The notes under the pieces: model-generated
Databases searched by the model: none
The model's input: only the letters and a program-made list of their open reading frames with translations
Told to the model about the DNA's origin: nothing
From: an uncultured virus (IMG/VR IMGVR_UViG_3300042315_000659)
Lineage: Duplodnaviria > Heunggongvirae > Uroviricota > Caudoviricetes
Strand: one strand, 5' to 3'
DNA: 20,000 bases
IMG/VR virus record: IMGVR_UViG_3300042315_000659
Program-made: the position numbers and the translations under genes
Shown: one piece after another, positions 1 to 20,000 of the stretch
How positions within the stretch are numbered: the stretch's first letter is position 1
Layout of the letters: the number at the start of each line of letters is the position of its first letter

Positions 1-272
1 GAATTGAAATCTACAAATGTTAGATTAATCTTGATTACTTTTTTAGTCTTGCCAGAATCGCAAGTAATCTCAAAATCTGCCCTTAATTGCTGTACTTGAT
101 CAATACCTACACTAAAAACTAGGTTAGCTACCAATCCATGTAAGCAAATACTTTCGACTTGCCTTGTACTTAAAACTTTCCATTGGTTTTTGCTGCTTTC
201 AACTAAGATTTCTTGTATTTGCTGGAAAGTCAGTTCATCCCACCAATCACGACTTAAGAGATTCAGATTCAT
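1..272 (-). CDS. Hypothetical phage protein, 3'-truncated by the window edge (not in the ORF track)
   Basis: ATG at 272-270 is preceded by AAGGAG. The frame (MNLNLLSRDWWDELTFQQIQEILV...) stays open to position 1. Confidence 0.7.
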   Translation of the reverse strand, partial: MNLNLLSRDWWDELTFQQIQEILVESSKNQWKVLSTRQVESICLHGLVANLVFSVGIDQVQQLRADFEITCDSGKTKKVIKINLTFVDFN

Positions 273-330
273 TTAATACTCCTTAATTTCCATTTTTAGA
301 TTTTTTAGCTTTTCAGGTCTTTATAGGTTG

Positions 331-362
331 CTGATAACTGACGACTGACAACTGGCAACTAA
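331..362. repeat. Short degenerate tandem heptamer repeat (STRR-like)
   Basis: ctgataa-ctgacga-ctgacaa-ctggcaa directly after the RecT-like stop codon. Resembles cyanobacterial short tandem repeats. Confidence 0.5.
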
Positions 363-1160
363 TTAAAAATCTTCACTGAGAAGTTCACCAGGATCAATAT
401 TTTCACTGCGAACTTCTATTACTGGCTTTTGCCTTGCCTCTATAGCTTTTTTTAGGAGGTCGGCTAATTCTTTTTCAGAGGTTGCTTGTTGGGCTATTTG
501 CTCTGCTTCTGATTGAGGTAATCCTTGAGTTACAGCCCAAGTAATTCCAGCTTGTTTGCGTTCTGATAGCACCGACTGTGGTTTGTTTGGCAAAGATACT
601 TCCACATCTACTACATTACCAGATTCGCCAATTTCAGCGCCTAACTCATCAGGATTATAAATAGGTGCGCCAAGTGCTAAGTCGGGGCAAAACTCACGGA
701 ATCCGTTAGAAATCGCCCTTGCAAAAAGCATATTTTTGGGGTATTTTTTCCAGTTAGGATTCCCTGCGAGAAGTCCCGCTACTTGGGCATCGTCTTTTGA
801 AAAAGAACTAATTCCTAATGATTCCCAGTTGTTTTGCCAAAGCTCAAAAAACTCTAATTCGCAGATTTCTGGCGTGTGTTTAATTTTTTTGTATCGGTAT
901 TTACCCGATCCTTTAATTAAAGCTGCCATTAAATTAGCACTTAGTGCAGGCTTTCCTTGTATTAAATGAATACCAGTCATCGAGGCAAAAGCAGGAATGC
1001 CTAACTCTTTTCCCGCTAAAACTTTGACAAAACATTTAGCAGCACTTTGTACATCCCCAAACATTCCTGATTTTGCCAGAATATCAGAAACTTTGTAAAT
1101 GTCATCGACTGTTTTAAGTTCTAATGGGGAAGATTTGATATTGACAATTTCACTAGACAT
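363..1160 (-). CDS. RecT/Red-beta-like single-strand annealing protein
   Basis: Motifs GKELGIPAFASMTGIHLIQGKPALSA and NWKKYPKNMLFARAIS...FCPD are typical of phage RecT-like SSAPs. The start is probably ATG 1160 (MSSEIV, GGAG RBS upstream) rather than 1271, which would overlap the upstream gene. Confidence 0.75.
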   Translation of the reverse strand: MSSEIVNIKSSPLELKTVDDIYKVSDILAKSGMFGDVQSAAKCFVKVLAGKELGIPAFASMTGIHLIQGKPALSANLMAALIKGSGKYRYKKIKHTPEICELEFFELWQNNWESLGISSFSKDDAQVAGLLAGNPNWKKYPKNMLFARAISNGFREFCPDLALGAPIYNPDELGAEIGESGNVVDVEVSLPNKPQSVLSERKQAGITWAVTQGLPQSEAEQIAQQATSEKELADLLKKAIEARQKPVIEVRSENIDPGELLSEDF

Positions 1161-1170
1161 AATGTTACTC

Positions 1171-1464
1171 CTAAAAAGAAAGGTTGCTAAGATCGCTAAA
1201 TCTATAAGAAGAAGGAAACTCATCTGTTTCTTTGCCAGCAAAATACTTGACCACACTTGGGCAAGTGACATTATGAGCCTTTGTTACTTCCAGAAGTTTC
1301 GACATAACCACTTGCTGTGCTTGATTTAAAAGAAATTCATAGCAAGCATCAGCATCTTCGCCGTCTTCTGGTTTTCCATGAATATTTATACTCACATTCA
1401 CAGACTCAAAGTTGCCAAGATTGACTTTCTGGCTATAATCTACCGAGATATGGGTGATAAGCAT
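1171..1464 (-). CDS. Hypothetical phage protein (97 aa) upstream of the recombinase
   Basis: ORF with GAGGAG RBS and promoter. The motif SVDYSQKVNLGNFESV resembles small phage proteins found in recombination modules. Confidence 0.7.
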   Translation of the reverse strand: MLITHISVDYSQKVNLGNFESVNVSINIHGKPEDGEDADACYEFLLNQAQQVVMSKLLEVTKAHNVTCPSVVKYFAGKETDEFPSSYRFSDLSNLSF

Positions 1465-1490
1465 TTCTCCTCTAAAATTTGATTAATACA

Positions 1491-1519
1491 ATCTTATAGT
1501 AGATTACTAGAATTGTCAA
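1491..1519 (-). promoter_or_regulatory. Sigma70-type promoter
   Basis: Minus strand TTGACA-17 nt-TAAGAT, about 27 nt upstream of ATG 1464. Confidence 0.7.
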
Positions 1520-1594
1520 GTATTTTTAAAAAAAAAACTTGCAAAAAACTTACAAAAAGATAATAGTACAGAAGAACTAAGTTATTATCGTTAA

Positions 1595-1830
1595 TAGATT
1601 GTAGATAAGGATATTAACAATGAAAGTCTTGATATATATAGGTTTCATCCTTTGTTGATACTGTTAACGCTATCCCCCAATATTATTTTTTTTACACTCT
1701 TATTGTCTAGTCTGTTTATCTCTTTTTATCTTTTTTCCTCTATACAGTATCAACGGTATTAACAAACCTTGAAACCTAGACAGCGTAAGGATTTTGATTG
1801 TTAATAAGGTTATTAACAATCGAATTACAA
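1595..1830. repeat. Palindromic non-coding element, copy 1
   Basis: Colinear similarity to 10429-10678 (shared tgttaacgctatcccc, ttttttcctctatacagtat and gattgttaataa..tattaacaatcga), with nested inverted repeats. Confidence 0.8.
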
Positions 1831-1879
1831 AAGAACAGTAGATATACTTAGCATATTTAAATTAAATACTGCTATCTGC

Positions 1880-4186
1880 TTAGATGATCGTTGCTAGTGA
1901 TTCTTTAAAAGGTACTGGATAACTTGAGCTTTGAAAAACCCGTATTGTATAAGCCGATTGGACTGACCCCCAATCGGCTATCTGTTGCGATTCTGTGTAA
2001 ACGACGCTTCGGGCTGACGATACTGACCATTCTCGTTTTACTGTGTCCCCGTCGTAAATTCTGACTACATAGCCGTCCAACTCTCCCGCTGCGTAAGCAA
2101 TGTCGATATAGTCGATCCAACGACCATTTAACCGCGTCCGTCGATACCAAGTAATAATTAAATCGTTGTTATCTTTTTCCCCTCTTACAGCACAAGGGAA
2201 AGGCTTCAATCCTTCTAAGGTGATTGTGTGAGAGACTTCCTCCTCTATATCGGTTTCAAGTAATCCATTAGGAACTACTTTTAATAAATATTCTCGATTA
2301 ATATCAGAAAGATTTAAGGGGAATCGAACTAAATAATTAGTTAGTAACACAAATTTTTCTCCTATTATATGCCTAGAGATAGCCGGTTCAGTTCCTTTGA
2401 CTCCACGAATTGTATATGAAATATCAAAGGTCAAGGGATTGTTGGACACAATAGCAGCATTTTTAAACGCTATAATTTCTCCAGTAGAAAACCAACCTAA
2501 TTGTTTGCCTGATAGAAATGTTTCAAGAGTAACTGGCTCTAATTGCCCTGAATTCATGATTACTCGTATCCAATTTAAATCGTCAATAAAACTAGGAGAA
2601 GCGTTGTTAAAATTTGGGGAGAAGCTTAATACAGTACCAGTTACGCTGTTGACAACATTGCCAACAGCAAAATCATAACTTAAGCCGTTGTCATCGGAAT
2701 AAAATAAGGCTCCTCTGTTAAAACTAGAGTTACCTTCAATTGCCACATAAATTCCTGCGTCGGCATCTCGGCTATTAACTATTGGGCATTCAATAGGAAT
2801 AGCGTTAGCGCGTCCGTAGGGACGAGGAGTGTTATTGTCTGGCGGAAATTCGTTATAGGAACGAGGAATGTTATTGTCATTGTCTGGCGGAAATTCGTTA
2901 TCTATAGGAATATCTGGCAAATATCCTACTCCTTGAAATCGAGCAGCTTCAATTTCAATTAAATAATTTACTCCTCTTACTTTCTTTGTAATTTGCATCA
3001 ATTCTTGATGGTAATTGTTATTATCATCAGTAAAAATTATATCCCCAACCTTTAAATTTTCCCATGCTGGTAATAAAAACATTTTTGAGAAAGTTTTTGA
3101 TTGCGTTTTCCCTAAAAAAAGAATTTTTGAGGCAATATTCATAAAAAACATATCTATGTCTATTAGCTTAGTTTGGAAACTAAGCTCGTTTGTGTGAGTA
3201 TCTGATGGGTCTTTAGCTACTGCGGTAATAGTTTCATAATTTTTTAAAACATTTAGTCCAGATACCGTAACGGCACTAGGGGTTTCTCTAAAATGAGTCA
3301 GTTTTTTTTCATTAAGGTCAATAGGATTTTCTCCAAATTTTTTAGACCCAAAAGAGCTTTTAGGGATAAAAATAGGATCAGATGATTGTTCTTGTCTTTT
3401 AAAAATGATTTTATCTTTTGGCTCCCCTGTCACAATAAAAAAAGCTCTCATAAGTTCTTCTAACTGATCAGCAAAAGATGTCCCATCAAACAATAAATCA
3501 AATCCTTGAATTTGGTAATCATTAGGAATATCAGTTACGTCAATTTGATCGTCTGTTCTACCAGCTAATTTACAAATAGTTTTCAAAATATCTTTTATTT
3601 TTGGATTGTTTCCACTTTCTCCAATCACTTCAACATCAATAGTAGGAAATCCAGTGCCGTCATAATTAGCAATCGGATAATTATTAAAAACTAAAAAAGA
3701 CATTCCAGTAAAAGCAGGTACTGGGTTGGATTCTTTTGACTGAATTACTGACGATGGTGTAGTTTGATTGCCAGTATAAATAGTTGTGTGTTCAATAAAT
3801 TTTAGGCTTTTTTCGTCATTGGTTTCAGAGTTGTAAACAAGGACGCTATTCATCCAAACTCGCCTAACAGAGCCAATTTTTCTAGCAATTGGATAAGCGG
3901 CTGTCAGAAAATAAGTGTAAACTTCGGTAGTTTGCCCACCACCACCACCTTTTCCGCCTTGTCTTTCGGACGTGACGACTTCCTTAAGGGGAATCCCCCA
4001 CATCATAGTTAGCCCTTCTTTCCTCACCCTTCCAAAAGGATAAGATAGGCTTCTGCCGTATTCAGCATCGGGAACACCAGTATCCTCAATTTTTCCTTTT
4101 TGTTGGGTAGGGGGTTTAGGAGCAAATAGAGATAATAATAGGTTAGCTCCGATCCCTATTGCTACGGGAATGAGAAAATTAGCCAC
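1880..4186 (-). CDS. Phage tail tip / host-specificity protein (GTA megatron / gpJ-like)
   Basis: 768 aa. N-terminal AEYGRSLSYPFGRVR..MMW..GGKGGGG..YTY, VPAFTGMSFLVF, central Phage-tail_3-like region and C-terminal ITWYRRTR, as in GTA-type tail proteins. Confidence 0.8.
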   Translation of the reverse strand: MANFLIPVAIGIGANLLLSLFAPKPPTQQKGKIEDTGVPDAEYGRSLSYPFGRVRKEGLTMMWGIPLKEVVTSERQGGKGGGGGQTTEVYTYFLTAAYPIARKIGSVRRVWMNSVLVYNSETNDEKSLKFIEHTTIYTGNQTTPSSVIQSKESNPVPAFTGMSFLVFNNYPIANYDGTGFPTIDVEVIGESGNNPKIKDILKTICKLAGRTDDQIDVTDIPNDYQIQGFDLLFDGTSFADQLEELMRAFFIVTGEPKDKIIFKRQEQSSDPIFIPKSSFGSKKFGENPIDLNEKKLTHFRETPSAVTVSGLNVLKNYETITAVAKDPSDTHTNELSFQTKLIDIDMFFMNIASKILFLGKTQSKTFSKMFLLPAWENLKVGDIIFTDDNNNYHQELMQITKKVRGVNYLIEIEAARFQGVGYLPDIPIDNEFPPDNDNNIPRSYNEFPPDNNTPRPYGRANAIPIECPIVNSRDADAGIYVAIEGNSSFNRGALFYSDDNGLSYDFAVGNVVNSVTGTVLSFSPNFNNASPSFIDDLNWIRVIMNSGQLEPVTLETFLSGKQLGWFSTGEIIAFKNAAIVSNNPLTFDISYTIRGVKGTEPAISRHIIGEKFVLLTNYLVRFPLNLSDINREYLLKVVPNGLLETDIEEEVSHTITLEGLKPFPCAVRGEKDNNDLIITWYRRTRLNGRWIDYIDIAYAAGELDGYVVRIYDGDTVKREWSVSSARSVVYTESQQIADWGSVQSAYTIRVFQSSSYPVPFKESLATII

Positions 4187-4220
4187 GGCTTTTTAAAAGA
4201 TAGTATTTTCTCTATTCTAA

Positions 4221-4293
4221 TAGGTTGAGTAGGAATCGAACCTACCTAAGACGAATTATGAGTTCGTTGCCTTAACCGCTCGGCCATCAACCC
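4221..4293 (-). tRNA. tRNA with CAT anticodon (Ile2 or elongator Met)
   Basis: Cloverleaf: acceptor GGGTTGA/TCAACCT, anticodon arm ACGAA-CTCATAA-TTCGT, T arm GTAGG-TTCGATT-CCTAC. No encoded CCA. Confidence 0.9.
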
Positions 4294-4298
4294 TTGAC

Positions 4299-4760
4299 CT
4301 ATTTAGGAAAAAATAAAGTAGGAGAGATATTAAAAAAATCGGCTAATTTTTGAACGTGAATATCTGTTATCTCTCGCTGCCTATTAAAAATATCATCTAG
4401 GATTGATTGATCCTCAAAAATAGATAGCAAATCTTGCTTTTGTAGGTTTCTTTCCTCTAATATGAATTTCAACAATTCAAGTCCATAAATATCAGGTATT
4501 GGCTCTTGATTTTCCTCATACTCATAATTTTCTTCATACTCATAAATCAAAGCTCCTAAAACACTTAAATACTCCCTTTCTTCTATTGTCAATTGAATTT
4601 TATCTAATATGATTTTATCTAAAAAAGAACTGATAACTCTTTCCGTGTTTTCTAGCCCTTCCTTGTCGTAAATAGGACGAGGAGGGTATTGTTTTAATAA
4701 TTCTAAGTATTTATTTGTATCAAACATAGTGTGACTGTAATCGCTGTAACTTTTTATCAT
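4299..4760 (-). CDS. HigA-like antitoxin / XRE-type HTH regulator (orphan)
   Basis: PPRPI...EEREYLSVLGALIYEYEE...LLKFILEERNLQKQDL..IF...REIT..HVQKLADFFNISP matches the HigA (COG5499-like) pattern. Confidence 0.75.
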   Translation of the reverse strand: MIKSYSDYSHTMFDTNKYLELLKQYPPRPIYDKEGLENTERVISSFLDKIILDKIQLTIEEREYLSVLGALIYEYEENYEYEENQEPIPDIYGLELLKFILEERNLQKQDLLSIFEDQSILDDIFNRQREITDIHVQKLADFFNISPTLFFPK

Positions 4761-4800
4761 AGGTCAAGCCTTTGATTTTGTCAATATGTTTGATTTTAAG

Positions 4801-4883
4801 TGGGTTAGGCTGGATTTGCACCAGCGTGGAATTAAATCTACAGATTTACAGTCTGTCACCTTCGGCTACTCGGTCACTAACCC
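4801..4883 (-). tRNA. tRNA-Tyr(GTA)
   Basis: Acceptor GGGTTAG/CTAACCC, anticodon arm ACAGA-CTGTAAA-TCTGT, long variable region, T arm GCTGG-TGCAAAT-CCAGC (atypical loop). No encoded CCA. Confidence 0.85.
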
Positions 4884-4912
4884 TTGTTTGTTTCAATCCC
4901 TTGTTTAAATTT

Positions 4913-4941
4913 ATCTTACTATAATTCTTAATACTTGTCAA
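4913..4941 (-). promoter_or_regulatory. Sigma70-type promoter for the tRNA-Tyr / higA / tRNA-CAT unit
   Basis: Minus strand TTGACA-17 nt-TAAGAT, 30 nt upstream of tRNA-Tyr. Same hexamers as the promoter at 1491-1519. Confidence 0.7.
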
Positions 4942-5487
4942 TCATATTGGTTTTTGATTTTCTTGATTCTTTTGAGATTCTTGCAAATTAAGAAGTTGAA
5001 GCATTGCTTCTCCTGCGTCTTTACGCGCCATGCTACAAGTCCAGAGTCTTTGTTCATTGCGCTTGATAATGATAATTTCTGTATTAGAAACTAAACAAAC
5101 TAAATCATTTTTCTGTTTTATTAGCTGATTAATAGCTTCTATTCGTTGCTCCTGTTCTAGTTGGGAAACGGGTTGAGGGTTTTCTCCATACTCTTGTGTG
5201 GAGAAAACAACAGCTAACATAAAACTTTTTGTTTCTTTAAACTGAAAACGAATAATCTGCCAACTGAATTCACCATCAGGTTCTAATTCTCGATTCCAAA
5301 TATTTAGAAAGGCTTGTAAATAACCTTCTAATCCTTTTTGAGTTTGACGGTTTTTATTAATATCGTTGAGAAGTCCTTGATTTTGTTGAGGATAGCTTTC
5401 AACAGGTTTTACTGACTCACTGTCTTGAATAGAGCAAGAATGACAAGAATTAAATGAAAACATAAAAGGCCTATTGGTTGCTATCAA
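4942..5487 (-). CDS. Hypothetical protein, possibly a stand-alone C-terminal domain of an N6-methyltransferase / type IIG R-M enzyme
   Basis: ORF with TTG start at 5487 or ATG at 5463. IWNRELEPDGEFSW and IIIIKRNEQRLWT.SMAR.DA recall C-termini of cyanobacterial N-6 DNA methylases (from memory, not searched). Confidence 0.45.
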   Translation of the reverse strand: MIATNRPFMFSFNSCHSCSIQDSESVKPVESYPQQNQGLLNDINKNRQTQKGLEGYLQAFLNIWNRELEPDGEFSWQIIRFQFKETKSFMLAVVFSTQEYGENPQPVSQLEQEQRIEAINQLIKQKNDLVCLVSNTEIIIIKRNEQRLWTCSMARKDAGEAMLQLLNLQESQKNQENQKPI

Positions 5488-5556
5488 GATATTAGGAAAG
5501 TTTAATAATTTGTTACAGATTAACTATATTAGATTTATTCTCTGTAAAAATTAAGA

Positions 5557-5763
5557 TCACACCAAAAGGAATCTTTCCAAAAATTTATCAATTTTATATT
5601 TTTTTTCAGCTATTAATTTTCGCCAAAGACGAAAATTCTCAAAAAAGTTATACCATCCAAAAGGAACATCCTCTCTAAGGGTAGTCCAAATAATAGGTAA
5701 ATAGCTTTTGATAGTCATGGCAGCAATCAAAAGGTAATAGTTTATTTGTTTAGTCTTTTTCAT
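5557..5763 (-). CDS. Small hypothetical protein
   Basis: 68-aa ORF in a co-oriented run of small genes, with a hydrophobic N-terminus. Confidence 0.55.
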   Translation of the reverse strand: MKKTKQINYYLLIAAMTIKSYLPIIWTTLREDVPFGWYNFFENFRLWRKLIAEKKYKIDKFLERFLLV

Positions 5764-5799
5764 GTCTTAATAGTCTTAACTTTATTTAAATCCTACCAC

Positions 5800-5994
5800 T
5801 TATTTTACATTTAATTTTTCAAAAGTTAATCCTAAACAAAATGCAAACCAAAGCCAAATATACCAAAACCTGAGAAACAACTCCGACCATGTTAGCTGTA
5901 AGTTGTTAAGTCTTATGACAGTAAATACACAGGTAAAAATAATTAAATTTACAGCCACTAATAAATAAGGTTTTTTCTGTTTTTTAGACTTCAT
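5800..5994 (-). CDS. Small membrane protein with two hydrophobic segments
   Basis: Basic N-terminus followed by YLLVAVNLIIFTCVFTVI and FWYIWLWFAFCLGLTF. Confidence 0.6.
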   Translation of the reverse strand: MKSKKQKKPYLLVAVNLIIFTCVFTVIRLNNLQLTWSELFLRFWYIWLWFAFCLGLTFEKLNVK

Positions 5995-6043
5995 TTTAGT
6001 TTAATCTTTTTAGGTGTTCTATATTACTTTACTACAATTAAAG

Positions 6044-6241
6044 TTATTTGTCTATAGTTTTGATAAGAAAATAAATTAAATTTATCTTTTCTGCCGTCAG
6101 TGTTTTAAGTATCATTAAGATTTCTATTAATTTATCCTTAAGTTCTTTTTTAGTGGGTTCTGTGTCACTTGGTTCATAGATGAAAGTTTTAGCACTTCCA
6201 TCCTGTTCTATTTTAGTCAAAGTGTATTTTTCCATGATCAT
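6044..6241 (-). CDS. Small hypothetical protein
   Basis: 65-aa ORF co-oriented with its neighbours, with an upstream GAAGG. Confidence 0.55.
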   Translation of the reverse strand: MIMEKYTLTKIEQDGSAKTFIYEPSDTEPTKKELKDKLIEILMILKTLTAEKINLIYFLIKTIDK

Positions 6242-6264
6242 AGTGCCTTCTTTTAGGTGTAGGT

Positions 6265-6720
6265 TTATCTTAATATATCTAGCCCTCGATTTCTGATTCT
6301 TTGAGCAAGGTCTTTATTAAATACTTTTGATTTTTTAATCACAGTAATCTGATTGCTTGGCCAGTATTCTAGCAGAAAATCAACGAGTTCTATTGAAGTT
6401 GTGTGTATTCTAGCTTCTTTGCTGTATCCTTTTAGTAATTGGTAAAAAAGAAATAGCCCACTAAGCAGGTCTTTTTCAATTACCCAAAATACTAATTTAA
6501 TTAATGTATTGCTAAGTCGCCAGTGTTTTAGGAGTTGGCATAGTTTTGTTTCCTCTAATTGCCAGTAACTGAAAAAATCTAAAACATTAGAGATTACTGG
6601 GTAGTCGCTTCTACTTACGAAGTCAGATACTAGAGCATCGATTGCTTCTAGAGATTGACACATCCCGATGGATGCAATCGATAATCCCTCTAATTTATAT
6701 CCTGAGATAATTTGTAGCAT
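6265..6720 (-). CDS. Hypothetical protein immediately downstream of the CRISPR array
   Basis: 151-aa ORF starting 64 nt after the last repeat. No motif recognised. Confidence 0.6.
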   Translation of the reverse strand: MLQIISGYKLEGLSIASIGMCQSLEAIDALVSDFVSRSDYPVISNVLDFFSYWQLEETKLCQLLKHWRLSNTLIKLVFWVIEKDLLSGLFLFYQLLKGYSKEARIHTTSIELVDFLLEYWPSNQITVIKKSKVFNKDLAQRIRNRGLDILR

Positions 6721-6783
6721 GGTTTTGGAGTTTTGTTTTGTTTTCTTGCCTTAGTTTGCCTTGCCTTGTCTTGTATTTGTTTC

Positions 6784-7105
6784 CTTGCAATCTACTTAAC
6801 AAGTCAAGCCGATTGTTACAAAAAAGGAGATTAAAAATGTATAACGATTATAGCACTTGCAATCTACTTAACAAGTCAAGCCGATTGTTACTCCCCTAGA
6901 TAGCGAGGATCGGGAATTTTGGCAATGCTTGTAATCTACTTAACAAGTCAAGCCGATTATTACGTGGCAACGACCTATCGCCCTATCTGAATTGGCAACT
7001 TGCAATCTACTTAACAAGTCAAGCCGATTGTTACAAAACCCACCGATCCAGACACTTTAGCGGTTCTGGCTTGCAATCTACTTAACAAGTCAAGCCGATT
7101 GTTAC
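6784..7105 (-). CRISPR. CRISPR array: 5 repeats of 36 nt, 4 unique spacers of 35-36 nt
   Basis: Repeat (minus) GTAACAATCGGCTTGACTTGTTAAGTAGATTGCAAG at 6784-6819, 6856-6891, 6928-6963 (2 substitutions), 6999-7034 and 7070-7105. Spacers at 6820-6855, 6892-6927, 6964-6998 and 7035-7069. Orientation inferred from the ATTGCAAG 3' end and the adjacent gene. Confidence 0.97.
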
Positions 7106-8778
7106 CCAGTCTCCCAGAGTGTAAGCTGCGTATAGCCTGCGTTGACTGTTTGCGCGGGTTGCGAGTGGATCGACCTTTTCCTTGTTTTTTTCTTGGGTGT
7201 CACTGGCTCGGAGGTCAAAACCAGTAAGGTTTCGAGGGTTTCTTCCCCAAGTAACAATCGGCTGGACTTGTCAAGTAATTCCTCCTGCGCTGATTCCTTA
7301 TCGAAATCCTTCAGAGGCTTAACTTCCCCGGTACAAGCCGGGTAGCTTCTTACGAAGTCTGCTTTCCCTAAGATGTTGATTGCGGCGGCCACATCTCTGG
7401 GTAAAGTACATCCACACTCTAAACATTTATGGGTGCGGGTTGATAAACTTTTTTTAACACGATTGCCACAGCGAGGACAATCCTGACTGGTGTAAGCTGG
7501 TTGAACCTTGATAAACTCTCGGTTGGGAGTTTTCATTTTCGTTTCAAGAAAACCGGTTAATTGTCCTAAACTAGCATCAGCAAAGGATTTATTTAATCCC
7601 CCTTTGGCTTTCGCGTTATTGCGTTCGTAGCCTTTACCGTCTTCTCTTTTTTTCGGTTTAGGTCGTCGCATTAAATTCTTTAAGTTGAGGTCTTCTACGG
7701 CTACAGCGCCATGATTTTTGACAATATCGGTACTTAGGGCATGATTAAATCCTTTGCGTTGTCTTGCTATTTTTTCGTGAGTTTTAGCAACTTTAGCACG
7801 AGTTTTAGCGAGATTTTTGCCGTCTTTATTTTCCCCTGCTTTATACTGTCTAGCGGTTTTTCTTTGCAGTCTTGCTAGTCTTTTTTGCTGTTTTCTATAG
7901 TATTTGGGCGGGTCAATTTGTTGGCCGTCGCTGGTACTAATTATATATTCTAGTCCTACGTCAATACCGATTGCTTTATCGGAATCAGGTAGATCATCTA
8001 CTTCAAATTCACCAAATAGACTTAGATAATATCCCGATGGGTATTTGATAATTGATACGGTAGAGGCTTTTCTGTCACCCCATCGAATGTCTAAAATATT
8101 GTTGATAATCTTTAAATCGCCTAATGTTTTACTACAGCTACCTATAGATATTTTATCCCCTTTTCTAACAGCGCAATTGCTGATCTCAGAATAAAGAGAT
8201 TTAATTTTATCTTCTTTTCTTTTAAATCTAGGAAGTTTTCTGTCTAAATTCTTTTTATCGAGTTTGGTGTAAGCTTTCCAGGAATCAGCAAGCTTTTTTA
8301 AAACCCCTTGGACAAAAGCCATAGGGATGTCCTTGCATAGCTCTGGACATTTTTCTTTTGTAATACAGCCACATAACCCAAAATAATTATCAGATTTTAA
8401 CCGCCGTTGAATAGGAATATGAACAGGATAAGAGTGACCTGCTTTTTGTCTTTTTTCTCTAGCTATCTGTATTTTAACTTTTTGCTTGCCAGTTAAATAT
8501 TTAGGGGTGTAAAGGGGATTAGGAAGGGATTTACCTTTTTCGTTTTTCAGGGAGTCAATAAATTGAGGTTTTTTAGCTAAACGACGTTTAACCCGTTTAA
8601 CTGGTTTTTTTGTTATTTTCTCAAGCTCGTCGTAATATTTATTAAGCTGATATTCCATCAGTAGCTCTAGTCCAAAATTCCAGACAGCTTTAAGCTCGTC
8701 CATCCAGCGATCAATATAGGCTCGCTGAGTGGCATTAAGGTTAAGTTTTATGTCCGCAATAGTTTTCTTGACTAGCAT
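7102..8778 (-). CDS. tnpB: TnpB / Cas12f-like RNA-guided nuclease (CRISPR-associated, type V-like), 558 aa
   Basis: N-terminal HTH_OrfB-like KLNLNATQRAYIDRWM..VWN, RuvC-I IGIDVG, bridge helix, RuvC-II VAVEDL, Zn ribbon CPRC/CLEC and RuvC-III RDVAAAINI. All three catalytic acidic residues are present. Confidence 0.92.
   Translation of the reverse strand: MLVKKTIADIKLNLNATQRAYIDRWMDELKAVWNFGLELLMEYQLNKYYDELEKITKKPVKRVKRRLAKKPQFIDSLKNEKGKSLPNPLYTPKYLTGKQKVKIQIAREKRQKAGHSYPVHIPIQRRLKSDNYFGLCGCITKEKCPELCKDIPMAFVQGVLKKLADSWKAYTKLDKKNLDRKLPRFKRKEDKIKSLYSEISNCAVRKGDKISIGSCSKTLGDLKIINNILDIRWGDRKASTVSIIKYPSGYYLSLFGEFEVDDLPDSDKAIGIDVGLEYIISTSDGQQIDPPKYYRKQQKRLARLQRKTARQYKAGENKDGKNLAKTRAKVAKTHEKIARQRKGFNHALSTDIVKNHGAVAVEDLNLKNLMRRPKPKKREDGKGYERNNAKAKGGLNKSFADASLGQLTGFLETKMKTPNREFIKVQPAYTSQDCPRCGNRVKKSLSTRTHKCLECGCTLPRDVAAAINILGKADFVRSYPACTGEVKPLKDFDKESAQEELLDKSSRLLLGEETLETLLVLTSEPVTPKKKTRKRSIHSQPAQTVNAGYTQLTLWETG
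7251..7345 (-). ncRNA. Putative tracrRNA / omegaRNA-derived scaffold inside the nuclease ORF
   Basis: Plus strand 7251-7277 GTAACAATCGGCTgGACTTGTcAAGTA matches 25/27 nt of the repeat in inverted orientation (anti-repeat). Upstream on the minus strand lie hairpin CCCGG-CTTGTA-CCGGG, linker GAAGTTAAG and stem CCTCTG...CAGGAGG. Boundaries are approximate. Confidence 0.8.
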
Positions 8779-8814
8779 GGCTTTTATGGATCGACCTTCT
8801 TTTATTCTTATTTA

Positions 8815-8844
8815 AATCTACCATAACCCTGCTAGAAATGTCAA
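8815..8844 (-). promoter_or_regulatory. Putative promoter of the nuclease/CRISPR transcript
   Basis: Minus strand TTGACA-18 nt-TAGATT with a TG extended -10. Part of a 32-bp sequence duplicated at 9264-9295. Confidence 0.6.
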
Positions 8845-8853
8845 GTAAGAAGT

Positions 8854-9222
8854 CTAAAGATTTTTTGGGATACCAGTTCCCACATCAGAACCTATAGCCC
8901 AACCCTTATAAAAGTTAAAGGCAGTAGTATCAATATGAAAAGGAAAACCTAAAGCTTCCCAGCAGTATAATAGTCTTGGCGCGTCAAGGGTCTGAACCGT
9001 ATAATTTAATCCTGTTTCAGTAATGATAAATTTTCCAAAAATCTCTGGGGCAACTAAAACAGAACAATAGCTAGTGTCGTCAAATTTACCAGATTTTTTG
9101 GCTAATTCAGAAGTAATTGCGATCAAAATTTCTTTTGTAAGTAATCTTTCTTGCGATATATTGCAACTATCTAAGTTAGTCCAAGCGGTAAATTTAACAT
9201 AATTAGATCGGGAATTAAACAT
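8854..9222 (-). CDS. Hypothetical protein (122 aa)
   Basis: ORF bracketed by the two copies of the 32-bp promoter-like repeat. No motif recognised. Confidence 0.6.
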   Translation of the reverse strand: MFNSRSNYVKFTAWTNLDSCNISQERLLTKEILIAITSELAKKSGKFDDTSYCSVLVAPEIFGKFIITETGLNYTVQTLDAPRLLYCWEALGFPFHIDTTAFNFYKGWAIGSDVGTGIPKNL

Positions 9223-9263
9223 AACTTATAGTAGAAAAAGGTGCTAAACTATATTTGACTTAC

Positions 9264-9295
9264 TTAAATCTACCATAAGCCTACTAGAAATGTCA
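9264..9295. repeat. 32-bp direct repeat of 8812-8843
   Basis: ttaaatctaccataagcctactagaaatgtca vs ttaaatctaccataaccctgctagaaatgtca, 30/32 identical. Confidence 0.85.
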
Positions 9296-9430
9296 GATAA
9301 AAATTATTATCCTCTTAACGTCCGTACATCAGAATCAGAAGAGAAAAAGCTAAAAAACTACTGTAAAACCCGGAAGCGGTCAATAACCGATGTAGTCCGG
9401 GAATTGATTAGAAGTTTACCCGATGACTGA
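9290..9430 (+). CDS. Ribbon-helix-helix (CopG-like) regulator, 46 aa, below the ORF-track cutoff
   Basis: MSDKNYYPLNVRTSESEEKKLKNYCKTRKRSITDVVRELIRSLPDD: beta strand LNVR, helix, then S-I-T-D-V-V-R-E-L-I helix. Followed by a terminator-like hairpin. Confidence 0.8.
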   Translation: MSDKNYYPLNVRTSESEEKKLKNYCKTRKRSITDVVRELIRSLPDD

Positions 9431-9460
9431 TACTCAAGAGTGTTGTCAGAATAGCTAACA

Positions 9461-9494
9461 TTAAAAGTGCCGGTCTGTGAACTGGCACTTTTAA
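9461..9494. terminator. Probable bidirectional intrinsic terminator
   Basis: ttaaaagtgccggt-ctgtga-actggcacttttaa hairpin with A/T tracts on both sides, between the convergent RHH and Rha genes. Confidence 0.7.
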
Positions 9495-9496
9495 CT

Positions 9497-10243
9497 TTAT
9501 TCCCCAATTAACAGTTGACGGTTTCTAGCCTTAGAAAAAAGCTGCTTAACTTCCTTGAGGTTTTCGGTGGGGACATAGGATGCTTGATTAACTCGCAACC
9601 CCTGACACACTAAATGAGAGTGTCCATTCTTCTCTAACCAACGCTCTAACTCTCTTCCAGACTTGAATCCTAGTTCTTTCCCTAACTCAGCAGTAGAACG
9701 ACCCTCAAAACTCACGTTTCGTCCGTTTTTACAGATAATTGTCTCGGTGACTTTTTCAACCTTCTCGATCACAATATCTGGACGGCCATCTAACAAGGCT
9801 AAAACCTCAGCACCATGTATTAATCGAATTGCGTCACGCCGATCCATATAATAGGTTTTGGCTTTTGTCAGTTCTAACTCAAGTTCTAATTCTCGAATAC
9901 GTCCACTTTGAGCGGGGATTACTTCTTTGATAAGTTGCTTTGCTTGACTAAATGCCTTGACTAAGTTGCGCTTACAAGCAATGACCTGCGAAGTATTTCG
10001 AGACAGTGTCATCAAAAAAGTTGCTTGCTCTTCATTCAGGTAGCAGTAACGCTCAGGACGACCGCCGCTAGAGCCTTCTAGGGGTTTCGACATTTGAAAT
10101 GCGACAACTCCAAACTCTTGAATCTCGTCAATGTATTTTTCTATGGTTTGACGCAAGGCGCGGTGTTCAATCCCCAACTCATCAGCAATCAAACGAGAAT
10201 CAACGACAAGACAATCATTCTGTGATACTATTTCAATAGCCAT
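9497..10243 (-). CDS. Phage regulatory protein, Rha family
   Basis: VVDSRLIADELGIEH...GGRPERYCYLNEEQATFLMT..RN....KRNLVKAF is the Rha domain signature. The start is probably ATG 10243 (MAIEIV, GAGG upstream) rather than 10318. Confidence 0.85.
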   Translation of the reverse strand: MAIEIVSQNDCLVVDSRLIADELGIEHRALRQTIEKYIDEIQEFGVVAFQMSKPLEGSSGGRPERYCYLNEEQATFLMTLSRNTSQVIACKRNLVKAFSQAKQLIKEVIPAQSGRIRELELELELTKAKTYYMDRRDAIRLIHGAEVLALLDGRPDIVIEKVEKVTETIICKNGRNVSFEGRSTAELGKELGFKSGRELERWLEKNGHSHLVCQGLRVNQASYVPTENLKEVKQLFSKARNRQLLIGE

Positions 10244-10361
10244 ATTGGCCTCTTGTTCAGGTAATGTGGTTAGTCCCCCGTTAGTACCGGGGGCATTGCT
10301 ACAATTGTACCATTTCACATAGTTGCTTGACGATTCTAGTCAGTAGGAAGAAATAATCAGG

Positions 10362-10394
10362 GAAAGAGGATTAAAATAATCCTCTTTCTTTTTT
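10362..10394. terminator. Hairpin with T tract (possible terminator or operator)
   Basis: gaaagaggatta-aaa-taatcctctttc followed by tttttt on the plus strand. Confidence 0.4.
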
Positions 10395-10428
10395 AGTGTC
10401 CTATGCTGGCAGTCATTGTTAGTTTGTA

Positions 10429-10678
10429 GTTAGATTGTAGATATTGTTATTAACAATAGAACCCTTGATATATATAGCTTCTAGACTTTGTTAATACTGT
10501 TAACGCTATCCCCCGATATTATTTTTTTACGCTCTTATTGCTGAGACTGTCTTTCCTTTTTACCCTATTTTCTTTTTTCCTCTATACAGTATTAACAGCA
10601 TCAACAAAGTCTAGAACCTTTACAGGGTAACGGTTTCGATTGTTAATAACCCTATTAACAATCGAAATACAATCTAAC
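10429..10678. repeat. Palindromic non-coding element, copy 2
   Basis: Terminal inverted repeat gttagattgta/tacaatctaac, inner arms ttctagactttgttaatactgttaa / ttaacagcatcaacaaagtctagaa, and hairpin cgattgttaata-accc-tattaacaatcg. Confidence 0.8.
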
Positions 10679-10696
10679 TTCCCACGGCATTACCTC

Positions 10697-10990
10697 TCAG
10701 TTACGCAGAAAAAACTCTGGACATCTTTTTTTAGCGTTGACAAAGATTTTCCTTGTTCTTTCGTTGATAAAATAATCACGCCAAATATTAATTGGTTCGT
10801 ACTGTGACCTCGAACTACTGTTCTGTTCAACGGCATATCTAATCGCTCCCATAGTTTCTCCCAGTGTCAGTCCAGACTTGAGATACTGACAAGTTCTTTC
10901 CTCAAGTATCTCTTGAGTCTGGTTGTCGAGGGATAGTGCCTCGGTAGGCATCATTCCTAAAAACAATAAGCTTAAAATAATCTTTCTCAT
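10697..10990 (-). CDS. Small secreted/periplasmic protein
   Basis: Signal-peptide-like MRKIILSLLFLGMMPTEALS and two cysteines in the mature part. Confidence 0.65.
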   Translation of the reverse strand: MRKIILSLLFLGMMPTEALSLDNQTQEILEERTCQYLKSGLTLGETMGAIRYAVEQNSSSRSQYEPINIWRDYFINERTRKIFVNAKKRCPEFFLRN

Positions 10991-11011
10991 TGGGTTTATG
11001 GTAATTTTCCA

Positions 11012-11443
11012 TTATTTTACCACTCCTAAAGTAGGTACTCGATAAATTAGTACAGGCGGGTATTCATGAATATAGGTCTTCATCACGCCATTTATTGAAT
11101 CAGCATGGACGTACTCACCATCTCCCAGATAAATCCCCACATGACCATTTACTCCTGACTTATAAAACATCAAAATATCTCCTTTACACAAATCACCTTC
11201 AACTCTATCTAGTAACCGATCAAGGAATTTGACTAAGAAGTTATTCCGGGGAATCCGTTCGTAGTTTTCAATAATGAAATCATGGGGCAAGAATCCGACT
11301 TCAATCCCTACGCCAGCAATAAATCCTACACAATCGGTTCCAATCCCTTTAAGCGATTGACCATGAAACCAAGGAGTACCGAGCCATTCAAGAGCTTCGG
11401 TAACAATTTGATTACCCAAAGAATCGTTTTTTAGTTCGTTCAT
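11012..11443 (-). CDS. NlpC/P60 phage tail-associated peptidase
   Basis: ALEWLGTPW.H...GTDCVGF (catalytic Cys) and GHVGIY....YVHA (His residues). Overlaps the end of the tape-measure gene by 32 nt. Confidence 0.9.
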   Translation of the reverse strand: MNELKNDSLGNQIVTEALEWLGTPWFHGQSLKGIGTDCVGFIAGVGIEVGFLPHDFIIENYERIPRNNFLVKFLDRLLDRVEGDLCKGDILMFYKSGVNGHVGIYLGDGEYVHADSINGVMKTYIHEYPPVLIYRVPTLGVVK

Positions 11444-14400
11444 TTTGTGTATTTTCCCGTTCTTTCAATTGATTCAAACTATAACCCATATCATTCCGTG
11501 ATTCTACAGTCACGTTATTGGTGTTATTAATTACCAAAGACTGATTAGAGTTATTGTTATTTGAGGTTGTGGAGTAATTAGGCTTACCCCCGACAAATCC
11601 CCCATTAGCATAGTTCTTAATAGGAGCATTATTTCTGTAGTCTAGATATGCTTCTGTTTCTTTAGGGTTGAGAATTAATTCATCTTCATTGGCTACGATT
11701 AATCGAGGTTTTCGGCCTCCCGACATTGCTCGTTCGCGCTGAAAAGCTGAAATGATATTTTTCTCTATCGGAACATTAGCATCTCCAACTTTCCCACCAT
11801 CACTAAATAGGCTGAATCCTGTACCTAGAGAAAAGGCAGAAGCCGGAGCAGAAGCAAAGCTAGAGGCTCCTACACTACCAAGTGATCCAATCGAACCAAG
11901 TCCCCCAAGTCCTCCACTAAAAATCCCTGTTATTCCGCTAAGTAGTCCATTAAATAAGCCACCTCCGCCACCGCCACCAAAAATAGAGGAAAAGATGTTA
12001 CCTACTGGTTTAAAGATACTGTTTAGGGCATTAGTAAAGAAGTTGCCTACTGGCCCGATGATTGCATTAAATACTGACTCAAATGCCTGAGTTATTGGTT
12101 TAGTAAAACCATCGATAGCAGAAGTTAAAGCATCGATAGCAGGCTTGGTAATACCCTCAACAAATTTTGTCATGATATTTAATCCAAGACTACTAAAAGC
12201 CGATCCTATTCCTTTTCCTTCTCTAATATCAGAGAAAAAGCTTTCAGCTGCGCCACGATTTGGGGAAGCATCTAATGCTACTCGTTCTAATCTTAATTCT
12301 GCAAGTTTTTCCCATTCTGATCGGATATTAGCTACAAAATCAGCGTATTGTGGTAAGTCTTTGTAAGGTTCTAAATAATCCTCTAATTCCTCTTTTTCTT
12401 TTTGTAGGCTAATACGTTCGGCAAGGATAGCAGAATCATCAAATAAAGTCGGTCGAGACTGAAATTCTAGTTGCGTTCTTTGGATAGTTAAATCATTTAA
12501 CCGATCACGAATGCTCCTGACTGTATCTCTGGTTTTTCTAAATGATGCTTCTAAGGTAGCTACTCCCTGATTCTTGCCTAATTGTTCAATCGCTTGATCA
12601 AGAATTGCTACCTGTTTTTTAGCTAATTCAGCGTTTTTAGCTAAAGCATCAATACTATCTGTCATTTCTTTGATAAATTCAGGGGGGAGAGCTATACCTT
12701 TTCTTTGAAATTCTCCTAAGATTTCTTTTATTGCGTCGCTGTATTTTTGTTGAGCCTCAGCATTTAAAAGTAAAGTTCGTCGCTGGTCTTTTAGTGATTC
12801 AATCTGAGAGCGATATTGTCGAGAGACTTCCGTGGCACTCTTGTTAATTTCTTCTTGTACTGTCAGATACCCTTTAGAGTTGATAGTCAAATCAGCGACA
12901 TTTTCGGAAGCATCTCTTAAAGTGCGTTCTAATGCACGGGCATCTTCCTCTTGCTGCCGTCTAAATTTCATTGATCTGTCAAGAGCATTGTTTAGATTTT
13001 GTTGCTCTTCTAGCCGTCTTAAGAACTCATCAGCGTTTTGGTTGGCTGTTTCAGCGTTGCGAATTTGATCAGCCGCTGCGCCAAGATTACCTGTAGGAAG
13101 ATTAGGAACGGGCGGTAAATTAGGACTCTGGAAGTTAATCGGATTGTCTTTAGGAACCGGTGGTAAATCGGCATCCCAGAAATTATCTTGATTTTGATTA
13201 GGTAAAGTCGGTAATTGGGCTATAGGTGGAGGACTACTAAATTCTGGACCACCTTTTCCTTCTTTTGTTTCTTCTTTTGTTAAAACACGGGGAGGTTGTA
13301 AAACAGGAACAGAAGTGGGCAAGGGGACAGGAGAAGGGTTAGGGGCGGAGTCTTTAATGGATTGGCTAATTGCATTAGTAGCATTAGTTATTATTGTTCG
13401 ATTATTTAGTTGATTGCCGTTAATGTTTGCATAAGCAGTTACAATATATTCTTTCCCATTAATGTTTACCAGTCCAACGTTACCAATAACTTTAGAGTTA
13501 TTTCCAATTTTTCCGCCGATTTCATTATTGTACTTAAAATTTCTTGTTTGCCTCAGAGATTGTTCAGCTAATTGACTTGCAGGATTTTGATCTTTAATTA
13601 AAGACTGCATAGCTAACGTTACGTCTTGTGCTGTTGAAATGTTTGGAGTTCCACTGCCTGGTATATTTAAATACCTAGAAATAGTAGTGTTTTTATAACC
13701 TTCTTTTTTGGCTAATTCTGTAGCTCTGGTTAGCCCACCTAGCCGATCAATTAAAACATTAGTTGCCGTATTATCTGACTTTTCCAGCATTAACTGTATT
13801 AACTGTTCAACTGTTCTAACTTGATTGGCTTTTAATTGTCCGTGTGGATCAACCAAAGGCGATTTTATGGCGATAGCATCTTTTAAGGAAAGTTTTCCGC
13901 TTGCTATTTCTTTGGCAATCAAATCAGCAATAATAACTTTAATTGTACTAGCTGGCGACGCTGGGGGTGTTTGAGCATTTTTAGAATATACAGTTTCTCC
14001 GCCAACTTCTTGAACTAAAACAGATTGAATATTTTTTGGTAATCTGTTGGTGATTTGTTGCTGAACTGATGGAGAAGGGCTAGGGATGGAGTCTCTAGAA
14101 CCACCTTGACCGCCGCGACTTGTTTGTTTGCCGTCAAGATCGACAAACATTGAATTAGCTCCTGATTGAACTACCCAGTTAGCAATTTTTGCAATTTGAC
14201 TAGGATCAGTAAAAGCGATACAACCTGCGCTGCCAATCTTTAAATCGTCTAAATGGAATCCGATTTGTGATCTTCCAGTAGAGAATTTTGGTTCGGCTCC
14301 TATCCACGCAGGTCCAACAGTTCCTACTGGAATTTGACTGGGATTATAATTTCTAAACTGTCCAGAATTAAATTGTCGAAGATAGCGAGAAGCGTGGTTA

Positions 14401-17400
14401 GCGTCAATAGACCAATTACCGTCAGGAAGTGGAGTTTCACTGCCACGAATATTAGTTTTATTTGTGCCAATTGCAGACTGCGTTGATGGTCTTCCTGTTA
14501 CTCCTCCGATAACAGTATCAATTATTTTACCATCTTTTATTAAATCAAACCGTAGGATTTCTAGTCCTTCAGGAGTTTTTTGTCCAGAACGACGAACAAA
14601 AATAGTTGAGGAAGTAGAAGCCGATGGAGTGGAGGAAGGTTGTTCATATTTTTTTACAATTTCTTGATATTTTCTTGTTAAACTTTCTTTGCTTCTTTCT
14701 CTTTGCCCATATCCAGCACCAGGAAAAGCTGCCCATTCTTGACGAGCGGCAAATAAAGCACCCACCACATCACCTTTTAAAACTTCATCTAAAGCGCCTC
14801 TCATCATAATCCGGCTTATTGCCACTAAATCCTGAGATGTCGGTGAAAAATCTTGTAATCCTAATTTCGCTTTTTCTTCATCCCACGTCGCTTGCATTAT
14901 CTGGTATCTTCCAGCAGCGTCAGACCTTAATCCGTTTTTTGAAACTCTTTGTCGTGGATGATCTCTAAAAGAAACAAATTGTCCATGTCCAAATAAAGTA
15001 TTGTATCCTTCATTAGGCATATAATCAGTGCCTTCTGCATAGGCAACAAGATCAAGAAAAGCTCTGATTTGAGGATTATTCAAATATTGAGATGCTTGCT
15101 GTCCGCGAGGGGTTAGTGTAGAGGGTAGCGTGGAAGATGTGGGGAATGTGGAAAATGAAGCAGGCGGCGGCGGTAAAAACCCTCCCCCATTCCACACAGG
15201 AGCAGGGGCGAAATTACCAGGGGCTGGTAGTATCAAACCTTCCTTAGCTTTTCTAATTGCCTCCGCAGTTTCTTCTATACTTTTTACTAAGTCTTCTCCA
15301 GAAGTCTTAATATTTGGGGGAATAGCCACTAACTCAGAATTGATTAATTTAATTGGTTCTGGAAGTGTATTAAGATTTGTGACAATATCCTTGATTGATT
15401 GGGGAATAAAGCCTAATTCTTTATTGGTTTGTCGGATTAAATCAGCTAGAGTACGATTGAGGTCTTCCTGAGTCCGTTTAATATCTTCAATCGTTCTTAG
15501 TCTATTTCTTTCAGCCTCTTGCTGTTGCTCTTGTAAGTTACGAATATTTCTTAGAGTAGAGATATAGGAAGTTTCTATCTCCTCGGTTTGAGATTGGAAG
15601 GTGCGTCCGCGACTAGCAATATCAGCTTGTCCCTGTACAAATTCTAGGAAAATGTCACCTAATTCTTTACCAGCGTCGCTTGTACCGGGTATTAATAACC
15701 GGTTTTTGACTTGCTGCACCCTGATTCTATCGGTTGTATCTAATAGTTGATTTTGGGCATTTAAGAGGTTCTTATCGAGTTCTCTGACTAAATCACTGTA
15801 ACTTTCAGATAGGGAACGATTTTCTTTAAATGCTGACAGTTGAGCGTCTTCAATCTGTCTTCTGTAATCCTCAATCTGACGATTAAAGTCGATTATCTGA
15901 CGGTCAAGGTTGCGGTAGTAGTCTTGTAGTGATGTTTGTTGCTGTAATAGGTTAGCGCGGGCTTGTTCTAGGGCTAATCGGGTATTATCAACCTCTTGCT
16001 GAATCACATTAGGATCGTCTGACGCACTTTCTAATCGACGATAAGCCTCTCCTAATAATCTCTCTTGGTTGCGAACTTCTGATAAGGCATCCTGATAGGA
16101 AGCGGCTGGACCCCCAAAGGGTAATTGCCTTAAAGTAGCAATTCTCTCGTTGACATTGGCACCGACTATTGATGCTTGTCTGGCATTTCTTGCGCGCTCT
16201 CGTCTAGCGTTAGCAATTTCTAGTTCTGTATCAACAATTGATTTATCAATAGTTAAAGTTTGTCGTCTAATAGATGCTTGCTGTTTAGCTGTTTCTAATA
16301 CCTGTTTTAATTCAAAAGGCGCTTGATCTCCCAACTGTTGTAACCGATCACCTATAGCTTCTGGTGACACACTTCCCTGCTGTAATGCCGTTCTAAAATC
16401 TATTCCATTTAATTCAGGCATTAACTCAGTTATTCGCTGATTAATCAGATCTGTTAGGGTGTTTTGTAATTCTTTTTCTTTAGTTGCCAGTAATCCATTA
16501 AGCGAATTAAACTGATCCTTGACAATAGATAGGCTCTGTTCTCTAACGGTCAAATCTATTTCAAACGGCTTCAGGTTCCCAGATAAAACTTGTCGTTTAA
16601 TATCTGTTTCAGACAAAATAGTTCGTCCACTAGAGACAAATTCAATATTAAATAAAGCTCTTGCTACTTTATTTATTTGTTCTGTTAATCGTTGATAGTT
16701 GATTAAATTCTCTTTGACTGCTTCGTTATATTTTTCTTGCGATTCTTTTAATTTTCTAAGTTGAACTTCAGTAATTTCTAGCTGGATCCTAGCATTATCT
16801 TTTTGGGAACTAGAAGACCCTGGATCATCTAAAACTTTTTTAATTGCTGTAATTCTTTCTTCTGTAGATGCTATCTCATTAACAATAAGCCCAATTTGAG
16901 GAAAGTATTTTTCCGTTAAAGCTTGTATTTCTTGGTTTACTTTCGCAATTTCTTGACGAACAGATGTAGCTTTTTTAACGTCAGCATTTCCACTAGCTAT
17001 GATTTCATCTATCTTGAGGTCTTTCGCTTTTTGCCGCAATGTGTCAAGGTTACCCGTAAATTCGGTAATCTTTGTATCACTAAATGTGTCAGTTGATAAT
17101 TTTAAGATTTGTGTTGTATCACTTAGTCCCCCCGCAGTAAACTCTAAACTTTTATCTCTTTCTCTGTTGTTTTTAAATTGCTGAATTGCAGTTGCACTAT
17201 CAGTTATAACAGTAGAAGCTTTAGGTGTAGGTAAAGGTTTTTCTAGTAATCGTCTCAATTCTTGTAACGATTCTTGAGTTGATTTAAGAGATCGTTTAGA
17301 CTCTTCAGAGCCTGCGTTGATGTATTGATAAAGCCCTTTAAAAGCTTCCATTACACCAAAGACTAAAGCAGTCCATCCTAGCCCTTTAACAAATCCTATA

Positions 17401-20000
17401 CCTATTTGTGCAATTGATGCTTTTGTAGATGCTGCGGTAACTCCTAGTGCTTTTAGCCCTAACTTTAAAAGACCAAGCCTGTGTAACATTTGAACAAATA
17501 CACCCGATACAACAATCCCCATCGAAACAAAAGTAGCTACAATTTTATCTCCATGATCCTCTAAAGTCGTAAGTCCACTGATAACTGTAGGTATCCCTAA
17601 TTTAGCCACTTCTAATAAAGGTTTTCCCATTTCTACGCGAAGCAAGTTTAATTGATTTTCAAGTTTTGCAACTTGAGCAAAAGCCGTGTCATTAATTACA
17701 TTAATCCCTCCTGCTGATTCTAAAGTAGTTTGAGTTGCAAATTTCGACAAAAATTCATCTGATGCTACTGATCCAGACTCAATTAATTTAATAAATTCTT
17801 GAGCCGTTACACCATAAGCCCTAGAGGCAATCTGTAACGCGCCTGGCATTGCTTCACCTAACTGAGAGTTAAGTTCTTCCATTGAAACACGACCTTTACT
17901 AGCTATTTGAGTAATAGCTAGTAAAGCTCTGTCTTGCTGTTGAGAATTAGCACCTCTAGTAGCCAATCCTAATGTTATTCCTTCAAAAATTTTATCTTTT
18001 TGAAACTCTAGTGAAGTGTTCATTACAGCAGCACTAAACTGCTGATAGTTTTTGGCAGAAGACAAAAAAGATGTTCCAAGTTTATCTGCTTGTACTTTTA
18101 GCCTAGATAAAGCAGACTCAGCGTCGTCTGTGGTTAAGGATAAAGCCATTTCTAACCGCTCTGCTTCAATTGCTGTTTGAAAAGCTTCTTTTCCAAATTT
18201 ATTTAATAAACCAATAGTTGATTCAAGAATGTTAAAACCAACTATACCTAATATTGCGTTTCTTATTAGTCCAGCAACTTTCTTAATTGGTTCTGGTAAT
18301 TTATCAAGTGATCTTTCAACTTTATCAGCAATGGTGCTAAATTGCTCTAACTTACTTTTACTTTTAAAATCATCAATTTTATCAAGAATCCCTCCAATAT
18401 TAAAAACTTTTCTCCCTACCTGTTTAATATTTGTTTTTATTGTTTCACGGTTTAGGGGTTGCATTTGTTTGGCAGATTCTTCCATCTCCCATTGTCTAAA
18501 CTTTACTTCACTTCTTACATTACTAGGAAGTGCATTAAAAATTCTTTTCCCTGCTTTTTGGACATTAGTTTTTAAAGATTCACGGTCTAAGGATTTTACT
18601 TTCCCGACAAAATCTTTTATCTCTATCTCCTTAAATTTTAATTCAGTTTTTATTCCATCTAGTCCTAGTATTAAACCTCTTTTGATGTCACGACCAATTC
18701 GCATCATAACTTTTGATGGAGATTGAATCTCAAGTGTATCTCTAATTGTTTTCGGTAAGGTTAAAGCAATTTCCCGCATTTCCGCATCTAAATCACCAGA
18801 CTCGCTTTTAATTCCTATTTTTATCCCTTCTATAATGTCAGAGCCAAGTCCTTTAGTCTTATTTTTATTTGCTAAAACAGGATTTAAGCTTAAGATTAGT
18901 TTCTCTAAATTAGCCTCTATTAACTCTTTATTCCCACCAGAAGCTATTGATTTTGCCGATTGTTCTATAGCCTTTGCGAATAGAGTTTTAAAGCCTACTG
19001 TAGTAGTATCGACACCAGTTTTCTGAATTTGTTGAATTAGTCCTGATTTAATAGGAGATAATTCTTTTATACCAATTGTTTCTTGAGCAGTCTGAACTTT
19101 TTTTCCTGTACTACTTAAGTATCCTTTTGCAGACTGAACAGAAGCACCGACTCCCCCAGAAGCTATAGAAGTGGGCTGTCCAGCTTCTTTGAGTAATTTT
19201 AGTATGTCTTCTAAATCAGAAGAGGCTTGTTCTTTGGCAATTAATATTTCATTAGCTACTTTTTTTGCTTGGTCTAATTCACCAGAATCTATTAATGTTT
19301 TTAATTTTTGATAACGATCACTAAACCATTTTCTAATTGCGTCAGTTTGAGCCTGTGCTTTAACAATATCAGCAGATGCAGGATTACTTTGAATTAAAGA
19401 CTTTAGGTCTTTTGTCTGTTTAGACAGTGACACAAGTTCTTTTTCTTTAACACCTATATTGCTACTAACTTTATTGTCGGTTGTTATATTTTTAGACGGG
19501 TTATTTTTTGAACTAATACTAGGAATCTCAAACGATTTCTCTTCAGTGCCTAATTTAATGTTAGGAATATTGGTTGCTACTATACTATCAACTTTTAAAT
19601 GTTCTAAAGGTTTTGTAGCTTCTTTGACTTCTTTTAGCTGTGTTTCAATAGCTACTAATTCTCTTTGTTTTAATTGCAAAGATGACATATCAAATAGTTC
19701 TAATTGATCAGGAATATCTTCAATATTCTCCTGTAATTTATCAACTTCTTTATTCAATATCTTGATAATTTCTGCGTTTTCAAGGTAGTCAGAAGAAGAA
19801 TGTGACGCAATACCGGAAATAACTTGACTTTGCTTGGATACATCTGATGCCCCCATAGTTTGTTCTGCTAGTCTAATAGGGTCATTTTCTCCCATATAAC
19901 GAGAAAAATTATCTATTTGAGTAGTCCCGACCATTGACGGGGTAGCAATAGCTACCCCTTTTATATTTTCAATACCAGCTTGGTTTGCTAATCTAGTCGC
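11412..20000 (-). CDS. Giant tape-measure protein with embedded lysozyme, YkuD/Tlde1-like and serine beta-lactamase/PBP-like domains (5'-truncated)
   Basis: Tape-measure motifs LEIQSPSKVM and AITQIASKGRVSMEELNSQLGEAMPGA, long coiled coils, Gly-rich tail ending FSDGG/YANGG. The frame has no stop from 19934 to 20000, so the true start is outside the window. Confidence 0.9.
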   Translation of the reverse strand, partial: ATRLANQAGIENIKGVAIATPSMVGTTQIDNFSRYMGENDPIRLAEQTMGASDVSKQSQVISGIASHSSSDYLENAEIIKILNKEVDKLQENIEDIPDQLELFDMSSLQLKQRELVAIETQLKEVKEATKPLEHLKVDSIVATNIPNIKLGTEEKSFEIPSISSKNNPSKNITTDNKVSSNIGVKEKELVSLSKQTKDLKSLIQSNPASADIVKAQAQTDAIRKWFSDRYQKLKTLIDSGELDQAKKVANEILIAKEQASSDLEDILKLLKEAGQPTSIASGGVGASVQSAKGYLSSTGKKVQTAQETIGIKELSPIKSGLIQQIQKTGVDTTTVGFKTLFAKAIEQSAKSIASGGNKELIEANLEKLILSLNPVLANKNKTKGLGSDIIEGIKIGIKSESGDLDAEMREIALTLPKTIRDTLEIQSPSKVMMRIGRDIKRGLILGLDGIKTELKFKEIEIKDFVGKVKSLDRESLKTNVQKAGKRIFNALPSNVRSEVKFRQWEMEESAKQMQPLNRETIKTNIKQVGRKVFNIGGILDKIDDFKSKSKLEQFSTIADKVERSLDKLPEPIKKVAGLIRNAILGIVGFNILESTIGLLNKFGKEAFQTAIEAERLEMALSLTTDDAESALSRLKVQADKLGTSFLSSAKNYQQFSAAVMNTSLEFQKDKIFEGITLGLATRGANSQQQDRALLAITQIASKGRVSMEELNSQLGEAMPGALQIASRAYGVTAQEFIKLIESGSVASDEFLSKFATQTTLESAGGINVINDTAFAQVAKLENQLNLLRVEMGKPLLEVAKLGIPTVISGLTTLEDHGDKIVATFVSMGIVVSGVFVQMLHRLGLLKLGLKALGVTAASTKASIAQIGIGFVKGLGWTALVFGVMEAFKGLYQYINAGSEESKRSLKSTQESLQELRRLLEKPLPTPKASTVITDSATAIQQFKNNRERDKSLEFTAGGLSDTTQILKLSTDTFSDTKITEFTGNLDTLRQKAKDLKIDEIIASGNADVKKATSVRQEIAKVNQEIQALTEKYFPQIGLIVNEIASTEERITAIKKVLDDPGSSSSQKDNARIQLEITEVQLRKLKESQEKYNEAVKENLINYQRLTEQINKVARALFNIEFVSSGRTILSETDIKRQVLSGNLKPFEIDLTVREQSLSIVKDQFNSLNGLLATKEKELQNTLTDLINQRITELMPELNGIDFRTALQQGSVSPEAIGDRLQQLGDQAPFELKQVLETAKQQASIRRQTLTIDKSIVDTELEIANARRERARNARQASIVGANVNERIATLRQLPFGGPAASYQDALSEVRNQERLLGEAYRRLESASDDPNVIQQEVDNTRLALEQARANLLQQQTSLQDYYRNLDRQIIDFNRQIEDYRRQIEDAQLSAFKENRSLSESYSDLVRELDKNLLNAQNQLLDTTDRIRVQQVKNRLLIPGTSDAGKELGDIFLEFVQGQADIASRGRTFQSQTEEIETSYISTLRNIRNLQEQQQEAERNRLRTIEDIKRTQEDLNRTLADLIRQTNKELGFIPQSIKDIVTNLNTLPEPIKLINSELVAIPPNIKTSGEDLVKSIEETAEAIRKAKEGLILPAPGNFAPAPVWNGGGFLPPPPASFSTFPTSSTLPSTLTPRGQQASQYLNNPQIRAFLDLVAYAEGTDYMPNEGYNTLFGHGQFVSFRDHPRQRVSKNGLRSDAAGRYQIMQATWDEEKAKLGLQDFSPTSQDLVAISRIMMRGALDEVLKGDVVGALFAARQEWAAFPGAGYGQRERSKESLTRKYQEIVKKYEQPSSTPSASTSSTIFVRRSGQKTPEGLEILRFDLIKDGKIIDTVIGGVTGRPSTQSAIGTNKTNIRGSETPLPDGNWSIDANHASRYLRQFNSGQFRNYNPSQIPVGTVGPAWIGAEPKFSTGRSQIGFHLDDLKIGSAGCIAFTDPSQIAKIANWVVQSGANSMFVDLDGKQTSRGGQGGSRDSIPSPSPSVQQQITNRLPKNIQSVLVQEVGGETVYSKNAQTPPASPASTIKVIIADLIAKEIASGKLSLKDAIAIKSPLVDPHGQLKANQVRTVEQLIQLMLEKSDNTATNVLIDRLGGLTRATELAKKEGYKNTTISRYLNIPGSGTPNISTAQDVTLAMQSLIKDQNPASQLAEQSLRQTRNFKYNNEIGGKIGNNSKVIGNVGLVNINGKEYIVTAYANINGNQLNNRTIITNATNAISQSIKDSAPNPSPVPLPTSVPVLQPPRVLTKEETKEGKGGPEFSSPPPIAQLPTLPNQNQDNFWDADLPPVPKDNPINFQSPNLPPVPNLPTGNLGAAADQIRNAETANQNADEFLRRLEEQQNLNNALDRSMKFRRQQEEDARALERTLRDASENVADLTINSKGYLTVQEEINKSATEVSRQYRSQIESLKDQRRTLLLNAEAQQKYSDAIKEILGEFQRKGIALPPEFIKEMTDSIDALAKNAELAKKQVAILDQAIEQLGKNQGVATLEASFRKTRDTVRSIRDRLNDLTIQRTQLEFQSRPTLFDDSAILAERISLQKEKEELEDYLEPYKDLPQYADFVANIRSEWEKLAELRLERVALDASPNRGAAESFFSDIREGKGIGSAFSSLGLNIMTKFVEGITKPAIDALTSAIDGFTKPITQAFESVFNAIIGPVGNFFTNALNSIFKPVGNIFSSIFGGGGGGGLFNGLLSGITGIFSGGLGGLGSIGSLGSVGASSFASAPASAFSLGTGFSLFSDGGKVGDANVPIEKNIISAFQRERAMSGGRKPRLIVANEDELILNPKETEAYLDYRNNAPIKNYANGGFVGGKPNYSTTSNNNNSNQSLVINNTNNVTVESRNDMGYSLNQLKERENTQNERTKKRFFG

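Follow-up and report, generated by a model that had tools for sequence, protein, structure and literature searches.

A CRISPR V-U2 locus has been described in the cyanophage vB_AphaS-CL131, for which the accessible part of the report gives no tracrRNA and leaves the array direction unknown (PMC6293099). According to the available text of two further reports, the guide of TnpB is derived from the TnpB mRNA itself, the C-terminal tail of Cas12n is described as dispensable, and the PAMs of Cas12n are A-rich (PMC12216341; bioRxiv 10.64898/2026.03.27.714800). In type I-D systems, motif I (GCCAAA), located ~50 bp before repeat 1, is described in the accessible text as promoting acquisition (PMC6607411). 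Insertion-sequence proteins are reported to carry a clamp-binding consensus (Q-L-S-L-F/L) on flexible C-termini; in the part of that paper available, a putative clamp motif is listed for the cyanobacterial IS200/IS605 OrfB (TnpB), near residue 390-400 in the rows listed, and the nine families whose peptides were shown to bind the clamp do not include OrfB (PMC3971601). Our literature search, which left most subscription journals outside its scope, returned no experimental paper on subtype V-U2, and the only carrier of such a clamp motif that it returned was cyanobacterial TnpB, as a putative feature, and not a CRISPR effector.

The window analysed here is a stretch of 20,000 nucleotides of phage DNA. 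Judged by its sequence, the ORF at 7102..8778 on the minus strand (558 aa) is the gene of a type V-U2 (C2c8/Cas12u2) CRISPR nuclease carried by a Microcystis phage: the protein scores 371.5 bits against the curated C2c8 model NF038192 (cut-off 350), and PADLOC returns Cas12u2 with an E-value of 2e-126 vs only 3e-50 for Cas12u4, which rules out an assignment to Cas12n/C2c9 (V-N). The protein passes the broad guided_TnpB model; an assignment as IS200/IS605 TnpB was rejected, given a score of 175.3 bits, below the cut-off of 425, and the presence of an array. The RuvC triad (D273/E362/D462) is intact and invariant across the 38 homologs compared, the four-cysteine zinc finger is intact, and the structural model has a low-confidence stretch at residues 63-122. 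The protospacers with a 5' PAM described below suggest that V-U2 effectors would cleave DNA in an RNA-guided manner. A RecT-like gene is also present within the window.

The gene is followed on the same strand by a CRISPR array at 6784..7105, consisting of five 36-nt repeats (7105-7070, 7034-6999, 6963-6928, 6891-6856 and 6819-6784) and four spacers of 35-36 nt, and the crRNA direction, deduced from the 5' PAM and the pseudoknot discussed below, is that of the gene. A first-pass annotation of this DNA had placed the TAA stop codon (7104-7102) at nt 2-4 of repeat 1, and an anti-repeat within the ORF at a distance of 145 nt from repeat 1; these coordinates hold, and no intergenic space separates the effector gene from the array. 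The stop position and the 145-nt gap are identical in every close phage relative among those listed. The exact placement at nt 2-4 is specific to this lineage, and in other relatives the stop lies elsewhere in or near repeat 1.

With respect to transcription, the best promoter upstream of the gene is a consensus match at 8815..8844 on the minus strand (10/12, with an extended -10), and a similar copy is present at 9296-9267. Consensus scans found no promoter in 7106-7250, in agreement with the proposal that the array has no promoter of its own there. As for the further proposal that the gene, the tracrRNA and the array are joined in one transcript, an RNA-library contig runs across the tail and repeat 1 and so bears it out as far as presence goes: among the four libraries considered (X1, X2, X3 and X6, from 22 RNA runs of 10 studies, in small shares), contigs cover 7070-7512 (X1), 7076-7281 (X3) and 7076-7331 (X6), and X2 has none there. 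Strand, level and ends cannot be read from these contigs, the libraries may contain DNA, and stretches without coverage are uninformative; where contigs stop at 7076, the assembly probably broke at the repeat.

Two elements within the coding sequence point to an in-gene tracrRNA. The anti-repeat at 7251..7277 on the minus strand, the presumed 3' part of the tracrRNA, is 27 nt long and 93% complementary to the repeat, with a duplex energy of -41.4 kcal/mol that none of 100 shuffles equalled. A long anti-repeat as a trait of the whole family was rejected, as it is long and significant in just 3 of 17 lineages. Near the presumed 5' end of the tracrRNA, a hairpin (7327..7342, minus strand) exposes the loop CUUG, which can pair with CAAG, the last four bases of the repeat, to form a pseudoknot. 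The hairpin is present in 21 of 22 loci, and the pairing between loop and repeat end is complete (4/4) in all 21, over eight different loop/end types; a permutation test gave a mean of 9.0 and reached 21 in 0 of 10,000 permutations. This covariation in sequence shows the pairing of the loop with the repeat 3' end. It also upholds the idea that the 5' part of the protein tail is shaped by RNA structure. The broader claim that the whole tail is read through an RNA scaffold stands for the upstream part (~7345-7250) and fails for the 145-nt gap, whose folding does not exceed that of shuffled sequences (z -0.06, with 90 of 200 shuffles folding equally well). The tracr region by itself also folds no better than shuffles (z -0.88), and an Rfam search returned nothing credible, the best of five matches having an E-value of 0.086.

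The first-pass annotation had further proposed a natural single guide, which would be one unsplit RNA, like a TnpB omega-RNA, running from the tracrRNA through the 145-nt linker and repeat 1 to spacer 1; the newest spacer would then act in cis, with no need for processing. This proposal agrees with the fold of 7360-7034, in which anti-repeat and repeat 1 pair (z -3.7), with the X1 contig spanning 7070-7512, with the existence of relatives that have one repeat-like end and no array (L044, L046 and L161), and with the likelihood that repeat 1 would be met first during co-transcriptional folding. However, the anti-repeat pairs with repeat 4 at equilibrium (0.94) and hardly with repeat 1 (0.006), the linker has no structure above chance and is accounted for as leader DNA, a free tracrRNA would be required for repeats 2-5 regardless, and Cas12p, the closest solved relative, co-purifies with tracrRNA and crRNA. 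We therefore regard an unprocessed single guide as unlikely, and a split tracrRNA plus crRNA fits better.

The same annotation had called the array leaderless. In fact, both motifs of host cas1-linked leaders are present in the 145-nt gap, at host spacing, so that a host-type CRISPR leader appears to lie inside the coding sequence at 7106..7245 (minus strand), and the suggested comparison of 7106-7250 with host leaders yields a match to each of the two motifs. The proximal motif, GCGCAAAC, is located at 7148..7155 (minus strand), at -50 from repeat 1, and is identical in word and distance to the Microcystis-type I-D leader; the distal motif, at 7224..7235 (minus strand; ~-130 from repeat 1, score 11.4), is closest to the leaders of DR3-like host arrays. 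A matrix built from seven host leaders has its best match at -53..-48 in 14 of 22 V-U2 loci, with a chance of 0.047 for each. A two-motif leader model, trained on 31 host leaders and zero phage sequences, places repeat 1 at the top of the 39,720 window positions with a score of 20.2, the runner-up site reaching 15.6, and in 14 of the 18 array-bearing loci the leader site scores among the top 5% of positions. A caveat is that the two leader positions, like the peptide pattern discussed below, were chosen after viewing the sequences, and that related loci are not independent. The leader motif reads as differing amino acids and in differing frames between loci, and it is intergenic in L040 and L041. 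All 35 close relatives carry the proximal motif without change, and its distance is constant across lineages with ~36-50% protein identity. By consensus scans, a -10-like box is present in 12 of the 31 host leaders and absent from the phage leader. The host leader motifs are present in register in the phage gap, and they would be used in acquisition.

No cas1/cas2 genes were found in any of the five phage relatives searched, four of which are at least 90% complete, and therefore acquisition must act in trans, as had been anticipated. The 23 distinct arrays contain 93 spacer clusters, and 42 of 89 spacers match small plasmid-like contigs of the host, the protospacers being drawn from small contigs in genomes of the family to which G403 belongs; a search of a plasmid collection with a 14-spacer array gave no match. 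On these matches, the system is predicted to target small plasmid-like replicons of the host through a 5' (A/T)T(T) PAM, a T being found at -2 in 35 and at -1 in 27 of the 42 protospacers. The PAM is T-rich and not A-rich as in Cas12n. In the opposite direction, of 353 host spacers, 13 have a match in the window. A complete host I-D Cas4-Cas1-Cas2 module as the source of the spacers is disfavoured by both PAM and length, given that G at -3 occurs in 5 of 42 phage vs 14 of 16 host I-D spacers (p 1e-7), and that the phage spacers differ in length from I-D spacers (p 9e-9) and somewhat from those of DR3 arrays (p 0.011). A better fit is an integrase that is linked to type III or lacks Cas4; only 3 of 119 DR3 spacers have targets, too few for a PAM. 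Judged by eye, the DnaN of genome G001 looks non-cyanobacterial, and we take this genome to be probably a mixed bin.

The spacers could also have been obtained mainly by recombination among phage, host and mobile arrays, or by transposase-like joining at the repeat end, and the leader motifs would then be an inherited relic. The spacer-order polarity that had been suggested as a check points to neither end: the first spacer is shared in 8 of 21 arrays, with the same count for the last, and shared spacers stand in shuffled contexts; the first repeat is mutated in two of 22 arrays and the last in three. One spacer is near-identical to a spacer of the other V-U2 array of L040, the arrays of L021 and L028 have hybrid ends, and the RecT-like gene of the window could take part in such exchange. 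Nevertheless, this view must contend with the diversity of the spacer clusters and a consistent PAM unlike that of the host I-D spacers, as well as with the constancy of the proximal motif and its distance, and we consider it very unlikely as the main route.

We now turn to the protein encoded by this DNA. After INILGK472, codons 473-558 (7105..7362, minus strand) specify a disordered, multiply coded C-terminal tail of 86 aa (previously estimated at ~80 aa), with pLDDT below 50 at residues 485-529 and 537-558. Near its end, codons 551-555 (7114..7128, minus strand) encode QLTLW, a putative beta-clamp-type binding motif, and the stop codon falls inside repeat 1 because QLTLW lies within the 23 nt that close the leader, from where the frame continues to the first stop. 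A motif of this type is present in 63 of 76 long-tailed homologs (shuffles: mean 0.43, maximum 4) and in none of 26 ordinary TnpBs; a K/R-rich cluster precedes it here and in 59 of 67 homologs. The last residue is W, not F or L, here and in many homologs. Among the 35 relatives, the tail alleles comprise 10 synonymous, 9 non-synonymous and no nonsense changes (p 0.005 vs neutral), and pN/pS is 0.046/0.166 for the tail vs 0.056/0.183 for the core. In a predicted complex with the DnaN of the host genus, the score is 0.62 vs 0.00 for the best of three controls, and the interface consists of residues 548-555, i.e. it lies over the motif. The mark that this model passes is reached by 116 of 157 solved pairs and by 2 of 215 mismatched pairs, at least 45% of contacts are common to the runs and the partner pLDDT is at least 42; the pass may, however, stem from likeness to solved clamp-peptide complexes. 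The motif is thus conserved, its binding to the clamp is predicted by modelling, and its purpose would be to bring the effector to the clamp.

The view that the tail is a dispensable by-product is difficult to reconcile with a conserved clamp-type motif and with purifying selection. A conserved and essential tail, which had been named as the finding that would overturn that view, is borne out in its first half and not in its second: the ORF lacks the motif in 5 of 17 lineages, among them that of the cultured phage CL131 (11 repeats), and the motif is therefore not essential everywhere. The tail has been lost through nonsense or deletion in CL131, L041 and L164, and in CL131, where a premature stop cuts the tail, the hairpin, the proximal motif and the QLTLW codons remain in the DNA. 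These losses, together with the low pLDDT and the reported dispensability of Cas12n tails (according to the available text), would agree with a tolerated read-through as in Cas12n, QLTLW then reflecting a DNA or RNA constraint or being a functionless inherited motif. In L040 and L206, moreover, the codons of the clamp motif overlap the position of the distal leader motif, and therefore some constraint at the DNA level is possible. On the other hand, the motif stands in frame at the ends of tails of 77 to 178 aa, with varied codons and in five- and six-residue forms; it is encoded by none of the 31 host leaders in any frame; the tail is under purifying selection; and in the DnaN model, which passes, it is the motif that forms the interface. 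A mere read-through is, in our opinion, quite unlikely.

The reading that we favour, to which we assign a probability of about 0.62, is that of an adaptation-less V-U2 system in which the last ~260 bases of the effector gene are used three ways: as RNA, as DNA and as protein. A single transcript from the upstream promoter would give rise, by processing, to an in-gene tracrRNA (~7345-7250), which would grip any crRNA through the long anti-repeat duplex and the four-base pseudoknot at the 3' end of the repeat. The next 140 bp would act as a host-type CRISPR leader, at which host Cas1-Cas2 would integrate new spacers at repeat 1. The frame that stays open through tracrRNA and leader would yield a flexible tether ending in a clamp-binding motif, and this tether would keep the nuclease attached to the sliding clamp of the host at DNA undergoing replication.

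A more far-reaching account, which we offer tentatively and consider less probable than not, is that V-U2 arose when a TnpB gene came to be read through both the guide RNA that it encodes and a CRISPR leader captured from the host, resulting in a triple-coded tail of ~260 bp that would hijack two host machines. Host Cas1-Cas2 would write spacers right behind the stop, with the effector imposing the T-rich PAM, and the nuclease would be carried by the sliding clamp to plasmids that are being replicated, and would thereby act as a replication-coupled CRISPR effector. As part of this tentative account, the repeat 1 RNA may act uncut, so that the newest spacer would be expressed at once.

How type V arrays that lack cas1/cas2 gain spacers is a question that is usually answered by assumption. 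Here, a host leader can be located base by base within the coding sequence of the effector, and because synonymous recoding can separate its DNA, RNA and protein roles, the acquisition question becomes directly testable. A clamp-binding Cas12, if true, would link CRISPR interference to the replication fork. The predicted limits of the tracrRNA, the PAM and the removable tail together provide a recipe for a first functional test of V-U2.

The CL131 locus belongs to the same family, its effector being 38% identical to that of the window, and according to the accessible part of its report the two loci share 36-nt repeats, a downstream mini-array, the absence of adaptation genes and a cyanophage as carrier (PMC6293099); the tracr-like RNA, the direction, the PAM, and the leader and clamp motifs are what the present analysis would add to that report. 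Cas12n (V-N, formerly V-U4), to which the window effector does not belong, likewise has a tracrRNA overlapping the ORF and a disordered C-terminal tail, and the window locus shares this trait of a tracrRNA laid over a disordered coding tail; in the text available, we found no mention of an embedded leader or a clamp motif for Cas12n (PMC12216341; bioRxiv 10.64898/2026.03.27.714800). Cas12p (PDB 9JFS) is the best fold match and, among natural CRISPR proteins in the PDB, also the best match by sequence (E 4.8e-26). As far as the accessible text of its report goes, this 'Cas12 hacker' is also phage-borne, uses tracrRNA and crRNA, has a disordered C-terminal domain (bioRxiv 10.1101/2025.01.20.633832), and forms, in a solved structure, a four-base pseudoknot with the repeat end, the same pairing as in the window locus. 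However, it has a GTN PAM and is only 21% identical to the window effector in the fold match, which speaks against membership of its family, and it recruits host thioredoxin via a REC insertion, whereas the window protein would recruit the sliding clamp via its tail. The phage type V effector Cas12r, with 15 bp between gene and repeat, also targets other mobile elements; in the part of the report available, its proposed use of host adaptation is based on PAM and lengths and not on leader motifs, and, unlike the window system, it has no need of a tracrRNA (bioRxiv 10.64898/2026.04.20.719267). With respect to the type I-D leader, motif I (GCCAAA, ~-50 in the text available) has as its phage counterpart a resembling word, GCGCAAAC, which lies in coding DNA. 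Finally, unlike the motif listed for the insertion-sequence OrfB in the rows available, the putative clamp motif of the window is carried by a CRISPR effector and terminates a tail in which a tracrRNA and a leader also appear to be encoded.

The effector gene (558 aa by ORF call; 8778-7102, minus strand) passes the curated C2c8 model (371.5 against a cut-off of 350), has Cas12u2 as its best match and retains an intact RuvC triad and zinc finger; the system is a member of subtype V-U2. The neighbouring genes are of phage type (tail, RecT-like and anti-repressor), the relatives are phage contigs of up to ~90 kb, and cas1 and cas2 are absent from all five relatives searched, four of which are at least 90% complete. 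A repeat search places a CRISPR array of five 36-nt repeats at 7105-6784 (minus strand), and the TAA stop of the effector gene occupies nt 2-4 of repeat 1. A 27-nt anti-repeat (7277-7251, minus strand) ends 145 nt ahead of repeat 1 and pairs with the repeat far more strongly than expected by chance (0 of 100 shuffles). Among the relatives listed (38 loci in the set), close phage relatives have the same layout, and these three elements of the first-pass annotation, the stop within the repeat, the anti-repeat and the 145-nt gap, are therefore borne out. The host is, by inference, Microcystis, because the window is matched by 13 of 353 host-array spacers at 6 mismatches or fewer and the arrays concerned carry DR1 and DR3 repeats, which the accessible part of one study lists for M. 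aeruginosa as I-D and III-B repeats, respectively (PMC4428289). The presence of cas1d was confirmed for the host I-D arrays.

The array had been described as leaderless, a view that is not supported. From 52 loci examined in the host family defined by genome G403, we took 44 leaders of cas1-linked arrays, many of which share a motif at about -50 relative to repeat 1 and a related one at about -130. Both are present in the gap: the proximal motif GCGCAAAC (7155-7148, minus strand) lies at -50, identical in word and distance to the one in the Microcystis-type I-D leader, and the distal motif (7235-7224, minus strand) is closest to leaders of DR3-like arrays. Given this host-leader spacing, the 145-nt gap is as long as a host leader. 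When a two-motif model was trained on 31 non-redundant host leaders and no phage sequence, with both positions chosen by eye, the start of repeat 1 came out on top among 39,720 window positions (20.2; next site, 15.6). Repeat 1 falls in the top 5% of this model in 14 of the 18 array-bearing loci, the exceptions being L150, L158, L162 and L206, and the best match to a matrix from 7 host leaders lies at -53 to -48 in 14 of 22 V-U2 loci (chance, 0.047 each). The proximal motif is a feature of the DNA, since it is translated as different amino acids, is read in another frame in loci L160 and L205, and lies between genes in L040 and L041. According to the part of PMC6607411 available, GCCAAA ~50 bp ahead of repeat 1 promotes acquisition by I-D Cas1-Cas2. 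The phage leader lacks the -10-like box found in 12 of the 31 host leaders, and a consensus promoter scan of the leader region found none, which fits transcription from the gene's own promoter; for type V-K, a joint tracrRNA-array precursor is reported in the accessible text of PMC9938897.

The spacers differ from those of the host I-D arrays. A G at -3 occurs in 14 of the 16 host I-D spacers mapped (of 234) versus 5 of 42 phage spacers (p 1e-7), and phage spacer length (median 35) is strongly unlike that of I-D arrays (37) and less unlike that of DR3 arrays (median 37, p 0.011). The 42 come from 89 spacers of ordinary length, among 93 phage spacer clusters in all, and their matches lie in nine searched loci, for the most part small contigs of ~5-12 kb that had been chosen because other spacers hit them earlier. 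As judged by eye, the products of one such contig include a large replication-type and a recombinase-like protein. The 5' flank of the matched targets is T-rich (T at -2 in 35 of 42 and at -1 in 27 of 42, with A or T at -3 in 34 of 42), and hence the crRNA runs in the gene's direction. In several cases, the targets of phage spacers lie together or overlap on one plasmid-like contig (L309:1015-1130 and other clusters; L311), the pattern that priming near a cut site would produce.

Spacer order across 21 arrays shows no polarity (first spacer shared in 8/21, last spacer in 8/21), probably owing to array recombination. Degenerate distal repeats in cyanophage CL131, L040 and L043 (seen by eye, uncounted) fit a gene-proximal leader. 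The phage arrays of L028 (at 4397-4470) and L021 (past its last repeat) run into a repeat or trailer of the other V-U2 type, that of L040/L041, which suggests that two V-U2 systems differing in their repeats have recombined. Window spacer 4 (6855-6820) shares 31 identical nt with a spacer of the other V-U2 array (L040:333-363), offset by a few bases, and a related spacer is found in host array L317. In 12 of 35 relatives, including L007, L011, L013, L017, L034 and L036, the DNA after the last repeat (window 6783) resumes downstream on the minus strand, 7 times at 6178, 4 times at 6275 and once at 6029. The left end of these deletions is exactly the 3' end of the repeat, and all three right ends are preceded by a triplet that resembles the PAM in having T at -2 (chance ~0.03). 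Integrase events left half-finished are one possible origin, and self-spacers that recombination has resolved are another. The deletions remove a 151-aa ORF lying directly after the array (6265-6720, minus strand), which has no family match and within which a host spacer matches 6648-6682.

With regard to the RNA, a hairpin (7342-7327, minus strand) has a loop that starts with CUUG and is complementary to the last four bases of the repeat, allowing pseudoknot pairing. Such a hairpin was detected in 21 of 22 V-U2 loci, each time with pairing at 4/4 positions, and 8 different loop/repeat-end combinations occur among them. When partners were permuted, the mean was 9.0 and none of 10,000 permutations attained 21; caveats are that the repeat-end words were hand-picked, an array is lacking in 3 of the 21 loci, and the lineages are related. 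The closest solved structure, that of Cas12p, shows the same pseudoknot, located at nt 7-10 of its tracrRNA; by analogy, this suggests a tracrRNA at about 7345-7250 in the window. Of 17 lineages, only 3 have a long significant anti-repeat. The first-pass annotation proposed a natural single guide; this is possible for repeat 1 and not needed, because the 145-nt gap, when folded, shows no more structure than shuffled sequence, the anti-repeat favours repeat 4 at equilibrium in the whole-transcript fold, and the RNA-library contigs, which cover the region in 3 of 4 runs compared (one spans 7070-7512), show presence only. In L044, L046, L073, L161 and also L149, V-U2-like genes lack an array and have just one repeat-like end after them, with the pseudoknot partner kept in L044, L046 and L161; these loci are possibly unsplit omega-RNA-like relatives or decayed arrays.

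The protein tail, disordered in the structure model, ends in QLTLW (codons 551-555; 7128-7114, minus strand), near the clamp-binding consensus Q-L-S-L-F/L given in the available part of PMC3971601. Of 93 homologs (P0002-P0094), 5 without a recognisable zinc finger and 12 with tails < 60 aa were dropped; a clamp pattern, written after the sequences had been inspected, occurs within the last 30 residues of 63 of the 76 retained (shuffle mean, 0.43). It occurs in 0 of 26 ordinary TnpBs and is encoded by 0 of 31 host leaders. Tail lengths range from 77 to 178 aa, and the motif codons vary. Tail alleles in 35 close relatives comprise 10 synonymous, 9 non-synonymous and no nonsense changes, a ratio of 0.28 versus 0.30 in the core (p 0.005 against neutral; allele counts, not events). 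Together with the motif's recurrence, this speaks against the tail being a dispensable by-product, as had been supposed. Modelling residues 519-558 together with DnaN from a genome of the host genus gave a score of 0.62, against 0.00 for the best of 3 controls; the pass mark was attained by 116 of 157 solved pairs and by 2 of 215 mismatched ones. At least 45% of contacts agree between runs, the partner's pLDDT is 42 or higher, and the predicted interface is residues 548-555. Clamp-peptide complexes have solved structures, and the pass may reflect likeness to these. Two observations argue against an essential role: in 5 of 17 lineages the ORF lacks the motif, and in CL131 (L039:3905-4163) the annotated gene stops prematurely, followed by a frameshift. 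The CL131 DNA retains the hairpin, the proximal leader motif and the QLTLW codons.

The stop ends within repeat 1 (+4 to +29) in 10 of 17 lineages, 5 nt ahead of it in 2 and further upstream in 5, and the motif's first codon lies 22-31 nt ahead of the repeat in 10 of the 12 motif-bearing lineages. The stop thus falls in repeat 1 because the motif sits at the leader's end and the frame stays open to the next stop; its exact position is incidental.

Elsewhere in the window, effector residues 63-122 (about 8592-8413) form a low-confidence insertion in the REC region of the model, roughly at the thioredoxin-binding place of Cas12p. A duplicated 45-nt promoter-like segment (8807-8851 and 9259-9303) precedes both the effector gene and a 122-aa ORF without known family (9222-8854). 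Two related AT-rich intergenic blocks with internal inverted repeats, 8.8 kb apart (1595-1830 and 10431-10672), are possible origin or regulatory elements, and a 2840-aa ORF (11412-19934, minus strand) with lysozyme- and peptidase-like inserts (judged by eye) is probably the tape-measure protein.

Several of these components have precedents in the accessible parts of earlier reports: an in-gene tracrRNA beneath a disordered tail is already known from Cas12n and TnpB, a putative clamp motif was listed for cyanobacterial OrfB in 2014, and the phage type V system Cas12r was proposed to borrow host adaptation. The published study of the CL131 V-U2 locus found, in the part available, no tracrRNA (PMC6293099). 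The literature covered, which included few subscription papers and preprint supplements, yielded no account of a host leader lying within the coding sequence of a Cas12. What is new is the architecture, in which a tracrRNA, a host-type leader and a clamp-type peptide share one stretch.

Follow-up and report, generated by a model that had tools for sequence, protein, structure and literature searches.

It is highly probable that the 20,000-nucleotide stretch of DNA analysed here (hereafter, the window) carries a phage-borne CRISPR module of type V-U2, in which the tracrRNA is located within the nuclease gene, the spacers are directed at plasmids and the nuclease ends in a tail resembling the peptides that bind the beta sliding clamp. 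An untested Cas12 subtype, which is printed as tracrRNA-free, would in this way gain a guide architecture, a candidate PAM and natural targets, and these predictions are directly testable.

Effector Gene and CRISPR Array

The effector gene (7102..8778, minus strand) encodes a protein of 558 amino acids, which passed the NCBIfam model NF038192 for C2c8 (type V-U2) with 371.5 bits against the cut-off of 350, and which had no match to the C2c9 family. Its RuvC triad (D273, E362 and the RuvC-III residue D462, encoded at 7393-7395) and its zinc finger are intact, and the three residues of the triad are unchanged across 66 aligned homologues. In a FastTree phylogeny 14 C2c8-like proteins are separated from 10 TnpBs with a support of 1.000. 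The AlphaFold2 model of the effector is confident up to approximately residue 480, with the exception of one insertion, and from residue 485 onward pLDDT is mostly below 50, which indicates a disordered tail; in fold it is closest to Cas12p and TnpB. Neither cas1 nor cas2 was found among the ORFs examined in the window.

A sigma-70-like promoter of the effector gene is predicted by pattern matching at 8815..8844 (minus strand; 10 of 12 consensus positions, extended -10). It lies in a 45-nt element (8807-8851) that is present again at 9259-9303, the two copies bracketing a 122-aa ORF. Divergently from the effector, a ribbon-helix-helix-like ORF of 46 aa (9290..9430, plus strand) matches Pfam ParG at E 0.006, under the gathering score, and has no match in NCBIfam. 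This ORF is possibly a relic of an IS605 Arc-type repressor; the arrangement resembles the IS605 arc-tnpB layout, as far as the latter is described in the available part of bioRxiv 10.64898/2026.09.24.754181.

The CRISPR array (6784..7105, minus strand) consists of five repeats of 36 nt and four spacers (7035-7069, 6964-6998, 6892-6927 and 6820-6855), and the stop codon of the effector falls within repeat 1. The last repeat is followed by an A-rich low-complexity tandem run (6740-6783), the length of which differs between related phages. A promoter-like site (6847-6874, minus strand; 10/12 matches and an extended -10), made of a repeat and the last spacer, faces the genes downstream of the array.

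The Predicted RNA within the Nuclease Gene

The first-pass annotation had claimed that on the minus-strand transcript the RuvC-III codons are followed by two hairpins, a linker and an anti-repeat, and all of these elements are indeed found there. Stem 1 (7327..7344, minus strand, as are all the following parts) lies 51 nt past the D462 codon and is formed by CCCGG (7338-7342) and CCGGG (7327-7331) around a loop at 7332-7337. The conserved linker GAAGTTAAG (7318-7326) separates it from the long stem, in which CCTCTG (7312-7317) pairs with CAGGAGG (7281-7287) and which contains an inner hairpin (7303-7308 with 7292-7297). The linker and the long stem compose the RNA core (7281..7326), and the same core occurs at the ends of TnpB insertion sequences. 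The anti-repeat (7251..7280) pairs with nucleotides 1-31 of the repeat, and the pairing claimed for it was reproduced exactly: 28 Watson-Crick pairs, one G-U pair, one mismatch and one bulged repeat base.

The 27-nt repeat pattern, with up to three mismatches allowed, has six matches in the window, namely the five array copies and the anti-repeat as the sole antisense one, and 200 shuffles gave none. The duplex energy is -41.4 kcal/mol, whereas 2000 shuffled repeats average -17.0 (sd 2.6) and reach -29.2 at best. The region 7245-7400 folded alone is not more stable than its shuffles (z -0.25, 77 of 200 shuffles as good), and the hairpins rest therefore on covariation and not on energy. Rfam contained no family for the embedded RNA at E up to 1, and no internal promoter for the RNA was found on the minus strand from 8394 to 6874. 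Metatranscriptome contigs from four runs cover parts of the locus (X1, 7070-7512; X3, 7076-7281); they are not counted as support, because strand, ends and level cannot be read from contigs.

Covariation and Natural Variation across C2c8 Loci

Loci of C2c8 were gathered from viral, genome and metagenome collections, which provided 107 loci above 300 bits and, among them, 31 distinct sequences of the RNA region; a search of 401 genomes related to G001 found G001 as the only positive. For the pairing statistic 16 loci with at least two repeats were retained, and most near-duplicates, two TnpBs and array-less loci were dropped. A pseudoknot is predicted in the window between bases 7334-7337 of the stem 1 loop and the four bases that end the repeat, and in 16/16 loci all four positions are paired with the loop bases at a fixed stem 1 offset. 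Five pairing types are represented (CTTG:CAAG in nine loci, CTTT:AAAG, CTTG:TAAG and GTTT:AAAC in two each, CTTC:GAAG in one), and both outer positions, 1 and 4, exhibit double changes with both strands altered. As many as 62 of the 64 cells are Watson-Crick pairs, compared with a mean of 51.8 for permuted repeats, and 0 of 20000 permutations reached 62, a figure that is not a clean probability because the 16 loci are related and nine of them share one pairing type. Four further loci, in which the repeat is single or degenerate (L039, L057, L119, L131), also pair 4/4, but they were chosen with the loop already known and stay outside the statistic. Judging from these joint changes, the predicted pseudoknot is what ties each array to its own gene; it is the strongest evidence for the RNA and had gone unmentioned in the first-pass annotation.

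As to the hairpins, stem 1 is 100% paired in nine sequences, with double changes in three of its five pairs. Across the 16 pairs of the core 91.7% of cells are paired in nine sequences, and ten pairs show double changes; the controls gave 68.8% (shuffles) and 39-51% (slid), the core structure having been derived from the same alignment that scored its pairing. The RNA is retained even where the reading frame does not extend across it, namely in L132, where a stop codon precedes it, and in the cyanophage locus CL131, where a stop codon lies inside it.

These observations bear on the view that V-U2 is tracrRNA-free, its effector processing its own crRNA and the motif within the gene being a dead omegaRNA relic or a stretch conserved for the protein. 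Such a view agrees with the literature, since no tracrRNA was found around the V-U2 locus of cyanophage vB_AphaS-CL131 (available part of PMC6293099) and V-U2 is listed without a tracrRNA and without a PAM in Table 1 of PMC11641405, as well as with the shuffle-like folding of the region; but the loop and the repeat end change together, the core covaries and survives outside the frame, and the CL131 locus itself possesses both the stem 1 loop match and an anti-repeat, which makes this explanation very improbable. The presence of a covarying tracrRNA-like element leads us to read the printed "no tracrRNA" entry for V-U2 as a probable error and not as a defining trait.

The CL131 locus (L173, about 3990-4030) carries in addition a copy of the last ten repeat bases directly after the anti-repeat, which would yield a one-piece guide RNA whose guide sequence is fixed; the tail motif discussed below is still readable there downstream of the stop inside the RNA. 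Extra copies of the RNA core, each followed by hairpins, were noticed at L128:3019-3088 and L131:2262-2328, one of them inserted within a c2c8 gene and the other isolated and preceded by a promoter-like sequence.

Among 65 near-identical loci (duplicates counted) the 96-nt RNA region contains six variable sites. Read by hand, all five of the sites that fall in predicted pairs toggle between G-U and Watson-Crick pairing, three of them altering the protein, and the anti-repeat sites 7271 and 7272 occur as three natural alleles, all of which preserve pairing. Variation in the RNA is not depleted in these loci (6.2 sites per 100 nt versus 6.6 in the rest of the gene).

At the family level it is the anti-repeat that is weak. 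Adjacent to the pseudoknot it outperforms shuffles (p <=0.05) in no more than 6 of the 16 loci, and in just 3 of 16 is the own repeat the best partner in terms of duplex energy; the long 30-nt anti-repeat is, on sequence grounds, lineage-specific and not family-wide. It might be supposed that the long anti-repeat stems for the most part from a recent inverted duplication of a repeat, the pseudoknot and a short duplex being what matters and the rest serving crRNA processing or nothing. The short or weak complementarity of most relatives and the Cas12p structure, which resolves only ten repeat nucleotides, speak for it; the preservation of pairing by the three alleles at 7271-7272, and the exact coincidence of the start of the anti-repeat with that of the terminal hairpin in TnpB ends, speak against it, and we regard this supposition as rather unlikely.

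Relation to the OmegaRNA of TnpB Elements

A covariance model trained on nine C2c8 cores gave 18 matches in 88 sources, including the untrained C2c8 loci L043, L130, L171, L172 and L187, and missed eight C2c8 loci whose core is longer or altered. The model weakly matches phage TnpB (L137 and L139, E 0.013), and in the family of the cyanobacterium Chroococcus FPU101 it matches 11 of 89 genomes. In G404 (eight copies) and G417 (four copies) the core is followed by the terminal hairpin, then by a strand complementary to the stem 1 loop and then by unrelated flanks, and these copies, from cyanobacterial elements of IS605/IS607 type, sit mostly behind tnpB genes. In the window, it is the anti-repeat that follows the core directly, at the place taken by the terminal hairpin in the TnpB element ends. 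The comparison of the covariance model with IS605 omegaRNAs had been set beforehand as a test, and with the G404 and G417 copies it came out as predicted. The earlier proposal, according to which the terminal hairpin has been replaced by an anti-repeat:repeat duplex, the omegaRNA being split in two, thus gains the support of homology with TnpB element ends, because the core model finds TnpB ends with a hairpin at the site of the duplex; the anti-repeat would accordingly take the place of the omegaRNA terminal hairpin, an assignment supported by sequence comparison. In the available part of PMC10097598, stem 4 of the omegaRNA is said to correspond to the repeat:anti-repeat duplex, and a pseudoknot of this kind is described for TnpB and Cas12 guides. 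The split of omegaRNA into tracrRNA and crRNA is in this way seen in a further lineage, with close transposon relatives.

Spacers and Their Targets

Two spacers of the window match plasmid-like contigs (7035-7069 with 6/35 mismatches and 6892-6927 with 4/36), one of the two matches having a TT flank, and the two others (6964-6998 and 6820-6855) have no plasmid match. Arrays sharing the repeat of the window contain 84 distinct spacers. At <=20% mismatch 50 of them match nine contigs (79,628 bp in total) and reversed spacers match none, a share that is biased because the target contigs were found through the spacers, by spacer searches in 89 cyanobacterial genomes; contigs L285-L287 (0, 1 and 1 matches) were removed before the final count, and 34 of the 84 spacers are without a match. 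The contigs L281, L282 and L302, matched by 20, 25 and 8 spacers, are 8.8-9.2 kb long and have overlapping ends. The genes of L282 include those for a DUF3987 protein and a tyrosine recombinase, and this contig is similar to plasmid p1 of M. aeruginosa NIES-2549 (75% over 35%). The 5' flank is TT in 10 of the 14 best matches (<=10% mismatch) and in 27 of 50 overall, against a background of 9.7%, and is absent in 23 of the 50 matched spacers. The spacers had no match in the rest of the window, and those of the L015 array gave one chance match in GenBank phages and none in PLSDB.

Related phages harbor a second, distant C2c8 module (L171, L172, L015:1450-1990, L263), the repeat of which resembles the type I-D repeat of the host. 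Eight of its 14 spacers match the same plasmids, mostly with GTN flanks, and its last spacer has 31 nt in common with the window spacer 6820-6855, which suggests module swaps at one site. The assignment of this sister module (L171) to Cas12p was considered and rejected (E 6e-19 only).

The targets could be satellites parasitising the phage, and not ordinary plasmids, in a conflict of the ICP1-versus-PLE type. The heavy and repeated hits on these three circles in the 7-9 kb class, their primase-type and tyrosine-recombinase genes, the hits of the second C2c8 module on the same elements and short stretches common to the elements and the phage genomes all fit this idea, which we consider with some reserve: no capsid, terminase or packaging gene was recognised, the named relative was deposited as a plasmid, and one of the common stretches is a simple tandem repeat found also in another host contig. 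Taken as plasmids, the targets point to a conflict between phage and plasmids in Microcystis.

Phage and Host

The window is a part of a tailed-phage genome with baseplate, NlpC/P60 and Rha-family genes and two tRNAs (4221-4293 and 4801-4883); an ORF of 2840 aa would, on our reading and not from a database match, encode the tape-measure protein. Near-identical loci occur on 38 viral contigs, the largest of them reaching 90 kb. The baseplate gene is matched by five spacers (1-4 mismatches, GTT/GTC flanks) in arrays on three cyanobacterial genome contigs, and one of these anti-phage arrays comes after cas6, cas4 and cas1d, near recA; its repeat is the type I-D repeat of Microcystis aeruginosa FACHB-524 as given in Table 2 of PMC11855584. 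On these grounds the host is most likely the bloom-forming cyanobacterium Microcystis. The flank of the host type I-D system is GTN and thus differs from the TT seen with the V-U2 spacers.

Several further features were noticed in this setting. A second C2c8 type is located on host-like contigs (L344:2653-8266 and L345:9350-12542, i.e., G453:C171 and G454:C81, and L330 of G448), behind cas6 (in L346 cas4-cas1 are there) and ahead of the type I-D array targeting this phage; possibly, a phage C2c8 module was captured by the type I-D locus of the host. In the window, a non-coding element of ~240 nt with internal inverted repeats occurs twice, at 1590-1830 and 10418-10678, 8.8 kb apart. ORFs 4299-4760 and 4942-5487, located between the two tRNA genes inside the tail module, are ~77-79% identical to host chromosomal DNA, and one of them has a weak HTH match.

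The C-Terminal Tail

The disordered tail of the effector ends, after a basic patch, with QLTLW (residues 551-555; 7114..7128, minus strand), which resembles a beta-clamp-binding motif. The RuvC-III site was located in 85 of 94 C2c8-like proteins, 74 of which have tails of at least 60 aa. Within the last 25 residues of these long tails QLxL[W/F] or QLxLxL is present in 58 of 74 cases, the corresponding figures being 9 of 235 for internal windows and 0.6% for shuffles, with the pattern written once the alignment had been seen. Behind RuvC-III the tails are difficult to align and of very different lengths, and still the motif stands at their end, in five- and six-residue forms. In 18 loci its codons vary synonymously, which argues that selection acts on the tail peptide. 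In the available part of PMC3971601, QLSL[F/L] on a flexible C-terminus is given as the consensus for clamp binding, and cyanobacterial IS200/IS605 OrfB is already listed with a putative motif of this kind. A QLxL[F/L]-type motif on a flexible C-terminus is thus common to the clamp clients and to the window effector, which differs in having Trp as the last residue of the motif.

Residues 523-558 were modelled with the DnaN of Synechocystis, another cyanobacterium than the host, and gave a score of 0.68 versus 0.02 for the best control, with contacts at residues 548-555; of the solved pairs 51 of 78 reach the mark used for such models, of the mismatched ones 2 of 108. The runs agree in at least 84% of contacts, and the partner pLDDT is 45-47. 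Complexes of the clamp with peptides have solved structures; the model consequently shows likeness and not binding, and its score may reflect those known structures.

We propose, tentatively, that the effector is a clamp-tethered V-U2 nuclease: the same 290-nt stretch would serve as tracrRNA and as a flexible leash docking, as modelled, on the beta sliding clamp of the host, which would steer the nuclease to replicating DNA, so that small plasmids or satellites would be destroyed, whether competitors or parasites of the phage. If the tail does bind DnaN, a CRISPR effector would be coupled to the replication clamp, of which we found no report. Alternatively, the RNA is as described and the tail is a dispensable passenger, QLxLW being a leftover or binding something other than the clamp. 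We see this as a real possibility, considering that tails are dispensable in ISDra2 TnpB (PMC10097598) and in Cas12n (bioRxiv 10.64898/2026.03.27.714800), according to the available parts of both sources, that the tail is lost or cut in four loci (L132, L134, L172 and CL131), that the OrfB motif was listed as putative (same part of PMC3971601), and that the last residue is Trp rather than Phe. A mere passenger is difficult to reconcile, however, with the persistence of the motif at the end of very different tails, with its synonymous codons and two forms, and with a modelled DnaN interface that coincides exactly with residues 548-555.

Proposed Mechanism

In the mechanism we suppose, a single transcript would start at the promoter near 8830 and cover both the nuclease gene and the array, since a promoter-like site is present at 8815-8844, with no other found for the RNA itself. 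A tracrRNA of ~95-110 nt would then be released from the 3' end of the mRNA by the nuclease or by RNases of the host, like in TnpB and Cas12n. According to the covariation, this tracrRNA would fold into the omegaRNA core, and its anti-repeat and first loop would pair with the repeat of the crRNA. As the protospacers and the intact RuvC triad suggest, the complex would cut double-stranded DNA beside 5'-TT, its targets being mostly small primase-and-recombinase plasmids of a Microcystis-type host, with the spacers presumably supplied by the host. The frame would usually stay open across the RNA for the sake of a terminal peptide that is selected at the protein level. The least certain step is the nature of this peptide, which would most likely be a beta-clamp-binding motif inherited from cyanobacterial IS605 TnpB. 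One practical consequence is that recoding of the effector gene for expression would destroy the guide RNA.

Comparison with Known Systems

The CL131 locus is of the same subtype (38% identity) and is likewise a minimal phage locus; it differs in a stop codon that removes the tail, and one of its spacers was reported against a primase pseudogene (available part of PMC6293099). The accessible parts of PMC12669027 and PMC10691335 do not mention a V-U2 RNA, and PMC12721324, in its accessible part, deals with a tracrRNA-free family. We found in the literature no description of a V-U2 tracrRNA, no clamp motif on a Cas12 and no report of these plasmid targets; three papers (Jin 2025, Tordoff 2025, Chen 2023) may already cover V-U2.

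With TnpB and its omegaRNA the window system shares, by sequence, the RNA core and the pseudoknot overlapping the gene end. In TnpB elements a single RNA is closed by the terminal hairpin at the transposon end, whereas in the window there are an anti-repeat and an array instead; the guides, unlike those of TnpB elements, come from the array, and no tnpA is seen at the window. The partner strand of the pseudoknot is formed by the last four bases in the window and lies two bases earlier in the G404/G417 elements.

Cas12p (type V-P, PDB 9JFS) is the top fold match of the effector (E 1.4e-20), and a RuvC insertion motif is common to both. It is phage-borne, with a tracrRNA forming a -1 to -4 pseudoknot (available part of bioRxiv 10.1101/2025.01.20.633832). 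At 19% identity it is not a close sequence family of the window effector; it has a thioredoxin-binding domain, and its PAM is GTN, while the flank in the window is TT.

In Cas12n (type V-N, formerly V-U4/C2c9) the tracrRNA overlaps the ORF and lies in the disordered C-terminal tail, as described in the available part of PMC12216341. This location, the separate array and the pseudoknot with the repeat end make it similar, as far as sequence and that source go, to the predicted window system. Cas12n belongs, however, to C2c9, a protein family different from C2c8; its PAM is A-rich, whereas the protospacer flank deduced for the window is 5'-TT, and its tail is called dispensable, whereas that of the window ends in a conserved motif. 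RdCas12n (9J09) is a fold match at E 2.2e-16, below TnpB and Cas12p.

TranC combines a TnpB-like effector with a reRNA split into tracrRNA and crRNA, and some TranC are phage-borne (Jin 2025 as cited in PMC13639567, and bioRxiv 10.64898/2026.03.27.714800, both as far as available). The likeness of the window system to TranC follows from the core homology and the duplex position, and is a predicted one; the TranC clades examined have, in the available part of the preprint, no tail carrying the tracrRNA, unlike the window, and LaTranC is only a weak match (E 5e-6). The idea of a split omegaRNA has been published already for TnpB, Cas12n and TranC, and the sequence comparisons support its extension to V-U2. 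They likewise support the conclusion that the window system would work like Cas12n and TranC, yet belongs to V-U2.

Follow-up and report, generated by a model that had tools for sequence, protein, structure and literature searches.

In the accessible portion of PMC10097598, a pseudoknot is described as conserved in TnpB and all Cas12 guides. The same portion describes the omega-RNA of ISDra2 TnpB, in which the stem-1 loop pairs with the last nucleotides of the scaffold just 5' of the guide and the RNA overlaps the 3' end of the gene; this is one RNA, with a guide taken from the transposon flank. Cas12p (Cas12 hacker; PDB 9JFS) is a phage-borne miniature type V effector with a 4-bp pseudoknot (R:AR-1) between crRNA positions -1 to -4 and tracrRNA positions 7-10, and a GTN PAM, according to the available part of the preprint (bioRxiv 10.1101/2025.01.20.633832). 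For Cas12n (V-N, formerly V-U4) the available text reports a tracrRNA that overlaps the effector ORF (PMC12216341), a disordered C-terminal tail, a pseudoknot of three canonical pairs extending stem 1, and an A-rich PAM. In the V-U2 locus of cyanophage vB_AphaS-CL131 no tracrRNA was reported and the array direction was called elusive, in the portion of PMC6293099 at hand. A literature search turned up nothing on V-U2 activity or on the structure of its guide; the TranC paper and Tordoff et al. 2025 may cover these points. A knot in V-U2 is to be expected, because it is common to TnpB and Cas12 guides and is 4 bp long in the relative Cas12p.

The window (the whole 20,000-nt stretch analysed, from an uncultured virus, IMG/VR IMGVR_UViG_3300042315_000659) contains a TnpB-like RuvC gene adjoining a CRISPR array, which sits at the stop codon of the gene and comprises five repeats (7105-6784). 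The features are:

8815..8844, minus strand: candidate sigma-70-like promoter before c2c8, from a consensus match only
7102..8778, minus strand: c2c8 (type V-U2) effector gene, 558 aa (profile match, RuvC residues, structure model)
7327..7342, minus strand: stem-1 hairpin of the tracrRNA-like scaffold, 5-bp stem and 6-nt loop, codons 479-484
7334..7337, minus strand: predicted pseudoknot core, loop nucleotides 1-4 (CUUG), partner the last four repeat nucleotides (CAAG) (covariation)
7332..7333, minus strand: loop nucleotides 5-6, which can pair with repeat -5/-6 here (U-G, A-U); pair 5 unconserved
7281..7317, minus strand: predicted second scaffold stem-loop (fold prediction only)
7251..7277, minus strand: anti-repeat, 27 nt, pairs with repeat nucleotides 1-27 and may extend weakly to 7280
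7070..7105, minus strand: repeat 1, 36 nt; pseudoknot partner at 7073-7070
7035..7069, minus strand: spacer 1; two plasmid-like contigs match it with 6 mismatches
6999..7034, minus strand: repeat 2
6928..6963, minus strand: repeat 3, a variant ending TACAAG, in which pair 5 changes from U-G to U-A
6892..6927, minus strand: spacer 3; 4-mismatch match in locus L351 (G705:C195), 5' flank without T at -2
6856..6891, minus strand: repeat 4
6784..6819, minus strand: repeat 5 (last)
4221-4293: tRNA-Met, phage tRNA gene
4800-4883: tRNA-Tyr, phage tRNA gene

The effector passed the C2c8 model NF038192 (371.5 bits; cut-off 350) and failed both the IS200 TnpB model (175.3 bits; cut-off 425) and the IS607 TnpB cut-off. 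Its identity as an IS200/IS605 TnpB was ruled out by the sub-cut-off TnpB score together with the presence of an array. The RuvC triad is complete (D273, E362, D462), and the protein is a putative RNA-guided DNA nuclease. The structure model is confident to about residue 480, has a low-confidence insert at residues 65-119, and is mostly below pLDDT 50 from residue 484; in this predicted model the disordered residues 484-558 coincide with the scaffold RNA. The stop codon falls within repeat 1. A fold search with the model ranked Cas12p first and TnpB next. Many C2c8 proteins end their disordered tails, just before the array, in a conserved Q-L-x-L-W/F motif (7102-7130 in the window, and homologs), the rest of the tail being unconserved. 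The motif resembles a sliding-clamp-binding motif. Upstream, a promoter-like 45-nt sequence occurs twice, before c2c8 (8807-8851) and before the preceding ORF (9259-9303).

On the minus strand, 7342-7327 reads CCCGG-CTTGTA-CCGGG, with the loop at 7337-7332. The 36-nt repeat ends in TGCAAG, which in antiparallel orientation forms five Watson-Crick pairs and one U-G pair with the loop; this complementarity, on which the initial annotation built its proposal of a pseudoknot, was reproduced from the sequence. The annotation had also described the six-nucleotide repeat end as essentially the part left free by the anti-repeat. In the two-strand minimum free energy (MFE) fold of scaffold plus repeat, which keeps the hairpin, the unpaired stretch is the last 9 nt rather than 6. 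The anti-repeat is 93% complementary to the repeat, and one bulge lets it reach U-6. In the folded scaffold the pair probability of stem 1 is about 0.7. Rfam detected two tRNAs in the window and no family covering the scaffold. A tRNA-Phe called by ARAGORN at 7485-7581 lies inside c2c8, is absent from the Rfam result, and is probably false.

At the level of this single locus the match between loop and repeat is modest and only moderately unusual. Among 58 perfect hairpins with a 5-bp stem and 6-nt loop in the window, two pair 6/6 with the repeat end, the other one sitting in the tape-measure gene. Within 7400-7106 the loop 6-mer is the sole one of its kind. The match stands above chance because of covariation in homologs. 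Contigs from RNA libraries, which carry no information on RNA strand or ends, span the scaffold in three of four runs, run X23 having no scaffold coverage. In three runs RNA contigs end at repeat 1; this was rejected as a processing site because any assembly breaks at repeats.

The search for homologous loci covered collections of viruses, genomes and metagenomes as well as annotated records, and cyanobacterial genomes were searched too; of 300 loci with a RuvC-region hit, 122 reached a score of 340 bits or more with alignment A1. After removal of loci nearly identical to the window, additional members of lineages already represented, array-less loci and ordinary TnpBs, 26 array-bearing loci were left; L265 and L249 possess arrays and were excluded for low family scores. 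The hairpin search pattern consisted of stem and flank letters only, taken from the window and the first homologs seen. Hairpins were found at a nearly constant distance, 261-348 nt past a fixed protein anchor. Two of the 26 loci (L304, L309) have no matching hairpin within 10-11 kb. Curation was partly unblinded: the L048 hairpin was chosen by eye, that of L307 from three candidates, and repeat ends were hand-trimmed in five loci. A consensus pattern scan of viral contigs returned two loci, one new and an ordinary TnpB.

Covariation across homologous loci had been named as a check on the proposed knot, and the complementarity is kept for loop nucleotides 1-4: these pair with repeat positions -1 to -4 in 24/24 loci with a hairpin and an array (24 of the 26 array-bearing loci), and in all 15 protein clusters at 60% identity. 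Over 100,000 permutation rounds the mean was 4.3 and the maximum 12 of 15 clusters (p<1e-5), a p-value which, like the others, is overstated because the loci are related. In slid registers at most 7/15 clusters pair. Seven loop:end versions occur (CUUG:CAAG, CUUG:UAAG, CUUU:AAAG, CUUC:GAAG, GUUC:GAAC, GUUU:AAAC, CCUU:AAGG) and they differ on both sides of the helix. On a quick protein tree, the careful search being unfinished, at least nine changes are required to account for them. In a MAFFT alignment of 22 loci that was not fitted to structure, pair 1 is CG in 16 and GC in 6, pair 2 is UA in 21 and CG in 1, pair 3 is UA in all 22 and thus invariant, and pair 4 is GC in 9, UA in 8, GU in 3 and CG in 2. 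The covariation score on this alignment was 0.547 vs 0.158, and none of 500 shuffles scored as high. In the homologs stem 1 is 95.5% paired, and three of its five pairs have changed on both sides. In the loop:repeat helix, both sides of pairs 1 and 4 have changed together more than once, which is difficult to account for without pairing.

The hairpin loop is therefore best read as one half of a guide-RNA pseudoknot in a phage-borne type V-U2 (C2c8) CRISPR system, whose tracrRNA lies in the end of the effector gene and whose loop nucleotides 1-4 pair with the repeat end; a probability of about 0.88 is given to this reading. The comparison of homologs shows the 4-bp pairing and its register, which strand is used, and that targets carry a T-rich motif on their 5' side. 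It is very hard to credit that no pairing takes place, with protein coding fixing the loop, integration by host Cas1-Cas2 fixing the repeat end, and shared ancestry accounting for the match. The hairpin does lie within an open reading frame, many repeat ends resemble host repeats (ATTGAAAC/G), and the one other hairpin of the window is an equally good chance match. However, separate constraints cannot yield seven joint two-sided changes, and the match is kept where the hairpin lies past the stop codon or outside the gene (L283, L288, L290, L302, L307). Loop nucleotide 2 occupies a four-fold degenerate codon position and yet is constant in 33/33 close relatives. Also improbable, if slightly less so, is a nested fold in which the same bases pair with stem 1 open and no pseudoknot forms. 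Such a fold is the MFE structure of the precursor including spacer 1, where 7339-7332 pair with the repeat end and two spacer bases; it hinges on the first bases of spacer 1, comes from a program unable to draw pseudoknots, and would leave open a stem that is itself conserved.

The length of the knot is a separate question. The initial annotation had proposed 6 bp, and the 4-bp core stood the comparison while the six-pair length did not: pair 5 forms in 6/24 loci, and pair 6 in 20/24. Repeat position -5 is G in all 24. In the five loci where an anti-repeat was significant with a seed blind to -1 to -6, it pairs -5 in 5/5 and -6 in 4, and leaves -1 to -4 largely open. Since the anti-repeat takes -5 and pair 5 forms in so few loci, the family design appears to be an anti-repeat up to -5 plus a 4-bp knot. 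In the window the anti-repeat carries a G opposite G-5, which is unusual in the family, so a longer knot could form here. Pairs 5 and 6 may form in the lineage of the window, with no support from covariation. That all six loop nucleotides pair with the repeat end in this lineage, displacing anti-repeat pairs at -5/-6, is nevertheless unlikely. In its favour, 6/6 pairing can be drawn in the window and in 6/24 loci (permutation p=2e-4), and pair 6 in most; the -5 base is free in the window; and two natural variants, loop U5→C in 3/33 close relatives and G-5→A in repeat 3, strengthen pair 5. On the other hand, pair 5 is broken in 18/24 loci with no two-sided change, U5→C is the only synonymous option for that Cys codon, a truncated fold gives U-6 a 0.56 probability of pairing with the flank of the anti-repeat, and the Cas12p and Cas12n structures contain 3-4 canonical pairs.

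Placement of the anti-repeat is tentative in most homologs, because in free duplex folding it was stronger than all shuffles in only 4/24 loci and a 7-nt seed scan was significant in 5/24, missing the real anti-repeat of the window. In two loci (L049, 4270-4700; L042, 4140-4330) the repeats of the array have degenerated strongly, the last ~10 nt (GCGATCGCAAG) alone being constant. Selection acting on the knot and on the anti-repeat pairs next to it would fit this pattern.

Under the pseudoknot reading, a minus-strand transcript would run through c2c8 into the array, and the last ~90 codons of c2c8 would also serve as a tracrRNA, with a TnpB omega-RNA as its ancestor. The anti-repeat would pair with the 5' part of the repeat, and loop nucleotides 1-4 of stem 1 with its last four nucleotides, directly 5' of the spacer. 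By analogy with the TnpB, Cas12n and Cas12p structures, this short helix may stack on stem 1, dock in the WED/RuvC cleft and set the first spacer base as the start of the seed. The tracrRNA might be released from the mRNA by self-processing or by RNase III acting on the 27-bp duplex. Repeat 1 lies 145 nt from the anti-repeat and might itself fold in cis, giving a natural single guide. The complex would presumably cut double-stranded DNA of small plasmid-like host elements next to a 5'-TH-like motif.

The spacers bear on polarity. They are diverse (89 distinct in 35 arrays), and 40 of the 86 that are at least 28 nt long have matches (no more than 17% mismatches) in 26 loci belonging to the genus of genome G609; four arrays were used to find these target loci. 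The genus is taken to be Microcystis, because the C2c8 locus of G609 is near-identical to one on a Microcystis plasmid. Most targets are contigs of 5-9 kb that encode an integrase, DUF3987 or DUF3854. When the spacer is taken to lie 3' of GCAAG, as the initial annotation had predicted, the 5' flank has T at -2 in 33/40 protospacers (p=2e-12) and at -1 in 24/40 (background T 0.29), and the 3' flank has no bias. This T-rich 5' motif independently supports the predicted polarity. It may be a preference of the host enzymes that acquire spacers and not the PAM of the effector. The best target of the window itself (spacer 3, L351) lacks T at -2, which counts against the motif, and two of the four spacers of the window have no close match. 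Spacer sharing was equal at the two array ends (6 vs 6 of 20 arrays). A BLAST search of two arrays against a plasmid collection gave no match.

Among the described systems, Cas12p is the best fold match of the window's C2c8 (E 1e-20); a RuvC insert is common to both, and both are phage-borne miniature type V effectors with a 4-bp knot at the repeat end. Their identity is ~20%, however, and, as far as the available Cas12p text goes, the repeat ends in AAAC there and in CAAG in the window, and the GTN PAM contrasts with the T-rich motif of the window family, in which G at -3 is found in 6/40 protospacers. Membership in Cas12p was rejected on the PAM (no GTN) and the repeat end. A further Cas12p trait is a thioredoxin-binding domain; the window's C2c8 model has the low-confidence insert at residues 65-119. 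A tracrRNA inside a disordered ORF tail, a Cas12n trait, is present in the window's C2c8, and the predicted knot likewise extends stem 1. Cas12n belongs to another family (E 2e-16 to 9J09), and its three canonical pairs and A-rich PAM, as given in the accessible text, differ from the 4-bp core and T-rich motif here; sequence family and the lack of an A-rich PAM ruled out membership. The ISDra2 omega-RNA is matched both in the position of the loop pairing and in the overlap with the 3' end of the gene. It differs in being a single transposon-guided RNA, whereas the window has a tracrRNA and a fast-changing array.

The CL131 effector belongs to the same family as that of the window (38% identity), and the hairpin recurs in its locus, L279, together with a repeat end that matches it. 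This offers an answer to the two points left open for CL131, the missing tracrRNA and the array direction. In L279 the ORF stops at 3907, inside the scaffold and 34 nt past the start of the hairpin; at 4014-4025, still within the scaffold and before the array, there is a sequence like a repeat end. The proposed knot gives V-U2 a scaffold anchor, a register, a strand and a candidate PAM, which would allow a direct single-guide test. The stem-1 loop can also serve as a tool, predicting the guide start in array-less relatives, and it exposed a nuclease-dead branch of the family.

Two loci (L302, L307) carry the hairpin outside the gene, upstream of c2c8 on the opposite strand, and it matches their own repeat ends. 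Here the scaffold has been relocated out of the ORF and resembles a stand-alone tracrRNA gene, with a -10 box, the stem-1 hairpin, an anti-repeat and a terminator. Four other loci (L145, L157, L069, L295), kept outside the statistics, have an intact active site; the gene is followed by one repeat or a truncated one, and the end of that repeat fits the loop (GUUC:GAAC, CUUC:GAAG, AUUG:CAAU). Seven distinct loci of terrestrial cyanobacteria encode C2c8 relatives that lack all three RuvC acidic residues and the zinc finger: L298 (=L046, G1007:C24), L201, L301 (=L047), L299, L300, L058 (=L305) and L281 (=L306). They combine the loop CUUG with GTTGCAAG 9-12 nt past the stop codon, in place of an array.

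The putative guide of the dead locus in G1007, i.e. the bases right after the CAAG end, matches 14/14 nt in two distant chromosomal type IV pilin genes and, with one mismatch, one more pilin-like gene. The dead gene has a recoded pilin 277 nt downstream, and the pilin copies beside it differ from the guide at 3 and 2 of 14 positions. In G1073 and G1017 the TLIEL-like guides have no pilin target: among 6 and 5 pilin-like starts the best have 3 and 2 mismatches in 14, and matches to the 14-nt guide are at control level. The pilin match is thus found in one of three genomes, and the N-terminal coding stretch of pilins is itself conserved. TldR and flagellin are described in the available part of a preprint that there mentions neither pilin nor cyanobacteria (bioRxiv 10.1101/2023.11.30.569447), and reversion of an inactive Cas12f to a single RNA is described in the accessible text of PMC10691335. 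It is conceivable, though rather doubtful as a whole, that C2c8 is one family in three states: an in-gene tracrRNA with an array, an upstream tracrRNA gene (L302, L307), and a dead protein with a fused guide acting as a pilin-swapping repressor. If true, the dead branch would be a CRISPR-derived RNA-guided repressor and a cyanobacterial counterpart of TldR and flagellin.

Around c2c8 the window has the gene content of a phage (tape measure, tail, NlpC/P60, Rha, RecT-like, two tRNAs), and no cas family, adaptation genes included, was found among the 12 of its 22 ORFs that were scanned. The contig is cyanophage-like, from a virus of bloom-forming cyanobacteria. Near-identical copies of the locus occur at 38 viral loci, and in the phylum of the nearest genome (G001) matches were confined to that genome (1 of 401). 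A non-coding element of ~230 nt with internal inverted repeats is present as two diverged copies (1595-1830 and 10431-10678), 8.8 kb apart and each upstream of a gene block. The 2840-aa tape-measure protein (11412-19934) contains a beta-lactamase-like domain (PF13354, residues 1972-2168), probably a cell-wall-acting module.
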